The notes beneath the pieces are model-generated. The model was not told the DNA's origin. It saw only the letters and a list, made by a program, of their open reading frames with translations, and made no database searches. A stretch of 64,000 bases of DNA from an uncultured Verrucomicrobiae bacterium. GTDB lineage: Bacteria > Chlamydiota > Chlamydiia > Chlamydiales > Rhabdochlamydiaceae. This document shows, in pieces, positions 1-64,000 of this stretch. The first letter of the stretch is position 1. Each line of letters begins with the position of its first letter. The stretch is taken from positions 442,075 through 506,074 of the forward strand of contig CAWFUG010000009.1 of assembly GCA_963818965.1 (NCBI GenBank). Direction: 5' to 3'. A program made the translations under genes and the position numbers.

Positions 1-27
1 CAGCATGTTTTTGGTCTGTTCACCCAT
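1..27 (-). CDS. N-terminus of probable MlaD/MCE protein (runs off window)
   Basis: ATG at 27 overlaps the end of mlaF and reads MGEQTKNML; identity inferred only from mlaE-mlaF-(mlaD) gene order. Confidence 0.4.
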
Positions 28-802
28 GGTGGTTTTTCTCCTTTAAGGTTCTGGGATCTTGAGAGATCGTACAATAGAGGAATTTAATAAGGGGATCGTC
101 GATCTTCAAGAAAGCGTCTGGTTCTGCGATGTGTGCGATTTTTCCATCGCGAATGAGTGCGAGCCGGTCTCCGACGTAGAGAGCAGAGAACATGTCGTGT
201 GTGACTACGATACTCGTCGCTTTGAGCTCTTCTTTGGTTTTGACGATGAGTTCATTGATCTGCATGGCGATGATTGGGTCTAGACCTGTCGTCGGTTCAT
301 CGTAGAGGATGATTTTAGGACGGTAGACGATGACACGCGCGAGTGCTGCTCTTTTGCGCATCCCTCCAGAAAGCTCTGAGGGCATTTTTTTATGCGTTCC
401 CTGAAGGCCGACGAGTTCGAGAGCATAGGAGACGCGGTCTGCGATCTCTTTCTTTGAGAGTCTTTTTCCCGTTTCTAAATCGCCGTGTTCTGTCAGGTAG
501 AAGCCGGTATTTTCTTCCACATTCATCGAATCGAAGAGGGCGCCTCCTTGAAAGAGCATTCCCATTTGGTGGATGAATTTAAAGAGTTCTGATCGGTCGA
601 GGTCGGTGATGCGCAAGCTGTCGATGTCAATCGTCCCTGCATCGGGTTTTAAGAGGCCGATGATGTGCTTGAGCAGCACACTCTTGCCGATTCCCGAAGG
701 GCCGAGGATGACGACGGTCTCTCCTTCTTCAATCTGGAGGTCGAGCCCGCTTAAGACCTGTACTTTTCCAAATTTCTTCCACAAGTTGCAAATCTTAATC
801 AT
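20..802 (-). CDS. mlaF: ABC transporter ATP-binding protein, MlaF/Mkl family
   Basis: Walker A GPSGIGKS, signature LSGGMRKR, Walker B ILYDEPT, FQGGALFDSM; adjacent to MlaE. Confidence 0.9.
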   Translation of the reverse strand: MIKICNLWKKFGKVQVLSGLDLQIEEGETVVILGPSGIGKSVLLKHIIGLLKPDAGTIDIDSLRITDLDRSELFKFIHQMGMLFQGGALFDSMNVEENTGFYLTEHGDLETGKRLSKKEIADRVSYALELVGLQGTHKKMPSELSGGMRKRAALARVIVYRPKIILYDEPTTGLDPIIAMQINELIVKTKEELKATSIVVTHDMFSALYVGDRLALIRDGKIAHIAEPDAFLKIDDPLIKFLYCTISQDPRTLKEKNHHG

Positions 803-1623
803 AGAAACCTAGAGATTTGGTCGTGGAGGATATTGAGAGAGACGGTGAGGAAGAAATTAATCAATAGAATGGCGCAATAGGTGATGACGACGCTACTGGT
901 CGTAGCTCTCCCGACACCAGCGGCCCCGCCCGTGGTGCGCAGCCCCTTAAAACAGGCGATGGTGAGGATGAGGATGCCGAAGATGAATCCCTTGATGATT
1001 CCCGTCATAAAGTCGAAATAAGTCACGTGAGTCGGGATCGGATCGAAATAGGTATTCGGCGCCATGCCGAAGAAATAGACAGCGATGAGATAGCCCCCAA
1101 AAATGCCCATGACGATCCCGAAGATCGTGAGAAGGGGCATCATGAGGATCCCAGAGATGAATCGAGGCGCTAGAAGGTAGCGATTCGGATTGACGGACAT
1201 CGTCTGGAGCGCGTCGATCTGTTCTGAGACGCGCATCGTTCCGAGTTCTGCACACATCGCAGCGCCCACACGCCCTGTCACCATGAATGCCGTCAATACA
1301 GGCCCGAGCTCTGTCATCATCGCCTTAGCGACCATGAGCCCTGTGACAGAAGCGAGGCCTTTATCGGATAATTGATAAAAAGATTGTGCAGCGAGTACGA
1401 GCCCTGTCGAAAATCCCGTGATTGCGACGACGGGAAGCGACGCGACCCCGATGTCATAGAGCTGTTGAAGGATGAGACGGAGGTGGGGAGGACGCTGCAG
1501 TGTCGCTTTAGCGACCTGTAAAATGAGAGTGATGTATTCCCCGAGGGCGATCACGATCCCCATTCTCTGGAGAACTTTGACCCACGTCGAATGGTTATTC
1601 TGATTTTCTACACTAGCTTCCAT
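799..1623 (-). CDS. mlaE: MlaE family lipid asymmetry ABC permease
   Basis: ELGPVLTA...GRVGAAMCAELGTMRVSEQIDAL and GAAGVGRATT motifs. Confidence 0.9.
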   Translation of the reverse strand: MEASVENQNNHSTWVKVLQRMGIVIALGEYITLILQVAKATLQRPPHLRLILQQLYDIGVASLPVVAITGFSTGLVLAAQSFYQLSDKGLASVTGLMVAKAMMTELGPVLTAFMVTGRVGAAMCAELGTMRVSEQIDALQTMSVNPNRYLLAPRFISGILMMPLLTIFGIVMGIFGGYLIAVYFFGMAPNTYFDPIPTHVTYFDFMTGIIKGFIFGILILTIACFKGLRTTGGAAGVGRATTSSVVITYCAILLINFFLTVSLNILHDQISRFL

Positions 1624-1676
1624 ATCCGCATTGTAGAAAAAATACTATTTTTAGGGACATATCTAATTGATATCCC

Positions 1677-1750
1677 TTCCCTCTCTGTGGTTTTCCCTCT
1701 CTGTGGTTAAAAAATTTTCACCACAGAGAGTGGAAACCACAGAGAGGGAA
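1677..1750. repeat. Palindromic repeat, family A (CCACAGAGAG arms)
   Basis: Two CTCTCTGTGG units followed by two CCACAGAGAG units form a long inverted repeat. Confidence 0.85.
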
Positions 1751-1756
1751 AAGACC

Positions 1757-2179
1757 TTATATCCCTAGGGAATCGAGGTAATTTTGGAGGATGACGACTG
1801 CGGAGAGGCTGTCACTGAGCTGAGCGCGTTTTTTGCGAGAGACTTCAGCGTCTTTGAGCATCCGATCGACTTGGGAGGAGGTGAGTCTTTCATCCCAAAA
1901 CAGCACGGGGATGGCGAGGGCTTCGCCTAGAGCCGTTCCAAAGGCTTTTGCCAAAAGCGCCATGTCTCCCTCTTTGCCGCTGAGCAACAGGGGATGTCCG
2001 ACGATGATTTTTTCGATAGGACCGAGGGGGGCAAGCTCTTTTTGGATGAGGGCGATGGTGGCCGTCTTCTCTTTAGCGACGCGAATGGTCGGAAGGCTAC
2101 GTGCGATGATCTTCCTCTCATCAGAAACCGCGAGCCCGATCCGTACCGTTCCAAAATCAACTCCGACAATTCTTCCCAA
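1757..2179 (-). CDS. yqgF: YqgF/RuvX family pre-16S rRNA nuclease
   Basis: GVDFGTVRIGLAVSD, WDERLTS and DSLSAVVILQ motifs. Confidence 0.9.
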   Translation of the reverse strand: MGRIVGVDFGTVRIGLAVSDERKIIARSLPTIRVAKEKTATIALIQKELAPLGPIEKIIVGHPLLLSGKEGDMALLAKAFGTALGEALAIPVLFWDERLTSSQVDRMLKDAEVSRKKRAQLSDSLSAVVILQNYLDSLGI

Positions 2180-3803
2180 CGGGCTCTCTCATTTTATTTT
2201 TTAGGACAGCGCCGATAAACTCTCGAAAAAGGGGATGGGGCTCGGCGGGTTTTGATTTGAATTCGGGATGGAACTGGACCCCGAGCATCCACGGATGGTC
2301 TTTGATCTCAGCGATCTCGCAGAGATCTCCTTCTTCGAAAATGCCCGATAGGATGAGTCCGTTGTCTTCGCAGGCTTGTTTGTAGGTGTTATTGAATTCG
2401 AAGCGATGGCGGTGGCGCTCTGAGATCTTATTTGTGCCATACGCCAGCTCTGCTTTTGTGCCGGGAAGGACGCGACAAGAAAAGGCGCCGAGGCGCATCG
2501 TGCCTCCGAGTTCCTCAACCCCTCTTTGTTCACTGAGCAAAGAGATGATCGGGTGGGAAGTCGCAGGATCGATTTCTGTCGAGTTCGCATCGTGTAGGTC
2601 GAGCACGTGTCTCGCGAATTCGACACAGAGCACTTGCATGCCTAGACACAGACCAAAATAGGGGATGTTATTTTCCCTGCAGTACTTCGCCGTCATGATC
2701 TTGCCCATCCAGCCCCGCTCTCCAAAGCCTCCAGGGACGAGATAGCCATCACAGCCACCGATCACCTTTTCGACAGAACCGAGATCGAGTACTTTATCCG
2801 ATTCGAATCGGCGGATTTCGATCTCGACTTGATTAGCGAGAGCCCCATGGTAGAGGGCCTCGAAGACAGATTTATAGGCATCTTGATGCTGTAAATACTT
2901 ACCGACGATCCCGATGACCACTTTCCCCTTGGGATTTTTTAAAGTGTGGAGCATCGCTTCCCATTTTAAGAGGTCAGCGCGCTGGGAAGGGAGATTCAGG
3001 AGCTGGCAGATTTTATCGTCTAAGTGTTGGCGGTGTAGATTGAGGGGCACCTCGTAGATGCAAGGGACGTCGGGGATATCGATAACGCCTTCTTTAGAGA
3101 CGCTGCAAAAGAGACTGATCTTATCCTTGAGCTCTTCAGAAAGGCTCTCTTCACAACGACAGAGGATCAGATTGGGGATGATCCCGATACTGCGCAATGT
3201 CTGTACAGAGTGTTGGGTGGGTTTTGTCTTGAGCTCTCCTGCCGCTTTTAGAAAGGGGACATAGGTCAGGTGGATGTTGAGACAATCGGAGGGTCTTTCA
3301 TGGCAGAATTGACGAATCGCTTCAAAGAAGGGCAAAGATTCGATATCGCCGACGGTCCCGCCGATCTCGACAAGAACGACATCAGTCTGGGGCATTTGTC
3401 GTGAGCAAGCGATGATCCTCTGTTTGATCTCATCGGTGACATGGGGGATGACTTGCACTGTCTTACCGAGATAATCCCCACGCCGTTCCGATTTGATGAC
3501 AGCATCATAGATCTGGCCCGAAGTGGCATTAGAAAGGCGGGAAAGAGGGGTATTGGTCAGGCGGTGGTAATGGCCTAAATCCAAGTCGGTTTCCGCTCCA
3601 TCGTCTGTGACGTAGACCTCTCCATGCTGGAAGGGGTTCATCGTGCCTGGATCGACGTTGAGGTAAGGATCGAGCTTTAACATCGCAATTTTGAGGCCTC
3701 TGGACTCTAAAAGCATCGCGATGGAAGCTGAGGTAAGCCCCTTGCCCAGGGAAGAGACCACGCCCCCGCTAATAAAAATATATTTTGTCGATTGCATGCA
3801 CAA
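2157..3803 (-). CDS. pyrG: CTP synthase
   Basis: GGVVSSLGKG, KLDPYLNVDPGTMNPFQHGEV, GLCLGMQ, ERHRHR, QFHPEF. Confidence 0.97.
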   Translation of the reverse strand: MCMQSTKYIFISGGVVSSLGKGLTSASIAMLLESRGLKIAMLKLDPYLNVDPGTMNPFQHGEVYVTDDGAETDLDLGHYHRLTNTPLSRLSNATSGQIYDAVIKSERRGDYLGKTVQVIPHVTDEIKQRIIACSRQMPQTDVVLVEIGGTVGDIESLPFFEAIRQFCHERPSDCLNIHLTYVPFLKAAGELKTKPTQHSVQTLRSIGIIPNLILCRCEESLSEELKDKISLFCSVSKEGVIDIPDVPCIYEVPLNLHRQHLDDKICQLLNLPSQRADLLKWEAMLHTLKNPKGKVVIGIVGKYLQHQDAYKSVFEALYHGALANQVEIEIRRFESDKVLDLGSVEKVIGGCDGYLVPGGFGERGWMGKIMTAKYCRENNIPYFGLCLGMQVLCVEFARHVLDLHDANSTEIDPATSHPIISLLSEQRGVEELGGTMRLGAFSCRVLPGTKAELAYGTNKISERHRHRFEFNNTYKQACEDNGLILSGIFEEGDLCEIAEIKDHPWMLGVQFHPEFKSKPAEPHPLFREFIGAVLKNKMREPVGKNCRS

Positions 3804-3963
3804 TCCCCTTACACGTTAAAGAGTAAAGCTGCATTTTAGGGAGGTGGCGCTCGCTAGTCAATTAAAATAAAAATTTAACAGTTTTAAGGCTTTGGTGCGT
3901 TGTTTTTTATTTCCACGTTTTATATAATATAATTAAAAACAATATGTATTTTAAATTAATTCT

Positions 3964-6180
3964 ATGAATTCTGTTTTCTTTTCTGATCACACTTTTGTAA
4001 CGCATCTATTCAGCATTTTTCAGGAAGATGCGCGACATATGCAGGGCACCGATGCTGCTGGACTGCTCGAAATCGAGCGTCTGAAAAATTGCTCGCAGGT
4101 GTGTGAATTGTGGCGCAAATACGCACTGGAGCTCTCTTTAGAAGTAAAGGTCCAAGGGACCCGATTCATCCCTATCGCCGATTATACTCCTCGACTCTAT
4201 GCTGTAGAATATGAGCGTTTTGATTTGCTCCCCTTTATCGATCGATTAGAGCATGGTTTTACGCTAAAAATGGCCAAAATGAAGCTGAGTGCATTGCATC
4301 GGTACGAGATCGATGGGCATTATAAAGTAGACCAAATCACATTTAATCCCGCCGTAGACCACGTCACGCATCACCACTACTTAGCTCAATGGCTTTATCA
4401 GTCTCTGCATCTCTTTTTTTATCACTTCCCCGTCGACGAAACATGGAATGCTTCCTGTAGAGATAAGGCTTTGCGTGCAGTGAATGATTTTCGTGAGAAC
4501 AGTTTCTACTGTACCACTTGTTCTGAGAGTTTTCGAGAATGTAAGCTCGGAGAGGTTCAGAAGGTTTTTGGGAACAAGGCAATCATGTGCGTAGACAGTG
4601 CCAGTCAAGTGTGTGGGAATACCCATTGGGTGAATTTCCTTATTTATGGAAATCAAATCGCCCTTGCAAACCGGGGGAAAAACTCAGATGATTTACCCGG
4701 GGCGTGTATCTATTCCCTGTCAGAGGTCGATCCTTCAATGCCCATGAATCAATTAATCGATTTTTTTCAATATGTCGAGCCAGACGTTCATCTAAAGCTA
4801 TCTCATCAAAGGAGTGGCTCTTGTTCGCGCACTAGTTTTGAGGGAGATTTTCTCAGCCTCATTTTTTTCATTCTAGAGGAGGAACATGCTTTACACGGAT
4901 TGAAAGACAATAAGACCATCTACCGGGTTTTCAATGCATGGAGACAAGCGGATCATTCTCAGGGATTATATGAAATCATGCATGAGGATCTGTCGATAAA
5001 TTATGATCCTCATCTGCTCGTTCGCGTGCTTGCAGCATTTAATGGATCCCCAGAAGAGGTAGAAACATTTTACGATTTTCTAAGGGATACAAAACAAGTC
5101 GATTGGGATTTGATCAATAAAACGGAAGATACGGCGGGGAAGGTTCCTGTCAATTACATCCCGCTTGAGGATTTTCCTAAGAAAGAGAGGCTTTTTGCTC
5201 GAGAACTCATAGCTGCTTATCGCAATCAAGCTTTGAAGGAGATTTGGAGAGCCTGCCATTCTCTCTTTGCAAAGAGAGCTGCACCTAAGGTAAACGCTTC
5301 CATCGATGAAATTAGGGCCTTTTTTCTCGATCTGAACAACGCACCTTTATTCGATCGGTGTAGGACCCTCACATTAGCGGGATCTGAGTTAAAGGAGCTG
5401 CCTCAAGAGGAAATGAGGATTTTACGAAAGGTAGATAAGCTGAATCTTTCTTATAATGCATTTAGCCATTTTCCAAAATGGGAGTTTTCCAATTTAAAAT
5501 GGTTAAATATGGATGTGAATTTGATCGAGAGCTTTGAAGGGTTTCAAAACGACTCTATTGAGCATCTGTCTGCTAATGGGAATACGATTTCTGTTGTTTC
5601 AGATCTAGTTTTTTTAAATCTAAAAATTCTCAGTCTTAAAAGGAATGGGTTGTCGGATTTCTCAAATATGAACCTGCCTAATTTAATCATTTTGAATCTT
5701 CGTTCTAATGAGATTGAGAAAATTGAAAATTGTTTTTTTCCAAAACTGAAGAAGCTCTCTTTGGATGAGAATCTGTTAACCGAGATTCCCGATTCTATCC
5801 GCAATCTCTCTGAATTGGAAATACTCTCGCTGTCTGAAAATGATATTTCTGAAGTCAATGGCTTGAACTTTCCCAATTTGTCTTGGTGGGATCTTTCAGC
5901 AAATCAACTGACTGCAGTTCCCGATCTAAAGCTGCGCAACTTAAAGTACTGGGATTTAGGAAGCAATCGATTGCGTTCGGTGCCCAACTTTACAGGTCTT
6001 GAAAATTTGATCGAATTGAATCTATCTCTGAATGAGATCCAATCAGTACCCGATTTTAAAGACCTGGCTCGATTAAGATCCCTGTCGCTCAGCTGCAACA
6101 GGCTCAGAGAAAAGCCCGTCTTCACACGCCTACACCCCACCATGACCATCGATCTGACTAGCAACCCGTTCAAAAGATAA
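3964..6180 (+). CDS. Leucine-rich repeat protein, candidate secreted effector
   Basis: C-terminal ~270 aa of LxxLxLxxN repeats; F-box-like SQVCELWR near the N-terminus; AT-rich upstream region. Confidence 0.8.
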   Translation: MNSVFFSDHTFVTHLFSIFQEDARHMQGTDAAGLLEIERLKNCSQVCELWRKYALELSLEVKVQGTRFIPIADYTPRLYAVEYERFDLLPFIDRLEHGFTLKMAKMKLSALHRYEIDGHYKVDQITFNPAVDHVTHHHYLAQWLYQSLHLFFYHFPVDETWNASCRDKALRAVNDFRENSFYCTTCSESFRECKLGEVQKVFGNKAIMCVDSASQVCGNTHWVNFLIYGNQIALANRGKNSDDLPGACIYSLSEVDPSMPMNQLIDFFQYVEPDVHLKLSHQRSGSCSRTSFEGDFLSLIFFILEEEHALHGLKDNKTIYRVFNAWRQADHSQGLYEIMHEDLSINYDPHLLVRVLAAFNGSPEEVETFYDFLRDTKQVDWDLINKTEDTAGKVPVNYIPLEDFPKKERLFARELIAAYRNQALKEIWRACHSLFAKRAAPKVNASIDEIRAFFLDLNNAPLFDRCRTLTLAGSELKELPQEEMRILRKVDKLNLSYNAFSHFPKWEFSNLKWLNMDVNLIESFEGFQNDSIEHLSANGNTISVVSDLVFLNLKILSLKRNGLSDFSNMNLPNLIILNLRSNEIEKIENCFFPKLKKLSLDENLLTEIPDSIRNLSELEILSLSENDISEVNGLNFPNLSWWDLSANQLTAVPDLKLRNLKYWDLGSNRLRSVPNFTGLENLIELNLSLNEIQSVPDFKDLARLRSLSLSCNRLREKPVFTRLHPTMTIDLTSNPFKR

Positions 6181-6183
6181 GTC

Positions 6184-6420
6184 TTAATACGAAGCCTTGT
6201 AAAAAACGAACTCAGTGCTTTTGTTTTCCTTTAATGAAGTGTATAGAATTTCTTCATCTTTTCCTTTTGGGATTTTTATTACTCCGAAATTAGGATCAAA
6301 AAAGAAATTTTGTCCTTTGTTTTTGAAGTAGACGCAAGTATGGCCTTCATCTTTTTTTGGATCGCCCTGCTTGAAAATATAGAATCCATTTGGTTGGATT
6401 TTGCTTTGTTGCTGAAATTC
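6184..6420 (-). pseudogene. C-terminal remnant of a YopT/C58-like cysteine protease domain
   Basis: Open frame with no start codon, hand-translated as ...PNGFYIFKQGDPKKDEGHTCVYFKNKGQNFFFDPNFGVIKIP...KASY*; GH and FFDPNFG motifs present. Confidence 0.55.
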
Positions 6421-6495
6421 ACCACAGAGCCTTGGGAAGGGGGGCGTCTCGGTCCTTAATTTTATACTCTACCCCTTCCATCATCTAGATGTAAC

Positions 6496-6524
6496 TTGGG
6501 TCAAAATCGGATCCAATCTATAAT
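6496..6524 (+). promoter_or_regulatory. Sigma70/sigma66-type promoter for the IS110 left-end RNA and transposase
   Basis: Perfect TATAAT at 6519-6524; TTGGGT 17 bp upstream at 6496-6501. Confidence 0.55.
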
Positions 6525-6528
6525 TCCT

Positions 6529-6670
6529 CCTCGTAATGTAGAGGCCGAGCTATCATTGGCGCTTGTAAGCCCGGCACAGAGAATGGCACGCAAAAGGTCA
6601 CGTAAGCATCGCTGGTGAGATCGTAAGATCATCCCGTTTAGGAGAATGTTGGCTTAACACCTTTTGCACA
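6529..6670 (+). ncRNA. Putative bridge/seek RNA of the IS110 element
   Basis: 5' hairpin CCTC/GAGG; two parallel loops CCCG-g-CACAGAG-AATG (6570-6585) and CCCG-t-TTAGGAG-AATG (6633-6648); stem GCAAAAGGT/ACCTTTTGC (6590-6598/6659-6667). Confidence 0.7.
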
Positions 6671-6694
6671 TTGCACTTAACCCAAGGAATTTTC

Positions 6695-8052
6695 ATGAAC
6701 ACCGAAATCGTGAATCAATCATCATCCATTAAAATTATCAATCCGAACGCTGCAGGAATAGACATAGGGGCTTCCTCCCATTTCGTTGCAGTGCCCGAAA
6801 ACAGAAGTAAAGAGTTTGTTAAAGAATTTGGGTGCTTTACCCCAGATATTGAAAACATGATTACATGGTTAAGGGAATGCAAAATCAAAACAATAGTTAT
6901 GGAATCGACTGGATCCTATTGGATACCGGTCTTTGAAATGCTGGATCAAGCCGGATTTGAGGTAAAATTGGTAGATGCCCACCATGTAAAGAATGTAAGA
7001 GGACGCAAGTCAGATGTAATAGACTGTCAGTGGCTTCAACAATTGCACACCCACGGCCTACTCTCGGCAGCTTTCCGTCCAGAAAATGAGATAGTAGAGC
7101 TAAGAAGTTTCCTCAGACAAAGGTCCATGCTCATTGAAACAGCCTCTATGCATATCCAACACATGCAAAAGGCACTCGTTCAAATGAACCTACACCTGAA
7201 CAATGTGATAAGTGACATCACTGGAGCAACAGGTATAGCTATAATAAGAGCGATTGTGTCAGGGGAAAGAAACCTCGATAATTTGGCAAAACTAAGAGAC
7301 CCTCGGTGTAAACAACCTGAATCTGTAATCAGGAAATCTCTTCAAGGCAACTACCGACCAGAACACCTATTTGCCTTAAAACAAGCCCTTGAAGCCTACG
7401 ACTTTTTCCAAAAAAAAATCGCCGAATGCGACAACGAGATAAAAAAAAACTCGAAGTGCTCTCCCCAATAAAAGAGACACCCTCACTGACAAAAAAGCCA
7501 AAAAAGCTAAAAAAATACGAATACGCTTTTAATGTAGCCGACCACCTAAAACAGCTCATAGGAACGGACCTAACAACGGTACCCGGGATAGACGTAAGCA
7601 CTGCTCTGAAGTTAATCTCGGAAATAGGAACAAATATAAGAAAATGGCCAACAGAAAAACACTTCTGTGCCTGGCTAGGATTATGTCCTGGCACCAGAAT
7701 ATCCGGAGGAAGGCGAATTAGTAGCCACACCTCGCATTGTACCAATAAGGCAGCGATTGCATTGAGAATGGCAGCAAGCTCATTATACAAAAGCAAAACA
7801 GCACTTGGAGCTCACTTAAGACGCATGAAAGCACGTATGGGTCCTGTTGAAGCAGTGACGGCAACAGCCCACAAAATGGCAAGGGCCCTTTATCAGATGA
7901 TACTGCGAAAAGAAGACTTTAGAGAAGCTGGCTCAGACTTTTACGATAAACTACACCAAGACAAAACACTGAAATTTTTGAAGAAGAGAGCCGCCTCCAT
8001 GGGATATGTCCTAACTGAAATGGAAAAAATGAAAAGCGCTGTGCACCAATAA
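6695..8052 (+). CDS. IS110 family transposase/recombinase, split by a -1 frameshift at the A9 run 7441-7449
   Basis: GIDIG, MESTG and KSDVID (DEDD RuvC-like domain) in ORF1; C-terminal domain with WLGLCPGTRISGG in ORF2; RBS AAGGA before ATG 6695. Confidence 0.88.
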
Positions 8053-8075
8053 CTTAGCTTGAAGTTACTTAGGAG

Positions 8076-8212
8076 AGGGGAAACCACAGAGAGGAAATTC
8101 ATATTAAAAAGTTTCCTCTCTGTGGTTTTTCCTCTCTGTGGTGAAATTGCATCTATTCAGAATGGAATAATGGGGAGCTAGATTAGCTCCTCATGGATGA
8201 TGCAACAACGCC
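8076..8212. repeat. Right part of the family A MITE interrupted by IS110
   Basis: CCACAGAGAGG/CCTCTCTGTGG arms; TGCATCTATTCAGAATGGAAT shared with 33337-33360; ends in ATGCAACAACGCC. Confidence 0.8.
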
Positions 8213-8349
8213 GAGACCGTCTCTAATCGCTTGACTTCTTTACCTCGCTTCGCATAAAAGTGGGTATGAACCTATCCTTATAAAAAATTTCAGTCGATTT
8301 TCGGGGATGGTTTTGTAGCACTTTTGTTTTTGCGGGGGCTTTAAAGTTT

Positions 8350-9786
8350 ATGTCTATTCAGGAACTCGTCGCGCGCAAGTATGTACCTGTCAGCGTCTTT
8401 CAACTCTTTTCAATCGGAATCGGTCCTTCTAGTTCGCACACGGTAGGCCCCATGCGGGCAGCGCGGACTTTTGCAGAAGACCTCCTTTCCAAGGGGTTGA
8501 TGCCCATCGTCAAGTCTCTTAATATCGAATTATTCGGGTCGCTCGCTATGACGGGAAAGGGACATGGGACAGATATCGCCGTACTGCTCGGAATGGAAGG
8601 AGAGCGCCCAGAAGCCGTTGATCCCAATTGTGTCCAAGGGCGTGTCGCTGCAATTTCAAGAGCAAAAGTGCTCAATATCTTAGGGACCCATCCCATTGCT
8701 TTCGACGTCGATACGCATCTCATTTTTCATAGGGGTAAGCGGTTTACCTATCATTCCAATGGACTGCGCTTTAAAGCGTACGACGCGCGGGGAGATGTGG
8801 TGCATTCTGATATCTATTATTCTGTGGGAGGAGGGTTTGTCGTCTCTCAAGATGAAGCGTTAGGGGGGATCAGTGCAGGGCATAACGTCTTCAGAGATTC
8901 TGCTCCCTATCCTTTTCAGACTTGTGCGGAGCTCTTAGAGCATTGCAGAGAAACGGGTCTATCGATTGCCGAGCTCGTCTTAGAGAATGAGAAGGTGTGG
9001 CGGAAAGAGGGAGAGGTCCGCTCAGGGATTTTGAAAATTTGGCAGATCATGCAAGAGTGTGTGCAGAGGGGCTTGAGTCAAGAGGGGATTTTGCCGGGAG
9101 GGCTCAATGTGAGGCGCAGGGCCAAACAGATGTATGAGACTTTGACGTGGGACGGGCCTTTGCTAAAAGACCCTTCTGAAATTTTCGATTGGGTGAGCCT
9201 TTTTGCGCTAGCGGTCAATGAAGAAAATGCGGCAGGGGGGCGTGTGGTAACGGCTCCTACAAATGGGGCTGCGGGAATCATCCCCGCTGTTTTGCACTAT
9301 TATCAAAAATTCACTCCTCAGCCTACGGAAGAGGGGATTGTGACATTTTTTCTAACGGCGACTGCGGTTGGGATTCTCTACAAAGAGGGAGCTTCCCTCT
9401 CTGCGGCGGAGATGGGGTGTCAAGGGGAGGTGGGCGTTGCGACATCGATGGCAGCAGCAGGCCTTGCAGCAGCGCTTGGAGCCACCAATGAGCAGATCGA
9501 AAATGCTGCAGAAATCGGGATGGAGCATAATTTGGGCTTGACGTGTGATCCGGTTGGGGGCCTGGTGCAAATTCCCTGTATCGAGCGGAATACGATGGGC
9601 GCGATCAAGGCGATCAATGCGGCGCGCTTAGCCAGAATTCATGGGGATGGCCACTCTCACTGTGTCTCTTTAGATCAGGTCATCGGGGCGATGCGAGAGA
9701 CGGGAGAGGATATGCAGGCAAAGTACAAAGAGACCTCAGAAGGGGGGCTTGCCCTTCAGGTGCCCGTCAATCTACCAGAGTGTTAA
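8350..9786 (+). CDS. sdaA: L-serine ammonia-lyase (Fe-S dependent, single chain)
   Basis: [51 protein letters not shown]. Confidence 0.95.
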
Positions 9787-9789
9787 GCG

Positions 9790-11385
9790 ATGTCTACCCC
9801 ATTACAAAAGGCACGCAGGGATGCTCCCTTAAAATCCCCTAAAATCCTCTCTTCTGCCATCGATTGGGATGAACTAGCGCTCTCCCAAGAAAAAGAATCG
9901 ATTCGTTCGCTTTTCCCCAAGACAGGGGGGCAACCTCTTCTAAGAGGGATACCCCACTCGGGCAAGAACAAAAGCTCTTCCCCAATGCGCGTAGGAGTCG
10001 TCTTTTCAGGAGGTCAAGCATCTGGAGGACATAACGTCATTATCGGCCTCTTCGAAGCACTTAAAACCCTACACACCGATTCGCAGCTATTTGGTTTTTT
10101 AGATGGACCCTCTGGGATTTTATTGCAGAAGACAGCGGAATTGACAGCAGATCGATTAAAAGAGTACCGCAATCAGGGAGGGTTTGATCTTCTGGGATCG
10201 GGGCGCACGAAAATTGAGACCTCAGACCAGCTCAATACATGTCTCAGTACAATGCAGAAGATGCAGCTAGATGGATTAGTGATCATCGGGGGAGATGATT
10301 CGAATACCAATGCCGCTGTTTTGGCGGAGTATTTTATGCAGCACAACTGCTCCACCAAAGTCATCGGTGTGCCTAAGACGATCGATGGCGATTTACAAAA
10401 TGAGTATGTCGCGATCTCTTTTGGTTTTGATACCGCCTCCAAGACCTATTCTGAGATCATTGGCAATATCGCAAGAGATGCCATTTCAGCTAAAAAATAC
10501 ACCCATTTTATCAAATTGATGGGGCGTTCTGCTTCCCATGTCGCTTTGGAATGCGCTCTTTCTACCCATCCTAATTTAACGTTCATCAGCGAAGAAGTGC
10601 GCGAGAAAGGACAGACGCTCTCCGATTTGACACGAGAGATCGCCGATCTCATCTGCGCCCGTTCTAGTTTGGGGAAAAACTTTTCGATCCTATTGATCCC
10701 TGAAGGATTGATCGAATTCATCCCCGAAGTCTCCCTTTTAATCCAAGAGCTGAACCAGCTTGTATCCTCCACTCCTAATGCCAATCCGTCTACAGCTTTA
10801 AGCGAATCGGCGCGCACCTGTTTTTGCTCGCTTCCCGAATCGATTCAGAAGCAACTGCTGCTCAATCGCGATCCGCATGGAAATGTCCAAGTTTCCCTGA
10901 TCGAAACAGAACAGCTCTTCATCCAAACCGTTTCTCATGAGCTCGAAAAAAGAAAAAGAGAAGGGGGCTTTTCCGGTGTGTTCACGCCGATGCACCATTT
11001 TCTCGGCTACGAGGGACGGGCCGCATTTCCCACTCTTTTTGATTGTCACTATTGCTATGCACTTGGACAAACAGCTGCGCTACTGCTCGACCGCGGATGT
11101 TCAGGCTATATGGCCTTTATCGATCGACTCGATGAGACTGTGGAACACTGGGGAATCGGAGGCGTGCCGCTCACTCAGCTGATGCATCTCGAAATGAGGA
11201 AGGGTAAAGAAAAAGCAGTCGTCAAGAAGTGTTTTATCGACTTGAAAGGAGCGCTCTTCTCTCAGTTTCAGCAAGAGAGAAAATCCTGGGAATTAGAAGA
11301 CCATTACCTCTTCCCCGGTCCCATTCAATTCAGTGGAGACCCTTCTTTAACCGCCAACCCCCCGCTGTCCATTGCTCTTTCTTAA
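9790..11385 (+). CDS. pfp: Pyrophosphate-dependent phosphofructokinase
   Basis: SGGQASGGHNV, GGDDSNT, PKTIDGD, MGRSASH, GYEGR. Confidence 0.93.
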   Translation: MSTPLQKARRDAPLKSPKILSSAIDWDELALSQEKESIRSLFPKTGGQPLLRGIPHSGKNKSSSPMRVGVVFSGGQASGGHNVIIGLFEALKTLHTDSQLFGFLDGPSGILLQKTAELTADRLKEYRNQGGFDLLGSGRTKIETSDQLNTCLSTMQKMQLDGLVIIGGDDSNTNAAVLAEYFMQHNCSTKVIGVPKTIDGDLQNEYVAISFGFDTASKTYSEIIGNIARDAISAKKYTHFIKLMGRSASHVALECALSTHPNLTFISEEVREKGQTLSDLTREIADLICARSSLGKNFSILLIPEGLIEFIPEVSLLIQELNQLVSSTPNANPSTALSESARTCFCSLPESIQKQLLLNRDPHGNVQVSLIETEQLFIQTVSHELEKRKREGGFSGVFTPMHHFLGYEGRAAFPTLFDCHYCYALGQTAALLLDRGCSGYMAFIDRLDETVEHWGIGGVPLTQLMHLEMRKGKEKAVVKKCFIDLKGALFSQFQQERKSWELEDHYLFPGPIQFSGDPSLTANPPLSIALS

Positions 11386-12040
11386 GGTAAAGTGGTTTTT
11401 CTTCAAAGAAAAGCAGTTCATCAAGAAACACGCTCCCTTTTTCCTTCCGATCGAACGTTCCTTGAAGCGCGCCTACCGATTTCAGAGTCCTTTTCGCGTC
11501 AGTAAGGCCTATTTACAGAAAAAAGGGGAGCGCGACGTCCATCAGTATGGAGAGACGCCGCTGCCTGCACTCGTCACTATCGCAACGGAATGCGATCTAG
11601 GTCCTGATGATTATATCATCGATTTGGGGTGTGGTACGGGGCGTGGGGTTTTGTTTTGGGCGGAATGGCTCGGCTGTTCTGTAAAAGGCGTCGACCAGAT
11701 CCCTCTTTTCATCGAAAAGGCCCGGCAAATTATACCCCGCCCGCTTGAGGATTGCGAATTTGAGCGGCATGAGAGCTCCCGCGCGACCTTTACCTGCGAA
11801 GATATCGAGCAGACAGATCTTCAGGACGCTACCGTCATTTACCTCTATGGGACCTGTCTTCCAGAAGAGGTCATCGAACGCCTCGTTCGGCGATTCGAAA
11901 CTCTAAAAAGGGGAACGAAAATCATCACCGTGAGCTTCCCTCTCGATGCTTACTCCTCCCAGTTCCATGTTCAAAAGCAATTTTCTGTCACGTTTCCCTG
12001 GGGAGAGGGTGAAGTATACCTAACTACAGTATGTTCTTGA
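11372..12040 (+). CDS. Class I SAM-dependent methyltransferase
   Basis: YGETP, DLGCGTGR and IYLYGTC motifs; start position uncertain. Confidence 0.75.
   Translation: MLFLKVKWFFFKEKQFIKKHAPFFLPIERSLKRAYRFQSPFRVSKAYLQKKGERDVHQYGETPLPALVTIATECDLGPDDYIIDLGCGTGRGVLFWAEWLGCSVKGVDQIPLFIEKARQIIPRPLEDCEFERHESSRATFTCEDIEQTDLQDATVIYLYGTCLPEEVIERLVRRFETLKRGTKIITVSFPLDAYSSQFHVQKQFSVTFPWGEGEVYLTTVCS
11731..11782 (+). repeat. Family B (TATAC-ended) element fragment inside the methyltransferase CDS
   Basis: TATACCCCGCCCGCTTGAGGATTGCGAATTTGAGC...AGCTCCCGC matches intergenic copies at 41806 and 49242. Confidence 0.75.
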
Positions 12041-12902
12041 ACTCCGCTTGCAAGATCGCATAGGCGAGAAAGGGATCTCGGCACTGGGCTTTAATGAGCT
12101 TGCCTTTAATGAGTACTTCGATGTAGCCACGGCCTAAACCTGCTTTGAGTTCCTCTTTAGTGAAGGCGGGATTCGTCGCAATCGCTTCGGAAAACTCTCG
12201 GTAAGATTCTCCAGAGTGGTTGACTTCTCCGCAGAGGATCGGCACATCTCCCATCAATGTTCCTGCATCGGGAGCTACAGCGCCGAGCACACTGCACTTG
12301 TTGATATAATAGCCCGTCTCTTCTTCCAATTCACGCGTGGCAGCGGCTTCAATCGTCTCCCCTTCTTTGCGTTGGCCGCGGGGGAGTTCGATTTCCCAGC
12401 TGCGCGTCGCATGACGGTAGTTAACATTGACGATGATCTTCTTGTTCGAAAGCAATGGGAGGATCGCTACTCCAGGGCTCCCTGTCATTCCACTTTTCCA
12501 GAGCAACCGATCATAAGTTCCATAGACGCCAGAGGGGAAAATGACTGCATCTCGGATCCACATCCAGTAATTATCTTCAGCGACAATTCCGACAGAACTC
12601 CATTCCTTCGCCTCTTTTTCTGAAGCTCCTTTGGAGATGAGGCGCAGACGGGTCTGATTTTCGATTCGCTTGATCATTTCAGGGGAGGAAGCGACTTCAA
12701 TTTCCCCATTTTCCCAATTGCCAAAGGGACCGAATGCCTTCGGGTGTTCTTCGAATAAGCGTAGATAGCGGGAGAGGGCTTGAGGGAGTTCCACCTTTTG
12801 TGGTTTTTCTTGAGAAGGAGCGGTTTTTGTCTTTCCATCCGCAGCAGACAAAGCGAGGGAGATACAAAGAACGGGGACGAGAACTGTCGTGATCTTCCAC
12901 AT
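12024..12902 (-). CDS. NUDIX hydrolase with signal-peptide-like N-terminus
   Basis: ELPRGQRKEGETIEAAATRELEEETG Nudix box; hydrophobic N-terminus ending ALSA. Confidence 0.8.
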   Translation of the reverse strand: MWKITTVLVPVLCISLALSAADGKTKTAPSQEKPQKVELPQALSRYLRLFEEHPKAFGPFGNWENGEIEVASSPEMIKRIENQTRLRLISKGASEKEAKEWSSVGIVAEDNYWMWIRDAVIFPSGVYGTYDRLLWKSGMTGSPGVAILPLLSNKKIIVNVNYRHATRSWEIELPRGQRKEGETIEAAATRELEEETGYYINKCSVLGAVAPDAGTLMGDVPILCGEVNHSGESYREFSEAIATNPAFTKEELKAGLGRGYIEVLIKGKLIKAQCRDPFLAYAILQAEFKNIL

Positions 12903-13001
12903 AATTTTTTCTCCGTGAAGAATCGTTGGGCAGAAGGGTATACGCTTTGATTTTTTTTTGCAAGTAAGGGTATTCTAAAAATTTTAATCAATGGAGGGGT
13001 A

Positions 13002-13802
13002 ATGGATCTACCAGATATAGGACTAGGGACTTGGGAACTTAAAGGGGAGGAGTGTACGAAGATCGTAGAGATGGCTTTAGACCTGGGGTATCGGCATATC
13101 GATACGGCTCATTTGTATGGGAACCATGGAGCCATCAAGAAGGCGATGAAGGGGTTTGATCGAAGAGAGCTCTATCTCACTTCGAAATTATCTGTGGATG
13201 AAGAGATCGATAGCGCAAAGCCGAAGGCGTCTGTTCAAAAGGCTTGCGAGCGAGCACTCAAAGAGCTCGGCACAGATTACCTCGATCTCTATCTGATCCA
13301 TTGGCCAGATGAGAAGTTCCCTTTGGAAGAGATTTTTTTTGCGATGGAAGAACTCGTAAAAGAAGGGAAAATTCGACATGCCGGTGTGAGCAATTACAAT
13401 ACCCACCATCTCGAAGATCTCCGCAAAGCGGGTAAGACCCCCTTTGCCAATCAAGTCGAATTTCACCCCTATTTGAACCAAAAAGAGCTGCTCGCATACT
13501 GCCAGTCGCATCAGATCCGACTCATCGCCTTTCGCCCTTTTGGCAAGGGGAAATTACTCCAAGAGGAACCACTCTTTAGCAAAATCGGCGCTCGCTATGG
13601 CAAAACAGGGGCCCAGGTGATTTTGCGGTGGTTGATTCAAAAGAAGGTTCCCGTGATCCCTAAGGCTTCTTCTAAAGAGCATCTTAGGGGCAACTTAGAG
13701 GTCTTTGATTTTGCGCTCACCCAGGAAGAAATGGGGCAGTTGGAGGATCTAGACCAGAATAAACGCTACTGTCAACCCGATCATCCTGCTTATGATTATT
13801 GA
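13002..13802 (+). CDS. Aldo/keto reductase (2,5-DKG reductase-like)
   Basis: GLGTW, IDTAHLY, LDLYLIHWP, GVSNY, NQVEFHP, IPKAS. Confidence 0.92.
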   Translation: MDLPDIGLGTWELKGEECTKIVEMALDLGYRHIDTAHLYGNHGAIKKAMKGFDRRELYLTSKLSVDEEIDSAKPKASVQKACERALKELGTDYLDLYLIHWPDEKFPLEEIFFAMEELVKEGKIRHAGVSNYNTHHLEDLRKAGKTPFANQVEFHPYLNQKELLAYCQSHQIRLIAFRPFGKGKLLQEEPLFSKIGARYGKTGAQVILRWLIQKKVPVIPKASSKEHLRGNLEVFDFALTQEEMGQLEDLDQNKRYCQPDHPAYDY

Positions 13803-13857
13803 TTATTTTAAAAAATAACTGTATTTGTAAAACAAGCGGATCAATTGTGGGGTTTTT

Positions 13858-14238
13858 GTGGATCTTTCTATGTTTTTGGCGAAATTCTTAGGGTTCTATT
13901 TTTTGCTCAGCGCTCTTTTGTGGCTGTCTAGAAAACGGCAGATAGAAGCTGCCTGCAAAGATGTCGTCGCTTCCAAGGGTCTTTTAGCGGTGTCTGGAGA
14001 GATTAGCTTTATCATCGGTCTTGCGATTGCGATCGATCACCCTATCTGGGAATACAATTGGAAGGGGTTGATTACCCTGATAGGATACCTCTTGATCCTA
14101 AAAGGGATCCTACGTTTTGCGTTTCCCAATCACGTGAAAAAATGGGTCTCCAAGATGATGAAAGGAATGGGGTTTTGGCTGACGATTATCATCATGCTAG
14201 CGATCGGGATCTACCTAATCTACTGTGGCTTTAACTAG
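13858..14238 (+). CDS. Small integral membrane protein
   Basis: Four hydrophobic segments; HPIW...LITLIGY. Confidence 0.7.
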   Translation: MDLSMFLAKFLGFYFLLSALLWLSRKRQIEAACKDVVASKGLLAVSGEISFIIGLAIAIDHPIWEYNWKGLITLIGYLLILKGILRFAFPNHVKKWVSKMMKGMGFWLTIIIMLAIGIYLIYCGFN

Positions 14239-14250
14239 GCCCTAACACGG

Positions 14251-14282
14251 GTTCAAAAGTGGACGTCGGTCCACTTTTGAAC
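14251..14282. terminator. Hairpin between convergent genes
   Basis: GTTCAAAAGTGGAC / GTCCACTTTTGAAC perfect 14-bp stem. Confidence 0.6.
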
Positions 14283-14289
14283 ACTTCCT

Positions 14290-15682
14290 CTAACCCTGTA
14301 TGAGCTGGATTCCGTATTGTTCATCAGCCACACGCCTATGTTCTGTGTAAATCATCGCAAAGCCTCCTGGGATAGAGCAGGCTTCTGGCCGGGCTATTAT
14401 TCCTGTAAAAAGGGAGTCCTCTAGAAAGCTTGAATCTGTGGATATCATTAATTGTTTTCCCGTCGTTAGATCCCAAAGACAGCGATTTCCATAGCTGAAT
14501 TGTCCCAGAAGATAATTTCCCTTTATATCGATAGGAGTGATTTTATCTTCTAAGCGCGTCTTCAAACGTTCGTGTAGTTCATTTCCATCGATTTCCCAAC
14601 TATAAAAATCCGTTTCGATGATCCCAAGAATGGGGACGGTTACTACGTGGTTACAAAGGTAAAGTTCAGAATTTCTCGCTATAAAAGCCGTATCCAAATT
14701 GAATCCAATGTCACAGTCGATGGTATAGATTCTCTCTGGGTCATCGATCTTTAACGGCGCTGATTCCGTCTCATCTTGCCGATTCTTAGATAAATCGATC
14801 ACCTGGATCTTGTGTAGACTTTTTTTATAGCTAGAGTTGCCTATTTGTGAAGAGGACAAGAAGACATAAAGACATTCTTTTTTTTCATCTACACTAAAAG
14901 TGGTAATGGAAGAAGGTTCTCCGCTTCGACGAAAGAATAGCCGAAAAATCCCACTGGCCTATGAGTTTTCCTGTGTGACGGCAATGAATCTGTATCGGTG
15001 AGGCTCTATTTCTATTATCCATAATAAATAGATGATCTTCGAAAGCTTTGAATGCAAAAAAATCATAGGGAACACCCATTCCAAACTCTAGATTTCCTGA
15101 TTCCAAATCGAACATTTGAAGAGTACTGGGTGCCCCTGAGTAGAGATCTCCCTTGTATTCTAATAAAGGAAAACGATTCCCATTCTTTACGGTAGATTTA
15201 AATAGATTCGGCCCACATTGGAGAATGTTTCCTTTTTTCATCTCAGGCATCTCGTACCACTGAATGAATCCTCCTGCACACTGGACGTAGAGATGCTTAT
15301 TTGCATAATAGATTCCCGTAGGTTCCCTTTGATGGGGGAGCGGGATCTTAGTCTCTTTATACTCACAGCGGCGCATGTTCTTTCCAGTCATTTTGTAGCT
15401 GTAACACATCTCGTAAAAGGTCTGATTGATATGCTCTGCGTATTCGATATTCGGGCATTCATGCTGCACGATGTATTTCCAATAAGGCTTTTTTTCGATA
15501 TCGATATGCCATAGACCATAGAGGTAGGTATTGACCCGAATGAATTGAGACAAATCTCGCAGAGGCAGATTCTCGATGATGTTAGACCAGACATCGTCAG
15601 GCATAGAGGAGTGGCCCGCACGGCCAGTATTAGCATCGTGAAAAAAAAGAGCTGGAGTAGTTGTAGTTGTTATCGTCGACAT
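14290..15682 (-). pseudogene. F-box plus beta-propeller-like protein, split into two ORFs by a probable +1 frameshift near 14945
   Basis: F-box MPDDVWSNIIENLPLRDLSQFIRVNTYLY; the downstream ORF frame is open back across the end of ORF1 (…ITTFSVDEKKECLYVFLSS…). Confidence 0.65.
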
Positions 15683-15812
15683 AATGTTGCTCCATAGTTG
15701 TGTTAAAAAAAGTAATTATAAAAATATATAATCATTTATGGTTTTATATAATAATATTATACATTTATCTTGTGTTGTTTTCACTCTAATTTTTTTAAAT
15801 AAAGAATTTACA

Positions 15813-17010
15813 CTTTGTACCGGACAAAATTTTTATGACATTTCCTAACACACTAACCTACAAGTGTTTAGAATCTTAAGGATTTTTCGAAATTCATCGA
15901 TTTTCTTCTCTATGGAAAGAATCACAGACCTTAACCAATCCAATCCCAGCCGAAATAGGCTTTTAAGACAACCTCCCATGAGTCTTTCTGGGGATAGCCT
16001 CTTCAGCATCTTTTATGACCCCAAGCCTGTAAGACCAGCAGAAGGCTATAGCCAGAACAAAAAGCAGCTTTTCTATTTTCTCAGGTGCCGTCATATGGGT
16101 ATCTTCCATTCTAAAACCCCGAGTTTTTAAGCAGCCAAATAAAGTCTCTATTTCCCACCTTCTTCGGTACAGACCAATGGCATCCTCGAATTGAACATTA
16201 GCGACTACGATCATCGGCTCTTTCGCACCTTTCGCCTGATGTATTGAAACATAAAGCAGTTGCCCCCAAATGAGAACAGGGCGATTGATAATCGATTTGG
16301 ATCTACCCCTATTTTTCCAAAGTTCTAGAATAGGAACTTGATAGTAGTTTCGAAGCCCTCCTGCCATAGTGTTTTTCTTAATACGAATGACGAAGGGGAT
16401 TTTTGCTCTTTTCAAAAACCTAAACCAGTCCTCTCCTATGAACTCACGGTCTGCCAAAAACGCATATATGCGCCTATGCCCGATCTGTTGTAGAATCTTC
16501 TTCAGAATGGATATTCGATCCGAAGTAGATGAGGAGCCAGAAGAATTAGACACACTCCAGAAAATAGGAATACCAATTCCTCTATAAGCGACCGAGAGAA
16601 GAAGAATGTTAATATCTCGCTTTCCCCATTTCCAATTGGTGCGATCAAGAATTAGGATCAGTTGTCCTTTAAGACAAAAAAGAGAGAGTATTAGAGGGAT
16701 AATAACAGTGATATCGAAAGAAAATCCTGAGAAAAATCGCCGGACTCTTCTATAGGAAGAGTCCTGCTTTGCGTTCGATTGAAAAAAAGAAGAAATTTGG
16801 GTGAGGTTTACTGTTCTTGCGCAAATTAGTGCTTGTAAAATTTGGGCAAGACAGGCAATCCTTGCCTTATTCCAATGCAAATTCTGAACCAAAAGTCTTT
16901 GTAACTCGTTGACGTGATGCATAGCTACTCCTAAGTTGGCTAAACTCAGGTAGATATAATTCACGCTCAACGAGTTCTTTTCACCTCATTAAATTTTGTC
17001 CTGTACAAAG
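15813..17010 (-). mobile_element. IS4 family insertion sequence, 1198 bp
   Basis: 20-bp TIRs CTTTGTAC(C/A)GGACAAAATTT (19/20 match); 9-bp target duplication GAATTTACA at 15804-15812 and 17011-17019. Confidence 0.93.
15845..16922 (-). pseudogene. IS4 family DDE transposase with a frameshift near the C-terminus
   Basis: LDRTNWKWG, ADREFIG, YRRRWEIETLFGCLKTRGF; stop at 15963 precedes KSLFRLGLDWL, which lies in the +1 frame. Confidence 0.85.
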
Positions 17011-17096
17011 GAATTTACAATTTAAGCTGCGTTAAAGTCTTGAGGCTTTGGGACTAAAAGGAATAAAAAAAAGTTTTATCTATGAACGCTTGAAAG

Positions 17097-17125
17097 GAGC
17101 CTGGATGCTAGGAGCATCCAGGCTC
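17097..17125. terminator. Intrinsic terminator-like hairpin after the porin gene
   Basis: GAGCCTGGATGCT / AGCATCCAGGCTC 13-bp stem. Confidence 0.6.
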
Positions 17126-17133
17126 TGTTTTTC

Positions 17134-18309
17134 TTAGAATGCGAATTTTAGGGACGCATACGGACCGGTTAGGATGTAATTGCTGAGTGTCCGTTCAAAC
17201 CCAACCGCAAAGACACCTACGTCTGGAGTGAAAGCAGCGCCAGCGGGTAATACCTGCGGAGCGGTCATGTCGACGCTCTGAACAGCATCCCAATAAATTT
17301 GACATTGGTATCCAATTTCGAGGGTCATTTCTAGGCATTTCCATGCGGCGATGTAAGAAAAGCCGAACTTCTGCTGGAGTCCTGGAACGAGCTGAGCTCT
17401 ATTAGGCACATGGGTGCTTTGCACGTTTGGCTGTGCAATGCCGAGTGCTGCTAATTCCGGTGTCCATGACTTGAAAGTGGTGTGATTTTTCATCTGTCCC
17501 ATGAAGAGAGAAAGATAGGTAGTACCCGTGAAAAAGACATGGTCGAACATGCGGTAATCATAATCGATTGTGATTTCAGGGCCTGCACCAATGAATTCTG
17601 AAGAAGTTTTCACAGAGCGGGCAATCGCTAATACATTGTTAGAATAAGTCGATTGAAGCGATTGTTTAATCCGCCCAAAGCCGACACCTGCTCCAAAATT
17701 CATAAATAGTCTGTTGAAAAAACACATTTTTTTTCCAAACATCAGATTCACTTGATCGAAATGAGAGCGTAGTTTTCCTCTAGCGTTTACATAGGCGAAA
17801 GAGTTAGGACCTATGTCGAAGAAAGGTCCTACCATATCTCCACTCACTTTAGAAGTATTGACGGAGGTCCCATCGTGTCCATGCAATCTCTCCCAATTCA
17901 CATCGATATTGATCCCTGTATTGCGAAATAGAAAATTAGTGCCAACTTCAAACCCTGAATGGTAATTAGGGCTTATTTCATGGATCTTCCAATTGGGAGA
18001 AGCTGCTGGGATTGTGATATCGGGATCTAGAGCGTTTGCCTCGGCGGCGTAGTAAAGGTTACTGCCGTTTGGTTGCAGAAAGAGCCAATTGCCATAAAGG
18101 GCATACGTCACACCACACCACTTGTCTGCTTTATGACAGCATTCATGCAGAGTGGGACATCGATCTGTCTCAGGGGCTTCTTGAGGGCATTGAACGGCTT
18201 GAGAGGCATGCCGATTGACTTTGCACTGGTTTGATATACCACAATGGTTTGCTGAGAGCGTCGATAACGAAAACAGGGAACAGGCGATGGCGACAAAGGT
18301 TGTCTTCAT
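17134..18309 (-). CDS. Outer-membrane beta-barrel protein, Lpg1974/Legionella MOMP-like family
   Basis: Signal peptide; WLFLQP, GFEVG, FDQVNL, EFIGAGP, EIGYQ; C-terminal GPYASLKFAF. Confidence 0.7.
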   Translation of the reverse strand: MKTTFVAIACSLFSLSTLSANHCGISNQCKVNRHASQAVQCPQEAPETDRCPTLHECCHKADKWCGVTYALYGNWLFLQPNGSNLYYAAEANALDPDITIPAASPNWKIHEISPNYHSGFEVGTNFLFRNTGINIDVNWERLHGHDGTSVNTSKVSGDMVGPFFDIGPNSFAYVNARGKLRSHFDQVNLMFGKKMCFFNRLFMNFGAGVGFGRIKQSLQSTYSNNVLAIARSVKTSSEFIGAGPEITIDYDYRMFDHVFFTGTTYLSLFMGQMKNHTTFKSWTPELAALGIAQPNVQSTHVPNRAQLVPGLQQKFGFSYIAAWKCLEMTLEIGYQCQIYWDAVQSVDMTAPQVLPAGAAFTPDVGVFAVGFERTLSNYILTGPYASLKFAF

Positions 18310-18386
18310 GGGATCTCCTCATTTTTAAATACGGTGTGTAAACCTCAGAAAGTAGTGTATTTAAATTTTTATAACAAGTCTTCATT

Positions 18387-19436
18387 CTACTCCCTAAATT
18401 TTACTGGCCAGCCTTGAGCCGCCCTTTTCTTTGCCTGCTCAAAGGCCTGTACTAGATCATCCTGGAGTTCTGTCAGTCGAACGATAGCGCCATCCTGAAG
18501 GATCCATGGATCGATGCCACGAAATCTGGATCTCACCACGACATCTGCCTCCTCTAATGCGACAAAATGATAGTACTCATCAGGATGCAAGATTTTGTGC
18601 ATTCTGTTTTGGATCAAACCATCTTTGCTGGCACACAATTTTTCCCAAATGGCATTATCGATCCCGAAATGGAATTCATCCCAAGAGAGGATTCCCGTTC
18701 TTAATCCTTGTAAAATGGCATCGGCAAACCAGCGAGATAAGACGTAGTTAACGGGGCTTCCCCAGCAATCTTCCGTCATGAAGAGGGAAAACAGGACTAA
18801 TTTTGTAGCTAGATCCGCCCGCGTCATGAGCCACCGTCCTTCCACAAAACGTAAGTCCTTTAGAAATTCGCGCGTTTCTTCTAGGGTGAGAAAATTTTGA
18901 AAGTAGGCGCCTTGGATATTGTAATCGATTCGGTCGGCGCAGAGATTGGGCAATGACTGTTCTAACATGATGAAATTGTTCTTTTTGGGAAGGACCTGCT
19001 CTATTGTGAATCCATATTTATGTAAAATTTTCTCCACGCCAGAGGTCGCCAAATACAGTCTTTGGATGGTCGTTTGGTAATCATTTTCTTGGTATTCCTT
19101 ATTGAAAACCCAGTCTCCTACATGGGAAAATACAGTATGAGAGACATCGTGTAAGAGTCCAGAGATCTGCTCTTCCAGAGAAGCCCCATAGAACCTCAGG
19201 ATCGCAAAAACACCCAGCGAGTGGTCGAACCGATTATACTCCTCGCGATGCGTCGTATAGTAAGCGATCCCATATTGGTGAATTTCTTTGAGCCTTTGCA
19301 TAGCAGGACAGTGGATCAATTCGAGGAGGACAGGCTCCTCGACGTCAAGCGGGCCATAAAAGGTCTCGATTTTTTCAGCGAACAGATTGAGCGTTAGGCA
19401 GAGAAAGAAAAGTAAGCAGCGCGATAGAAAAAGCAT
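18387..19436 (-). CDS. HD-domain phosphohydrolase (SAMHD1/dNTPase-like N-terminal motifs)
   Basis: MQRLKEIHQYG, RFDHSLGV, LLHDVSHTVFSH, ADRIDY. Confidence 0.85.
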   Translation of the reverse strand: MLFLSRCLLFFLCLTLNLFAEKIETFYGPLDVEEPVLLELIHCPAMQRLKEIHQYGIAYYTTHREEYNRFDHSLGVFAILRFYGASLEEQISGLLHDVSHTVFSHVGDWVFNKEYQENDYQTTIQRLYLATSGVEKILHKYGFTIEQVLPKKNNFIMLEQSLPNLCADRIDYNIQGAYFQNFLTLEETREFLKDLRFVEGRWLMTRADLATKLVLFSLFMTEDCWGSPVNYVLSRWFADAILQGLRTGILSWDEFHFGIDNAIWEKLCASKDGLIQNRMHKILHPDEYYHFVALEEADVVVRSRFRGIDPWILQDGAIVRLTELQDDLVQAFEQAKKRAAQGWPVKFRE

Positions 19437-19652
19437 GGTTCATCTCCAGTGGTGCAATGAGTTAACTTAGGTAGAAATCGACCGGGGGAATTTAGACTTT
19501 TCGCTTCAAAAACGCAAGAGTTTAATCGTAAGTAATTGTATATAAGTTGGTTGCGGGAACATTATCTCTCCCATAAAAATCAATGCCTGAAATTCGGCGG
19601 CATCCTTCTTCTCGATTTGGTAGAATGAAAGACAACAAAAAGAGGTAAGCTC

Positions 19653-20693
19653 ATGCTGACACATCAAAAAAAGAAGGAATACTACCGGGCGCTCGTCGAG
19701 AAGAACAAGGCCTACGAGGGAGTTTTCTTTGTGGGGGTCAAGACAACAGGTGTCTTCTGCCGCCCGAGTTGTCCTGCTAGGAAGCCGAAAATAGAAAATT
19801 GTGAATTTTTTGCAACGGCCCAAGAGGCGCTTTTGGCGTCGTTTCGGCCCTGTAAGCGGTGCAAGCCGTTATCTCATCCAAATGTCGTTTCTAAGCTTGT
19901 ACAAATACTGGTAGACGCGGTAGAAGATAACCCGGAAAAGCGGTGGAAAGAGAGCGATTTTAGAAAGCTCTCCGTGGATGCCTCGACGGCGCGGCGTCAG
20001 TTTAACAAGCGGTTTGGGATGACCTTTGTCGCCTATGCGCGAGCGAGGCGAATGGGTCTTGCCCTAAAAGAAATCAGGGAGGGGGGGAAAGTGATTGAAG
20101 CACAGCTTTCGAGCGGCTATGAATCGGGAAGTGGGTTTAGGGATGCGTTTTCGCGGATTATGGGGGCTCCGCCTTCGCTCTGCGAAGGGCATGCGGTCCT
20201 AAAAGCATCGTGGATCGATACTCCTTTGGGGCCGATGCTCGCGGTCGCAGATGAAGAGGCTCTCTATCTGCTCGAATTCGTCGACCGGCGGGGCCTAGAA
20301 AAAGAGATCGAGCGACTCAGAAAAAGAGCCAAATTGCCGATCATTCCCGGAAAAACAGCACCGATCGAGCAAATCGAAGCAGAGCTAAAAGAGTACTTCT
20401 CTGGCAACCTACGGGAATTCAAAACCCCGCTTTGTCCCATCGGCTCTCCCTTTCAAAAAAGAGTGTGGGAAGAACTGCAAAAAATCCCGTTTGGGCAAAC
20501 GCGCTCTTATGCGAAAATTGCGGCTGCGATCGAGAAGCCTACTGCTTTTCGCGCTGTAGCTCTAGCAAACGGCGCCAATCAATTCGCAATCGTCATTCCC
20601 TGCCATCGCGTGATCAATAGCGATGGGGCACTCGGAGGCTATGGCGGCGGCATTCAGAGAAAGGAGTGGCTTTTAAAACATGAACGACGCTAA
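19653..20693 (+). CDS. ada: Bifunctional Ada regulator / O6-methylguanine-DNA methyltransferase
   Basis: TTGVFCRPSC and FRPCKRC Zn site, AraC-type HTH, IPCHRV active site. Confidence 0.93.
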   Translation: MLTHQKKKEYYRALVEKNKAYEGVFFVGVKTTGVFCRPSCPARKPKIENCEFFATAQEALLASFRPCKRCKPLSHPNVVSKLVQILVDAVEDNPEKRWKESDFRKLSVDASTARRQFNKRFGMTFVAYARARRMGLALKEIREGGKVIEAQLSSGYESGSGFRDAFSRIMGAPPSLCEGHAVLKASWIDTPLGPMLAVADEEALYLLEFVDRRGLEKEIERLRKRAKLPIIPGKTAPIEQIEAELKEYFSGNLREFKTPLCPIGSPFQKRVWEELQKIPFGQTRSYAKIAAAIEKPTAFRAVALANGANQFAIVIPCHRVINSDGALGGYGGGIQRKEWLLKHERR

Positions 20694-21255
20694 AAAACGG
20701 TGTTTTGGTTCGGCTCCAGGTAAAGAATTCTACGCAGACTACCACGATCGGGAATGGGGAATTCCCGTTCACGACGATCGGAAATTATTCGAGATGCTGA
20801 TCCTCGAAGGGGCTCAGGCGGGCTTGAGCTGGGAGACGATTCTCAAAAGGCGAGAGGCTTATCGGAAGGCATTTTTCCATTTCGATCCCGCTAAAGTTGC
20901 CGAAATGAGCGATGAAGCATTAAATGATCTCCTTAAAAATGAGGGGATTATCCGCAATCGCCTAAAAATTTACGCTGCTCGCCAAAATGCACGCGTGTTT
21001 TTGCACATTCAGAAGGAATTTGGGTCGTTTGATCGGTATGTCTGGCAATTTGTCCAGGGAAAGCCGATCGTAAAGCGGCGCAAACACCTCAAGGACCTTC
21101 CTGCGACGACTCCCGAAAGCGACGCTCTCTCGAAAGATCTAAAGAAGAGAGGGATGACCTTTGTCGGCTCGACGATTATGTACGCCTTTATGCAGGCAGT
21201 GGGGCTCGTCGATGATCATCTTGCCGATTGTTGGTGCGTGCTCAATTCAATTTAA
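20680..21255 (+). CDS. tag: DNA-3-methyladenine glycosylase I
   Basis: YHDREWG, LEGAQAGLSW, IIRNRLKI, FVGSTIMYAFMQAVG, DHLADC. Confidence 0.95.
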   Translation: MNDAKKRCFGSAPGKEFYADYHDREWGIPVHDDRKLFEMLILEGAQAGLSWETILKRREAYRKAFFHFDPAKVAEMSDEALNDLLKNEGIIRNRLKIYAARQNARVFLHIQKEFGSFDRYVWQFVQGKPIVKRRKHLKDLPATTPESDALSKDLKKRGMTFVGSTIMYAFMQAVGLVDDHLADCWCVLNSI

Positions 21256-21324
21256 AGAAAAAAGACGGTAAGCTATAACCTATCCGCAGTGCATTTTTGA
21301 AACGACTTAAGAATATACCGGGAG

Positions 21325-22122
21325 TTGAAAATGAAGCGGGTTTTTTGTTTTTTGCTGTGTAGTGTTTTTTCTGTTTCGCTGTTAATGGGGCGGACAGTGG
21401 ATTTAGCGGACTATGAAAAGAGGGTCTTCAGCCAAAATGGCGAAGATGGAGTTTTGGATGCTATATTCAATATCATAGGAGAGACAAATCGCTACTATGT
21501 CGAGTTTGGAACGCAAAATGCCTATGAGTGTAATACGAGATACCTCAGGGAACGGCAGAACTGGCATGGTCTATTGATGGATGGGGGATATGAGGATCCA
21601 AAGATCAATTTGCAGCAAGAATTCATCACAGCCGAGAACATCACTTCCTTATTTCAGAAACACAAAGTGCCTGAGCAGTTCGACCTTCTCTCTATAGACA
21701 TTGATTTTAATGATTGGCATGTGTGGCATGCCATTAATCCTTCTTACCAACCCCGAGTCGTCGTTGTCGAATATAATGCGAGCCATCTTCCCTACGAAGA
21801 TCGGGTCAGTATGTATGAACCCTATGGATGCTGGGATGGAACGAACTACTATGGGGGAAGCATTTTAGCATTTTATAATTTAGGTCGCGCTAAGGGGTAT
21901 TCCTTAGTGTATGCAGAAGCTAGAGGCGTGAACCTTTTCTTTATTCGCAATGATGTCATCGAAGACTGCAAGGCGAGGGGAATTGAGTTTCGCTCGATCA
22001 ATGAAGTGAATGAAATTTACCACTTGCCCACCTACGGTTGGGGCCCCATGGGAGGGCATACGGACGATCATTTAAAACGGATCTATATCGACTCCGCTAC
22101 GTTGCTCGGCCTATCCAATTGA
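21325..22122 (+). CDS. FkbM-like methyltransferase-fold protein with signal-peptide-like N-terminus
   Basis: SQNGEDGVL, YVEFG, FDLLSIDIDFND, PRVVVVEYN. Confidence 0.6.
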   Translation: MKMKRVFCFLLCSVFSVSLLMGRTVDLADYEKRVFSQNGEDGVLDAIFNIIGETNRYYVEFGTQNAYECNTRYLRERQNWHGLLMDGGYEDPKINLQQEFITAENITSLFQKHKVPEQFDLLSIDIDFNDWHVWHAINPSYQPRVVVVEYNASHLPYEDRVSMYEPYGCWDGTNYYGGSILAFYNLGRAKGYSLVYAEARGVNLFFIRNDVIEDCKARGIEFRSINEVNEIYHLPTYGWGPMGGHTDDHLKRIYIDSATLLGLSN

Positions 22123-22239
22123 TGTGGTAGCATCAAGCGGCCCCAGAATTTCTAGGGCCGCTTCCAAGCCAGCGAAATCACTTGATCTTTGATCCTGATA
22201 CCCATACGCTGTCCATCCAAAAATTTTTAGGAGGAATGG

Positions 22240-22893
22240 ATGATTCGCGCTGTTTTGCTGTTTTGTCTCTTATCGGTATCCGCTTTTGCCAAACCGACCC
22301 TTTTTGTGGGGATTGCAGGGGGGACAGGTTCTGGAAAAACCACACTGGCAGAAAAAATTCATGAGGCATTTCCAGCAGCTGTGCTGATCAGCCAAGACTC
22401 TTATTATAAAGATCAAAGCCATCTACCCATCGAAGAGCGAGAAAAGACGAATTTCGATCACCCCAATTCCTTGGAATTTTCTCTCTTGAAACAACACTTG
22501 ATCGACTTGAAAAAGGGTCTGGCGATTGAACAACCGATCTACAGTTTTCATACTCATACCCGAGAAGAGGGATCAAAGCGGGTGGAGCCTGTGGAAATCG
22601 TCCTAATCGAGGGGATTTTGCTCTTGGCTGTCCCAGAAATTAGAGATCTCTTGGACATCAAAATTTTCGTCGATACAGATGATGATATTCGTATCTTGCG
22701 TCGCATTGAGCGCGATATGAAAGAGCGCTCTCGCGATTTCGAAAGTATCAGAGAGCAGTATTTAAAGACTGTAAAGCCGATGCACGATGCCTTTGTAGAG
22801 CCGAGCAAAAAATATGCCGACGTGATTGTCCCCAATGGAGGACGCAATAAGGTCGCAATCGGCCTCATCTTAGCTAAGCTCAATGAGCAGTGA
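22240..22893 (+). CDS. udk: Uridine kinase
   Basis: GIAGGTGSGKTT, QDSYY, NFDHP, EGIL, RRIERD, KPMH. Confidence 0.93.
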   Translation: MIRAVLLFCLLSVSAFAKPTLFVGIAGGTGSGKTTLAEKIHEAFPAAVLISQDSYYKDQSHLPIEEREKTNFDHPNSLEFSLLKQHLIDLKKGLAIEQPIYSFHTHTREEGSKRVEPVEIVLIEGILLLAVPEIRDLLDIKIFVDTDDDIRILRRIERDMKERSRDFESIREQYLKTVKPMHDAFVEPSKKYADVIVPNGGRNKVAIGLILAKLNEQ

Positions 22894-23726
22894 GGATGCA
22901 CGTAAGAACACTGCTTTTTTCAATAGCGTTATTACTTGCGAATATCGGATTTGGAGAAGAAATGCAGCCGCTACCGATGCAGGATGTCCAGTTAAACCAC
23001 ATTTACTTGGTAGTCGATCGAAAGACTTATGAGAGCATCAAGAATTCTGATTTTATCCACTCTCTGGTTTGTACCTATGAGCAAAAGAACAGTGCAGATG
23101 GCGAGGTGGAGTGGGAAGGATTTTATATGCGCGGTAAAAAGACGTTCATCGAGCTTTTCTGCCCACAAGAGCGGTATCCTGCCATTGGGATTGCTGGAAT
23201 AGGATTAGGAGTGGATGTTCGAGGAGCACTAGACCTTCTTTTGGAAAAGGTTCCTCATTTTAAAAAAGGAACCTTTAGTCGAGAGGGAAAACCCTGGTTT
23301 TCCTTTTTGACAGTCGAGGATATTTACTTTTATGAGCACAACGCTTGTTGGGTCATGGAATATGCCCCTGAATATTTTCCAGAAGAACCTGCGGATGTTT
23401 CCCGAGTGCGTTATAATGCGGACAGATATGACCCTAACAAGCCTTTCTTGGACATCGATGGTTTTTCCATCGCTCTTAAACCAGAGGGACTTGAGCTCCT
23501 TTCTTCCTGTCTTAACAATTTTGGACTGAAAGCAGCGGATGGGTCTTATGAAACGTCTGAAAAAATAGAGATCAGGCTATCTGAAGAAAGCTGTGAGCAA
23601 AAAGGGATCTATCAGATCGATTTTTCTCTGAGAGATGCTTGCCTAGATGGGTATTCTGGTCGTTTAGGGAATTCCTTGCTAACCATTCGAGGGGACAGGG
23701 CGAGCTGGATCTTTTTTGGGCAGTAG
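22890..23726 (+). CDS. Exported protein, DUF5829/VOC-like
   Basis: Signal peptide; LNHIYLVVD...WEGFYMRGKKTFIELF pattern (family call from memory). Confidence 0.5.
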   Translation: MRMHVRTLLFSIALLLANIGFGEEMQPLPMQDVQLNHIYLVVDRKTYESIKNSDFIHSLVCTYEQKNSADGEVEWEGFYMRGKKTFIELFCPQERYPAIGIAGIGLGVDVRGALDLLLEKVPHFKKGTFSREGKPWFSFLTVEDIYFYEHNACWVMEYAPEYFPEEPADVSRVRYNADRYDPNKPFLDIDGFSIALKPEGLELLSSCLNNFGLKAADGSYETSEKIEIRLSEESCEQKGIYQIDFSLRDACLDGYSGRLGNSLLTIRGDRASWIFFGQ

Positions 23727-23962
23727 AAGAGACATCAGGGGATTAGTCTTGTCAATTAAATAATTTACTCTCCACACCGTTTAAACCTTTTACCTCTCCC
23801 TTCAATGGGTTAAACACCTTCTTGCTCGTAAAATAAAATTTAATTAAGCTTGGCTCTTTACTGCTTTGTATAGCTTTGTTAAAATTATAAGTTTATTTTA
23901 ATTAAATAATAAAAACAATATAATTACATTAATAATTAAAAACAAGTATCGTGAGGTTTATC

Positions 23963-25448
23963 ATGCTGCCGACAGAAAATAGGCTTTGTTTAATTCCTGG
24001 TCAAACATTCGATGAGGTATTGGGGACTCTCGGCTCATTGATCGAAGCTTCTCTTGAAAGAGAAAATTGCGAGGAGATTGAAAATTATGTTCAGCGGTTT
24101 CTGCGCACTTCTGGAAGATCCTGATGCAGATATGCTGGATTTATCCTATCGAGGGATAAATGAGGGGATAAGGAAACTACCCCTTGAGCTGTTTAATATC
24201 CCTAACATTGAGAAAATTACATCCCTCGACCTGTCTCACAACGAATTAACAACGCTACCCACTGAGATCGGGAATTTAAAAAATTTGGTTATGTTTTACT
24301 TGTGTGGGAACCGGCTTAAAGCGCTACCCAGCGAGATCGGAAAATTAAGTAATTTGGTCACGCTATTCTTGTCTCAAAATCAGCTGAAAGAGCTACCAAA
24401 CGAATTGTGGAAGCTAAATAATTTGCGTGTGCTCTCCCTGGCCGGTAATTCGTTAACAGTGTTGCCAACAGATGTGAATAATCTAGGCAATTTAGAGGTG
24501 CTCTATTTATTCCAAAATAGAGCAACACGGCTACCCCTTACCAAGTCTTGTGATACATCTGAGGATCTATCGACAGCGCTCGCTTTATGGGATGCTCCCC
24601 GTACAAGCGATTATCAGAAAATTGAGCGTCGCGTGCATGCACTTCTGGAAAATGCAGCTGAAAATAAACTGAATTTAAAAGGCGCAACATTAAGAGAGAT
24701 ACCTCCTAAGTTATTTAGCCTCTCTCAGCTCATTGAGCAAGTCACCATTCTCGATTTATCTAATAATAAACTAGCATGGATCCCAAGCGAGATCGGAAAT
24801 CTCGTCCATTTGACTAAACTTTGTCTGAGGAAAAATAAGATAGCAGAACTCCCCAGAGAGCTCGGCAATCTAAGCAAATTGACTTGTATTGAAATAGACA
24901 ACAATCCACTCGTAGAAGAGATCAAAGAGATCTGTTTAAACAGTTTTACCAAGTTATATCAAAAAGATGATCCGCTAATAGTGCTGCCGAATGGAATCTG
25001 GTTAAAATTACTTGCAAAAAACAACAAATGGATGAAAATAGAGCTCGGTAGCATAAAGGCTATGAAAGAATACCATGTTATTTGCTACACCCGCTTACCC
25101 AATCCTAAAATAAATCTACGAGGTGGCGTAACATTGCCACTAGTAGCGATCTCAGATCTGAGCTCTTTGGCTAAAGTTTATTGGTCGGAAAACCCACTCA
25201 CAATGTTATCTGTCCAGCCCTGGATGCACCTACTTAAACGGTACTCGAAATACAAAATGGTTAAAGACGCAGTTGGTGGTCAGTGGGCTTTAAAAAAATA
25301 CCACGTTGCTTTTCAGACTGCTTTGGAAATCTTCCCACAGGCAAGGGAACTCATGCCATTCTATCTTCCCTATGGTCTTAAGTGTACCCGTACCCAATTT
25401 ACTGACTCAAGTTCCAGTTCAGATTCCAGCGATTCTTCCTCAGATTAG
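23963..25448 (+). pseudogene. LRR protein (effector-like) with a probable +1 frameshift near 24098
   Basis: ATG 23963 with GAGG RBS reads MLPTENRL…YVQRF and stops at ~24124; LRR frame (LPxEIGNLxxL repeats) continues in the +1 frame; Ser/Asp-rich tail. Confidence 0.7.
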
Positions 25449-25464
25449 AGCGAATCCTAACGCT

Positions 25465-25875
25465 CTAATCTCGCAGGCTAATTACGATGCGGTTTAGAGC
25501 GTTCATGATCGCAATGCATGCTGTTAAATCAACGATTTCTCTTTCAGAATAGATTTGAGTTAGCTGTTCCCTAATTTTGCTTAAATCTTGGTTTAGATCA
25601 GTAATAGCTTCTGCCCATTGGAGAACGATTTTTTCCTCTGAGGTGAAAGCGGTTGAGTTGTGCCATGCGGGAAGGAGGTCGAGTTTTTCTTGTTGTATCC
25701 CGAGCTTTCGCGCTTCATCCGTATGGAGACGACAACAATAAGCGCATCCGTTGATTTGTGAAACGCGCAATTCGGCCAAAATTCGAATGGTCGGACTTAG
25801 AGTGGATTTGTTTAAGCTGGCGCGGCTTTGGTACAAGAAGCTAATCGTTTCCTTGGAAATTTCAGCGTAATTCAT
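25465..25875 (-). CDS. Carboxymuconolactone decarboxylase / AhpD-like protein
   Basis: LRVSQINGCAYCCRLH and MNALNR motifs. Confidence 0.9.
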   Translation of the reverse strand: MNYAEISKETISFLYQSRASLNKSTLSPTIRILAELRVSQINGCAYCCRLHTDEARKLGIQQEKLDLLPAWHNSTAFTSEEKIVLQWAEAITDLNQDLSKIREQLTQIYSEREIVDLTACIAIMNALNRIVISLRD

Positions 25876-25967
25876 AGAAGAATGCCTCCAGATAAAAATT
25901 TATTATAAGAAAAAGACATTTTATAGAAAAGCCAGGTTTCTAAACCTGGCTCGAATACATCTAAGGA

Positions 25968-27377
25968 TCAGTTGCAAATCTCCTTTAATGCGGCAGCAAA
26001 GTCTTCAACTTCTTGAAAGCTGATATAGAGTGGATGAGGCATGACCCGGATATTTGCAGGGGGCCGTACATCGACGGAAAAGCCGCGGCGATTGAGTTCT
26101 TCCTCAATTTCTGCTGCTTGTCTGTTTGTATCTAGCTTGAACACCAACATAGCACCCCGCTCTTCAGGACTTAAGGGGGTGATCCATTCGATGGAATTCC
26201 CCAGGTGTTCTTTTAATTGTTTTATGAGGAATGCTGTGAGCTTTTCCGACTTCTCTTCTATTTGCGCAATGCCAAGGTCGTGATAGAGCTCTAGCATTGC
26301 CTGGGCATCGGCCATGGGGATAGGAGGCGGATTTCCTAGGCGAGTTCCTCTAGCATCTTGGTAAAAAATGGTGGGATCCCAACTGTGGATCGACTGGAAT
26401 ACGAGGTCTGAGCGCATCGCTTTCCAACCTTGTGCTGGGAAGTAGTCGCGGAATGGGATATTGTCTTGGTGGATGAAATATCCGCCAACACCCCCTGCAG
26501 AAGCCGTCAGATATTTGTAGCCGCACCATGTCGCATAGTCAACCCCATCTGCAGAGAGTTGTAGGCTTCGATTACCGATCATGTGAGCTAGGTCCCAGCC
26601 GATGCGGATACCGTGTTTTTTTAATAATCGATTGGCTTCAGCTGTATAGAATCTCTGTCCTGTTGTAAAGGGAATCGCTTCTAGATGGGCTAAAGCGATT
26701 TCATGTCCCTGTTCTTCGAGAGTCTTTTGGAGGGTTTTTAAATCATACAGGCCATTTTCATCACTTTCCAACTCTACGACAAAAGCTTTTCTAAAGGCGA
26801 TTGGATCTTCCGGGAGCTCTAATTCCACTCCATTTTGTTTGAGTAAGTGGAGCTTTTGGCGCAGTACCGACATCACCACAGCCTGATCGGAAGCAAAACT
26901 GTGCTTCATGATGAGGATTTTGTAGCGGCCTGTTTTAAAGTTAGGGATATAGAATGCTTGGATCATCAAGGTGTTGTTTACGCTCAGACTATTGCCCATG
27001 ACAATTTCATTAGCGGAAGCTCCGACCATTTGCCCAAGGGCTTCTAACGCCTTGGCATTCCGATCACAGTCGAACCAATGACGACCGCGGTCGGCAATTC
27101 CTTCAGCAGCGGGGTGGGTGGCAGCAAAATGGCCTCCGAGGATTTGTCGATCCCTCACTTGATATTCATAGAGGACTCTTTCCACTGAGCCTTGATAAGT
27201 CGGGCCTAAAGAGTGTCCCCCTAAATGGATGAGTCCTTCAGGGATATTAAAGAGGGATTTGATCTGGGATAATGGATCTTCTCGATCGAGTTGTGAGGCA
27301 GTTACGTTTAGTTCTGTGCTCGTCAGTGCTGTGGTGCAACATAGGTAGGTTAGAAGTATCGCTATTGATTTGATCAT
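25968..27377 (-). CDS. kynU: Kynureninase
   Basis: GHSLG, MGNSLSVN, SFASD, WDLAHMIGN, DYATWCGYKYL (PLP lysine); start probably MIKSIAILL. Confidence 0.8.
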   Translation of the reverse strand: MIKSIAILLTYLCCTTALTSTELNVTASQLDREDPLSQIKSLFNIPEGLIHLGGHSLGPTYQGSVERVLYEYQVRDRQILGGHFAATHPAAEGIADRGRHWFDCDRNAKALEALGQMVGASANEIVMGNSLSVNNTLMIQAFYIPNFKTGRYKILIMKHSFASDQAVVMSVLRQKLHLLKQNGVELELPEDPIAFRKAFVVELESDENGLYDLKTLQKTLEEQGHEIALAHLEAIPFTTGQRFYTAEANRLLKKHGIRIGWDLAHMIGNRSLQLSADGVDYATWCGYKYLTASAGGVGGYFIHQDNIPFRDYFPAQGWKAMRSDLVFQSIHSWDPTIFYQDARGTRLGNPPPIPMADAQAMLELYHDLGIAQIEEKSEKLTAFLIKQLKEHLGNSIEWITPLSPEERGAMLVFKLDTNRQAAEIEEELNRRGFSVDVRPPANIRVMPHPLYISFQEVEDFAAALKEICN

Positions 27378-27491
27378 CGTTTGCAGTGCTCCATGGTGTT
27401 TTGGTATAGGTTCAGCTACAGGTGAAGAGAGCAAAATACCTCCATCTGTAACTGGGAGAAATATAACGTATCGTGGGTGAATCGGGATAGT

Positions 27492-28283
27492 TTAAAGCTG
27501 ATGATCTAGACGGTCAAAGATAGACAAAGACTCTTCGAAAGCTCTGGGGGTCACGCACACTGAGCCTTCGAAGATATGGTCTAACGAAAAGACTAAGAAC
27601 AGCATGAATGTGATATAGATGGTCAAAAGGGAGGTCATCAACATCTGCAATCGAAGGTTTTCCAGGCTGAAAAAGAACATAAAGCCGATTGTAATAATGC
27701 CGCCTAAAATCAGGATGGTCCACATCATGCTGCTGAGATTTTCCCAGGAATAAAATTCTCTGGCCAGCCTCGCATTCATGAGGCAATCGAGTTTTGAGAT
27801 TGTCTGTTTATACCAGATCTTGGTGCGCTCACTTTGTAGGTCGATCTCCCCGTAGCTTTTCCAAAGATCTTGCAAGATGGTATCTGCTTTTATACGGCGA
27901 GCCTCATCGCCGGGAAAACCCCATTCTCTGTGGATGACGTATTCCACATACTTTCTGATGTTCGCGCGGATGGCTGTTAAGCTGGCTTTGTCAAAGTAGG
28001 TGGCATCTCGGTAGAGGTCGGTCATGATCGTAGCTTCCGTATACACGGTCTCGTCTGCTTTGTTGTAGCGATCTTGGACGTTGATTACAGTGAATCCGAG
28101 GATTACGCTATACAGAACTCCGATGATACTAAAGAGATATCCCGCAACATCGTGGTGTTTGCGCAGCGTCACGTCTGAGACGTTTTTACGGATAATCCAT
28201 AAAATAACGAGGGTTAAGAGTGTGACGGGGATGATGATCAGGACGGATGGAAAGATCCAAGCAAAAGAGCCATGGGTGTGCAT
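27492..28283 (-). CDS. DUF4239 / bestrophin-like membrane protein
   Basis: GVLYSVILGFTVINV, LDHIFEG; several TM segments. Confidence 0.7.
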   Translation of the reverse strand: MHTHGSFAWIFPSVLIIIPVTLLTLVILWIIRKNVSDVTLRKHHDVAGYLFSIIGVLYSVILGFTVINVQDRYNKADETVYTEATIMTDLYRDATYFDKASLTAIRANIRKYVEYVIHREWGFPGDEARRIKADTILQDLWKSYGEIDLQSERTKIWYKQTISKLDCLMNARLAREFYSWENLSSMMWTILILGGIITIGFMFFFSLENLRLQMLMTSLLTIYITFMLFLVFSLDHIFEGSVCVTPRAFEESLSIFDRLDHQL

Positions 28284-28294
28284 ATATACCTATT

Positions 28295-28367
28295 TAGGGC
28301 CTGTCGTCACATGGGCTCAAAAGAACCAGAAAATCGACAGAAGCTTAAGTTAATGACAGGCTCCTAG
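28295..28367. repeat. Family C miniature element with IS5-like ends
   Basis: TAGGGCCTGTC ... GACAGGCTCCTAG; related ends at 31906, 32006, 34638-34648 and 44116. Confidence 0.55.
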
Positions 28368-28437
28368 ATCCAGGGTATAGAAAAAAGAGGGATTTTTGAC
28401 CAGCGGGCTTTTTGATCGTAGAGCGCTTAGAGCTTTT

Positions 28438-29430
28438 CTATACCTTATCTCGGCTAGGAGGGGCCATAAATTCTGGTCCGATGGGAGAGGGGATTGTGTC
28501 CTGCAAAATCTGGTCGATTTCAATGAAGTCGGCTTCTTTTAATTTCCAGCCCCAAATGGTTTCTAAACCTTCCAGTTGGACAGAATTGCGGGCACCCCAT
28601 AGCGCAACATTAATTCCCTTATCAAGGGCCCAGCGTACAGCGAGGGCAAGTAAAGGCTTTTGATACGCTTCTGAAGCCCACTGTTCTAATTTTTTTGCGC
28701 AACGAAGATAATTTGAATAGCGTGGCTCCACAAACTTTGGGTCTATTTTACGCAGGTCATCTCCCTTAAAATGCCTATTTTTATCCATTTTACCGCTTAA
28801 AAGCCCGCGACATAATGACCCATATCCTAAAGTAGCGACGCCTTTTTGAATGCAGTAGTTGAGTTGCATTTTTTCTATTTCCCTCTCAAAGAGGTTGAAA
28901 GGGGATTGAAGGGAATGAAGCGGGGCATACTTTTGAAATTCGTCCATCTGTTCTACAGAAAAATTGCTGACTCCAATTGCGCCGATTTTCCCCTGATCTA
29001 ATAGGTGTTTTAGAGCCTCTGCCGTCTCTGCAATCGGTGTCAATGGGTCGGGCCAATGAAGTTGATAGAGATCGATAAAGTCTACCCGGAGCCGTTTAAG
29101 AGATGCCTCGATTTCTTTGATCACAACTTCTTTTCTCGCATCTCGATAAACTGCCTTGTTTTTCCAACTCATTCCTACCTTGGTGGCAATGACGATCTCT
29201 TCTCTTTTCCCATAGAGTTCAAGGGCCTTTCCTACAATTTCTTCAGAAACTCCAAACCCATAAACAGGGGCCGTATCTATTAAATTAATCCCAAGGTCCA
29301 ATGCTTGATGGATGGTGGCGATTGCGTTTTTTTCATCCGTTCCTCCCCACATCCATCCCCCAATTGCCCAGGTTCCTAGGCCAACGCGTGAGATTTTTTT
29401 ATCTAGATTAGGGATATAGGTAAAGTCCAT
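28438..29430 (-). CDS. Aldo/keto reductase (AKR11/YhdN-like)
   Basis: GLGTWAIGGWMWGG, IDTAPVYGFG, IDLYQLHWPD, GPEFMAPP. Confidence 0.92.
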   Translation of the reverse strand: MDFTYIPNLDKKISRVGLGTWAIGGWMWGGTDEKNAIATIHQALDLGINLIDTAPVYGFGVSEEIVGKALELYGKREEIVIATKVGMSWKNKAVYRDARKEVVIKEIEASLKRLRVDFIDLYQLHWPDPLTPIAETAEALKHLLDQGKIGAIGVSNFSVEQMDEFQKYAPLHSLQSPFNLFEREIEKMQLNYCIQKGVATLGYGSLCRGLLSGKMDKNRHFKGDDLRKIDPKFVEPRYSNYLRCAKKLEQWASEAYQKPLLALAVRWALDKGINVALWGARNSVQLEGLETIWGWKLKEADFIEIDQILQDTIPSPIGPEFMAPPSRDKV

Positions 29431-29568
29431 GAGATCTCCAAAAAGTAGTGGGTTATAGATTCGCCTGAACCCAATGCGCCATTGTTTTGATTAGGTTCTC
29501 TCTGATAGGCAGATAGGTAGTTGGGTTTTCTGGAAGATGGTCGAAATCATAATCCATTCTTCCTCTGC

Positions 29569-29660
29569 ATATTAAAAAATTTCCTCTCTGTGGTTTTCCA
29601 TCTCTGTAATGAAACTCAGCTATTTATGCAATAACGCCATTCCTGACCGAGTTCAGTATA
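29569..29660. repeat. Half family A MITE abutting a family B end
   Basis: TTCCTCTCTGTGGTTTTCCATCTCTG...TTATGCAATAACGCC followed by ATTCCTGACCGAGTTCAGTATA. Confidence 0.75.
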
Positions 29661-29922
29661 GCTTTTACTCAATCCGGGGCTTGGGCCGGACTCTAGGGCC
29701 CTTTCTTGGTTTTTTGGGATATACTGAACGGCAAAAAGAAAATCTAGGAGAATTTTTTAGCTTACTGCTCTCGGCATGAAAAATGGATTTTGGCGATGGA
29801 GGGGTGTTCTGAAAAAAAAGAAAAATGGGTTGCGTGAAAGTTAAGATCGCGTTAAGGTTCGGTTTAGATTTAAGCGGATCCGTGTTTCCAAACCAAAACC
29901 AAACAAGCAAAAGGAGGTCTTT

Positions 29923-30534
29923 ATGAAAAACAGAAGGTATATGTCTATGATGACAGTTTGCCTGATGATTTTATCAGGAACGATGTACTGTAATGCTGGA
30001 TGGGCAAAATCGGTTGAACATAAGGTAAAGGACTGGTTCCAAGATGCCTGGGACAGTCTTAAGAAAGGAGTGGATGACCTCGGAGATAATTTTGAGGATA
30101 TCCAGGCTTATCTAGACGATTATGATTGGAAAGGCATGATTGAACACAAGGCGACATCTGGACCAGCGATGTTGAAGCACCTGGAACTGAACGACAATGG
30201 CCGAGTCATTGTTGTGAAGCCAGGAGAAGAGATACATGCTGAAGTGAAATGCGAGCTAGACTCAGAAAAATGCTCGAATTTTGGTATGTACCGCGTCGTA
30301 GTGGGATTAAAAGATGACGGTCCTCAGGCAGTCCTCGGCAATGAACCTGGATTTGCCGCAGGAAAGAGCAGAGAAAAGTTCACCCTGGTTGCTCCAGAAA
30401 AACCTGGATTCTACCAAATCCGATTCAGAGCTGTGGATGCCTTTTTAAGGACAACAGCTAAGGATGCTTGGAAAGATGATGATGGGAATGAGCCCGATGC
30501 TAAAACAACGATTGGGATCATTTACGTGAAGTAA
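29923..30534 (+). CDS. Hypothetical exported protein
   Basis: AGGAGG RBS, signal peptide, downstream terminator. Confidence 0.75.
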   Translation: MKNRRYMSMMTVCLMILSGTMYCNAGWAKSVEHKVKDWFQDAWDSLKKGVDDLGDNFEDIQAYLDDYDWKGMIEHKATSGPAMLKHLELNDNGRVIVVKPGEEIHAEVKCELDSEKCSNFGMYRVVVGLKDDGPQAVLGNEPGFAAGKSREKFTLVAPEKPGFYQIRFRAVDAFLRTTAKDAWKDDDGNEPDAKTTIGIIYVK

Positions 30535-30552
30535 GGATGTCTGCCAATCTGT

Positions 30553-30584
30553 AAAAAAAGGCCAGGAATTTCCTGGCCTTTTTT
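30553..30584. terminator. Bidirectional intrinsic terminator
   Basis: A7-GGCCAGGAA-T-TTCCTGGCC-T6 between convergent genes. Confidence 0.85.
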
Positions 30585-30626
30585 ATTTTACTCTTTGCCA
30601 TAGGCGTGCAACGTTTTAGCTTGGGT

Positions 30627-30941
30627 TCAGGCCGCTTTGCGGTGGGTGCGCCTTTTGGCGATTCTGACCTTAGCCTTCACTCTTTTTAGCGGTTTTTTAG
30701 CCTTAGTTTTCATTAGGCGTTTCACTTTCTTCGCTGTCTCTGTCTTAAGAGCACTTTTAAGTGCTTGTCTCATGTGTTCTGGCACATGACCTAATTTTTT
30801 ATATTGATGGACCAATTTTTTCTGGAGGTCTTTTCCTTTCTTCGTGCCAAATAGGAACGTTGCGGCAGCAGCAAGTGACCCACCGATGATGATCCCTTCG
30901 AATAAATCGACATAAGAATGGCTTGATTTGACTTTAAACAT
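30627..30941 (-). CDS. YtxH-like protein with Lys/Arg-rich tail
   Basis: GIIIGGSLAAAATFLFGTKKGKDLQKKL. Confidence 0.65.
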   Translation of the reverse strand: MFKVKSSHSYVDLFEGIIIGGSLAAAATFLFGTKKGKDLQKKLVHQYKKLGHVPEHMRQALKSALKTETAKKVKRLMKTKAKKPLKRVKAKVRIAKRRTHRKAA

Positions 30942-30950
30942 ATTAAAAGC

Positions 30951-31241
30951 TCAACTTTTGATTTTTTTCCACAAACTAATTCCTGCAGCAATCCAATCGA
31001 CGACTGCTCCTAGAGTATCTTCATTTTTATGCAACTTTTTCCCGAAATCCTTGACAGGACCAGGTTCCTCTATGTGGTGGCTCTCCAGAATTTCTCCCAT
31101 GTTACTCATGACCTTTCCGACATGCTCCAACGAACTCTCTTTTTTTCGGACGGCTAAAAAAATAGCAAGAGCGCCCATTCCCACAAGTCCACCAATCAAA
31201 GCTCCTACTACGATTTTTGAGTCTGGATCTGAATTTTTCAT
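30951..31241 (-). CDS. Small membrane-anchored protein (YtxH-like N-terminus)
   Basis: VVGALIGGLVGMGALAIFL; tightly spaced in an operon. Confidence 0.6.
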   Translation of the reverse strand: MKNSDPDSKIVVGALIGGLVGMGALAIFLAVRKKESSLEHVGKVMSNMGEILESHHIEEPGPVKDFGKKLHKNEDTLGAVVDWIAAGISLWKKIKS

Positions 31242-31242
31242 C

Positions 31243-31605
31243 TTATTTCATCTCGTTTCTAATTTTATTAAACAGTCGAACCCCTTCTACTGCGCATTCC
31301 AAGAGTTCAGCTATTTTTTCATAACCCTTATGCCCCTCAGTTTTTTCTTTTTTTAGGTTATAAAGGGGGCGAAATAACACATCGAGTCCTTCTGATTTTT
31401 TCTTTATATCTACAACGAGCTTATTGGTATTGTGGAGGAGTTCTGCACTCGGTTCTGAAAGAGTGTGCACTAAACGATGGGTTTCGGTGAGAAGACGATC
31501 GGTTTTTTTCATGACCCGACGTAGCCTTTGCAAAGTCATAATCAAAAAAATGACTAGCAGGATAAAAGCGAGCCCCACTACTCCCACAATAATTTCCATG
31601 ACCAT
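31243..31605 (-). CDS. DUF948/YtxG-like protein
   Basis: N-terminal TM AFILLVIFLIMTL followed by coiled coil. Confidence 0.65.
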   Translation of the reverse strand: MVMEIIVGVVGLAFILLVIFLIMTLQRLRRVMKKTDRLLTETHRLVHTLSEPSAELLHNTNKLVVDIKKKSEGLDVLFRPLYNLKKEKTEGHKGYEKIAELLECAVEGVRLFNKIRNEMK

Positions 31606-32128
31606 GTGTGTTACTCTGTCTGTCTGTTAAATACAACTTAAACTATTATTGCATTAATTTAAATAGTTATATATTTTATTTCTACCTTTAATTTGTTATT
31701 ATAAGTTGTTTAGGTTATTTAAATCTTTTAAACTCCAAGCAGGCGGTTAGGCATGGTTTTTTCTGTAAATGCTTTACAATAAAGATTTTAAGCATTAACA
31801 GCAGCAGCGCAAGAGGGACACCTGTGGGAGGCTATGGAGGCTTCGGAGCGGGGGGGATGAGACAATGAGCGCTCCAGCAGGAGGCGGGGGTATTTCTCTA
31901 GCATTAGAGCCTGTCTACAATCTTGGCCCCTATCGTTTGTGGGTGGAAAGATAGATTCAAAATTTTTGTGGAGTAAAGAATGAGAGTTTCTGGTATCTTA
32001 TGGCTTAGGGCCTGTCTATAATCTCGGCTATTTTGGTTTTCGTGTCTTTTAATTTTGGCCTCAAGCGCTCGGGGTATAGTTCGGTAGATAACTTTTTCGA
32101 TACAGTTTTTAAGGGAAGCAGGGTACTT

Positions 32129-33289
32129 ATGATTTCATATATGAAAAAACCAAACTTTGAGTGGATTATCTTTACCTACATTGTTGGGTATCACCTAGCG
32201 CTTATCATTGGGTTGCCTTTCTTTTTTATGAAACATAGCCCTTCCTGGGGGCTGTGGGTTGCTTCGGCGGTTCTTTTTTATGTCTCGGGAATTAGCGTGA
32301 CGGCAGGTTATCATAGGCTCTATTCCCACCTCGCTTACAAGACTAACAAGGGTGTTGAAGCTGTCTTATTATTTTTTGCGACGATTGCCACCCAAGGGAG
32401 TGCTCTAAAGTGGTCGTGCGATCACCGCAGACACCACGCCTTTGTCGACACCGATCGAGACCCCTATTCCATCAATAAAGGCTTTTGGTTCGCTCATATC
32501 CTGTGGCTTTTTGAGAAGACGGAACCGATCGATCCGAAGGTCGTCGCCGATCTCTATAAAAATCGTCTGGTGATGTTCCAACACAAATATTATGCTTTCC
32601 TAATGGTCCTGACGAATCTTATGGCTGTCCTTTTCATAGGATATCTATTCAATGATTATCTGAGCGCATTTGTAATTGGTTGGGGGGTCCGCCTCTTCTT
32701 TTCTCACCACACGACGTGGTTTATTAATTCTCTTGCCCACACTTGGGGGTCTAAACCCTTTAGTCAGGAACATACGGCTGTTAATAACTATGTTCTTTCC
32801 CTAGCGACTTTTGGCGAAGGCTATCACAACTATCACCATACATTTGCACATGATTACCGTAATGGGACCCGCTGGTACCATTTTGATCCTACTAAATGGA
32901 TGATCTGGATTCTGCATAAGTCGCGCTTGGCTTATGGGCTCCGACGAGTCAATACGATGCAGATTAAAGAACGGATTGTGACCGAGCGTAAGAGAGAGCT
33001 CATTGCCACCATGCGCAAATTCTTATCGACGAATAGTTCATTGATCGAGGAAAAAATTGAACAAAAGACCAATGAGTTTCTAGCTCACTGTTCTCAGCTG
33101 AATCAGCTGCTCAAAGAATATCAAATCCGCAAACAAGAAAAATTGATCGATAAGCACCTTTTAAAGAAGCTCAGTCTTGAAATTAGAACCATGAAAAAGC
33201 ACCTCAGGCTCATCTGGAAAGACTGGAAAAGAACATCTAAAGAGGCGTTTTCAATTTTGAAAGTAGAGGCACGCATTCAGAACTTTTGA
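32129..33289 (+). CDS. Acyl-CoA (delta-9) fatty acid desaturase
   Basis: His boxes GYHRLYSH, DHRRHH, GEGYHNYHH; FINSLAH; DPTKW. Confidence 0.92.
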   Translation: MISYMKKPNFEWIIFTYIVGYHLALIIGLPFFFMKHSPSWGLWVASAVLFYVSGISVTAGYHRLYSHLAYKTNKGVEAVLLFFATIATQGSALKWSCDHRRHHAFVDTDRDPYSINKGFWFAHILWLFEKTEPIDPKVVADLYKNRLVMFQHKYYAFLMVLTNLMAVLFIGYLFNDYLSAFVIGWGVRLFFSHHTTWFINSLAHTWGSKPFSQEHTAVNNYVLSLATFGEGYHNYHHTFAHDYRNGTRWYHFDPTKWMIWILHKSRLAYGLRRVNTMQIKERIVTERKRELIATMRKFLSTNSSLIEEKIEQKTNEFLAHCSQLNQLLKEYQIRKQEKLIDKHLLKKLSLEIRTMKKHLRLIWKDWKRTSKEAFSILKVEARIQNF

Positions 33290-33290
33290 C

Positions 33291-33495
33291 GGCGTTGTTG
33301 CGTAATTCCTGACCGGGCGCAGTATAGCTCCCCACCATTCCATTCTGAATATATGCAATCTCACCACAGAGAGGAAATTCTTTAATATGAATTTTCCCTC
33401 TGTGGTTTTCCATCTCTGTGGTTATACCCCGCGCGCTCAAATGCACCATTCTTAAGCGCGCGGGGTATAAATTCAGCTATTTATGCAACAACACC
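33291..33495. mobile_element. Complete family A MITE (205 bp) with nested family B insertions
   Basis: TIRs GGCGTTGTTGCGTAA / TTATGCAACAACACC; 8-bp direct repeat CTTTTGAC at 33283-33290 and 33496-33503. Confidence 0.85.
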
Positions 33496-33563
33496 CTTTT
33501 GACTGGAGAAAATTTAATGGTTGTCTTATGACTGAATCATAGGAATTCTTTATCCAGTATTAG

Positions 33564-33917
33564 GTGAAAATTGTGTCTGAAAAAGATCGTCATCTTCTAG
33601 TTCCTCTAAGTGTATTTCTCAGACGAGTCATCTTAAATTTTGTCCTCGGTGCTTTCATTATTTTATGTTCTCTGGGTCTGGGGATGGCAGGATATATTTA
33701 TTTCGAAAAAATGAGCTTCGTGGATGCCTACCAAAATGCCGCAATGATTTTATCAGGCATGGGTCCAGTAGACACGATCAAGACGGTCCATGGAAAAATA
33801 TTTGCCGGAACCTATGCACTCTTTAGTGGAGTCGTTTTCCTTGTAGTCATCGCGATTGTTTTTGCGCCCATTTTCCATCGTTTTTTTCATAATTTTTTGA
33901 TTAAAGACCCTAAATAA
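33564..33917 (+). CDS. Small membrane protein, potassium channel pore-like
   Basis: Two TM segments around DAYQNAAMILSGMGPV. Confidence 0.6.
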   Translation: MKIVSEKDRHLLVPLSVFLRRVILNFVLGAFIILCSLGLGMAGYIYFEKMSFVDAYQNAAMILSGMGPVDTIKTVHGKIFAGTYALFSGVVFLVVIAIVFAPIFHRFFHNFLIKDPK

Positions 33918-33996
33918 AAGAGCGAGAGCTTATCAAGCGGCCCTGCGGCCAACTTTTGAGTCCACTTGGGTATAAGTTTCAATTGGAGAGGAGCAA

Positions 33997-34548
33997 ATGA
34001 GTTTTCAACAAGAAGCGTTGATCATTGTCGATATGCAAAAAGATGTTTTAAAAAAAATGGTGAAAAGCGGGGTTGATATAGTGCCTGAAGTTAAAGCGGT
34101 GCTAGATATTTCCCGAAAAAAAAACATGCCTATCATTTACCTTCTGAGAGTGCATCGAAAAAATGGGACGGATGTAGAGCGTTTTCGCTGTAATCTTTTC
34201 AAAGAGAGCCCCTTTTTGGTTGAGGGAACAAGTGGAGCGGAAATCGTAGAAGAGCTCAAACCTCTGCCTTCTGAGTATCTCGTAAACAAAAAGCGTTTCA
34301 GCGGTTTTTTCCAAAGTGATCTGTTGATGATTCTAATGAGACTTAAGGTGACTTCATTGGTTATCTGTGGAGTTCAGACCCCCAATTGTATTCGAGCCAC
34401 TGTAACCGATGCCCTTGCCTATGATTTCGATGTCACTATTTTAGAAGATGCTACAGCTGCTCAAACTTCTGAGGTTCATGTGGCTAATTTGTTTGATATG
34501 CGTAACATGGGCGCTTGTGTAAAAACGGTGCAGGAGTTTTTTTCGTAA
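33997..34548 (+). CDS. Isochorismatase family cysteine hydrolase
   Basis: IVDMQKD, KKRFSGF, GVQTPNCIRAT. Confidence 0.9.
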   Translation: MSFQQEALIIVDMQKDVLKKMVKSGVDIVPEVKAVLDISRKKNMPIIYLLRVHRKNGTDVERFRCNLFKESPFLVEGTSGAEIVEELKPLPSEYLVNKKRFSGFFQSDLLMILMRLKVTSLVICGVQTPNCIRATVTDALAYDFDVTILEDATAAQTSEVHVANLFDMRNMGACVKTVQEFFS

Positions 34549-34645
34549 GGGAAAGATTCCCTACCCACTTGAAGCCTGCCTTGCAGAGGATAAGAACCCG
34601 ACAGTCGACCGAAATTTTTTATCGGGATAGGTTCAACGACAGGCC

Positions 34646-37600
34646 CTAAAAAGAATACCCGATTTTTCCGTAGAATTGATTGGAACTGTAACCGCTGCCA
34701 AATTCTCCGTCATAGCTAATGGATCCGTAACCGTTCCAGTTTGCTTGCCAAAAAAGTTCTACGCCAGGAGAAATGAGACTTTGCTGGGCGGTAAAGGCCT
34801 CGACAATCAAGGAGGAGGGGGCGCTGACAATCGCCGCATTGAGATATCCTACGTGATGAGGCTTTTTGTAGACGTAGCTCAACTTTGCTTGTGCGATAAA
34901 AACTCCCCAACTGCAAGTCGTCGTATGATATCCATTGAGGCCTGTTTCCAGTCGCAACATCCATGAAGTTCTAGAAGAGATCCTCATATTATAAGGAGCG
35001 GCTCCTTTTTCTGAATAGCTAGGGTCCCATTCAAAGACCCAGTCGAGTAAACCGAAGGGTTCGATCGTTCCGCTATTTATATTAAAATCGTACCCCATAC
35101 CAAAATGGAGATCGATTTGTTCTGCATGGAAGGAACTTTTCGCAGTCTCTTTAAATCCTGGAAAGGAGATGATCCGCTTTTGATCGACGCTCATGTATTC
35201 GCCCCAAATGGCAGCGTCGATGAAGAAATCGGAAAAACACCTCATTCCGTAGATGCTGAGGTAACCTGCGTTTAGGTGGCTATTTCCCATAGATTGATGT
35301 TCATGAATCGATGAATGTGCGTACCCCGCAAGGGCACCGATGCATCCCTGATCGGTATTGCCGTAATCATAGGCCAAAAAGACGCCGCCGCTGTTGAAAT
35401 CAAAGCCGGGCGTTTGATCTTGAGCGTTTTGACTGCTAAATTGGCCAAAACCCATTCCCCAAATTTGAGAATTGGTGTTTTTTGGCGGAGTGTCCATCGT
35501 TTTACGAGGGGAACGATTGAAGGCTAGAAGTCCATTGTCCGCAAAGCTGCCCCTCTGGAAATCAAAGTCGGTATGATCTTGGCCAAAGTTCACCGCCAAA
35601 ACCTGAGAATTTGTGTCTTTTGGCAGAGCATGGGTCGTGGTACGAGAAGAGGAGTTGGCTGCTAAAAATCCATTGTCTGTTACGAAGGCTGTTTTCTTTG
35701 TCTGACCCTTTTTGCTGTGATTGTGAGCCAAGCGTCTTTTGGTAAAATGAGAATCGAGCGATTCGGAAAACATGAACATGACATTTTGCGAGACAAATGT
35801 GGAAATCGAGTTTCTTGAGGGGCTAATCGCTTTAAGAGCCTTTTGATACTGAGGAGAAGAAAGGTCGTTTAAAAGATCAAATTGATCGGTCAATCCCAAG
35901 GAATCGGCATCGGGGGCTAAACGATTGAGGTACTTAGCCACTTTTAAGTTATTACCGCGAAGGCCTTGTGTAGAAAGAGTGGGATTAGGAGGAGGGGGAG
36001 GCGGATAGCTTAAAAAGTCAAATTGCACAAAGGTAGGAGCTCCGATCGGTAGATAAGAGAGCGAATAACTATTCGGGATAGTTCCCGTAAGCTCTACGGA
36101 ATCAAAGGTACCTGTAATGCCAGCTGAAGTGAGAACGGTATAAGTTCCAGGCGTAGCGTTTGAATCTATCTCGATCTGCAAGATCCCAGCTAACGACGCG
36201 GCTCCAGTTACAGAGACTGAGGATGTGCCATTGGAACCGATTTCGATATGGACAAGGCTGCCGAGGGTGTTGTTAATGGGATCTGCTGAACTTAGAGTCA
36301 AACTGCCAAGGGTGAGCGTTCCTCCGGTGTCTGGCGAGATCGTTCCAGAATTGACAAAGACATTTCCGGTCAAGGTCCCTATCCCGCTCAACGTCCCTCT
36401 TTGCGCGCTAAGGCCGATATTTCTACAGACGAAAATGGGTGCTTCATCGATCTGTCCATTCACTTTGAAATTCGCGTTATTGATGGTGACACTCCCTTGA
36501 TAATCCGTCGTTCCGTTGTAAACCACCGTTCCATTTCCCGTGACAAAGACACTTGTTCCAGTTCCCCCGAAAACGGTATCATCTGTAAATGAGACTTGGT
36601 CGCCGAGCGTCAAAAGATCACCTGCATCTTCTGCTATAAGGGTAAGAGCAGAACCTGTGCGCAGAAAAATACTATTTCCCCATGCAGATCCATCAGTGCC
36701 ATTCGCTCCCCCTGGGCCGCCTGTTCCAGCAGTTCCCGCTTGTGTCGTCGTGTTGGATGTATTGAAGAGGGTGGGAATCCCCGGCAGTGCCTGTAGGGTG
36801 AAATTCAAACCGGTATCCACAAAGATAGCTCCTCCGAGACCGCTTCCGCCCCCGCCACCACCACCTGCCAAAGCCTGATCCAAAGCTATTGGCGCCCAGC
36901 TCCTCCAGATCCTCCTCCGAGGCTTCCGGTATCAGATCCACCCGAGGCATTGGGGCCATTAGAAGGCCCACCGCCACCACCTCCGCCGCCGCCTAGAGAA
37001 TTTCCCCCGTCGCAGGCGTCAGACCCGATTGGTTGACTCCTCCGCCCCCGCCTCCACCGCCTACTCCTCCCGATCCTCCTTGCACGGTATAAGCAGTATC
37101 AGAAGCGCCTGTACCTGCACCGCCACCACCACCACCGCCATAGCCACCGCTTCCCGCTTGTCCGTCTACTCCATTTGTACGATTGGTGATTACCAACGCC
37201 GCCGCCTCCACCACCACCGCCATCTCCTCCATTGCCTCCAGAAGGGACAGCGCTAGCCTCCGGGTGCTATTGAACCTTCAGCCTGTAGTCCCATTTGATC
37301 CCAGAGCTTCCACCGCCACCGCCTCCAGCAAAGTCCCATTTCTGTTATAGCGCCGCCGCCTCCACCGCCTCCCAAATTTTCTCCTCCATCGTTACCTCCT
37401 CCACCGAAACCAGCGCTAATGGCGGGACCATAACCATTTCCATCCGGTCCCGGGCTCATGGTCTGCGCCTCCAGTTCCTAGATTTGAGGGCGTTCCTAAG
37501 GTGGCGCGAGATCCCCGACCTCCGCCTCCGCCGCCTCCGCCACCGAGCGGTTCGTCGGTCGAAGCAGTGACATCTCCACCATCTCCTCCAAAACCTCCTC

Positions 37601-38252
37601 CTCCGCCGCCGCCGGTGCTCCCAGTGGTCGTAATAGAACCCCCATTTCCGCTAAAACCGCCTCCACCACCGCCGCCTTCATCGCCTGTAGGGGAAGAGAC
37701 GCCGAAATAACTTCCCCCATCTCCACCGACAGCAGAGCAGTCATTGATCGATACATTCATCAAAGTGATAGAAGGATATGAGCCGTTTAAAAAAGTTTGA
37801 GGCGCATAAATAGCGCCTCCAGCGCCCATCCCCCCGCCGCCGCCTGAATTGCCGTCTCCTCCATCGCCTCCTTTTGCGGTCAGGTTTTGAAAGGTCATGT
37901 TTTGGATGATCACATTCCCCATCGGGATAAAAAATCCGCTGTAAGCGCCGTTGCCGTCAATTGTGACAGTAGGGATAGAGCCTGAGTTGCCAATCGTGAT
38001 ATTTACAGGATTTGAGGAGTTATTAATGATCGGCAGAATTCCATTGAGTTGAATCGTCATGGGAAAAGCAAAAACAATCGCGTAATCATCGAGTGTCGTA
38101 TTTAAACTTTGATTCATGGAATTCAAGCAATATCTCAGATCGCCAGGATTTCCAATGCTGCCAGGATTATTGTCTGAGTCTACTGTTACATTGAGCGTTG
38201 TTAAGGCAAACAAGGAATGTGGGACGAATAGAAAAACCCAATATTTGGACAT
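34646..38252 (-). pseudogene. Gly-rich autotransporter with several frameshifts between ~36890 and ~37430
   Basis: Signal peptide plus GDLRY and GGGGMGAGGAIY passenger; fragmented poly-Gly region; intact beta-barrel ending KIGYSF. Confidence 0.85.
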
Positions 38253-38321
38253 GAGAAAGCCTATAATTTTTTTTTGTTAGCGTACTGTGTGGGAAAAATT
38301 TATTCAATAGTTATACACCAG

Positions 38322-39233
38322 TTATACACCATCCTCAAGCGCGCGGGATATAAACCTTGGAAGGGGAGAGCATTCGATTTTTTGAGGCGTGTAGTTAGGC
38401 CTCATAGCGAATGCGATCGTTGCATAGCGAATTTGACCACTTTGTGCAACGATGTGAGGTGTTGGGTAGATGGAAAATTCTGTGAGGAGCACTCCGGGAA
38501 TGAGTAGAATAGAGTTTTGATCGCGTCCTCGAGGGAACGCTCTCAGAGGGGAGGAAAAATCTTCGACTGTGAATGAGGGCTTATAAGGAGAAAGAAGCAG
38601 CGATGGGTTGTCTGTGCTATCGAGAAAAAGAGAAAATGCAGTCCCATCGTAATGAGGTCTTGTGGCGCTATAAGAGGGGAGATATTTGACGACTTTGAAA
38701 AGAACAGGGGGCTGTCCGTATGGCGAAGAGAAAATCTCTGCTAAACCGAGCTCAGTTGCCGCTTTTTCGAATAGAGCTCCGTAGGATTTTTGGATCTGAA
38801 GACACGCTTCAAAAAAACGGATGATTGCAGGCGCCTGGTTGAATTCTGGATAGCGAGAGCAGATGAATTCATGGAAATGGATCGAGTAGTAGAAGGAAAT
38901 CTGGCTCCTTCCCTCTCTTTCCGACTCATCGTAGATACCAAAAAAATCGGTGGAGTAGTAATTTCTATCTTTTGAGCGAATGAAACGCTCTTTTGCGCTG
39001 TATAATTTTTGTGCCCACGCTGGATTTGTTTGAAGAAATTCGATGAGTGTATCGAAAGAGGCATAAAGAGAATCGAACGTTGCGGCTCCATGGGTTTGAT
39101 CGCAAATTTCTGCATACCCTGCTCGCTTGAATTCTTCTGCAAGAGGGATTGCAGAAAGGGAGGGAACGGTCAATAAGAGAAAAATCCCTAGAAACCAAGT
39201 CTTTGCATTTGAATAGGAACAGCTTCTTTTCAT
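38322..39233 (-). CDS. 2OG-Fe(II) oxygenase-like protein with signal-peptide-like N-terminus
   Basis: KY...PHYDGTAFSL, PTPHIV, RYATIAF (HxD...H...R). Confidence 0.7.
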   Translation of the reverse strand: MKRSCSYSNAKTWFLGIFLLLTVPSLSAIPLAEEFKRAGYAEICDQTHGAATFDSLYASFDTLIEFLQTNPAWAQKLYSAKERFIRSKDRNYYSTDFFGIYDESEREGRSQISFYYSIHFHEFICSRYPEFNQAPAIIRFFEACLQIQKSYGALFEKAATELGLAEIFSSPYGQPPVLFKVVKYLPSYSATRPHYDGTAFSLFLDSTDNPSLLLSPYKPSFTVEDFSSPLRAFPRGRDQNSILLIPGVLLTEFSIYPTPHIVAQSGQIRYATIAFAMRPNYTPQKIECSPLPRFISRALEDGV

Positions 39234-40351
39234 TTTGTATTTTCCTCAACTTAAGTGGGATATTCCTCTATGCCGAACCGAAATATTCTGCAGATGTTTC
39301 TTATCTGGTATCTGACTTTAAATACAGCCAGGAATATGGGCTGAAAATCTGCGAAGTCCAGCACGGGGCTCTTTCAGCAGTCGATGGCGATCTCTATCTT
39401 TGGGGAGAAGGGGGACGTATTTCACCGATGATCGCCGACTTTTTTGCTTGTTTTTCTATGAAAAAGTGGACGGTCGGATTGATTTATTCCCCGTTAAAGA
39501 GCGCCTTAAGAGCGAAGGATTGGGATATTCAAGAGTCTATCAAAGCGCTTGTAAAGGATCCCCTATTTTTAGAATGCGCAGCATCGCCTCCTCTTGATCC
39601 TGCTTCTGTCCATTCCTACACGGGTATTGTCTATGGGGCTTTAGATCTTGTCCGTAATTTTAACTCCTATCGCAAGGCCTATCCAGGTATCCTTTTTATC
39701 GATGCAGTGACCCTTCCTTACTGGAGGGATAAATACAAGATGAACGCGCTCTTTGAGCTTAATGATGAGCTAAAACAGTATAAAGCAGATTGGAGGCTCT
39801 ATCCCAAGAAGTATGATCCGCTCTTGTCAGAAAGAATACAGGAAGAGATGCCCTCTGAGTTCTATGTGATCAAGCCGAGAAGTGAGATTTTAGCCAGCGG
39901 TGTCATCATCGTCGCAAGCACAGATCTCGATGGTGTCCTTCAAATGATTTTAGAGCCCTCACCGAGTTTGGAGAAACATCCCGATCAAAAGTACTCCTAT
40001 TGGTACAAAAACAAGGATGACACCTTTTTGATCGAAAAATACTACTTGTCAGATCCCTTAACTTTTTCTGTTCCTGGCGGAACGGAGTACCACTACGACG
40101 CGACGATGCGCCTTGCATTTATTTTGCAGTACGATCAAGGAAATACGACGTATCAATGTCTTGGAGGATTTTGGAAACTCCCCTCTAAAGCTTTGGAAGA
40201 AGAAGGAACGCTGAATGAAAAGAGGATCTCTTGTTGCAGGCCCCCTTTTTATAGGGCTATCGATCCAGAATTATTAAGCCAAATCAATGCACAAATGGAA
40301 AGGGCGATGCTGCTTCTCTATGAGACGATGTTAAACAGCGACTCCCCATGA
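39149..40351 (+). CDS. Hypothetical protein, ATP-grasp-like
   Basis: DKYKMN, YVIKPR...SGVIIV, FLIEKY, TMR; start probably further downstream (TTG ~39209). Confidence 0.55.
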   Translation: MQKGRERSIREKSLETKSLHLNRNSFFSFCIFLNLSGIFLYAEPKYSADVSYLVSDFKYSQEYGLKICEVQHGALSAVDGDLYLWGEGGRISPMIADFFACFSMKKWTVGLIYSPLKSALRAKDWDIQESIKALVKDPLFLECAASPPLDPASVHSYTGIVYGALDLVRNFNSYRKAYPGILFIDAVTLPYWRDKYKMNALFELNDELKQYKADWRLYPKKYDPLLSERIQEEMPSEFYVIKPRSEILASGVIIVASTDLDGVLQMILEPSPSLEKHPDQKYSYWYKNKDDTFLIEKYYLSDPLTFSVPGGTEYHYDATMRLAFILQYDQGNTTYQCLGGFWKLPSKALEEEGTLNEKRISCCRPPFYRAIDPELLSQINAQMERAMLLLYETMLNSDSP

Positions 40352-40613
40352 GATAAGGAATAAAGAACCCGCAAGACGACAGGTCCTCAACGGTTTGCTT
40401 TGGCCAGCCATACAAAATAATTAAAATAGCGCTCTAAATCTTTAAGAGATGTTTTGTATTCATCGCTTCTAAGAGCCGCAGCAGCAAATAGTTCGCGAAT
40501 TCGTAGAATTTCTTTAAGACGTCCTTTCCATCGGGGATCTTCAATCGTGAATAGAAGACGAATTCAATTTTTTTGAAAAAGCAAAATATTCGATCGTATT
40601 GTATCCTATTCCC

Positions 40614-41600
40614 ATGATTCTGCTCCCTCAAGACAAAAATGGTTGTCCCTATCTTCAGTTGGCTCCGATGGAAGGGGTGGGTGACCACGCCTTTCGAAAA
40701 GCGATGGCATTCGTTGGCGGGTTTGATGAGGCTGTTAGGGAGTTTATTCGCGTTCCAGCCAATCCGCACATTAAAAGTTTAGGCAAGGTCTATGTTGCAG
40801 ATGAATTAGCTCCCATTCCTCTTGCGGCGCAAATCATGGGATCTGATCCCGATTTTATGGCAGAGATGGCACAGGAGCTCGCCAAAAAGGGGGCGCCGCG
40901 GATCGATGTCAATTGTGGCTGTCCCTCCAATACGGTCACAGGCCGCGGTGCGGGTTCGAGTCTGTTGAAAGACCCCCAGATCTTGCATGAGGTGGCGCGG
41001 GCTGTAGTTCGGGCAGTGACTATCCCCGTGACGATAAAAATGAGATCTGGGTACGAAGACATCTCCCTGTTTGACGAAAACCTCCTCGCTGCACAGGAGA
41101 GTGGGGTGCGCTATATCACATTGCATCCGAGGACAAAGGTCGAAGGCTATGGTCCGCCAGCGCGGTGGGATTTGATTGCTCGGGCAAAATCCCTTCTCAA
41201 AGTCCCTCTCATAGGCAATGGCGACATTCTCAAGGTAGAGGATGCTATCGCTATGCTGCGCACAACAGGCTGCGATGGATTGATGATCGGAAGAGGAAGT
41301 ATCATCAACCCCTTTATTTTCCACCAAATTCGGGCGCACTATTCTCAGCTTCCCTATGCGCCAAATTGGGAAAATCTACTTGGATTTTTTGATGCTTTTA
41401 TCGCAGAGACACCAGCGGATTTTTCCACAAAATTGCGCGTCAATAAATTGAAACAACTGCTCGGATTCATCTTCAAAGGCAATCCTCGACTCATGGAGAA
41501 GAGGCAATCGGTCTTAAGTGCCTCCTATGAGAATCCTCAAGCTTTTCTTGAGTTCGCCTTGCCTCTTTTGCAAGAGGGGTGGAACTCCCAAGAACGATAG
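40614..41600 (+). CDS. tRNA-dihydrouridine synthase family protein
   Basis: LAPMEGV, AQIMGSDP, IDVNCGCPS, TIKMRSG, LHPRT, GNGDI, MIGRG. Confidence 0.93.
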   Translation: MILLPQDKNGCPYLQLAPMEGVGDHAFRKAMAFVGGFDEAVREFIRVPANPHIKSLGKVYVADELAPIPLAAQIMGSDPDFMAEMAQELAKKGAPRIDVNCGCPSNTVTGRGAGSSLLKDPQILHEVARAVVRAVTIPVTIKMRSGYEDISLFDENLLAAQESGVRYITLHPRTKVEGYGPPARWDLIARAKSLLKVPLIGNGDILKVEDAIAMLRTTGCDGLMIGRGSIINPFIFHQIRAHYSQLPYAPNWENLLGFFDAFIAETPADFSTKLRVNKLKQLLGFIFKGNPRLMEKRQSVLSASYENPQAFLEFALPLLQEGWNSQER

Positions 41601-41637
41601 GGAAAGCTCTTTGCCTTTAGAAACCAAATCCTAGAGC

Positions 41638-41807
41638 TATACCCCTTCCACCTCAATCGTAACCACAAGCAAACCGATTAAAAGCCTCAAATTTCGAATC
41701 AAAGGGAGGGGGTTAATATTAATTCAATATTACCCCCTCCCTTTGATTCGAAATTTGAGAACTTTTCATTCGGTTTTCTTGGGTACGATTGAGGTGGAAG
41801 GGGGATA
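41638..41807. repeat. ~170-bp imperfect palindrome with a TATACCCC end
   Basis: CCCCTTCCACCTCAATCGTA/TACGATTGAGGTGGAAGGGG and CTCAAATTTCGAATCAAAGGGAGGGGG/CCCCCTCCCTTTGATTCGAAATTTGAG stems. Confidence 0.9.
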
Positions 41808-41883
41808 TACCCTGCCCGGTCAGGAATTGCGAATTTGAGCTTTTGATTAGCTCCCGCAATTCCACGATCGAAAAATGGGCCCA
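41806..41883 (+). repeat. Family B element (left part)
   Basis: TATACCCTGCCCGGTCAGGAATTGCGAATTTGAGC...TTCCACGATCGAAAA, similar to 49242-49320. Confidence 0.8.
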
Positions 41884-41933
41884 TTTATTGCTCTTACCTA
41901 GCTTTAAATTTTCAGGATTAATATCTTCAGATT

Positions 41934-42503
41934 ATGAAGTGTTTTTTGTTTAAACTGCTTGCGTTTATTTCTGTATGGACAGTCAGCCAGAATCCTTTGT
42001 CAGCTAAAAACACAATCCCTTCGTCTGAAAAGGAATATTACTTTTTCTCTTATGGTCTATACATAAACAGCAAGTTTGTAAAAGAGAGTTTGGGATATTT
42101 TCCAGAAAAAATTGGTGTCTATAAACTCGATGGCTATGAATTCTCTTATAGCAGAGCGCCTGTCCATAAAAAAGCTACCGGGGGTAATGTCCAACCCAAA
42201 GCAGGAAAGACTGTTTATGGCGTTGTTTGGAAGCTTAAAGAAGAAGATTTTTCTATTTTAGATAAAGAAGAACAAGCCCCTATTGCATACACACGGGTTC
42301 GATTAAAAGTGGTAAATGCTCGAGATGCGACAGACTTTAAATGGGCAGAAGTCTACGTAGCAAATCCTAAATACATTTCTAAAACATATTACCCACGCCC
42401 TGTGTATGTGGAAAGGGTTACCGAGGGGGCTAAAGAAAACGGTTTTCCAGAAGAGTACATCAATGCCTATCTCAAATGGTCAGGTCCCTGGGGAGAGAAT
42501 TAA
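41934..42503 (+). CDS. Gamma-glutamylcyclotransferase family protein with signal peptide
   Basis: YFFSYGLY, VYGVVWKL, LDKEE, YTR, GAKENGFPEEY. Confidence 0.8.
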   Translation: MKCFLFKLLAFISVWTVSQNPLSAKNTIPSSEKEYYFFSYGLYINSKFVKESLGYFPEKIGVYKLDGYEFSYSRAPVHKKATGGNVQPKAGKTVYGVVWKLKEEDFSILDKEEQAPIAYTRVRLKVVNARDATDFKWAEVYVANPKYISKTYYPRPVYVERVTEGAKENGFPEEYINAYLKWSGPWGEN

Positions 42504-42597
42504 GTAAGGCGAATAGTCCCAGCAAAAAATCAGTCGATTTTCATCCAAATCCCTACAAACCCTAAAACTTCAACTTCTTCAGAATGATTCCATGCAG

Positions 42598-42755
42598 AAT
42601 TGAACCAGTTGCTGGGCTCATCTTCAAAGGCAATCCTCAACTCATGGAAAGAGACAATCCGTTCTGAGCGCCTCCCAAGAAAATCTTCAAGCTTTTCTTG
42701 AGTTCGCTTTACCTCTATAGTGTAAGAGAGTGGGAGCCCTCAAATAAGACAATAG
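42598..42755 (+). pseudogene. Degenerate duplicate of the dus 3' end (41446-41600)
   Basis: Exact shared 21-mers TCATCTTCAAAGGCAATCCTC and TCAAGCTTTTCTTGAGTTCGC; colinear to the stop codon; has indels. Confidence 0.88.
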
Positions 42756-42850
42756 AGAACCTATCCAATGAGTTGAAGGGACCATTACCGAGCATTGAAG
42801 AAATTGAACAAGAATTAGAAGAAAAATTTTTACTTTAGGAAGGCTAGTGC

Positions 42851-43588
42851 ATGAAATTAGAAGGGAAAAAAGTAGTTGTGACAGGCGCTAATCGCAGCAT
42901 TGGAAAAGCGATCGCTCAGCTATTTGCTAAAGAAGGAGCTGAGTTAGTCATTAGCTACCGATCCGATAAAAAAGGAGCTGAAGAGACGGTCCAGCAAATT
43001 CAAAAAGCGGGAGGGATCGCCAAAGCATTGCATGCCGATTTTTCTACGCATGTCGGTGTGGAGCAATTTTATCGAAACAGTATAGATGTTCTAGGACAGG
43101 TAGATATTTTGGTCAACAATGCGGCCGGTTATAATACGTTGGGTTTTTTTGAGTTGAAGCCCCAGGATTTTGAGCAGTTATTGCAAATCACTTTAATGAC
43201 CCCATTTTTGTTGTCACAACTTGTTGCAAGAGGAATGGTACAAAAGCAAACAGGAGGAAACATTATCAATATTTCTGCCATTTCTGGTGCACGTCCAGTG
43301 CTTAACCGAGTTGCACATGCATCGGGTAAGGCTGCTTTAAACATGTTAACACAAACTATGGCCCTAGAGCTTGCTCAGCATCAGATTAGAGTGAATGCTA
43401 TTGCTCCTGGATACACTCCCTATGAAGAAAGTTCTAATCTTGATCCTATTCTCAAAGATATCCCCCTCGGACGTGCAGGGCTTTCCCATGATCAGGCATC
43501 CGCTGCTCTTTTCCTTGCAACCGAAGAATCTTCCTGGATAACAGGGCAAGTATTGACCGTGGATGGAGGGCATTCGATCGCCCTCTAG
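42851..43588 (+). CDS. SDR family oxidoreductase
   Basis: TGANRSIG, LVNNAA, HASGK (His in place of the catalytic Tyr), VNAIAPG, TVDGG. Confidence 0.9.
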   Translation: MKLEGKKVVVTGANRSIGKAIAQLFAKEGAELVISYRSDKKGAEETVQQIQKAGGIAKALHADFSTHVGVEQFYRNSIDVLGQVDILVNNAAGYNTLGFFELKPQDFEQLLQITLMTPFLLSQLVARGMVQKQTGGNIINISAISGARPVLNRVAHASGKAALNMLTQTMALELAQHQIRVNAIAPGYTPYEESSNLDPILKDIPLGRAGLSHDQASAALFLATEESSWITGQVLTVDGGHSIAL

Positions 43589-43880
43589 GTAAAGAAAAAG
43601 CAGAAGGTTTCATGCGGAGAATAATCTGGCTATTCTCCGCATATTTTGCGCTTGTTTTGTCCCTTCCAGTTGTAAGGAACTCTTACAAGTTCGTTTTGAA
43701 GGTGGAGAGACGTATTCAGAACTTTTCAGTGGAAAAAAGTGAAAAGCAATCTATTTTTCTTTTTTTTCAGTACAGTAATAGTGTTTTGAGTGGATGCTCG
43801 CTTTTAGTTGTAAGAAAATGAAGCATTTGAGTATGTGTGAGATACATGGATGAATACAAATGATCTAAAGGAGATTTTTT

Positions 43881-44093
43881 ATGAGAGTGTCGAGGATATT
43901 AGGAATCATTTTAATTGTTGTAGGCATCGTTTGTTTATATTTTGGGTTTACTTCTAGCCATTCTCCTCTAGATCAATTATCTTCAGCTACTACCGGTCAC
44001 TTTACTCGGCACACGATGGGATATATCATTGGTGGAATTGTAATGATTGTTGGTGGTGGCGCCTTATTTATAAGGGGGCGTCCCAAAGCATAA
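43881..44093 (+). CDS. DUF3185-like small membrane protein
   Basis: Two TM segments around S...TGHFTRHTMGYIIGG; AAGGAG RBS. Confidence 0.7.
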   Translation: MRVSRILGIILIVVGIVCLYFGFTSSHSPLDQLSSATTGHFTRHTMGYIIGGIVMIVGGGALFIRGRPKA

Positions 44094-44167
44094 TCTAGGG
44101 GAGCTATTTTCTCCTTAGAGCCTGTCTACAATCTCGGCCGGGTAAAAAACCCGGCTTTTTTTCTAAT

Positions 44168-44197
44168 AAAAAAGCCTGGATAAAATCCAGGCTTTTT
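44168..44197. terminator. Bidirectional intrinsic terminator
   Basis: A6-GCCTGGAT-AAA-ATCCAGGC-T5. Confidence 0.75.
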
Positions 44198-44362
44198 AGA
44201 TTCGAGATGGAGAGATGCATTCAAAACTTTTGAATGGCAGAAAATGAAATCTTTTCATGGCATAAACCATTGAATCTAAATTAAGTTTCCGGGTTTTTCG
44301 AGAGGTGTGATGTTGTTTCGTAGCCGATGGTAGCTACGGTAACTAGGGTAAATTAGAAAGCC

Positions 44363-45235
44363 TTAAGAGGTTGTCTGGTAGAAGTCGCTCGCGGGGATTG
44401 GGGGAACGTTGAGTTCGGCTGCGACGGCGTTAATGGCTTGCTGAGCGAGATTGAGGTCTACGTGGCCGTCTTGGTTGTAGTAGGGGCGGATGTAGCGTTC
44501 GTAATATTGTTGAGCTTCATTGCGTGTTAATCGATTGAGGAATGAGGCGATGTAATGGATGGCCAGGTCGGGTTGTGTGGAGAGTGTTTGGAGGGCTCGC
44601 TTGTTGGCCCGTACAAGAGCTTTGAGCGCGGGACTGTCGAGTGGAATATGTGCGGGATCCACTGCGATGCCCACGGTGGGGATTTGGAAGTGGTCACCGA
44701 TCCAGGCGAGCAATTTGAAGCCTTCTTCTTCGGCGACTTGTTCAGGTGAGAGGGTGCTGCCTACGTAGGCGGCGTCGATGGTGCCGTTCCGTAGAAGGCG
44801 AAGATCCATTTGGTAGTCACCTGGAACACGCACCACACACTTCAGGTCGCGGTCGGGGTCTAAGCCGTGTTTTCGTAGGACGATGCGTGCGAAGCAGCCT
44901 GGGGCTGTGTGAGGGGCGTGGACTGCCAGTCGGCATCCGCGGAGATCTGCCATGGATCTCATATTTTTGTTACCGAGAAACCAGAAGAGTGGATGGTGGG
45001 TATTGACAGATAGCGCTTTCCAACCGATACCATCGGTTTGCCACGATAAAAGGGTCCGACCTAAACCGATCGTTGCACAAGTGCGAAGGCGCTCCGTTTT
45101 CCAACTGACTCCGTCTCGGATGGCAACGTGAACGCCTTCATCCACGTAATAGCCCTCCTGATCAGCAACATAGGCAACCAGTTCTTCATGAATACCGCGG
45201 CCAACATAGGCTAAATCGATAGTGTGCATCTTCAT
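44363..45235 (-). CDS. ABC-type substrate-binding protein, NMT1/THI5/SsuA-like
   Basis: YVADQEGYYVDEGVHV, DLRGCRLAV, GLDPDRD, GTIDAA; no signal peptide. Confidence 0.75.
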   Translation of the reverse strand: MKMHTIDLAYVGRGIHEELVAYVADQEGYYVDEGVHVAIRDGVSWKTERLRTCATIGLGRTLLSWQTDGIGWKALSVNTHHPLFWFLGNKNMRSMADLRGCRLAVHAPHTAPGCFARIVLRKHGLDPDRDLKCVVRVPGDYQMDLRLLRNGTIDAAYVGSTLSPEQVAEEEGFKLLAWIGDHFQIPTVGIAVDPAHIPLDSPALKALVRANKRALQTLSTQPDLAIHYIASFLNRLTRNEAQQYYERYIRPYYNQDGHVDLNLAQQAINAVAAELNVPPIPASDFYQTTS

Positions 45236-45982
45236 TCAATCCATCTCAAGGCCACCGTTGACCGGAAGGTAATGCCCCGTGGTGAACCCTGATTCCTCAC
45301 TTGCCAAGAAAGCCACCGTTTTTGCCACCTCATCGGGTTTGACAAGTCTCCCCATTGGGTTAATTGTGCTAAGATGTTGCTTCTCTTCGGAGGTGAATTG
45401 CTCAGTCACTTTAGTTCCACCTACCATAGCGGGTGCAACGAGATTCGCAGTGATCCCGTGTGGTGCCAATTCCAGCGCAATGTATCGAACAAACTGGTCC
45501 AGTGCTGCTTTGGCCGTGCCGAGCGTGATCATCCCTTTGCGAGGCTTTCTAGACAATCCTGTGCTGAGATACACCAACCGACCGTAACTTCGTGAGATCA
45601 TCCCCGATACAACAGCTTTGGTCATTAGAAATGCGGCATGTAACTCACGGTCCAGTTTACCAGCGAGCTGCTCCCATTTCAAATCGGCGAATGAGATGAC
45701 ATCAAAGGGAATCAATGCGTTATGCACGAGCACATCTACCTGGCCCCATCGTCGTTCGGTTTCGCCTACCATGCGCGTTACATCGTTAGGTGTGGTAACA
45801 TCGGCCTTAATTGCAATGGCTTCGCCCCCTGCCGCTGCGATGGCCGCCACTACCACTTCTGCTTCTTCGGCACTGGAGTGATAGTTGACGACTACTCTGT
45901 AACCACGTTCGGCAAGTACTAAGGCAGTTGCCGCACCAATGCCCCTGCTGGCCCCAGTAACTATCGCAACACGATTTTTCAT
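45236..45982 (-). CDS. SDR family oxidoreductase
   Basis: TGASRGIG, LVHNA, LGTAK, ANLVAP, VNGG. Confidence 0.9.
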   Translation of the reverse strand: MKNRVAIVTGASRGIGAATALVLAERGYRVVVNYHSSAEEAEVVVAAIAAAGGEAIAIKADVTTPNDVTRMVGETERRWGQVDVLVHNALIPFDVISFADLKWEQLAGKLDRELHAAFLMTKAVVSGMISRSYGRLVYLSTGLSRKPRKGMITLGTAKAALDQFVRYIALELAPHGITANLVAPAMVGGTKVTEQFTSEEKQHLSTINPMGRLVKPDEVAKTVAFLASEESGFTTGHYLPVNGGLEMD

Positions 45983-46074
45983 GATTTACTTCCTTAGCTT
46001 AACTATACAAACAATGCTGTATTTATCAATGAATTATTTATTGTCATTTAAGCGCTGTAATGGAGAATGTAAAA

Positions 46075-46145
46075 TATACCGAATGTGACTCAAGAATCGG
46101 GCTTCGACATGGCCCAATCCCGATTCTTGAGCCACATTCGGTATA
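46075..46145. repeat. TATAC...GTATA palindrome (family B-like ends)
   Basis: TATACCGAATGTGACTCAAGAATCGGG / CCCGATTCTTGAGCCACATTCGGTATA. Confidence 0.85.
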
Positions 46146-46163
46146 AAGAAAAAAGAGGTCTAT

Positions 46164-47102
46164 ATGAGTAAATCTTCCGATCTTCGGCTAACTAGAATAG
46201 CGCTTAACAACGGAAGCGGCTATATACCCGCACTCGGGTGTGGTACCCTGATTCCCGATCCAACGGAGACATTAACTGCAACGAAGGCCGCGCTTGCGGC
46301 TGGATTTCGACATTTCGATTGTGCTGAGCGCTACCGGAATGAGCGCGAGGTAGGCGAGGCATTGCGAGTAGGACTTGCCTCTGCAAAGATCGAGCGCAAA
46401 GACCTTTTCATTACCACAAAGTTGTGGAATACCAACCATCGACCCGAACGCGTAAAGCCCGCCTTCGAGGCGAGTTTAGACAGGCTCGGACTCAAATATT
46501 TAGATCTCTACCTGATTCACACTCCTTATGCATTTCAACCAGGGGCTGAGCAGGACCCACGGGATCAAAACGGCCACGTCATCTATGACACCAAAGTGAC
46601 TTTGCTCGATACCTGGAGAGCAATGGAAAGTCTCGTAGACCACGGTAATTGTCGGGCAATCGGGCTGTCAGACGTCGGCTTGAATGAACTGATACCCATC
46701 TACGAATCTGCGCGGATCAAGCCAGCTGTAGTCCAAGTCGAATCTCATCCCTACCTGCCGGAAATTGAGCTTTTGGAATTCTGCAAGAAGAGAGGTATTG
46801 TTCTTTTGGCCTTCGCACCCTTGGGCCATGGAATGCGCCCGGGATTGCTCGAAGATCCCGTCATTACATCGATCGCTCTACGGGTAGGAAAGACGCCAGC
46901 ACAGGTGCTCTTGGCATGGGCGATCCAGCGTGGCACGGCTGTGCTTACCACACCTAAAACTGCGGCTCGTGCGAGAGAGAATTTTAACATCTCTGCCCTT
47001 CCAGAAGATGCCTTTAATGAAATCAGCCGCATTCAGACGAGACAAAGGCTTAATGAAGTAGTAAAGACAGGCGTCCCAGGCTTCATTGCTCGTACTGGGT
47101 GA
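46164..47102 (+). CDS. Aldo/keto reductase
   Basis: FDCAERY, TTKLWN, LDLYLIHTP, QVESHPY. Confidence 0.92.
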   Translation: MSKSSDLRLTRIALNNGSGYIPALGCGTLIPDPTETLTATKAALAAGFRHFDCAERYRNEREVGEALRVGLASAKIERKDLFITTKLWNTNHRPERVKPAFEASLDRLGLKYLDLYLIHTPYAFQPGAEQDPRDQNGHVIYDTKVTLLDTWRAMESLVDHGNCRAIGLSDVGLNELIPIYESARIKPAVVQVESHPYLPEIELLEFCKKRGIVLLAFAPLGHGMRPGLLEDPVITSIALRVGKTPAQVLLAWAIQRGTAVLTTPKTAARARENFNISALPEDAFNEISRIQTRQRLNEVVKTGVPGFIARTG

Positions 47103-47110
47103 GCCTCTTT

Positions 47111-47205
47111 TATACCCCGCGCGCTTAGGAATGGTGCATTTGAGCGCGTCAAAGCCCCGGGGTTCGACGCGCTCAAATGCACTATTCCTAAGCGCGCGGG
47201 GTATA
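47111..47205. repeat. Full-length family B palindromic MITE (95 bp)
   Basis: TATACCCCGCGCGCTTAGGAAT...ATTCCTAAGCGCGCGGGGTATA; internally deleted copy at 33423-33469. Confidence 0.9.
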
Positions 47206-47210
47206 GTAGA

Positions 47211-47239
47211 AAATAAAAACCAGGCCACTTGGCCTGGTT
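47211..47239 (-). terminator. Intrinsic terminator just downstream of the displaced ssrA 3' copy
   Basis: AACCAGGCC/GGCCTGGTT stem followed by a U-tract on the minus strand. Confidence 0.75.
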
Positions 47240-47367
47240 ATTGGAGGTGGAGAGAATCGAACAGGGTTGGGTAATGAGCTGGTTTTCATAGAGAAATCGA
47301 TGCGAATTTCCCATTCATTTACGCAATAAAGTGGATGAAACTGGAGCAAAATTTCTCGAAGAATCTT

Positions 47368-48525
47368 CTATTTTCCATCAAGGTGAGGCAGAAAATCCTT
47401 TTCCCCCAGTACCCTCATGATGCTCCGAAGCAGGTAGTTGTCGCCAAAACTGATGACGTAGTCTTTGAAGCCGATGCGTTGAAGCATTTTCTTATCCACA
47501 AGCTTCTTGATTTGTCGAGATAGTTCTGCGCCGTGCTTTCCCTGAAAGATCTCTTTCAAGTCACTTGATTGGATCACTTTTTTCTCGACGGCCATTCTCA
47601 ATATTTTTGCTTCGACATCTGTGATATATTTTCTTTCGAGAGAGTAGTTGATTGTGGGTACCAAAATTTCCTTGGCTAGATAGTCGTAGTCGAGAAGCTT
47701 GTCAATTTTTTCGATCTCCTCTTTTAGACCACGGAGTACGTACTCACACCAAGCCAGAATACACGATTTTTCTCCAGTATCAGCCTGCTCGAGGTATTTG
47801 TAGTAATTATTTCGATGGTTACAGAAAACGGCCGTGGGATTGATGATTCGCCCAACATTTACATTGAAGCCGAGCTTAATCAACATTGCGTAAGTGAATA
47901 AACGTACTGTTCGTCCATTGCCGTTACCAAATGGATGTATCCATACGAATCGATGGTGAGCAATCGCCGTTTTTAACAGATCGAATTTTGCACCGCTGTC
48001 CTGATTGATGAAATCAAATAATTCATTCATATATTCATCCACGAGCACCCACTCTGGCGGTAAATGCTTAGATTTTGTGATTTGTAAATTTGATTTCCTG
48101 TATTGACCTGGAGTTTTATCTCCTTCCCCATTTGGCGAAGTAGGTAATCCTTCGACAACCATCCTATGAATTTCGCTGACAAAAGCTCGATTGATCGGAT
48201 GCTCTTTTACATTGTTTTCAATGAAATCCATGGCACTTTCGATGTTTTGGATCTCTTTGACGCCCATAGGCACATCAACCATCTCTTCCAACTTGGTCTC
48301 TATATACTCAAGAAGCGAGGTGTTATTTCCCTCGATGCGAGCTGAGCCGATACTCTCCAGCATATGGAAAATGCTCTTGAGATTGAAAAAAACCTGGAGA
48401 GGAGTCGTCCCATCTAAGCGTTTTTTCCGAAGATGGTTCAAATCTATAATAAGGTCTGTTAGAGGAGAGTCAAAAGGAGGCTCTACCAAGGTCAAGTCAT
48501 AGTGTTTAAATTCGGCCTTTGTCAT
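47368..48525 (-). CDS. Fic family protein (class II, N-terminal inhibitory motif)
   Basis: HPFGNGNGRTVR; SARIEGN; C-terminal HTH-like segment. Confidence 0.92.
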   Translation of the reverse strand: MTKAEFKHYDLTLVEPPFDSPLTDLIIDLNHLRKKRLDGTTPLQVFFNLKSIFHMLESIGSARIEGNNTSLLEYIETKLEEMVDVPMGVKEIQNIESAMDFIENNVKEHPINRAFVSEIHRMVVEGLPTSPNGEGDKTPGQYRKSNLQITKSKHLPPEWVLVDEYMNELFDFINQDSGAKFDLLKTAIAHHRFVWIHPFGNGNGRTVRLFTYAMLIKLGFNVNVGRIINPTAVFCNHRNNYYKYLEQADTGEKSCILAWCEYVLRGLKEEIEKIDKLLDYDYLAKEILVPTINYSLERKYITDVEAKILRMAVEKKVIQSSDLKEIFQGKHGAELSRQIKKLVDKKMLQRIGFKDYVISFGDNYLLRSIMRVLGEKDFLPHLDGK

Positions 48526-48734
48526 TTAACATCCCCTTTCCTTCGATCTTTAATATCCGTAGTGTCAAAAGTTTAACATAAAATTCTGTAAGTGACTGAA
48601 AAGCAGTCAAATATGATGATACATAAAGATGTGAATTTTAACAACGCGTTTTTTGGAAATTTAGCATTACCCTCTGGAATGAGCTTCCAGGGGCGAGGCT
48701 TTTGCATAAAGCGAAGTATTGAGTGTTATTCGCT

Positions 48735-49130
48735 TCAAATCTTCCAAGTCCCAAAATTTTTGGAGAGGAAATGTGTTCCTTGTCTAAATTGGATGGCACG
48801 GAGAGAGTTGACCCGAAAGCCGATGGCAATGATGGCGTCGAGGCTGTAAAACTCAATGTTTCGAGCGACTTCGCGAGTGCCTTCCTGTTGAACTATTCGG
48901 AAATTCCGAATAGTTGCCGATTTTGATATCTCATTCTGGCTAAACAGGTTGTTTAGATGTTCGTTAATTGTTGGGACGGAGACCTCAAATAGTACCCCCA
49001 TCAATTTTTGGGTAAGCCAGACCGATTCTTCGGCGATGCGAACTTCAATGCTATTTTCTTTAGACTGTCCAGTAAAAATTAAAAATTCAGTAATGCTATT
49101 GCGAATATTGGCTCTTTTTTCTTCACTCAT
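48735..49130 (-). pseudogene. Truncated virulence RhuM family protein
   Basis: VWLTQKLMGVLF, TINEHL, YSLDAIIAIGFRVNS.RA.QFRQ, then abrupt loss of similarity. Confidence 0.8.
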
Positions 49131-49241
49131 CGACTCCCTACGATTTGTGCTTTAAGAGTAGGGCTTGTAGGCGAATTTTGGAATAAAAAGAACGCCCAAT
49201 TTTTACACGCGGTTTTGGGCGAGGGATTTATCCAGAACTTT

Positions 49242-49325
49242 TATACTGCGCCCGGTCAGGAATTGCGAATTTGAGCGGTACATAAGCCCCGGGATTCCAC
49301 GATCGAAAAGGGGGGCCAATATTGA
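49242..49325 (+). repeat. Family B element (left part)
   Basis: TATACTGCGCCCGGTCAGGAATTGCGAATTTGAGC; its first 21 nt are reverse-complemented at 33305-33325. Confidence 0.8.
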
Positions 49326-49529
49326 GGCAATAATGGATTCAAAGGTGCCATTTTCAGTGGGGACGGAAACAACTGGACGTTCTCAACCTAGAAGTCTTCT
49401 AAAAAATTACGCAAATTTTACGCACTAGACTGGGCAAAAGTGGCCTAGATGAAAAGAAAAAGGACCTATCGGGTTCCCTTTAAGTCCTTGATTTACTTAA
49501 TGTTATTTGATTTGATTTAATCTGAATTT

Positions 49530-49900
49530 TGGAGGTGGAGAGAATCGAACTCTCGTCCTTGGCAAAATCCCTATCGATGACTACATGCTTATCGCCTTCA
49601 GATTTGAAGTAGATTCTGTGGAAGGCGCCACACATTGAATCTACCTAAAACTTCTATTAGTCTCGAACCGCTTACCTTAGAAGTAGCAGGTAAGAGGCCC
49701 ATACCAGGGTTAATGACAATAGATCTAGCGCTCCTGATCAGGCACTAGGCTATCGGGCTACCAAAAACTGTTAGGTTCTAAGCGGCCTGCAATTCCAAAG
49801 AATTGTCGTTTATTTTGTTTGCCGGATGATTTAGGAGGCCAACCGACGTCCTCCGCATGCCACTGATACTTCATTCCCAAGTCGAAACCAGTACACCCCC
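49530..49900 (-). ncRNA. ssrA: tmRNA
   Basis: 5' GGGGGTGTACTGGTTTCGAC; 3' GAGAGTTCGATTCTCTCCACCTCCA; tag ORF 49807-49778 reads DNSLELQAA*. Confidence 0.96.
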
Positions 49901-50166
49901 GAGCTTATTGTAACATAGAAGACATTATTTTGTGATAGTTGAGGGATATTGTAAAGGGGAAAGGCGGTGGGGTTTTTAAGTCTTTAATTTTAAGTCGGTT
50001 AATGGTGTGTAGCTTTGAGTGGGCCGTTGGGCGTTAAAGGGGTGATCTATTTTGGTTTGAGCCGATAATCGATCATCATGGGGGGACGATGTGATGGATT
50101 GCAGTTCGGGAAAATGAATAAGGCCTATGGTGGAACATGCTTATTTTAAGTTTGTTGGGAGATTAG

Positions 50167-50219
50167 ATCGGTGTTTGAAAAGAAAACGGTGTTCGGAAAA
50201 TCGAACGGTGTTCTATAAT
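50167..50219 (+). promoter_or_regulatory. Promoter with repeated candidate TetR operators
   Basis: AACGGTGTTC at 50185 and 50204, ATCGGTGTTT at 50167; TATAAT at 50214-50219. Confidence 0.6.
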
Positions 50220-50243
50220 GGGTTTATCGTATAAGGAGCTGGG

Positions 50244-50840
50244 ATGGGTTGCAGAGAGAGGCGGCAGCAGGAAAAGAGGGCGATGAAGCAGCGGATTTTG
50301 GATGCTGCGATGGCGTTACTTTCTCGAAGGGGGCTGTGCGGGTTAACCATGAGGGGCTTGGCGGAGCAAATTGAATATAGCCCCTCGATTGTGTACGAGC
50401 ATTTTGAGAATAAAGAGGTGTTTTGCAGCGAGCTCTGCGCATTGATTTGCAAGAGACTCTTGTCAGTTCTAAAAAAAGTGAGCACTGGCAGTAGTCCAGA
50501 CGAATACCTTTTGAATTTGGTACGGGGCAATGTCGAATTTTTAAGGAAAAATCCACAGGGCGTTGAATTGTTGACACTGGTTTGCTTTGGTTCTGATCCA
50601 GAGCGGATCCCCAAAGAGTTTTTAGAAATCGCAGAGCTTTACTCGGATGCTTTAAAGAAGTGTCACTGTAAGCAATTGGATACGGAAAAAGAGTTAGAAG
50701 CAGCGCTCGATGTGATCCGCTCTTTACACGTCGGCATGCTCACTCTTTCCAAGTATCAGACATCTGCGGTAGGTCTTCGAAGAATCGGAGAGAGTTTGGA
50801 AAATGGAATCCGCGCCCTTTTGAAAGGGTGGAAAAATTAA
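50244..50840 (+). CDS. TetR/AcrR family transcriptional regulator
   Basis: ILDAAMALL...LTMRGLAEQIEYSPSIVYEHFENK. Confidence 0.9.
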   Translation: MGCRERRQQEKRAMKQRILDAAMALLSRRGLCGLTMRGLAEQIEYSPSIVYEHFENKEVFCSELCALICKRLLSVLKKVSTGSSPDEYLLNLVRGNVEFLRKNPQGVELLTLVCFGSDPERIPKEFLEIAELYSDALKKCHCKQLDTEKELEAALDVIRSLHVGMLTLSKYQTSAVGLRRIGESLENGIRALLKGWKN

Positions 50841-50864
50841 ACTAAAAACCTTTAAGGAGGAGTT

Positions 50865-51245
50865 ATGGATTGTGGTAATAGTTGTTCCGTTTCATCAACG
50901 GAGTTGAAACAGTCAAAAGAGCTGGGACATATCGATACGAATGGATTAGCGACTTTGATCGCATCTGGCGTTCCTTTCGTGATCCTCGATGCACGTGGCG
51001 GTAAATGGGACGATGGTAAACGGATCGCACATGCGAAGACGTTGCTCTATACTGCAACAGAAGAGGAAGCGCAAAAAGCGATTCCCTCTAAGCAGGCACT
51101 GGTTGTGGTTTATTGTACCAATATTCAATGTCCTGCAAGTAAGGCTCTGGCTGATCGTCTCACTGAATTGGGATATTCCAATATCTTAAAATATGAAGAA
51201 GGGATCCAAGAATGGATCAATTTTGGGCATCCTGTTCAGAATTAA
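50865..51245 (+). CDS. Rhodanese-like domain protein
   Basis: ILDAR, VVVYCTNIQCPAS, LGY...YEEGIQEW; AGGAGG RBS. Confidence 0.88.
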   Translation: MDCGNSCSVSSTELKQSKELGHIDTNGLATLIASGVPFVILDARGGKWDDGKRIAHAKTLLYTATEEEAQKAIPSKQALVVVYCTNIQCPASKALADRLTELGYSNILKYEEGIQEWINFGHPVQN

Positions 51246-51408
51246 TTTAAATTCACCAAAACGCAAGGCTGGAAAATTTTTCCAGCCTTGATCGTTTCTG
51301 TTTTTTTTCTTAAAGTTTTGTAGATGAGTTGGTTGCGGGGTGGTTTGTGTATAAACGGCTCTGTATGTTACCCTTATCTGTTTATTTTTTACCCTTTGAG
51401 AACTACTT

Positions 51409-54400
51409 ATGTTTGAATTTGATGCGAAGGAATCGATCCCCGCGCGCGAGGAGCGCATATTGGCGTTTTGGGAGAGCGAGCAGGTGTTTAAGAAGAGCCT
51501 AGCGGGGAGGAAAGGTTGTCCCTCCTTCTCTTTTTACGATGGGCCTCCATTTGCTACGGGCCTTCCCCATTACGGCCATATTGTGGGAGGGACGATGAAG
51601 GATGCGATTCCGCGTTATAAGACGATGAAGGGGTATTTTGTTCCGCGCCGCTTTGGCTGGGACTGCCATGGACTGCCGGTCGAAAATGAAATTGAGAAGG
51701 CACAGCAATTATCTGGGGCGGTGTCGATCGAGTCATTTGGAATTGGGCGGTTCAATGAAGAGTGCCGTTCAATCGTATTGCGCTACACGGAGGAGTGGAA
51801 GCAGACGGTGAATCGGATGGGGCGATGGGTCCTGTTCGATGAGACCTATCGGACAATGGATCTCTCCTTCATGGAATCAGTCTGGTGGGTGTTTTCAGAG
51901 CTCTATAAGAAGGGGTTGGTCTATGAGGGGTTTAAGGTCATGCCTTTTTCGACCCAGCTCGGCACTCCTATTTCGAACTTTGAAGCGAATCTCAACTACC
52001 GGGATGTCGATGACCCTTCTCTTACGGTCGCATTTGAACTCGTTGATGAGCCAAATACTTTTTTCCTCGTGTGGACGACGACGCCATGGACGCTCCCTTC
52101 GAATTTAGCGATTTTGGTGGGTGGCGCAATGGATTACGTGAAGGTGAAGGATAAGGCTTCTTCTCGTCTGTATATTTTGGCAGCGAGCAGACTCTTTCAT
52201 TATTTTAAGGATCCTCAAGAGTATGAAGTAGTCTCTACCTTTAAGGGAGAGACGCTTGCCAAGAGGCGTTATCAGCCCCTTTTTCCCTATTTTGCCGAGC
52301 AAAAGGGGAATGAGGCGTTTCGGGTCATTTTGGAAGAGAATGTGTCGAATGAAGAGGGGACGGGACTCGTGCATGCGGCGCCCGCTTTTGGAGAGCTCGA
52401 TTTCTTTGCCTGCGCTAGAGAGGGGATTGAGCTTGTCTGTCCGATCGATGTCAATGGGAAGTTTACGGCAGAGGTGAAGGATTTTGAAGGGCAGTACGTC
52501 AAGGATGCGGATAAAGAGATCATCCGCAAGCTTAAAGGTGAGGGGAAGGTATTTCAGCACACGCAGATCCGCCACCGCTACCCTTATTGTTGGCGCTCCG
52601 ATACTCCTTTGATCTACAAGGCTGTCAGCACGTGGTTTGTCGCAGTCGAGAAGGTGAAAGAGGCGATGCTGGCTAACAATGCAAAGATCCACTGGGTTCC
52701 TGAGCACATCAAAGAGGGGCGTTTTGGCAAATGGCTGGAAAATGCGAGAGATTGGGCGATTTCGCGCAATCGCTATTGGGGAACGCCGATCCCTCTGTGG
52801 AGAAGTGAGGAGGGGGATATCCTCGTCATTTCGAGTGTGAAGGAGCTGGAGGAGAAGACGGGGCAGAAGATCGAGGATTTGCACCGGCATTTCATCGACC
52901 CTCTGACGTTCAGCCACGAAGGGAAACTTTTTACGAGAATCACAGAGGTATTCGACTGTTGGTTTGAATCGGGCTCGATGCCTTATGCTCAGGATCACTA
53001 TCCTTTTGAAAATCGGGAGACGATGGAGCAGCGGTTTCCCGCTGATTTTATTGCAGAAGGATTGGATCAGACGCGCGGATGGTTTTACACATTGCATGTG
53101 CTCAGTTCTGCACTCTTCGATAAACCGGCATTTAAAAATGTGATCGTGAATGGGATCATTCTGGCAGAAGATGGGAATAAGATGTCAAAGCGGCTCAAGA
53201 ACTATCCTGAGCCGGGGATCGTCTTCGATCGGTACGGAGCGGACGCGGTGCGCCTGTATTTGCTCGGCAGTCCTGCCGTCTATGCGGAGGACTTGCGGTT
53301 TGCAGAACGGGGCGTAGAGCTCGTTCTAAGGCAGGTTTTAATCCCTTTTTGGAACTCTTTTGTCTTTCTTTCGACTTATGCGACGATCTACGACTGGGTT
53401 CCAGAAAAATTGGGTGCGCCTCGGGCGGAAATCGATCGATGGATCTTATCGCTCTCTCAAAAGTTGGTCCAAGAGGTCACAGAGGCGATGGATCAGTATG
53501 AACTCAACCGCGCTGTCGAGCCTTTTGTCGCCTTCATCGACCAACTGACGAATTGGTACATCCGACGCAACCGTTCCCGTTTTTGGTCGGAAGAGGCGAC
53601 AGAGGATCGGGATGAGGCTTTTGGAACGCTTTATGCTGTGCTCGTCTTGTTAACCAAGGTCTCTGCGCCTTTTATTCCGTTTATGAGCGATGCGATCTAT
53701 GGGCATTTGAGGAAGGAGAAGGATCCTATTTCTGTGCATTTATGCGATTTTCCCGTTTATCGACAAGAGTTGAGGGATGAGGTGCTGGAAAAAGAGATGG
53801 GGTTTGCACAAGAGGTAGTCAGCTTGGGGCATGGGCTCCGCAAGGAGCACAAACTCAAAGTGAGACAGCCGCTCGCCAAGGCATTTGTGATTTCTGCCAA
53901 TGAGGAGATGTTAGGTGCCCTGGAAAAGAAGGGACATCTGATCGCAGAAGAATTGAATGTGAAGGAAGTCGTCTTTGAGGCGAACGAAGAGGAATTTGTC
54001 CGCTTGATCGCAAAACCGAATTTCCGGGTCTTAGGCAAAAAAGTCGGCAAGAAAATGCAGGCGGCGCAAGAAGCCATTGCAAAACTGTCGCAGAAGAACT
54101 TGAGTGCTTTGCTGCGCGGTGAGGCGATTGTTTTAGAAGTGGAAGGGGAGGAGATCTCTTTGACCCCTGAAGATATCAGTGTCGAGAGAAAGGTCAAGGA
54201 AGGGCTCGTCGCTGCGACCGCACATGAGATGACAATTGCTCTGGATACTGCGTTAAACGAGGCGTTGGTGCAGGAGGCGCTCGCGCGCGAGCTCGTCAAT
54301 AAGGTCAATACGATGCGGCGCGAGATGGGCTTTTTGGTGATCGATCGGGTTGTGATTGAGATGGAGACGTCAGATCGGGTGAAGGAGGCGTTTGAAGCGC

Positions 54401-54528
54401 ATAGAAGTTATATTATGCACGAGGTGCTTGCAACACAGGTGAACTTCAGCTGTAGTGAAGGGACGGAGTGGGATCTCAATGGCGAGCCGTGTAAACTCGC
54501 CCTGAGTTTGAGTGTGCAGCAGCCTTAA
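51409..54528 (+). CDS. ileS: Isoleucine--tRNA ligase (type 2)
   Basis: DGPPFATGLPHYGH, GWDCHGLP, WTTTPWTLPSN, EGLDQTRGWF, KMSKR. Confidence 0.98.
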   Translation: MFEFDAKESIPAREERILAFWESEQVFKKSLAGRKGCPSFSFYDGPPFATGLPHYGHIVGGTMKDAIPRYKTMKGYFVPRRFGWDCHGLPVENEIEKAQQLSGAVSIESFGIGRFNEECRSIVLRYTEEWKQTVNRMGRWVLFDETYRTMDLSFMESVWWVFSELYKKGLVYEGFKVMPFSTQLGTPISNFEANLNYRDVDDPSLTVAFELVDEPNTFFLVWTTTPWTLPSNLAILVGGAMDYVKVKDKASSRLYILAASRLFHYFKDPQEYEVVSTFKGETLAKRRYQPLFPYFAEQKGNEAFRVILEENVSNEEGTGLVHAAPAFGELDFFACAREGIELVCPIDVNGKFTAEVKDFEGQYVKDADKEIIRKLKGEGKVFQHTQIRHRYPYCWRSDTPLIYKAVSTWFVAVEKVKEAMLANNAKIHWVPEHIKEGRFGKWLENARDWAISRNRYWGTPIPLWRSEEGDILVISSVKELEEKTGQKIEDLHRHFIDPLTFSHEGKLFTRITEVFDCWFESGSMPYAQDHYPFENRETMEQRFPADFIAEGLDQTRGWFYTLHVLSSALFDKPAFKNVIVNGIILAEDGNKMSKRLKNYPEPGIVFDRYGADAVRLYLLGSPAVYAEDLRFAERGVELVLRQVLIPFWNSFVFLSTYATIYDWVPEKLGAPRAEIDRWILSLSQKLVQEVTEAMDQYELNRAVEPFVAFIDQLTNWYIRRNRSRFWSEEATEDRDEAFGTLYAVLVLLTKVSAPFIPFMSDAIYGHLRKEKDPISVHLCDFPVYRQELRDEVLEKEMGFAQEVVSLGHGLRKEHKLKVRQPLAKAFVISANEEMLGALEKKGHLIAEELNVKEVVFEANEEEFVRLIAKPNFRVLGKKVGKKMQAAQEAIAKLSQKNLSALLRGEAIVLEVEGEEISLTPEDISVERKVKEGLVAATAHEMTIALDTALNEALVQEALARELVNKVNTMRREMGFLVIDRVVIEMETSDRVKEAFEAHRSYIMHEVLATQVNFSCSEGTEWDLNGEPCKLALSLSVQQP

Positions 54529-54534
54529 CCCTTT

Positions 54535-55473
54535 CTAAGGGGTGTCTTTCGGGGCAGGTTGTTGAGCAGGCGGTGGTGTTGCGAGCTTATATCTTGGGTG
54601 TGTGCCGTTTATGACAGTTGTGACATGATCCCAAAGGGAATCGTCCATGGGTATGTTGTTGCCGTAAGCACTAAAATAACTTTGCACGGAGGTTGTCAAG
54701 GGGCTCATAAAATCGCAAAAATGATCCCAAGGGCAATCGTCACGATTGGCAAGATCGATACGTCTTGGTGTACTATACCATCTCGAACATGCTACGTTGT
54801 CTGGAAAAAAAGTGACGACACTGGTTGAAGGAGATCCTTCCTGGTTATCTGCTTTAGAATCATGGACCAATATGCTAAAAAATAGTTCGTACTCCTGAGT
54901 GAGTCCCATTCCAATTGACTGTGTTTTCCCAGCAAATATTTCTGGTCCCAGAGGAGGGGGATTCACACCAGGTCTTTCGATATCGAATATGGGATATTGA
55001 GAAAGCACCTCATAGTAATCAGTCGGACGATGATTATAGAAGCCAGCAGGGTAGTGCCTATCAAAATCAACTCTCGTAAAGATACTGACTATCGGGTGGA
55101 GTGAGAATGCGTAAGGCTGAGCAGAAGTGCTGAGAGCTTCATGCATGATGTCGTTGGGGAGTAATATGGCGACATAGATACCTTTACGTGTATGGCTCTC
55201 TTTTAAGGTGCTCAGTGGCTCTTTACAGCTTTCAGAAAACACTCTGCATGTGAAAGCTATATTTGAAATCTGTCTTCCCAAGACGCGGAGTTCTTTTCTG
55301 TCTTGCTGTAATTCTTCTGAACTCTTTAGGGTCAGATTCCCTGTTGTTGGATCCTCTGTTAAGTTTAGATCCTCTGAAGTGAGCATAGTAATAGACTCAG
55401 AGGACGGTATGGCAGCGTTCAGGCATAGAACGCGCATTTCCGCTGGAAATTGGGTAGAATCTACAAAGTTCAT
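54535..55473 (-). CDS. Hypothetical protein, effector-like (weak F-box-like N-terminus)
   Basis: 312-aa ORF behind a very AT-rich leader; FPAEMRVLCL...IAFTCRVF. Confidence 0.6.
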   Translation of the reverse strand: MNFVDSTQFPAEMRVLCLNAAIPSSESITMLTSEDLNLTEDPTTGNLTLKSSEELQQDRKELRVLGRQISNIAFTCRVFSESCKEPLSTLKESHTRKGIYVAILLPNDIMHEALSTSAQPYAFSLHPIVSIFTRVDFDRHYPAGFYNHRPTDYYEVLSQYPIFDIERPGVNPPPLGPEIFAGKTQSIGMGLTQEYELFFSILVHDSKADNQEGSPSTSVVTFFPDNVACSRWYSTPRRIDLANRDDCPWDHFCDFMSPLTTSVQSYFSAYGNNIPMDDSLWDHVTTVINGTHPRYKLATPPPAQQPAPKDTP

Positions 55474-55774
55474 AATAATTTTAACCTTTTTAATATTTGT
55501 TTGTTTGTATATATGTAATTATATATAAAATAATATTTAAATAAAATAAAAAACTTCAATTCAATTTAACTTTGTTGTGCGACTTGCGCTAAGCACTTGA
55601 TAATCAGACTGTTGCAATGGGAGAGGTTTTTTGTAACTTGTTTAAAATCAAGCATTTAACGAAATTCGGGCGACGCGCCATTTGTAACCTGCGCTATGCC
55701 TAACCCGCTTAACCTTATCCGCTTAGATTTTCAAAGCGTATTGAGGGGCAACGGCAAGCGGTGGCGCTTGTTCA

Positions 55775-55843
55775 TTCCTCTCTCTGTGGTGATACTTTTT
55801 TTTACCACAGAGAGAAGAATTATCCTGAAAATCTCTCTGTGGT
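55775..55843. repeat. Family A palindromic repeat
   Basis: CTCTCTGTGGT...ACCACAGAGAG...CTCTCTGTGGT right after the lepB stop codon. Confidence 0.8.
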
Positions 55844-57757
55844 CTAGAGCTCTTCGATTGAGAGGGGCAAGCGATTGCGTCTTGCTCGGTAGCATAAGCC
55901 CAATACGATGCAGATGCCTGCGAGGGTCCAAATGACTATCCTGGGAAGGTTGAGGAATGGATAGCCTGGCTGTAGGGGATGTCCAAAGCGCGGTCCTGGA
56001 GGCCAAAAGATGAAGTCGGGGCCGCCGCGGAGGTTGTTTTGGGGGATGAACCCGAAGTCTCTACTATCAGAGCTCATCGCGTAGTTATCGCCGAGTCCTA
56101 AGTACATATCTTGTGGGATCACAAGCCCAGCGCTTCGGATGAGATCTCTATCGAGCGTTCCATCTTCTTTTAGAGGGGGGCCTAGATCTTCAAATGGCTG
56201 ATAGGGGTGTTGCGAAGGGGAAGCGGCTTTTCTCTCTCCCTCTTTTTCCAAAAAGGAGAGGAGCGTCGGGTCTTCCTTTTGTAAGATCGGTGCACCCATG
56301 ACATAGAGGTCACCAGAGCGGAAATAGGCGTAGCGCGCGGGAAAGAGGCGTTGGCCTTTGACTTGTGGAGAAAATCGGGTATCCCATTCGATTCCTAGGT
56401 TGAAGAGGAGTTGCACGGTTGCGGGCTCGAATCGATAGAGGGGATGATCTTCGGGGAGGGTTTTCGTGACTCCTTGCCAGAGGATCTGTTGCGCTTTGCC
56501 GTCGTAAAATTCATAAGTGCCGTCAGGGACATCGGTGAGTCTCGGTGCGAAGATGTTTTTAATCGCTGTCTTTGGATCGGCGCCATAGCGGAAGGCGATT
56601 CCATTTCTGACTTCGAAGCGGGCGGTATAGAGATTTTGGAAAAGGGTTCTGAGATGAGACTCTTGAAGGGGAATGAGTGAGGTGGAAAGGCCAAACGCGG
56701 GTCGGAGCCGCCCGTATTCATCGCGGATGAGTCGAACGGATGTGAGTGTCGGGTGGTGGTGAATTTCCAAATAGAGAAGGCCGTCTCCTAGAGACGCGGG
56801 GTCTTGATCGGTGAAGGATTTGACTTGATCTTTCTTGAGGAGTCGAACCATGGCGTAGTTTTTAATTCCCCATAGATCTCCGTAATCTGCGACCTGAGGT
56901 GTTTGCGGGGTGCGGATCTGGGCAGGGACGATCATCTCTCCTACGGCTTGGGTGCTTCCCTGCATCGAGAGCTTTACCACGGGTTCATTCATCTGATAGA
57001 CGAAGGCAGGGGAGTAGACGCCGTTTGTCGGTGCCGGAGGGAGGACGAGTTTGCGGTCGAAGTCGATAAAAGGGATGTGGTCGATTTTGTTTAAGATCTC
57101 TGGTTGAAGTTCCGACGTGATATCGTTCCCTTCTGCATCGATCCCGTAAATCAATCCTCCGTAAAAGTAGAGGGTATCTTGGGGTTTACCGATCAGGCGT
57201 TTGACGTACTGTTTTTTCCCGGGGAAGAGGTAGAAATAGAGGGTATCGACATCCCGGATGTCCATATTTTCCCCCGTGAAGATGATGATGTTGTTGCGCT
57301 GCACGAGGTTGGGATCGAAGTAAAAGGTATCGGGGACGAGTGGGATGTTGATCCCGAAGTCGGTCTTGGAGACGGCGAGGCGATCCTGTTCTTTGAAGGT
57401 CGGGCGCATCGAACCGGAGGGGATTTCGTAAAACTCAAACCACATCTGTCGGATCAAAACAGCGACGATTAAGGCAAAGCTGAGCGCAAAAATGAGCTCT
57501 TTGAGTTGATCCCAGCCTGTTTTTCTGAGGTGAATCAAACAGAGCGATTCGATGTGTTTGGCGAAAGTCGTTGCTTGAGATCTATCTTTTTTTAGGATCG
57601 CTTCTTGTAGAGGGAGGAGGGCTTCTTTGAGGGCTCTAAGAGCATCGGAAGAGAGGCGCTTCTTTTTTTTGAGAATGAGGTGGAAGGCGTGGCGTAAAAT
57701 CCGCTTGGATTTTTTTAAGCTGTATTCTTTAGAAAATAACATATGAGTCCTCTGCAA
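55844..57757 (-). CDS. lepB: Signal peptidase I (long chlamydial type)
   Basis: IPSGSMRPT, YVKRLIG, LGDNYAMSSDSRDFG. Confidence 0.95.
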   Translation of the reverse strand: MQRTHMLFSKEYSLKKSKRILRHAFHLILKKKKRLSSDALRALKEALLPLQEAILKKDRSQATTFAKHIESLCLIHLRKTGWDQLKELIFALSFALIVAVLIRQMWFEFYEIPSGSMRPTFKEQDRLAVSKTDFGINIPLVPDTFYFDPNLVQRNNIIIFTGENMDIRDVDTLYFYLFPGKKQYVKRLIGKPQDTLYFYGGLIYGIDAEGNDITSELQPEILNKIDHIPFIDFDRKLVLPPAPTNGVYSPAFVYQMNEPVVKLSMQGSTQAVGEMIVPAQIRTPQTPQVADYGDLWGIKNYAMVRLLKKDQVKSFTDQDPASLGDGLLYLEIHHHPTLTSVRLIRDEYGRLRPAFGLSTSLIPLQESHLRTLFQNLYTARFEVRNGIAFRYGADPKTAIKNIFAPRLTDVPDGTYEFYDGKAQQILWQGVTKTLPEDHPLYRFEPATVQLLFNLGIEWDTRFSPQVKGQRLFPARYAYFRSGDLYVMGAPILQKEDPTLLSFLEKEGERKAASPSQHPYQPFEDLGPPLKEDGTLDRDLIRSAGLVIPQDMYLGLGDNYAMSSDSRDFGFIPQNNLRGGPDFIFWPPGPRFGHPLQPGYPFLNLPRIVIWTLAGICIVLGLCYRARRNRLPLSIEEL

Positions 57758-57766
57758 GAGGACACT

Positions 57767-58378
57767 TTATCGAATCTTGAAAATGCGAGCAAGCTTTTGC
57801 GCTAGAGAGGGGGATATTTTTTTTTCCAATAAAGAGACGCTGGGATGAAGCGGGTCGACCTGGAAGGCGAGTTGGTAATACCCTTCTGCTTTTTCGTATT
57901 GTTTCTGTTCAGCAAAATAAAAGCCCATGACGACCATGAACCCCCTGAATTCTGCGTAGTGGTAGGTTTCCCGTTCAGGGTAGAGGGTGTTGAGGTCGGT
58001 GTGCTGGTCGAACACTTCGAGAACCTTTGCGACTTGTTTTGTGCGCAGGAGTTGGTCAGCGTAGTTGATTTTTGCGACGAGGGAGTCGGGGAAATCGCGG
58101 TAGGCTTTTTCGATGAGGGCCTCTGCTTGTTTTTTCTCTTTGCGTTGGAGGTGGGCAAAAGTGAGGAGGTTGACGAGGGCGAAGACCTGAGGGAATTTTT
58201 GATCGAGTATTACGAGCTCCTGGAAGTAGGCTTTTGGATCTTGATGAATTTTTTGAAGAGTATCCCACTCTTCCCGAGGAAGACCGGGAATATTCTCTTT
58301 TTCAAAAGAGATCGTATATCCTTTCCCGTAAAGGGAAAGAGGGGGGATATGAAAATTATTTTTCTTCAGAGAGGACAT
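57767..58378 (-). CDS. TPR-like hypothetical protein
   Basis: AKINYADQLL; MGFYFAEQKQYEKAEGYYQLAFQVDP. Confidence 0.65.
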   Translation of the reverse strand: MSSLKKNNFHIPPLSLYGKGYTISFEKENIPGLPREEWDTLQKIHQDPKAYFQELVILDQKFPQVFALVNLLTFAHLQRKEKKQAEALIEKAYRDFPDSLVAKINYADQLLRTKQVAKVLEVFDQHTDLNTLYPERETYHYAEFRGFMVVMGFYFAEQKQYEKAEGYYQLAFQVDPLHPSVSLLEKKISPSLAQKLARIFKIR

Positions 58379-59003
58379 TTACCTTATCTGTATCGATGCT
58401 GTAATAACCTCCTTTAATCTGGACCTGTTTTTTAGCAACAGCATCTGCAATAATGGAAGAGGCTTTCAGGTTTGCGATTCCCTGGCGTACGTTGCATTCT
58501 GTGGCACTCTTCAACCGGTTTGGTCCCTGATGGTCTAACGTGCAGGTTTTAAGCGCTTGGTCGATAATGGGGTAGATCGCATTGAGCTCTGCCAGGTGCT
58601 CTTTTCCTTTTAGCGTCGCCTCGACGGCCTTACAGTCTTGGTGGCCGAGGACGAAGATGAGAGGCACATGGAGGTTCTTGACGGCAAATTCTACACTATT
58701 GCGCTCTATTGGTCCAATGACATTTCCCGCGACACGCACGACGAAGAGGTCTCCGAGCCCCTGGTCGAAGATCACCTCAGGCGGGACCCGCGCGTCGGAG
58801 CAGCAGACCACGATCGCGAAGGGGAGCATTCCATTGCGCTTGGCATCTTTCGCTTCTGCTTGCAAAGAAGGGTGTGAATAATTTCCTTTAATGTAGCGTT
58901 CATGTCCTTGCATCAATTGGGATAAAGCAGATTCGGGTGTCTGTTCTTGAGCAGACAGAAAAATGGGGATTAAGCCTAAAAAAAGGGGGAGGAAAAATTT
59001 CAT
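58356..59003 (-). CDS. Beta-class carbonic anhydrase with signal peptide
   Basis: CSDARVPPE, GDLFVVRVAGN, LGHQDC. Confidence 0.92.
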   Translation of the reverse strand: MKFFLPLFLGLIPIFLSAQEQTPESALSQLMQGHERYIKGNYSHPSLQAEAKDAKRNGMLPFAIVVCCSDARVPPEVIFDQGLGDLFVVRVAGNVIGPIERNSVEFAVKNLHVPLIFVLGHQDCKAVEATLKGKEHLAELNAIYPIIDQALKTCTLDHQGPNRLKSATECNVRQGIANLKASSIIADAVAKKQVQIKGGYYSIDTDKVNVLSEEK

Positions 59004-59007
59004 TTTT

Positions 59008-60435
59008 TTATCCTTTGATGACCATGTGGGGGCACAGTCTTGCGACCCGATTGGCGAGCTGTGCTCGTTCGACAGCCTCGACCACCCTATCTACGTCTTT
59101 ATAGGCATCGGGCATTTCTTCTGCAACCGTTCTAAACGAGGAGGCAAGGACGATGACTCCCTGGCGTGCCATGACATCTGCGAGATCGTGCCCTTTCCAG
59201 GCAGCGGATGACTGGATCCGGCTGCGCGCTCTTCCCGCGCCGTGGCAGGAGCTCGCCCAAGTCAAAGGATTGCCGAGCCCGACCATGAGGTGGCTGGCAC
59301 GTCCCATGTCTCCGGGGACGAGGACGGGCTGCCCCGTTTTTTGAAAGAGGGGGGAGAGTTCCTCCGCATGAGGACCGAAAGCGCGCGTGGCTCCTTTGCG
59401 GTGGACGCAGAGTCGGCGCGGCTTGCCATCGACGAGATGGGTCTCGAATTTTGCGATATTATGGCAGACGTCGTAGATGAGACGGACGCGTTCGTGGGGG
59501 ATATTCAAGACCTCTTTAAACGCGTTGCGCACCTCGTGCAAAATGTGCTGTCGATTGTTGAATGCGAAATTCGCTGCTGCCGCCATGGCGCCGAAGTAGG
59601 TCTTCCCTGCAGGGCTTGTGATGGGAGCTGCGACGAGTTGCCGGTCGGGGAGGTCTTTGTCGTAGCCCTGTTGGATGAAGTCGTTCAATGTATCCTGACA
59701 CACTTGATGTCCAAAGCCTCTCGATCCTGAGTGGATGAGTAGATATGTAGATCCCGTCTCGACACCCCAGGCTTTTGCGATTTCTGGGAGGAAAATGTGG
59801 CCGACCTCTCCAATCTCTACGAAGTGATTTCCAGAGCCGATCGATCCCAGCTGATCTTTGCCGCGCGCTTTGGCCTGGAGTGAGACAGCATCGGGATCTG
59901 CGTCGGCGATTTGCCCGTTGCTCTCGCTGTGATCGAGATCGGCGAGGAGCCCGAATCCCTTTTCCAAAGACCAGCGCGCTCCCTTGCGTAGGAGTTCTTC
60001 ATAGTCCCTATCGCTCAAACCCCGCATGTTGAGGTGTCCTTTTCCTACCCCTGAGGGGACGTAATCGAAGATTTTTTGCAGCAGCTGTTTACGAATTCCT
60101 TCGCGGATCTTGGCGAAAGGCTCATCGATGAGAGCGAGGCGTACGCCGCAATTGATGTCGTAGCCGACGCCACCGGGGCTGATTACTCCCGTCTCGGCAT
60201 CCATGGCGGCGACGCCGCCAATCGGGAAACCGTAACCCCAGTGGATGTCGGGCATTGCGATGCTATAGCCGACGATACCGGGGAGATAAGCGACATTGCA
60301 GACTTGAGTCAACGGTTTTTCGATGGCGCAGTCTTCTAATAGCTCTTGCGTTGCGATGATTAGCCCCGGGACCCGCATCCCCGCCTTTTTGGGCATGAGG
60401 AAGGTCGCGGGCGCGATCTCTTGTAAATCAAACAT
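59008..60435 (-). CDS. rtcB: RNA-splicing ligase RtcB
   Basis: MPDIHWGYGFPIGG, GYDINCG, GSGNHF, HSGSRG, CHN, HRKGAT, CHGAGR, EEMPDAYKD. Confidence 0.96.
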   Translation of the reverse strand: MFDLQEIAPATFLMPKKAGMRVPGLIIATQELLEDCAIEKPLTQVCNVAYLPGIVGYSIAMPDIHWGYGFPIGGVAAMDAETGVISPGGVGYDINCGVRLALIDEPFAKIREGIRKQLLQKIFDYVPSGVGKGHLNMRGLSDRDYEELLRKGARWSLEKGFGLLADLDHSESNGQIADADPDAVSLQAKARGKDQLGSIGSGNHFVEIGEVGHIFLPEIAKAWGVETGSTYLLIHSGSRGFGHQVCQDTLNDFIQQGYDKDLPDRQLVAAPITSPAGKTYFGAMAAAANFAFNNRQHILHEVRNAFKEVLNIPHERVRLIYDVCHNIAKFETHLVDGKPRRLCVHRKGATRAFGPHAEELSPLFQKTGQPVLVPGDMGRASHLMVGLGNPLTWASSCHGAGRARSRIQSSAAWKGHDLADVMARQGVIVLASSFRTVAEEMPDAYKDVDRVVEAVERAQLANRVARLCPHMVIKG

Positions 60436-61231
60436 CGACGATCATCTCCCAATTGAGTAACTGTCTCTCATCTTCATAGAGCTCGCCATGAAAGCTAACG
60501 GCCTTCAAGGGACAGCCGATTTCAGCGTCGGCGCGCGAGACCATTTCATTTAATGCGATGACGATTTCAATTAAAGAATTTTTTAGGTCTAAATTGAAGT
60601 AAGAGGTAAATGGAGGAAACAAAAAACTGAGCGCCAGTTGTGCATGGAGGTAAACATCCCGCACCGTCTCTCCGCGGATGACAAAGGCGACATCTGCTGT
60701 ATGCTCGATCTCTTCAAACGGATCTAGCAGCGGAAAGGTCCAGAGGGGCTCGTAGTGTAGATTGCCCTTGCTCTCATAGAGAACGATCGCCTCCACAAAA
60801 AAGGGAAGGGGAGAGAACGCAGCTGTCCACGCCTCTTTAGCAAAAGGGCGTCGCGCGATAGAAATGTGGGGAAAAAAAGAGGCGTGATCGAGAGTGTAGC
60901 CGAGTGTTTTTAACCACGCGATGAGTCGCTCGCGGTAATGCATGAGGAGCTCTTCTCCCCGCAACCAACGCACAGTAGAAGCGACGACGCGCGCCGCGTC
61001 TTTCGGCAGAAAGACCAACCCTTCCTGAATACCACTGCAACCGAGAAGCGGTCCCGGTGTCGGAATTTCAAAGAGAGCTTTTTCCAACGCCGTCGCATCG
61101 CAATTGCCCAAAAATGCAAGGGTAATGTGTCTTGTCTTCTCAGGGATCAGTCTTCCTTCAGGGAAATACTCAGGCCAAGCAGATCTGACCTGAGCTCCAA
61201 AAAACAAGCGGCGCTGAGATGGACGCGTCAA
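60428..61231 (-). CDS. Fusion of a 2H phosphoesterase (ThpR/LigT-like) and archease
   Basis: RRLFFG, HITLAFLG, PHISIAR and LYES in the N-terminal ~165 aa; EHTADV...LKAVSFH...MIVDV in the C-terminal ~95 aa. Confidence 0.88.
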   Translation of the reverse strand: MTRPSQRRLFFGAQVRSAWPEYFPEGRLIPEKTRHITLAFLGNCDATALEKALFEIPTPGPLLGCSGIQEGLVFLPKDAARVVASTVRWLRGEELLMHYRERLIAWLKTLGYTLDHASFFPHISIARRPFAKEAWTAAFSPLPFFVEAIVLYESKGNLHYEPLWTFPLLDPFEEIEHTADVAFVIRGETVRDVYLHAQLALSFLFPPFTSYFNLDLKNSLIEIVIALNEMVSRADAEIGCPLKAVSFHGELYEDERQLLNWEMIVDV

Positions 61232-61234
61232 GAT

Positions 61235-61528
61235 TTAGTTCATCTCCCCAGAGTTGCCGTAGTCGCCCTGAGTTGTAGGGGGTACGTTCCTGCGGTTTGG
61301 CGTCGCATTTCTTTGCGAAGAGTTATCGTCACTATCCGTTTGTGGATTAGGGACGAAATCAGGCTCGTTTTCAGGGCTGTCTGATTGTGGATTGGGGACG
61401 AAATCGGGCTCGCTTTCCGGGAGGGCTGCTTGAGTAGAGCTTGGATTTTCTGGAAAGAGAGGTTCTGCCATCAACAACGGCGCGCTGCACAGAGCGAGAA
61501 AGCAAAAGCAAAGGTATTTCATAATCAC
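61235..61528 (-). CDS. Small exported low-complexity protein with a tandem repeat
   Basis: Signal peptide; EPDFVPNPQ twice at a 15-aa period; GAGG RBS. Confidence 0.7.
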   Translation of the reverse strand: MIMKYLCFCFLALCSAPLLMAEPLFPENPSSTQAALPESEPDFVPNPQSDSPENEPDFVPNPQTDSDDNSSQRNATPNRRNVPPTTQGDYGNSGEMN

Positions 61529-61617
61529 TCCTCAAAACGTGTTTATCTAGATCTTTTTAAGTCTTGCAAAATTCGCCAAATTCTGTAAAGTCAAAATTTT
61601 ATGGAGCAGCTGAGCTT

Positions 61618-62676
61618 ATGGCAGAAAATAGAGAAGTCGTGCTCGTCACAGGAGCCAGTGGGCGAATTGGGTTTAAGACGGCAGAGCGGTTTTCTAAAAA
61701 ATACCAGGTAATTGGACTCGATGTGCAGCTCGTCGGGAATCTCCCCAATGTGGAGTTCGTCTGTGCAGACATGGCATCAGACGAGAGTGTGAAAGCGGGG
61801 CTCGCCTACATCAAAAAAGAATATGGGACGCGAATCGTCTCAGTTATCCACCTTGCTGCTTACTATAGTTTTGCGCACAAATTCAGTCACGCCTACGATC
61901 AAATCACCGTCAAGGGGACAGAGCGCCTTTTGAACGAGCTCAAAGCTTTCGAGTGTGAGCAGTTCATCTTTTCTTCGACGATGCTCGTTGAAAAACCGAC
62001 ACGACCAGGTGTCAAGATCACAGAAGACAGCCCCCTCTCAGGCACATGGGGATACCCCCTTTCGAAAATCCAAACAGAAGCGAAGATTCACCAACTGCGG
62101 GGCAATACCCCTTCGGTCAATCTGCGCATTGCGGGAGTCTACGATAATCACTGCCATTCGATCCCTCTCTCGAATCAGATGCAGCGTATCTTCGAAAATC
62201 AGTTGGAGGCCCACGTCTTTGCCGGAGATGTCACGCATGGCGCCTCATTTGTCCACATGGATGATCTGATCGATGCCCTGTGGCTCTGTGTCGAAAAACG
62301 CAAACAATTACCCGAAGAACTCAATCTCTTGATCGGAGAAGATGTGACCCTCAGCTACGATCAGATCCAGAGGCTGATGGCCCGGCTCATCCACAACCGA
62401 GAATGGAAGACGTGGGGAGTCCCCAAACCCATCGCTAAAATTGGCGCCTGGTTCCAGCAGCATTTGCCCTTCATGAAACGCTCCTTCATTCAGCCGTGGA
62501 TGATCGATATCGCTGACGACCATTACGAGCTAGACATCACGCGCGCTAAAACACTGTTGGGGTGGGAGCCTAAGCATCGACTCGATCAAGTCATTCCTCG
62601 GTGGGTCGAAGAGTTAAAAAGAGACCCGATTACTTGGTACGATGAAAACAAACTCCAACGCCCTAGAAAAAAATAG
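61618..62676 (+). CDS. NAD-dependent epimerase/dehydratase family protein
   Basis: VTGASGRIG, HLAAYY, FSST, YPLSK. Confidence 0.9.
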   Translation: MAENREVVLVTGASGRIGFKTAERFSKKYQVIGLDVQLVGNLPNVEFVCADMASDESVKAGLAYIKKEYGTRIVSVIHLAAYYSFAHKFSHAYDQITVKGTERLLNELKAFECEQFIFSSTMLVEKPTRPGVKITEDSPLSGTWGYPLSKIQTEAKIHQLRGNTPSVNLRIAGVYDNHCHSIPLSNQMQRIFENQLEAHVFAGDVTHGASFVHMDDLIDALWLCVEKRKQLPEELNLLIGEDVTLSYDQIQRLMARLIHNREWKTWGVPKPIAKIGAWFQQHLPFMKRSFIQPWMIDIADDHYELDITRAKTLLGWEPKHRLDQVIPRWVEELKRDPITWYDENKLQRPRKK

Positions 62677-62679
62677 CTC

Positions 62680-63930
62680 ATGAAATCACGCACTGCCTAC
62701 TTGATCATCGCTCTAGGAGTTTGGCTCATCGCAGCTCCCTTGACCTTTTCGAGCCGGATCGACGGCTTTGGTTACTCTGATTTGTGCTCTGGACTCTTGC
62801 TCGTGATCTTAGGCGCTCTATCTATTGCCGAGCGGCGCGTTTGGTCGGGATGGGCAGTGGGGATCGTTGGCCTTTGGCTGCAGTTCGCGCCACTGCTCTT
62901 TTGGGCCCCTTCCGCGTGGATGTATCTGAACAATACCTTGATCGGCAGCATCGCCATCGTCCTTTGCTTCCAACTCGCAAAGGAACCTGTTCCAGCGATT
63001 GATGATGAGATGCCCCTCGGTTGGTCGTGCGCTCCCTCGACATGGAATTACCGCATTCCTACTGTGGGTCTGGCTATTTTGTGCTGGTTTTTCTCCCGCT
63101 ACATGGCAGCCTTTCAGCTGGGGTATATCGATCACATTTGGGACCCTTTTTTCAAAAACGGGACTCTCCACGTCATCACTTCCAAAATTTCCAAGGACTT
63201 CCCCGTCTCTGATGCAGGTCTGGGGGCTTTTTCCTATAGTTTAGAATTTTTATTAGGTTGGCAGGGAAGCACGCGTCGTTTTGCCACTATGCCCTGGTTA
63301 GTCCTCTTTTTTGGCTTCCTCGTCATCCCGGTCAGCGTCGTGAGTATTATGCTTATTATTTTACAACCCGTCGCAGTGGGAGCCTGGTGTTCTTGGTGTC
63401 TCGCTACGGCAGCTGTCATGCTCATCATGATCGTTCTGACAGCGGGCGAGCTCGCCGCAGCTCTCGAGCTGATGTACGACGCCAAACGGCGCAAAGACTC
63501 GCTATGGCAAGTCTTTTGGAAAGGGGAAAAAATAGACCCAGCCCTTGTGCAGCACAGAAAAGTTGAAAAGAGAGAGGGACTTGGCATCACCTTCCCGTGG
63601 AATCTCCTCCTGAGCATCCTCATCGGGATTTGGCTGATGGTCAGCCCCTCCCATCTCAATGTCGTAGGTGGCTTAGCGACGAGCGATTACATCTTAGGCC
63701 CTCTCGTCATCGCCTTTTCCGTCATGTCTCTGGCAGAGGTCTTCCGGTCTTTACGCTTCTGCAACCTCCTCTTCGGGTTGGGTCTCCTACTGGCCCCCCT
63801 GTTTACCTCCCACTCTTCAGCAGCGGGAATCGTCAATAATCTGCTCTTCGGAGCCCTGATTATCGCCCTTGCCTGGCGAAAAGGCAAAATTACCCAGCGT
63901 TATGGGTCCTGGGAACGACTTATTTTCTAG
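62680..63930 (+). CDS. Vitamin K epoxide reductase family membrane protein with SPW-like repeats
   Basis: WDPFF, FPVSDAGLG, WCSWC; repeated GxWL..P segments. Confidence 0.82.
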   Translation: MKSRTAYLIIALGVWLIAAPLTFSSRIDGFGYSDLCSGLLLVILGALSIAERRVWSGWAVGIVGLWLQFAPLLFWAPSAWMYLNNTLIGSIAIVLCFQLAKEPVPAIDDEMPLGWSCAPSTWNYRIPTVGLAILCWFFSRYMAAFQLGYIDHIWDPFFKNGTLHVITSKISKDFPVSDAGLGAFSYSLEFLLGWQGSTRRFATMPWLVLFFGFLVIPVSVVSIMLIILQPVAVGAWCSWCLATAAVMLIMIVLTAGELAAALELMYDAKRRKDSLWQVFWKGEKIDPALVQHRKVEKREGLGITFPWNLLLSILIGIWLMVSPSHLNVVGGLATSDYILGPLVIAFSVMSLAEVFRSLRFCNLLFGLGLLLAPLFTSHSSAAGIVNNLLFGALIIALAWRKGKITQRYGSWERLIF

Positions 63931-64000
63931 CCGCACAATAAAAAAAGCCTCTATGGAAACCGAAAATTTTCTCAAAAAGATTTGCGGAAAATTAGGGGGA

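Follow-up and report, generated by a model that had tools for sequence, protein, structure and literature searches.

The window analysed here is a stretch of 64,000 nucleotides from the genome of an uncultured chlamydia of the Rhabdochlamydiaceae. Positions 6430-8075 hold an IS110-family insertion sequence of 1646 bp on the + strand, lying within a copy of a palindromic repeat. Its recombinase is spread over two reading frames. ORF1 (6686..7471, + strand; 261 amino acids from the ATG at 6686) carries the DEDD/RuvC-like domain (PF01548, E 5e-21, residues 23-167) and can be aligned with unbroken relatives over their N-terminal 280 columns, while ORF2 (7426..8052, + strand, -1 frame) carries the Transposase_20/Tnp domain (PF02371, E 9.5e-13) and aligns to their C-terminal half. 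The GIDIG and MESTG blocks of ORF1 and the conserved serine block of ORF2 (..LCPGTRISGG..) align with relatives and with IS621. The recombinase also matches the NCBIfam entry 'IS110 family RNA-guided transposase', and a profile of its clade matches the IS621 transposase 8wt6 (E 8.9e-14); a phmmer search with each ORF alone against PDB sequences returned nothing at E 0.001.

The sequences on either side of the element are the two parts of one MITE copy. On the left (6401..6429), the terminal repeat GCTTTGTTGC..TGAAATTCA is degenerate and internally shortened when judged against the consensus left end GGCGTTGTTGCATAAATAGCTGAATTTCA. This flank closes with TTCACCACAGAG at 6429; the outer hairpin arm begins with the 8 bases CCACAGAG at 6422-6429, which make up the left target. 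The right part (8076..8212) comprises the rest of the hairpin (8076-8145, from AGGGGAAACCACAGAGAGGAAATTC... to ...CTCTGTGGTGAA) and a 71-base long arm, closed by a right terminal repeat (ATGCAACAACGCC, 8200-8212) that is intact in the window copy. The right end of the element itself reads TTACTTAGGAG (8065..8075, + strand), and its last 7 bases are those of the donor guide described below. The element lacks terminal inverted repeats, its two ends reading CCTTGGG.. and ..CTTAGGAG. Because GAG is present at both 6427-6429 and 8073-8075, the boundaries are ambiguous by 3 bases (they could lie as far left as 6427-8072). The rejoined flanks have only this GAG in common, with no target duplication beyond the short core.

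Once 6430-8075 is removed, the flanks form a palindrome whose arms mismatch at 2 positions and whose spacing equals that of uninterrupted paralogs, for example C8:26982-27055. Rejoining restores the consensus hairpin with zero bases gained or lost, which indicates a precise insertion. The initial annotation had proposed both the IS110 affiliation and the restored palindrome; the profile matches to PF01548, PF02371 and NCBIfam bear out the former, and the rejoined flanks the latter.

Two insertions at one position

The genome contains a second copy of the element, C2:48825-50470, which is 100% identical over 1646 bp, and no further one. Its left flank is likewise TTCACCACAGAG and its right flank is paralogous (ATGGAAAACCACAGAGAGG...), so that within another, diverged repeat copy the same nucleotide of the same arm is occupied. 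The preference for the outer arm in this genome is thus seen in two of two copies. The right flanks of the two copies mismatch at 2 of their first 5 bases and again further out, and we therefore interpret them as separate insertions rather than as one duplicated segment.

The second copy might also have arisen with no part played by the recombinase, if homologous recombination or gene conversion had transferred the element from one MITE copy to another. Repeat sequence does lie on both sides of the element, and the recombinase gene is frameshifted. However, flank identity extends just 12 bases to the left and is broken on the right at bases 2 and 5 past the junction, whereas conversion tracts would be expected to bring flank identity along. 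The same junction rule is moreover followed with other flanks in relatives from three other genomes, including at non-repeat sites. We hold such recombinase-free copying to be highly improbable, and retain two separate insertions.

A DNA search for the element in 40 relatives gave matches only in this genome, plus one weak match (66%) in G036. That only 2 copies are present against 621 occurrences of CCACAGAG suggests that activity is low or recent. The same-genus genome G001 retains sdaA at 66% DNA identity, but next to another neighbour and with the repeat absent, so that no empty allele can be read there. In public sequencing data, 9 runs contain no more than 0.15 of the words sampled from the genome; the 4 runs examined yielded only contig pieces of 151-261 bases, with no joints among them, and no circle junction, empty site or transcript was seen.

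The target repeat

The palindromic repeat occupies about 120 loci in this genome. Its 14-mer CCACAGAGAGGAAA (at most 1 mismatch) has 8 matches in the window, where 0.02 would be expected, and its 11-mer CCACAGAGAGG has 281 across the genome, where the reversed control has 2. G001, a genome of the same genus, contains this 11-mer 2 times, and the repeat is nearly confined to the present species. It is also mostly intergenic: only 14 of 122 loci fall inside an ORF of at least 150 amino acids, although such ORFs cover 85% of the genome. By spreading CCACAGAG to 621 places, mostly between genes, the MITE has provided hundreds of harmless landing sites, in agreement with the intergenic refuge that the initial annotation had envisaged. 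The family copies which that annotation named in the window are real, but they do not all share one arrangement: the arms are inside-out at 1683-1744, one outer arm is missing at 33364-33421, and the copy at 55782-55842 is partial. Intact paralogs form 36-bp hairpins of -42 kcal/mol (DNA parameters), compared with -5 for shuffles, and the 71-base arm has about 50 paralogs.

Several observations identify this repeat as a true MITE of IS5 origin, and hence as the multicopy non-autonomous element first suggested. Its terminal inverted repeats (GGCGTTGTTGCAT/ATGCAACAACGCC) delimit 23 element-sized pairs with modal sizes of 158 and 174 bp, and single ends number 66 (GGCGTTGTTGCAT) and 68 (ATGCAACAACGCC) genome-wide. 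Target duplications of 9 bp, with at least 8/9 bases identical, flank 11 of the 23 elements compared with 1 of 506 cross pairs; none is recognisable around the window copy. A full-length partner is present at C9:266874-268009 (1136 bp): its first 22 bases are the same as the MITE end, its flanking 9-mers are identical at 8/9 positions, and its 330-amino acid ORF matches NF033579 (IS5 family, E 1.9e-89). The terminal repeat may resemble that of IS903.

The MITE thus shares with other IS5-family MITEs the terminal repeats of a full-length IS5 element, 9-bp duplications, a size of 145-260 bp and a high copy number. It differs from them in its internal perfect hairpin of 74 bp, composed of two direct and two inverted 16-base units, which is missing from the parent IS and is found with other flanks too. 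No gene for a RAYT (Y1 transposase) was detected, with 0 matches to PF01797 in this genome (88% complete), while a control search with the same profile gave matches in 6 of 14 known genomes. An in-frame palindromic element near C9:100,500 was considered as a family member and rejected: it lacks both the heptamer and the terminal repeat and belongs to another family.

Bridge RNA and guides

The left end of the element is predicted to encode a two-loop bridge RNA, with covariation in 17 relatives. The consensus structure of 17 elements comprises 29 pairs, with 94.9% of cells paired and compensatory changes in 18/29, while 0 of 500 shuffles were as good and slid controls reached at most 46% of cells paired; since the compared elements are kin, these figures, like the permutation value given below, overstate independence. 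One segment (6543..6588, + strand), recognised from the consensus structure and from guide-flank identity, carries in its loop the target guide CACAGAG (6575-6581), the same sequence as in the flank CCACAGAG. The adjoining segment (6590..6667, + strand), whose closing helix shows compensatory changes in 6/6 pairs, carries the donor guide UUAGGAG (6638-6644), which is identical to the right end of the element itself. A model with one long stem (CAYUGGYG...CAUUGGUG) and a pseudoknot (GCAAAAGG/CCUUUUGC) was rejected, since RNAalifold shows these helices to be the parallel stem-loops of two nested loops. A single-sequence fold of the left end was no better than shuffles (z -0.30), a promoter scan for the RNA returned 0 sigma-70-like sites, and an Rfam scan of 6300-8300 with E up to 10 found no bridge-RNA family, only sub-threshold microRNA-like matches on the hairpin.

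Across relatives, the target guide changes together with the flank. Our comparison set covers 17 elements whose junctions could be mapped, drawn from metagenomes and from two phyla. The 5 variable columns of the target guide, each with 3-4 different letters, equal the left flank in 15-16 of the 16 elements with a readable left junction, and the donor guide equals the right end in 17/17. A relative in G216 (63% identical) has the variant guide CGCAGAG, and all 5 of its copies have the flank CAACGCAGAG, within a CGCAGAG palindrome; when joined, their flanks run colinear with 3 paralogs that are free of the IS, and the motif has 55 occurrences in that genome against 0 for the control. Six metagenome relatives share the CACAGAG guide, and their 5 readable left junctions all end in CCACAGAG. 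With the flanks of all copies listed, as the initial annotation had recommended, boundaries map to the GAG core in 2/2 copies here, 3/3 in G260, 5/5 in G216 and 5/5 of these metagenome junctions. A search of metagenome contigs with the exact 23-base right-end pattern gave 0 matches.

For the right side of the target, support is statistical. Just past the insertion point, the first bases are complementary to a 5' guide, AGCUAU(C), with the best fit to ATGG arms and a lesser one to AGGG arms. Over 15 elements, this guide reaches a summed complementarity of 45 with the own flank, compared with a mean near 30 for cross pairings (permutation p about 0.00015, again among kin); the fit is poor in G260, L069, L062, L065 and L072. 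Column-by-column complementarity scans for the right-target and right-donor guides were noisy and gave no clean diagonal, and no right-donor guide was found by this means.

Taken with the two insertions at the same position, these identities make it very probable that the IS110 element moved by bridge RNA-guided recombination into the outermost heptamer arm of the IS5-derived MITE hairpin. Following the pairing rule of IS621, CACAGAG in the target loop would pair with the bottom strand at the flank ..C|CACAGAG, and the common AG (or GAG) would serve as the crossover core. Pairing and recombination would proceed as in IS621, presumably through a circular intermediate. The 5' guide, together with the T-rich context that precedes the heptamer, may explain why the outer arm is used rather than the inner one.

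Recognition may alternatively involve the shape of the target beyond its sequence, the palindrome being a required structural signal as in ISPpu10. For that element a dual match is described in which the target stem-loop serves as a second check (bioRxiv 10.64898/2026.03.19.712850). Many of the relatives studied here do reside in palindromes or heptamer arrays: both copies in this genome, all 5 in G216, and L047, L048, L049, L080 and L103. However, the 3 copies in G260 and the element L100 occupy sites with no evident palindrome. The G260 copies are not in a multicopy palindrome at all (the 10-mer AYCACAGAGR occurs there 16 times, against 4 for the control), and a palindrome is therefore not required. 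We consider a directing role for hairpin shape unlikely.

How the guide came to match the MITE is a separate question. The initial annotation had described the guide as tuned to the repeat arm. A guide identical to the CCACAGAG arm does lie in the left end, but 'tuned' is too strong a word for the heptamer guide. The G260 element, whose protein is 74% identical, has the same CACAGAG guide in a genome where the MITE 11-mer occurs 0 times, and the guide recurs in L081, in L076, in the six metagenome loci and in the Acidobacteriota elements L048 and L049. That the guide is present in MITE-less genomes (G260) and in Acidobacteriota (L048/L049) suggests that the specificity is older than the MITE and was probably inherited. 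With the mechanism unchanged, the history would then differ: an incoming element of old CACAGAG specificity met a genome in which the MITE had already multiplied the heptamer. The near confinement of the repeat to this species agrees with such a course of events, which we judge somewhat better than an even prospect. On the other hand, the 5' guide does vary between relatives (AGCUAU here, AGGUCG in G260, ACGUGA in L081); here it fits the ATGG-type outer arm, and this part may therefore have adapted locally.

The split gene and known systems

The repeat-targeting habit has clear counterparts in the IS110 family. IS621 of Escherichia coli, for which bridge-RNA pairing rules have been reported (PMC11208160, PMC11208158), inserts in REP sequences (PMC3184786). 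Like our element, it combines a DEDD and Tnp recombinase with a left-end non-coding RNA of two pseudo-symmetric loops, in each of which one guide matches, core included, either the flank or the end of the element itself; both lack inverted repeats and target duplication, and both have a multicopy palindromic target. The two nevertheless differ in several respects. The core here, read along the recombinase gene, is AG (CT on the complementary strand). Within the loop, the long guide of 7 bases is found 3' of the stem-loop and the short one 5', an order that agrees with IS621 only when the opposite strand of target and donor is considered. Unlike in IS621, the target is inside a MITE with terminal inverted repeats and target duplications, a RAYT gene was not detected, and an A9 run splits the recombinase gene.

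ISPpu9 and ISPpu10 of Pseudomonas putida provide a further parallel: as these reports describe them, several identical copies each occupy a fixed position in a palindromic intergenic repeat (PMC12288879; 10.64898/2026.03.19.712850). The element described here similarly has identical copies at a single position of such a palindrome. The targets given for ISPpu9 and ISPpu10 are of REP type and in a proteobacterium, whereas our element, in a chlamydia, uses an IS5-derived MITE hairpin. A precedent for nested parasitism is cited in PMC11208160: an element of the wider IS110 group reportedly takes another mobile element as landing site, namely one end of a large transposon that is autonomous. In our case, by contrast, the target is the internal hairpin of a non-autonomous element present at about 120 loci. 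Repeat targeting as such was thus already known for the family (IS621, ISPpu9/ISPpu10 in REPs), and what is new is the host and the kind of target.

The split recombinase gene may be the newer finding. A shift to the -1 frame is required at the A9 run (7441..7449, + strand), which we regard as a candidate programmed slippage site. The run is conserved in four diverged chlamydial relatives, and in G260, L081 and L076 it recurs with the same frame relation; this conservation suggests that slippage is programmed. We tentatively extend this, with slightly more doubt than confidence, to a clade of chlamydial bridge-RNA elements: full-length recombinase would be made only via programmed slippage, either transcriptional or -1 ribosomal, at a conserved A9 that separates the RuvC-like domain from the Tnp domain. 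Expression would then by default yield a truncated RuvC-like protein and active enzyme only rarely, making the element a self-limiting hyperparasite on heptamer-array palindromes. In the literature searched we found no description of programmed recoding in the IS110 family; if true, A9 slippage would be a new control layer for it.

These results extend RNA-guided, repeat-targeting IS110 elements to environmental chlamydiae, and present a natural case of one mobile element living almost only inside another. The comparison set furnishes a bridge-RNA anatomy worked out for a clade that departs from IS621 in guide order and core, and the natural guide-target pairs of the set may be of use to those who engineer bridge recombinases.

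A two-frame IS110-family element

The 1646-bp element at positions 6430-8075 of the window carries a recombinase gene in two overlapping frames: ORF1 (6686-7471, + strand) matches PF01548 and ORF2 (7426-8052, + strand, frame -1) matches PF02371. Both are named 'IS110 family RNA-guided transposase' by NCBIfam, and jointly they cover the entire length of unbroken relatives. A clade-level profile matches the transposases of IS621 (8wt6, E 8.9e-14) and ISCro4 (E 1.1e-09). Inverted terminal repeats are absent from the element. The assembly of this genome (G000; 12 contigs, 88% complete) contains exactly two copies, 100% identical across 1646 bp, the second at C2:48825-50470; no further PF01548 gene was found in it.

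The frame changes by -1 at the recombinase domain junction, in a short window containing a run of nine A residues (A9, 7441-7449). The same run and frame relation are observed at the orthologous site in another chlamydial-phylum genome, G260 (loci L005, L027 and L034), and in two further chlamydial relatives, L081 and L076; the DNA of all three is about 68-70% identical to this element. In these relatives stop codons close the -1 frame shortly before the run, and in all four cases the zero frame ends 5 to 8 codons downstream of it. More distant relatives have one open frame. Since every copy in G000 (2/2) and G260 (3/3; 99% complete) has the A9 run, and the copies of each genome are 99-100% identical to one another, shift-bearing elements appear to have moved recently without an unbroken helper copy. 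L081 and L076 carry additional defects and are thus counted only as conservation by descent. A-runs are used for slippage and frameshifting by other IS families, and the A9 run is a candidate programmed slippage site. Our full-text literature search found neither slippage nor programmed frameshifting described for the IS110 family; the IS110 elements listed in PMC3196728 have one ORF.

Insertion into a palindromic MITE

The left flank ends ...GCTGAAATTCACCACAGAG at 6429, the insert (6430-8075) runs from CCTTGGGAAGG... to ...GAAGTTACTTAGGAG, and the right flank starts AGGGGAAACCACAGAGAGGAAATTCATATT... and reaches ...CCTCTCTGTGGTGAA at 8145. GAG is present both ahead of the insert and at its end, so that the ends of the element are ambiguous by 3 bases. 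The initial annotation had proposed that an IS110 element sits here within a multicopy palindromic MITE, that such repeats offer intergenic landing sites, and that the flanks of all copies should be compared. The family assignment agrees with the domain, NCBIfam and IS621 profile matches, and the flanks do rejoin on removal of the insert into a palindrome, with arms unlike at 2 positions and the spacing of uninterrupted paralogs. The second copy (left flank ...ATGCAATTTCACCACAGAG, right flank ATGGAAAACCACAGAGAGGAAATTC...) likewise lies at the same nucleotide of the same repeat arm, not in unrelated sequence. The flanks of the two copies are paralogous: they differ at the second and fifth base past the junction and, on the left, beyond 12 bases. 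As the flanks are unlike while the element is identical throughout, this fits two separate insertions into two diverged repeat copies, and not one duplicated segment.

The repeat is abundant beyond chance. A 14-mer of it has 8 matches in the window against 0.02 expected, the 11-mer CCACAGAGAGG has 281 exact copies in the 2.24-Mb assembly against 2 for a reversed control, and 122 loci with at least three arms confirm its multicopy nature. Intact 74-base copies are perfect 36-bp hairpins (-42 kcal/mol versus -5 for shuffles, DNA parameters).

Extended, the hairpin is flanked by two arms, one short and one long (71 bases), which terminate in an identical 13-base sequence, inverted relative to each other (GGCGTTGTTGCAT ... 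ATGCAACAACGCC). We identified 23 element-sized terminal-repeat pairs in G000, whose modal lengths are 158 and 174 bp; the 9-mers on either side agree in at least 8 of 9 bases for 11 of the 23, versus 1/506 cross pairs. Outside the window, C9:266874-268009 is a full-length 1136-bp IS5-family element whose first 22 bases are the MITE end, with an inverted repeat at the other end and flanking 9-mers identical at 8/9; its 330-aa ORF matches NF033579 (IS5 family, E 1.9e-89), and it probably supplies the transposase that moves the MITE. No RAYT gene was found in G000 (88% complete assembly). With its terminal repeats, 9-bp duplications and IS5-family partner, the target is a bona fide MITE, as proposed. 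The landing sites are mostly intergenic, too: 14/122 repeat loci lie inside an ORF of at least 150 aa, versus 85% of the genome in such ORFs. The window copy of the MITE has an intact right repeat (8200-8212) and a shortened left one, and no target duplication is recognisable around it.

Elsewhere the hairpin module has other flanks or an inside-out order (14 loci), and hence belongs to more than one repeat family. The repeat is nearly restricted to this species, with 281 copies of the 11-mer in G000 versus 2 in a genome of the same genus (G001). Further multicopy modules adjoin the hairpin family at window 8263-8316 and 33422-33436 and in the right flank of the C2 copy; one is about 40 bases long with about 20 paralogs, another is the TATACCCCGCGCGC.. 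palindrome family. Some hairpin loops contain nested insertions of such modules, and intergenic regions are mosaics of nested repeats. A different transposase gene, DDE_Tnp_1 (open frame up to 379 aa), lies at window 16038-16667 (- strand), C1:260950-261579 and C2:149713-150342, in a 1201-bp element without MITE terminal repeats (3 copies, 99.8-99.9% identical).

Bridge RNA guides and targets of relatives

We aligned the regions upstream of the recombinase gene from 17 elements with mapped junctions and derived a consensus structure with RNAalifold. It consists of two nested loops: 94.9% of cells pair, 18/29 pairs show compensatory changes, no shuffle of 500 equals the structure and slid partners pair in at most 46%, figures that overstate independence because the aligned sequences are related. 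Both loops share a layout of closing stem, short 5' segment, stem-loop UGG.GC...GC.CCG and an 8-base segment ending in AG. The last 7 of these 8 bases equal, in the target loop, the 7 bases left of the insertion and, in the donor loop, the element's last 7 bases (17/17). In this element the target-loop guide is CACAGAG (6575-6581, + strand), identical to the left flank, and the donor-loop guide is UUAGGAG (6638-6644, + strand), identical to the right end. At the five variable columns, each of which has 3-4 different letters, target-loop guide and flank agree in 15-16 of 16 elements. By the IS621 rule, a guide with top-strand sequence base-pairs to the bottom strand (PMC11208160, PMC11208158). 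Reading the other strand gives CT as the core and the long and short guides in the IS621 order; on the recombinase-gene strand this order is mirrored. A right-donor guide was not found in the aligned elements.

In the target loop, the short 5' segment shows more complementarity to its element's own right flank than to those of other elements (sum 45 versus a cross mean near 30 in 15 elements, p about 0.00015 by permutation), with a poor fit in several elements. In the present element the segment reads AGCUAU(C) and forms five contiguous pairs, one a wobble, with G|ATGG; pairing is weaker with G|AGGG and weakest with G|AGGA of the inner arm. The base ahead of the heptamer is C in 13/16 targets and 17/17 donors, and the bases before that C are T-rich, like the outer arm (..ATTTCAC) and unlike the inner arm (..GGAAAC). 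Segment fit and T-rich context together give a reason for the outer-arm location of both copies, a preference suggested by two events.

Across the phylum, 22 of 401 genomes searched at protein level contain relatives. The three copies in G260 (protein 74% identical) each follow A[C/T]CACAGAG and end ..GTTACTTAGGAG, not within a multicopy repeat. In G216 (63% identical), 5/5 copies follow ..TTTTCAACGCAGAG within the outer arm of another palindromic element, whose motif occurs 55 times in that genome versus 0 for a control; the joined flanks are colinear with 3 IS-free paralogs. A one-genome-per-species scan yielded 49 loci, mostly in Acidobacteriota, plus 2 chlamydial metagenome-assembled genomes, and a metagenome scan with the bridge-RNA pattern yielded 6 loci, whose readable left junctions end in CCACAGAG in 5/5. 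L103 occupies the outermost heptamer of a complete palindrome, L104 lies within a CACAGAG heptamer array, and L102 adjoins an ATCAGAG array; several Acidobacteriota targets are also inverted arrays of C[A/G]CAGAG heptamers. At L047-L049 and L080 (Acidobacteriota), L103 and L104, the units of the inverted arrays are 8-9 bases long and contain C[A/G]CAGAG, the same theme as the hairpin in G000.

In G141 (L009, L029, L038; 57% identical), a donor-loop-like sequence, ..CATTGGTGAGATCG..GATCATCCCGTTTTAGAAGAGTG, is found not upstream of the recombinase gene but on its downstream side, close to the right end; the crossover point seems to have shifted with respect to the RNA gene, as it has in IS1111-type elements. 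On one metagenome contig (L099:1621-1660), the right end ..TTACTTAGGAG runs directly into a sequence about 90% similar to the left end of the element itself, either a head-to-tail element pair or an assembled right end-left end junction. Searching window 6200-8400 against four public sequencing runs (X1-X4) gave pieces of the element, 151-261 bases long, in soil and peat metagenome contigs from four studies; those wholly on the element show no differing letters and are too short to show flanks.

Site supply and history of the guide

G000 contains 621 CCACAGAG sites, of which 64 continue ATGG and 2 are occupied; the element thus either arrived recently or is kept at low activity. The initial annotation had described the guide as 'tuned' to the MITE arm. 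The guide is indeed identical to the arm, but CACAGAG is shared with relatives in genomes without this MITE and with Acidobacteriota elements, so the heptamer specificity probably predates the expansion of the MITE. The short 5' guide, the sole one differing among close relatives, might be locally adapted. Apart from that word, the reading of an IS110 element in a palindromic MITE is supported.

It is established that IS110-family elements insert into repeated palindromes, examples being IS621 and IS1594 (PMC3184786), ISPpu9 (PMC12288879) and ISPpu10 (10.64898/2026.03.19.712850), and IS4321/IS5075 use another mobile element's repeat as target, according to a title in the references of PMC11208160. 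Here the host group is new, the target is a bona fide MITE, and guide and target covary across the comparison set.

Follow-up and report, generated by a model that had tools for sequence, protein, structure and literature searches.

The window (the whole stretch of 64,000 nucleotides analysed here) contains an insertion sequence of the IS110 family, with a non-coding left end, a recombinase gene divided between two reading frames and a short non-coding right end (Table 1). The left end carries a predicted guide RNA made of two loop modules, one of which contains CACAGAG, the sequence found directly to the left of the element, while the other contains UUAGGAG, the last 7 nt of the element itself. 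These strings, together with a TATAAT hexamer, a 9-bp stem and the parallel build of the two modules, had been named in an original prediction made on this DNA. On reading the sequence we confirmed all of them with their coordinates, including the identity of CACAGAG with the left flank (6423-6429) and of TTAGGAG with the right end (8069-8075).

Table 1. Features of the insertion sequence and of its target site (positions are those of the window)
Feature	Position	Strand	Details
Target site, left half, in left arm of palindromic repeat	6415..6429	+	Shared flank of both copies
Left target plus core, CACAGAG	6423-6429	+	Directly left of element
IS110-family insertion sequence	6430..8075	+	1,646 bp; left non-coding end 265 nt, right 23 nt
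Terminal part of left end	6430..6518	+	Right-donor sequence CCTTGGGAAG..., inverted repeat, terminator-like hairpin, weak -35-like TTGGGT
Inverted repeat GGAAGGGG / CCCCTTCC	6435-6442 / 6472-6479		Left-end start; from sequence
Terminator-like hairpin with T run	6440-6457		Upstream of presumed RNA promoter
Weak -35-like TTGGGT	6496-6501	+	3 of 6 consensus matches
-10 hexamer TATAAT, perfect	6519..6524	+	17 nt after TTGGGT
Predicted bridge RNA body	6533..6674	+	~140 nt; closing stem GUAAUGU 6533-6539 / ACAUUGC 6668-6674
Target-binding loop module (predicted)	6544..6587	+	Outer stem GCCG 6544-6547 / UGGC 6584-6587
Target loop, 5' side	6548-6556		AGCUAUCAU (9 nt)
Right-target guide CUAUC, candidate	6550..6554	+	Assigned by register
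Target module, inner stem-loop	6557-6573		99.1% paired (19 relatives)
Target loop, 3' side	6574-6583		G-CACAGAG-AA (10 nt)
Left-target guide CACAGAG (predicted)	6575..6581	+	Equals top strand of left flank plus core AG
Donor-binding module (predicted)	6590..6667	+	9-bp stem GCAAAAGGT 6590-6598 / ACCTTTTGC 6659-6667
Donor module, inner stem-loop	6613-6636		
Donor module, 3' side	6637-6645		U-UUAGGAG-A
Left-donor guide UUAGGAG (predicted)	6638..6644	+	Equals element's last 7 nt (8069-8075)
Recombinase ORF1, DEDD/RuvC-like domain	6695..7471	+	PF01548 (DEDD_Tnp_IS110), 4.8e-21
A9 run	7441..7449	+	Heptamer A_AAA_AAC 7444-7450 in ORF1 frame; site of needed -1 shift
Recombinase ORF2, -1 frame, Tnp domain (Transposase_20)	7450..8052 (open frame listed 7426-8052)	+	PF02371, 9.5e-13
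Right end of element, TTAGGAG	8069..8075	+	Left donor plus core; sequence and copy comparison
Right half of target	8076..8150	+	Right flank AGGGGAAACC... running into rest of palindromic repeat

A search of the own genome revealed two copies of the 1,646-bp element, one in the window (contig C9) and one on contig C2, 100% identical over 6430-8075 and with different outer flanks. Both are preceded by ..TTCACCACAGAG, with sequences diverging further outward, and they are followed by AGGGGAAACC in the window and by ATGGAAAACC on C2. The target without an insertion, CACCACAGAGAGGGGAAACC, is present at 25 places in the genome, so that the limits of the element are independently supported by the identical C2 copy and by the intact target sites. 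The consensus of these 25 sites can be folded into an imperfect hairpin, whose 5' arm contains the insertion point; two identical copies, 25 intact sites and a hairpin consensus together indicate that the element inserted precisely into a palindromic repeat. Flank and element end share GAG only. The hairpin repeats of an environmental chlamydia are in this way marked by the element as an insertion target. Positions 8073-8150 of the window have more than 40 further genomic matches at 80-96% identity, and an Rfam search of the repeat (8060-8150) returned only weak microRNA look-alikes, which we judged to be chance. As to abundance, ACCACAGAGAGG of the hairpin repeat family was counted 279 times genome-wide, the exact intact site 25 times and the IS copies only twice.

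Related loci, 129 in number, were gathered via the N-terminal ORF. Species-representative genomes yielded 49 loci confirmed from 113 pattern matches, mostly in Acidobacteriota and also in Chloroflexota, Planctomycetota, Bacteroidota and two Chlamydiae; from metagenomes we took the best 80 of 277 confirmed loci (427 matches). An RNA profile built on 28 aligned left ends (A1) detected the RNA in 123 of 131 sources, the 8 not matched including truncated loci, and 116 sources could be parsed for both loops. On the own genome the profile matches the two IS copies only. Within the phylum, a protein relative with E <= 1e-20 is held by 18 of 301 sampled genomes, this one included. Two relatives at 55-57% identity, L179 in genome G111 (element 600-2406, gene 693-2150, RNA 2203-2330) and L181 in genome G271 (element about 622-2460), have this two-loop RNA on the downstream side of the gene, and its guides follow the same logic.

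Some of these loci showed particular arrangements. The right flanks of the acidobacterial relatives L032, L033, L064, L098 and L129 lie within tandem 8-nt arrays (e.g. gcacagag-acacagag), and so the left and right halves of their targets are near-repeats of each other. Locus L042 is a head-to-tail array of related elements with RNA matches at 171-314, 1795-1939 and 3439-3573, in which one element's target guide, TTAGGAG, is identical to the right end of the element next to it (..GTTACTTAGGAG|), as if the sibling end had been targeted. In two copies of G111, the recombinase gene is interrupted at its 3' end by an insertion of 90 nt (L165, about 2843-2934; also in L178), which is bounded by 14-bp terminal inverted repeats, CTAGTGCTCTGTCA...TGACAGAGCACTAG, and resembles a miniature transposable element.

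The recombinase gene and its A9 run

The recombinase belongs to NCBIfam NF033542, 'IS110 family RNA-guided transposase', with 176 bits against a cut-off of 140. Inspection of the translation of ORF2, whose stop codon is at 8050-8052, revealed GLCPGTRISGG, which fits the motif G--P----SG described for these transposases (PMC11187229). The two ORFs are joined at a run of nine A residues. In the frame of ORF1 the context is T-A9-C, with codons ATA AAA AAA AAC; ORF1 ends 10 codons past the run, and in the -1 frame 203 codons can be read up to 8052. A second A9 run, encoding in-frame lysines, lies 31 nt upstream of the slippery run at 7410-7418 and is also present in relative L080.

We examined the same site in 19 distinct chlamydia-like loci. 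T-A9-C/G is found in 16 of them; there the 0 frame runs into a stop after 4-30 codons, and the -1 frame can be read for 154-211 codons (92 in the damaged L066). The gene is read straight through in the other three, namely L080, L085 (which has A10) and L096, and acidobacterial relatives have a single uninterrupted recombinase ORF. The frame break is present in both copies of the own genome and in all three copies of genome G245.

The guides could be real and the element nevertheless a dead relic, its gene broken by an ordinary frameshift and nothing made from it, as ORF1 stops at 7471 with the Tnp domain in another frame and L066 bears additional damage. We consider this unlikely. Random decay would hit varied places, and the same break with its long open -1 frame recurs in the 16 relatives although these have diverged to about 72-79% protein identity; it is moreover common to the two copies here and to the three dispersed G245 copies, and elements that spread while out of frame argue that the protein is still made. 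The frameshift, which the original prediction proposed to repair, is conserved in the clade.

Because the A9 site is conserved in this way, the break is probably a programmed -1 frameshift, transcriptional slippage or a homopolymer switch rather than decay, and the recombinase would be made by slippage on the run. The length of nine A also fits transcriptional slippage, and no stimulatory structure was identified at the run. The conserved split suggests a translational or transcriptional throttling, which is relevant to the expression of such enzymes as tools. The transposases of IS1 and IS3 are made by -1 frameshifting on A_AAA_AAC / A_AAA_AAG, and the same heptamer stands here, in the 0 frame, where the catalytic N-terminal ORF gives way to a C-terminal ORF in the -1 frame. 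To our knowledge, -1 frameshifting has not been reported for the IS110 family. A literature search found no paper linking IS110 with programmed frameshifting, and 'IS110' is absent from the accessible parts of the recoding review PMC5009743.

A conserved two-loop fold in the left end

Between the terminus and the RNA the left end holds an inverted repeat and a terminator-like hairpin. A comparable pair, GGGGAAGGGG...CCCCTTCC, was seen in the left end of L066, and the repeat and hairpin of 6435-6479 may serve as an insulator or a protein site. The TATAAT at 6519-6524 is presumed to be the promoter of both the guide RNA and the recombinase mRNA. In the alignment, TAnnnT-like hexamers occupy the equivalent place in relatives. 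A consensus promoter scan of the left end returned no site at the scan threshold, because the -35 matches only 3 of 6 positions.

Pairing was counted in an alignment of 19 chlamydia-like relatives (A2), and RNAalifold finds the same stems family-wide. The closing stem (6533-6539 / 6668-6674) shows 91% pairing and has 3 pairs with both bases changed, and it too is recovered family-wide. For the outer stem of the target module (6544-6547 / 6584-6587), pairing is 90.5%, with both bases changed in 2 pairs. In the donor module, the 9-bp stem (6590-6598 / 6659-6667) proposed by the original prediction is borne out, with 97.7% pairing and 4 compensatory pairs, and the inner stem-loop (6613-6636) is 99.4% paired with 4 pairs changed. 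Over the whole fold model, pairing holds in 93.4% of cells as compared to ~35-41% with slid partners, and 16 pairs have both bases changed. The two modules are parallel, each reading UGG...CCG, one base, a 7-mer, A and AUG. The single-sequence fold was not more stable than shuffles (z = +0.33), and a search of the left end against Rfam matched no family.

Other parts of the fold first proposed fared differently. A small 5' hairpin was paired in 70.3% against 68.1% in shuffles, and the outer stem GCTAT/ATGGC of the first module in only 55.8% across the 19 relatives. The target loop, described as very asymmetric, has 9 and 10 nt on its two sides when closed by the conserved outer stem. The outer stem of the second module (AGCAU 6605-6609 / AUGUU 6646-6650) holds as far as pairing is concerned, at 88.4%, but shows no compensatory change; an alternative at 6602-6607 / 6652-6658, paired in 76.4%, brought no improvement. 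As neither candidate is well supported, the donor loop may be truly lopsided.

Two non-canonical pairs, U35.G55 and U96.G121, are invariant in 19/19 relatives. Such U.G/G.U pairs would be A.C mismatches on the other strand, and their invariance fits an RNA of plus-strand sense. The same observation bears on the idea that the 7-mers act as DNA, that is, as subterminal copies of end and target recognized by a protein or through pairing of single-stranded DNA, as in IS200/IS605, for which the DNA-level inverted repeats at 6435-6442 / 6472-6479 could speak. We regard this as highly improbable, since the stems are kept through pairs that exist only in the RNA sense, a -10 hexamer is kept just upstream, and the protein family is experimentally RNA-guided (PMC11208160, PMC11187229).

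Predicted guides for the target and for the element's own end

Since the CACAGAG guide has the top-strand sequence of the left flank and core, it would pair with the bottom strand. We searched for the loop-1 7-mer in a span of 260 nt upstream of the RNA in the 96 parsed loci that have at least 120 nt of upstream DNA. An exact match was found in 73 of the 96, with 29 distinct 7-mers, while guides paired with the wrong loci gave 51 matches in 2,688 (1.9%). Covariation of guide and flank across homologous left ends had been named as a check in the original prediction, and the loop-1 7-mer does covary with the left flank. Exact matches lie nearly always 58-96 nt before the model start. Of the 23 loci that lacked an exact match, allowing a single mismatch recovers the guide 57-102 nt upstream in 18 and near 200 nt in 2, leaving 3 with no match. 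Among the 79 loci with enough downstream DNA, the loop-2 7-mer is identical to the element's right end in 73.

Junctions located by the guide itself are partly circular, and for this reason genomes with several copies were used to fix the ends by copy comparison. In G245, three copies have three unrelated flanks, each ending in CACAGAG before the common sequence. Five copies in G195 follow ..CGCAGAG| and have the guide CGCAGAG. In G111, the guide is TTATGAG in two copies that follow ..TTATGAG| and TTATAAG in a third that follows ..TTATAAG|. The loop-2 7-mer equals the right end also in relatives whose ends were set by copy comparison.

The same data define the core. AG is found in both guides in 113 of 116 loci, and the two guides have only 2 nt in common in 70/116 and 3 nt in 31/116. 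The shared core is 2 nt, AG, and the 3-nt GAG read as core in the original prediction is a peculiarity of this element.

Chance frequencies were taken from genome counts on both strands of 2.24 Mb (903 for CACAGAG, 256 for TTAGGAG). That the 7-mers are mere coincidences in an ordinary structured 5' leader is hardly conceivable: CACAGAG is over-represented in the genome (903 vs 273 expected), but the chance of finding each 7-mer in a 165-nt stretch is ~0.03 (CACAGAG) and ~0.01 (TTAGGAG), jointly ~3e-4 before the same-position requirement, and covariation extends over 29 guide variants against a 1.9% background.

The earlier proposal of an RNA-guided IS110 recombinase, whose left-end RNA has guides for the target and for its own end, is supported by the 73/96 and 73/79 matches, and we hold with high confidence that the left end encodes a bridge (seek) RNA giving both the insertion site and the element's own end.

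Right-side guides could not be identified in the original prediction. For the target this has changed: a probable guide, CUAUC (6550-6554), is located on the 5' side of the target loop, suggested by weaker evidence than that for the 7-mers. The 9 nt of this side are variable except for a terminal CAY. Among 89 unique pairs, position 7 (C) stands opposite the core G in 92%, and the complementarity of positions 6 to 2 with right-flank bases 1 to 5 exceeds that of shuffles (Z up to 5.1). Mean pairing was 3.98 of 6 as compared to 3.29 in shuffles (sd 0.10; maximum 3.60 in 2,000), with 2.5 or less in all other registers. As the tandem 8-nt targets of many acidobacterial loci could mimic this signal, we also examined the 40 pairs without tandem-repeat targets, where pairing was 3.60 vs 3.09, a value reached by 2 of 2,000 shuffles. 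The two sides of the target loop are not mutually complementary (2.86 of 6 or less). At the C2 site, with C6554 opposite the core G, U6553-A, A6552-T, U6551.G and C6550-G would leave the flank bases A-T-G-G all paired with one G.U, and at the window site, where these bases are A-G-G-G, there would be one mismatch (A opposite G).

On the donor side, no second guide matching the start of the left end was found. In a register test, the 5' side of this loop gave no anti-diagonal against that start and showed only a C across from the core G. When all columns of the RNA were scanned against flank and end positions, hundreds of 'significant' cells arose from the two-clade structure, and the scan was discarded. 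CCCAAGG (6681-6687), which complements the first 7 nt of the element, was considered as a donor guide; because L066 lacks it and it lies partly over the ribosome-binding site, we take it as accidental. In the loci inspected by eye for handshake guides, the two bases after each 7-mer differ from the first two of the opposite partner.

The mechanism of the family, RNA-guided recombination, is published (PMC11208160, PMC11208158, PMC11187229). In the present element, transcription would probably be driven by the TATAAT at 6519, with the RNA of 6533-6674 forming the leader of the recombinase mRNA. On the model of IS621, its DEDD/serine recombinase would hold both duplexes through the RNA and strand exchange would take place at the shared core, the outcome being an element placed in a hairpin repeat without target duplication.

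Comparison with published IS110 and IS1111 systems

We found here the features that characterize bridge RNAs, namely the end of a DEDD plus Tnp element, target and donor loops, covariation of guide and target, and a core dinucleotide shared by the guides. With respect to two opposite-strand guides per loop, the second guide has a weak statistical signal in the target loop and was not found in the donor loop. The element is largely an expected member of the RNA-guided IS110 family with modest variant features, and it extends the principle little: that IS110 and IS1111 elements recombine under RNA guidance has been established since 2024, and the NCBI family name already reads 'RNA-guided transposase'.

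For IS621 of E. coli we relied on the layout given in the published text and on the element sequence in Supplementary Table 1 (PMC11208160). There, the RNA gene occupies a long left end that precedes a recombinase of 326 aa with DEDD and Tnp domains (PMC11208160, PMC11208158), the core is CT in coding orientation, and sense guides (left target, right end) are on the 5' sides of the loops with antisense guides on the 3' sides (PMC11208160). The element described here resembles IS621 in having a left-end RNA gene before a DEDD plus Tnp recombinase, two internal-loop modules for target and donor, guides that include a shared 2-nt core, a repetitive hairpin as target and no target duplication. It differs in that the sense guides are on the 3' sides, with AG, the reverse complement of CT, as core, so that the polarity of guide and core is inverted relative to the gene; the IS621 arrangement, in which the 5' loop side pairs with the bottom strand on the left and the 3' side with the top strand on the right, is not found. 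Read on the other strand, the RNA-DNA geometry is that of IS621, with a 5' guide ending at the core and a 3' guide covering CT plus 5 nt. Other differences are a recombinase of ~450 aa that needs a -1 shift, a donor loop in which a second guide was looked for and not found, and a promoter that appears to be internal rather than formed at a junction.

In IS1111 elements the non-coding region is downstream of the transposase gene, the transposase has 330-350 aa and there are subterminal inverted repeats of 7-17 bp. As described by Siddiquee et al. (PMC11187229), the seekRNAs of ISEc11, ISPa11 and ISKpn4 have the top-strand match 5' of the bottom-strand match, the reverse of the IS110 example ISEc21. 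The RNA described here agrees with the IS1111 order, as the segment that would pair with the top strand comes first, 5' of the one that would pair with the bottom strand. Thus the guide on the 3' strand, which the original prediction considered unusual, is indeed opposite to IS621; its order is not a new principle because it is already published for IS1111 seekRNAs. Unlike IS1111, the RNA lies upstream of the gene (in relatives L179 and L181 it is downstream, as in IS1111), the transposase has ~450 aa, and no long subterminal inverted repeats between the two ends were found by eye. Two IS110-family elements of Pseudomonas putida, ISPpu9 and ISPpu10, insert into repetitive extragenic palindromes (PMC12288879; bioRxiv 10.64898/2026.03.19.712850); judged by the brief descriptions of them, the palindromic-repeat target is alike, and host, repeat family and RNA differ.

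Proteins of this clade are present in the phylogeny table of Durrant (PMC11208160) without an ISfinder name. The loop-2 motif was not found in 12 million characters of the Durrant supplements, a search that covered cells over 400 characters only in part. A 2026 preprint describes 86 covariance models and 32,190 bridge RNAs, many deviating from IS621 (bioRxiv 10.64898/2026.10.21.760802), and the present RNA family may already be among these models.

A more specific reading, which we offer only tentatively and would not bet on, is that these elements form an undescribed clade with a left-end two-loop RNA of IS1111-type order, a single 7-nt donor guide and a chlamydia-associated throttling of the recombinase by a -1 shift or slip on A_AAA_AAC (A9). 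If so, the A9 site would be the first recoding signal in the IS110 family. The donor loop seems to need one short guide only. Because close relatives carry the RNA downstream with the same guide logic, the clade, shared by soil Acidobacteriota and environmental chlamydiae and of opposite polarity to IS621, spans both published layouts and bears on the relation between them; if the tentative reading is true, the guide logic, kept with the RNA before or after the gene, would mean that the clade records an RNA 'translocation' between the ends.

Follow-up and report, generated by a model that had tools for sequence, protein, structure and literature searches.

Introduction

RtcB ligases of the type found in P. 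horikoshii, T. thermophilus, and human are activated by archease (PMC3973293, PMC4604427, PMC10944509). P. horikoshii, T. thermophilus, and other prokaryotes have a "tRNA splicing operon" in which the archease gene adjoins an rtcB of this kind (PMC3973293, PMC4604427). Roles of the archease tip residues are described for P. horikoshii (PMC3973293) and human (PMC10944509), and equivalent tip mutations abolish RtcB activation in both.

ThpR of E. coli (LigT/YadP) is a 2H phosphoesterase with two extended subfamily motifs, HxTxxF and HxTxxR, that have catalytic roles (PMC4201822). The O3' leaving group receives its proton from the proximal His, so that a 2'-phosphate results, and 2'-phosphate ends are not sealed by RtcB; the same authors note that E. 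coli lacks both tRNAs with introns and a ligase able to use the ThpR product (PMC4201822). The original prediction had cast archease as the activator of archaeal/eukaryote-type RtcB and the ThpR-type 2'-phosphate product as not the preferred substrate of RtcB, and the cited work agrees with it on both counts.

There is precedent for 2H enzymes acting on the substrates of RNA ligation. In mammals, CNP, RTCA, and ANGEL2 regulate RTCB at the substrate level; CNP is a 2H cyclic phosphodiesterase (CPDase) that withdraws RTCB substrate, and its conversion of >p to 2'-p competes with the ligase, as we propose below for a bacterial protein (review PMC13247085). The mammalian activities reside in separate proteins and RTCA can reverse CNP, whereas at our locus one protein combines the ligase activator with its presumed antagonist, and searches of the assembly turned up no cyclase. 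In the fungal/plant tRNA ligase Trl1/AtRNL, ligase, kinase, and 2H CPD modules form one RNA-repair polypeptide (PMC7145591), and a 2H domain is likewise built in here. However, the ATP-dependent Trl1/AtRNL needs the 2'-phosphate, which Tpt1 later removes, whereas 2'-phosphate ends are of no use to the RtcB here, and a search of the genome did not find Tpt1.

Here, we describe a chlamydial locus, found in a 64,000-nucleotide stretch of DNA (the window), in which a ThpR-like 2H domain is fused to an archease beside rtcB. The neighboring RtcB belongs to the type that accompanies archease in the tRNA splicing operon. The tip residues (N-terminal Asp/His, Lys, penultimate Asp, and a free C terminus) are common to the fusion, prokaryotic archeases, and human archease, and the tip docking of the human RTCB-Archease complex (PMC10944509, 8odo) is also predicted here. 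In contrast to those archeases, the fused one has ∼99 rather than ∼136-140 residues, lies C-terminal to a larger enzyme, and has codons that overlap the rtcB start. The 2H half shares with E. coli ThpR (4qak, 5ldi) its fold, both extended motifs, and a full-length profile match, but it scores under the equivalog cut-off, carries an archease, and is fixed beside rtcB, whereas ThpR stands alone and is not known to be connected with RtcB. The consulted parts of PMC3973293, PMC4604427, and PMC10944509 make no mention of a 2H-archease fusion. Our literature search found no description of such a fusion or of a chlamydial RtcB, and the original prediction did not know it as a characterized system; an earlier mention is possible, likeliest in the survey of Burroughs and Aravind 2016.

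The gene pair

The two genes and the motifs within the fusion are listed in Table 1. The original prediction described a single open reading frame with both 2H motifs followed by a short archease (EHTAD, KAVSFH, and a terminal DV). These motifs were verified base by base, and both folds were matched. It also described an overlap of 8 nt with rtcB, and the coordinates of the two frames do share 60428-60435, with the rtcB ATG inside the fusion's terminal GAT-GTT-TGA.

Table 1. Features of the fusion-rtcB gene pair (positions in the window)
Feature	Position	Strand	Basis or remark
Fusion gene, 267 aa, TTG start	60428..61231	-	ORF list; ThpR-type 2H phosphoesterase + minimal archease
rtcB, 475 aa, ATG start, RNA 3'-phosphate/5'-OH ligase, archease-dependent type	59008..60435	-	Pfam RtcB full-length match
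2H phosphoesterase domain, ∼residues 1-168	60728..61231	-	TIGR02258, 5ldi profile match, fold matches
Proximal catalytic motif H35-I-T-L-A-F40 (HxTxxF)	61112..61129	-	Read base by base
Distal catalytic motif H122-I-S-I-A-R127 (Hx[ST]xxR)	60851..60868	-	Read base by base
Minimal archease domain, ∼residues 169-267, ∼99 residues	60431..60727	-	Pfam PF01951, fold matches, predicted RtcB contacts
E176-H-T-A-D180, N-terminal strand of archease tip	60692..60706	-	Read base by base; invariant in A1
K243-A-V-S-F-H248	60488..60505	-	Read base by base; A1
C-terminal D266-V267	60431..60436; with stop codon 60428..60436	-	Read base by base

The start of the fusion is ambiguous by 8 codons: a second TTG lies 8 codons inside the frame, and the database copy (P0001) has 259 aa. 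The longer start agrees with R8, which is conserved among relatives in alignment A1 (35 homologs gathered by homology, not by motif). Scans of positions 57500-62000 gave 4 promoter-like sites, against 2.7±1.5 in shuffled sequence, and 4 terminator-like sites, against 5.6±2.1, and so do not bear on where the operon begins or ends. The fusion protein and RtcB would be made together from this overlapping gene pair.

Distribution and linkage in chlamydiae

The 2H-archease architecture proposed in the original prediction is conserved in environmental chlamydiae: among 400 genomes sampled across the phylum, 181 (∼45%) carry the fusion and 163 an RtcB orthologue. The tallies of fusion and RtcB are equal in families f1 (45 of 89 genomes, by eye the same 45), f5 (35/69), and f19 (9/23), and likewise in f21, f28, f16, f37, and f20. 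In most families the fusion is absent wherever rtcB is absent. This co-absence speaks for an interplay of the two proteins and against an essential, independent role of the 2H half.

The physical linkage is fixed. Of 24 relatives that bear the fusion, 22 have rtcB as the next gene downstream, and so do 78 of 80 public loci; in the remaining 2 the contig ends 15-16 nt past the fusion. The identical 8-nt ATG overlap is found in 65 of the 78. The 80 loci were retrieved through the patterns [ED]HTAD.. and P[FL]KA[VI]S[FY]HG, so the conservation of EHTAD and KAVSFH within that set is partly circular. Flanking genes are variable; the largest upstream cluster comprises 16 loci (a divergent epimerase) and the largest downstream cluster 9 (carbonic anhydrase), and no third conserved partner gene was found among the flanks of the 80 loci.

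Could the fusion be an artefact, with a sequencing or gene-calling error joining two genes in a metagenome-assembled genome? The source is a 12-contig, 87.85%-complete assembly, which invites the question. However, the frames in the 181 genomes are uninterrupted (∼260-290 aa; a stop falls inside only 2 of the 150 matches listed from the 400-genome sample), and there are also 686 database proteins and 323 clusters at 50% identity. These numbers exclude an artefact, and we give it a negligible probability. One database protein (P0234, 775 aa) matches residues 96-267 and carries TSP3 repeats; it looks like a chimeric gene call.

The 2H phosphoesterase half

The N-terminal half matches known 2H families below their curated thresholds. 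TIGR02258 (NCBIfam) covers residues 20-166 (E=1.3e-9) with 38.2 bits, under the equivalog cut-off of 65.7, and LigT_PEase PF02834 (Pfam) scores 17.4 bits (E=0.005), under its cut-off of 23.3. Among 41 relatives, all fused copies score under the cut-off, and 3 stand-alone ThpR genes score over it. G001, from the same genus, carries a canonical ThpR besides its fused copy. Because of these scores under the curated cut-offs, we class the fused domain as divergent ThpR-like rather than as a ThpR equivalog.

Profile and structure comparisons nevertheless place the domain among ThpR-type enzymes. The A1 profile matches E. coli ThpR 5ldi over its full length (E=4.4e-6, residues 5-168). In the VIA fold search, residues 1-189 of the model align with 5h7f, the CPDase of D. 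radiodurans, at Z 14.9 (165 aligned, rmsd 3.7), followed by 1vgj (Z 14.7) and 4qak (Z 14.2). Foldseek, run with the whole model, listed only 2H chains, including 5h7e (E=1.7e-9) and 5ldm (E=1.7e-8).

The catalytic motifs are well preserved. Both H-x-T/S motifs are present (H35-x-T37 and H122-x-S124), and HITLAF and HISIAR correspond to the extended ThpR-subfamily motifs. Both H-x-T/S motifs are invariant in A1, as are F40 and R127. Across the 78 rtcB-linked loci, H122, R127, and S/T124 are each found in all 78 and H35 and T37 each in 77, the single exception being a gap. On the strength of this conservation, the N-terminal half should be a catalytically competent RNA 2',3'-cyclic phosphodiesterase that opens RNA>p to 2'-phosphate, and the inactive 2H domain that the original prediction allowed for appears disfavored on the same grounds.

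It is tempting to ask whether the divergence of this domain from ThpR equivalogs reflects altered regiochemistry, such that it would open RNA>p to 3'-phosphate as a feed for RtcB and spare the ligase its GTP-dependent cyclic phosphodiesterase step. Yeast Usb1, also a 2H enzyme, yields 3'-phosphate. A switch of this kind would settle the chemical paradox and account for the tight linkage and co-loss with rtcB. However, every residue that sets the ThpR geometry (HxTxxF, HxTxxR) is retained, the nearest fold matches are ThpR-type enzymes, and in ThpR protonation of O3' by the proximal His leads to the 2'-phosphate (PMC4201822). We consider the 3'-phosphate reading improbable, and we continue with a 2'-phosphate product.

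The minimal archease half

Pfam Archease PF01951 matches only residues 172-202, corresponding to profile positions 1-31 of 136, and passes its cut-off marginally (E=1e-5, 26.3 bits against 25). The fold extends further. The archease of T. maritima, 1j5u, is matched by residues 177-267 at Z 9.8 (85 aligned, rmsd 2.9), that of human, 8odo_B, by residues 169-267 at Z 8.0 (95 aligned, rmsd 3.4), and 1jw3 is also matched (Z 7.3, 94 aligned, rmsd 3.1), with the next unrelated row at Z 4.7; these matches surfaced only in the exhaustive VIA search and were absent from the Foldseek listing. With ∼99 residues against 136 profile positions, the domain is not full length but ∼40 residues short.

The missing part is left unplaced, because the alignments are ambiguous. 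A canonical chlamydial archease, that of G026, is matched by the Pfam profile over positions 1-136. The A1 profile aligns to it with a probability of 15% (E=0.0017) and puts KAVSFHG on a strand other than motif likeness suggests, and a global alignment is no clearer on the site of the deletion.

The tip is intact. H177, D180, K243, D266, and the terminal V267 are invariant in A1, and D266, V267, and W261 are found in 78/78 rtcB-linked loci, none of the three being part of any search pattern. By analogy, H177 and D180 are probably the equivalents of P. horikoshii H9 and D12, and K243 probably takes the place of K117 in P. horikoshii and of K156 in human, though the alignments are ambiguous for K243. 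The C-terminal half is thus a minimal archease variant that retains the metal-binding tip.

RtcB and the predicted complex

The product of rtcB matches PF01139 over profile positions 1-426 of 426 (E=9.3e-152), and its nearest solved chains are T. thermophilus 2epg (8.5e-136), P. horikoshii 1uc2 (3.6e-131), and human 8odo_A (1.2e-108). By sequence similarity it is closest to archease-dependent RtcBs. C96, H204, H235, H325, and H398, which we take to be the catalytic residues, are invariant in alignment A2.

The AF2 model of the fusion is confident (pLDDT 94.3, pTM 0.90), with the halves predicted to pack rigidly together. The model of its complex with RtcB reaches an ipSAE of 0.75 (runs 0.72, 0.75, 0.76) against 0.00 for the best control; of 157 solved complexes, 116 attained the mark used for ipSAE, as did 2 of the 215 pairs that were mismatched. 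Runs share at least 85% of contacts, and partner pLDDT is at least 87. All contacts of the fusion fall in residues 174-267, K243 among them, and the RtcB side of the predicted interface lies around 65-68, 92, 187-202, 240-268, and 402-408. The archease tip may therefore dock into the RtcB active site, and the model could be a recall of the solved human complex 8odo. The complex prediction that the original prediction had called for places the archease tip at the active site of RtcB and shows no contact of the 2H half with RtcB.

The rigid packing and the missing ∼40 archease residues could suggest that the 2H domain has no catalytic role and acts as a scaffold, or as an RNA-end-binding module, that substitutes for the lost part of archease. 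However, the catalytic His, Thr/Ser, and Arg are kept in 77-78 of 78 linked copies and in 9-10 of 10 unlinked ones (see below), which is hard to explain without catalysis, and we regard a mere scaffold as very unlikely.

Copies without linked rtcB

We also looked at 14 copies that have no linked rtcB (L094-L098, L102-L106, L110-L113), chosen among weaker-scoring matches. The first 10 keep the 2H residues (H35 9/10, T37 10/10, H122 10/10, T124 10/10, R127 9/10), whereas their archease tip has decayed (H177 0/10, K243 2/10, D266 2/10, V267 1/10). Read by eye, none of the remaining 4 has a complete tip. The integrity of the archease tip depends on the presence of rtcB, which is new here. Because unlinked copies keep the 2H motifs and none keeps a whole tip, the archease half appears to serve RtcB, whose absence does not prevent the 2H half from working. 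A model of an unlinked copy retains the two-domain fold (pLDDT 86.3; archease matches at Z 7.4, 7.4, and 6.0), and the persistence of an archease-like fold even with a dead tip indicates that the two domains are structurally interdependent.

The original prediction suggested that the fusion may channel, proofread, or redirect broken RNA ends, or have altered regiospecificity. For an interplay between the 2H domain and RtcB, the evidence points both ways: genera g59 and g73, as well as G035, G297, and G343, have kept the 2H half where RtcB is missing, but the two are present or absent together in most families. The fusion may be incidental. A housekeeping ThpR gene upstream of archease-rtcB could have lost its stop codon, leaving two functionally unrelated halves that are only co-expressed in a compact genome. 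The survival of the 2H half with a decayed tip in lineages and paralogues that lack rtcB fits this, as do a complex model in which 2H and RtcB do not touch, a pair with no third conserved neighbor, and G026, of another chlamydial lineage, where archease is joined to a different partner, cytidylate kinase. However, unrelated halves would not be expected to pack rigidly (pTM 0.90) or to hold on to an archease-like fold once the tip is dead. Nor would a housekeeping enzyme be expected to disappear together with rtcB in f1, f5, f19, and other families, and the fused 2H domain diverges from canonical ThpR and co-occurs with one in G001. On balance, an incidental fusion is a possibility to be taken seriously but an unlikely one.

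RNA-repair partners in the genome

RtcA (PF01137) and RtcR (PF06956), which mark the E. coli-type rtcBA-rtcR operon, were found nowhere in the 87.85%-complete assembly, and both profiles were positive in an E. coli control. The original prediction had reported no rtcA or rtcR in the window; this is confirmed, and the absence extends over the whole assembly. The fusion is the sole archease and the sole ThpR-like match in the assembly. Profile searches of the genome found neither Tpt1 (PF01885) nor RNA_ligase (PF09414), and with neither found we rejected a yeast-like pathway for 2'-P ends. For PF09511, the control of the profile search gave no match anywhere, which makes that search uninformative. 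Protein-spliced tRNA introns were likewise rejected as the substrate: the splicing endonuclease PF01974 was not found in the genome, and the 2 intron calls made by aragorn -i, in tRNA-Thr(UGU) (271 nt; an intron-less gene is also present) and tRNA-Met (11 nt), were deemed false positives.

Proposed function

We favor a bifunctional protein, with an archease half that activates RtcB and a 2H half that is an active CPDase, and would put the probability that both activities are as described at roughly 60%. The archease tip (H177, D180, K243, D266, and the terminal carboxylate of V267) would enter the RtcB active site and stimulate guanylylation and turnover, the part played by archease in P. horikoshii, T. 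thermophilus, and human. The linkage to rtcB, the decay of the tip where rtcB is not linked, and the complex model lend this activation indirect support. The 2H half would open RNA>p ends to 2'-phosphate, which RtcB could not seal. A single polypeptide would thus hold the cofactor that seals and the enzyme that withdraws one and the same broken end. The genome searches found no RtcA, Tpt1, or PF09414 enzyme, so an end that takes the 2'-phosphate branch would go no further.

Why would an activator of a ligase carry such an enzyme? The logic that we prefer, though it is the weakest step of the argument and we offer it tentatively, is triage. Breaks whose ends are held together, as in nicked tRNA or rRNA, would be sealed fast, and remaining >p ends would be capped as 2'-phosphate, so that mis-ligation, circularization, and GTP-wasting cycles would be avoided. 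Taken to its full form, the polypeptide that licenses RtcB for every ligation round would also be a built-in device that irreversibly turns >p ends not sealed in time into 2'-phosphate, which the cell seems unable to re-cyclize, remove, or ligate, acting as both a time window and a fidelity filter; we hold this stronger version to be rather doubtful, slightly more so than the general logic.

Implications

ThpR/LigT enzymes are widespread and their biological role is unsettled. In ∼45% of the genomes sampled from a whole phylum, the fusion physically connects a ThpR-type domain with the RtcB pathway, and it unites, in one RNA-repair gene pair, two activities whose chemistries are expected to oppose each other. 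It therefore offers a concrete setting in which to ask how ThpR chemistry affects RtcB-mediated repair. The minimal archease points to a part of archease that is dispensable, and the "pseudo-archease" copies of RtcB-less lineages are a natural control for structure-function work. A further question is which RNA breaks need repair in obligate intracellular chlamydiae. If triage proves true, an activator and an antagonist of RtcB would for the first time be seen physically coupled, ThpR, which has no known biological role, would gain a defined pathway, and GTP-wasting cycles would be halted in an energy parasite.

Domain identity of the fusion and RtcB

The last codons of the fusion share 8 nt with rtcB, the GAT-GTT-TGA at its end containing the rtcB ATG. 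The original prediction had claimed this overlap, two 2H motifs, two archease motifs, and a terminal DV, and all are in the window sequence where it placed them. By sequence, the identity of RtcB is unambiguous (family match E=9.3e-152). Taken alone, the family-scan evidence for the fusion is weak: the archease score is 26.3 bits vs a cut-off of 25, covering 31/136 profile positions, with 17.4 bits vs 23.3 for LigT_PEase and 38.2 bits vs 65.7 for TIGR02258. Sequence profile searches with the fusion family matched ThpR 5ldi over its whole length (E=4.4e-6) and T. maritima archease (E=1.3e-3). An AlphaFold2 model from 35 homologues is compact and confident (pLDDT 94.3, pTM 0.90), and Foldseek matched it to D. 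radiodurans cyclic phosphodiesterase (CPDase) and E. coli ThpR/LigT (E 1.7e-9 to about 1e-7). An exhaustive fold search assigned residues about 5-170 to the 2H fold (5h7f Z 14.9, 1vgj Z 14.7, 4qak Z 14.2) and residues 169/177-267 to archease, for which unrelated structures start at Z 4.7 (1j5u Z 9.8, 85 aligned, rmsd 2.9; human archease 8odo_B Z 8.0, 95 aligned; 1jw3 Z 7.3).

According to PMC4201822, the ThpR catalytic signature is HxTxxF plus HxTxxR, in which neither His nor the Arg is dispensable, and the enzyme leaves a 2'-phosphate, an end that RtcB does not seal. The fusion matches both extended motifs (HITLAF and HISIAR). A 2H half with 3'-phosphate regiochemistry, feeding RtcB, is improbable. 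Mutagenesis singled out D12, D141, the C-terminal residue, H9, and K117 in P. horikoshii archease (PMC3973293) and D51, K156, and D178 in the human protein (PMC10944509). Their likely counterparts in the fusion are H177, D180, K243, D266, and the V267 end; that K243 is the key Lys is our own, likely, assignment. The archease domain is ~40 residues shorter than canonical archease, and alignments give no reliable placement of the deletion. The nearest solved relatives of the window RtcB are human RTCB and the enzymes of T. thermophilus and P. horikoshii, which depend on archease (PMC4604427).

Features of the window and of related chlamydial genomes (G000, the window's own assembly; positions without a prefix are window positions)
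Feature	Location	Strand	Description
Fusion ORF	60428-61231	-	267 aa, TTG start
rtcB ORF	59008-60435	-	475 aa
HITL(AF)	fusion residues 35-40		2H motif
HISI(AR)	fusion residues 122-127		2H motif
EHTAD	fusion residues 176-180		archease motif
KAVSFH	fusion residues 243-248		archease motif
Terminal DV	fusion C-terminus		archease motif
Upstream ORF	61235-61528	-	97 aa; stops 3 nt ahead of the fusion TTG
Membrane protein	62680-63930	+	416 aa; SPW repeat domains (E=3.1e-19), vitamin K epoxide reductase domain (E=4.6e-18)
Signal peptidase I	55844-57757	-	637 aa, unusually long; S26 domain matched in two stretches
L112	G173:C84:2106-2885		paralogous "2H + pseudo-archease", unlinked to rtcB, genus g59
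L113	G096:C1:1675631-1676410		paralogous "2H + pseudo-archease", unlinked to rtcB, genus g59
G026 archease fusion	L091:573-1718 (G026:C19)	+	381-aa ORF; N-terminal cytidylate kinase E=6e-68, C-terminal archease Pfam 1-136 E=1.4e-38
G026 RtcB	L091:1723-3171	-	convergent with the archease fusion; 46%-identical
G001 feature	G001:C134:1876-3280	-	from the one further genome sharing the window's genus
G001 feature	G001:C86:2240-2743	+	from the one further genome sharing the window's genus
tRNA-Thr(UGU)	G000:C8:130695-131064	-	271-nt intron called after the anticodon loop (aragorn -i)

Distribution and linkage to rtcB

A word-indexed protein search returned 686 relatives, the best 120 of which are 240-300 aa long with 44-62% identity to the query (the window's own copy, 100%, excepted) and come from sources named as chlamydial MAGs or "2'-5' RNA ligase." Databases label the fusion proteins "hypothetical protein," "2'-5' RNA ligase," or "RNA 2',3'-cyclic 3'-phosphodiesterase." In an exhaustive search of representatives, 323 clusters passed E≤1e-3 and 183 passed E≤1e-30, nearly all of them full length; 35 homologues drawn from these clusters show no variation at H35, T37, F40, H122, R127, H177, T178, D180, K243, S246, H248, G249, and D266. 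Sampled evenly across the phylum, the fusion occurs in 181/400 genomes and 110/212 genera, with a stop within 2 of the 150 matches listed. Of 173 loci from a scan of GTDB species genomes, the best 80 are without exception labelled as chlamydial or as PVC MAGs (Rhabdochlamydia, Parachlamydiaceae, Waddliaceae, Simkania, "Verrucomicrobia" MAGs). The 686 relatives, 323 clusters, 181 genomes, and 80 loci rule out an assembly artefact, the refutation that the original prediction had raised, and leave it a negligible probability. One 775-aa database protein (P0234) matches fusion residues 96-267 with its C-terminal 172 residues and has bacterial TSP3 repeats in its N-terminal part, probably because two genes on a fragment were called as one chimera.

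Linkage to rtcB is close. The fusion was found in 24 of 41 relatives, and in 22 of the 24 the next gene downstream, in the same orientation, is an RtcB orthologue (63-100% identity). This does not hold for G035 or for G030, whose only ThpR stands alone. Among 80 public loci, rtcB comes next in 78, and the other two end 15-16 nt beyond the fusion. The same 8-nt overlap, with the rtcB ATG formed by the Asp-Val codons, recurs in 65/78. No third gene was found to travel with the pair in the 80 loci, where flanks vary. The window's 97-aa upstream ORF has an N-terminus resembling a signal peptide, carries two PDFVPNPQ-type repeats, and had no match in a Pfam scan; upstream conservation is absent in most relatives.

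In the phylum sample, 163/400 genomes have an RtcB orthologue (E≤1e-100). Because fusion and RtcB tallies are equal in family f1 (45/89; the same 45 genomes, by eye) and in f5 (35/69), f19 (9/23), f21 (5/5), f28 (4/5), f16 (2/2), f37 (1/17), and f20 (0/29), the two usually occur together or are both absent. Tallies differ (fusion vs RtcB) in f23 (22 vs 12), f22 (30 vs 24), f12 (1 vs 0), f25 (6 vs 5), f32 (3 vs 2), and f3 (5 vs 6). At one locus (L046, CAVQKJ010000004.1) the downstream RtcB aligns from residue 77 only, at 42% identity vs 63-77% in other complete copies, and may be divergent or carry an insertion. The rtcB of G001 is matched over residues 3-275 in one frame and over residues 269-475 in another, the two pieces overlapping, which points to a frameshift or assembly error.

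Copies without a linked rtcB

We examined 14 copies without linked rtcB, chosen among weaker matches. An RtcB orthologue was not found in the genomes of twelve: G035, G185, G348, G297 and G343 (whose copies stop just after the 2H domain), G080, G137, G069, G070, and G076 of genus g59, and G176 and G087 of genus g73. G096 and G173 carry a second, unlinked copy beside an intact fusion-rtcB pair. A further ten sampled g59 genomes apparently have a fusion relative without an RtcB orthologue, and the five checked in sequence have the decayed form.

In the first ten aligned copies the 2H residues are kept (H35 9/10, T37 10/10, H122 10/10, T124 10/10, R127 9/10) and the archease tip is lost (H177 0/10, K243 2/10, D266 2/10, V267 1/10); none of the other four has the full tip by eye, with the His retained in G087. 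By contrast, H122, R127, W261, D266, and V267 are each present in 78/78 rtcB-linked loci, a set found through EHTAD- and KAVSFHG-type patterns, so that conservation is free of bias only at residues that these patterns do not cover. When modelled, the unlinked G096 copy (pLDDT 86.3, pTM 0.87) retains both folds (2H Z 15.5; archease Z 7.4, 7.4, 6.0). Residue retention thus links the archease tip to RtcB and shows that the 2H half can be retained for its own sake with the "pseudo-archease" as structural partner. That the 2H half is a non-catalytic scaffold is very improbable beside these kept residues.

Predicted complex with RtcB

The complex prediction proposed originally gave an ipSAE of 0.75 (runs 0.72, 0.75, 0.76) vs 0.00 for the best of three controls, from alignments of 26 rows (RtcB) and 35 rows (fusion); 116/157 solved complexes and 2/215 mismatched pairs reach that mark. 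Contact agreement between runs was ≥85% and partner pLDDT ≥87. All fusion contacts lie within residues 174-267, including 176-181, 243-244, 246-249, 264, and 266-267, and face RtcB residues 65-68, 92, 187-202, 240-268, and 402-408. The model thus has contacts for the archease half alone, and none between the 2H half and RtcB. Because a structure of the human RTCB-archease complex exists (8odo), the high score indicates resemblance and may echo that known structure.

Implications for RNA-end processing

Apart from the fusion, the 87.85%-complete assembly gave no archease and no ThpR-like match. RtcA and RtcR, originally reported missing from the window, were not found in this assembly either, nor were Tpt1, a tRNA splicing endonuclease, or an RNA_ligase-family enzyme; no route is therefore evident by which a 2'-phosphate end could return to ligation. 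The intron called in a tRNA-Thr(UGU) gene is probably a false positive, because an intron-less tRNA-Thr(UGU) exists on contig C11.

Other chlamydiae are arranged differently. G001 has, besides the fusion, a canonical ThpR above the NCBIfam cut-off. G026 shows an unfused state: canonical ThpR sits elsewhere in the genome, and full-length archease is joined to cytidylate kinase (Cmk). G026 belongs to another chlamydial family, and its gene gives the phylum one more archease fusion, distinct from that of the window.

We predict, with a probability of about 0.6-0.7, a bifunctional protein in which the archease half would be the guanylylation co-factor of the co-translated RtcB and the 2H half an active ThpR-type CPDase yielding 2'-phosphate. 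Whether the halves interact is a question on which the evidence cuts both ways. Loss of the fusion with rtcB in most families favors interplay; persistence of the 2H half where rtcB is missing, and a complex model in which it does not touch RtcB, favor independence, and an incidental fusion of halves without interplay is an unlikely but serious alternative. For the bifunctional protein, the most likely logic, which we offer tentatively and by analogy, would be triage of 2',3'-cyclic phosphate ends, much as the 2H enzyme CNP antagonizes RTCB at the substrate level in mammals (review PMC13247085).

The components are known; their 2H-archease combination is uncharacterised in the literature searched, where neither the fusion nor a chlamydial RtcB is described, though the Burroughs and Aravind 2016 survey could mention the fusion. 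New here are the phylum-wide co-occurrence of fusion and RtcB, the Cmk-archease fusion, and the finding that rtcB-less copies lose the archease tip while keeping the fold.
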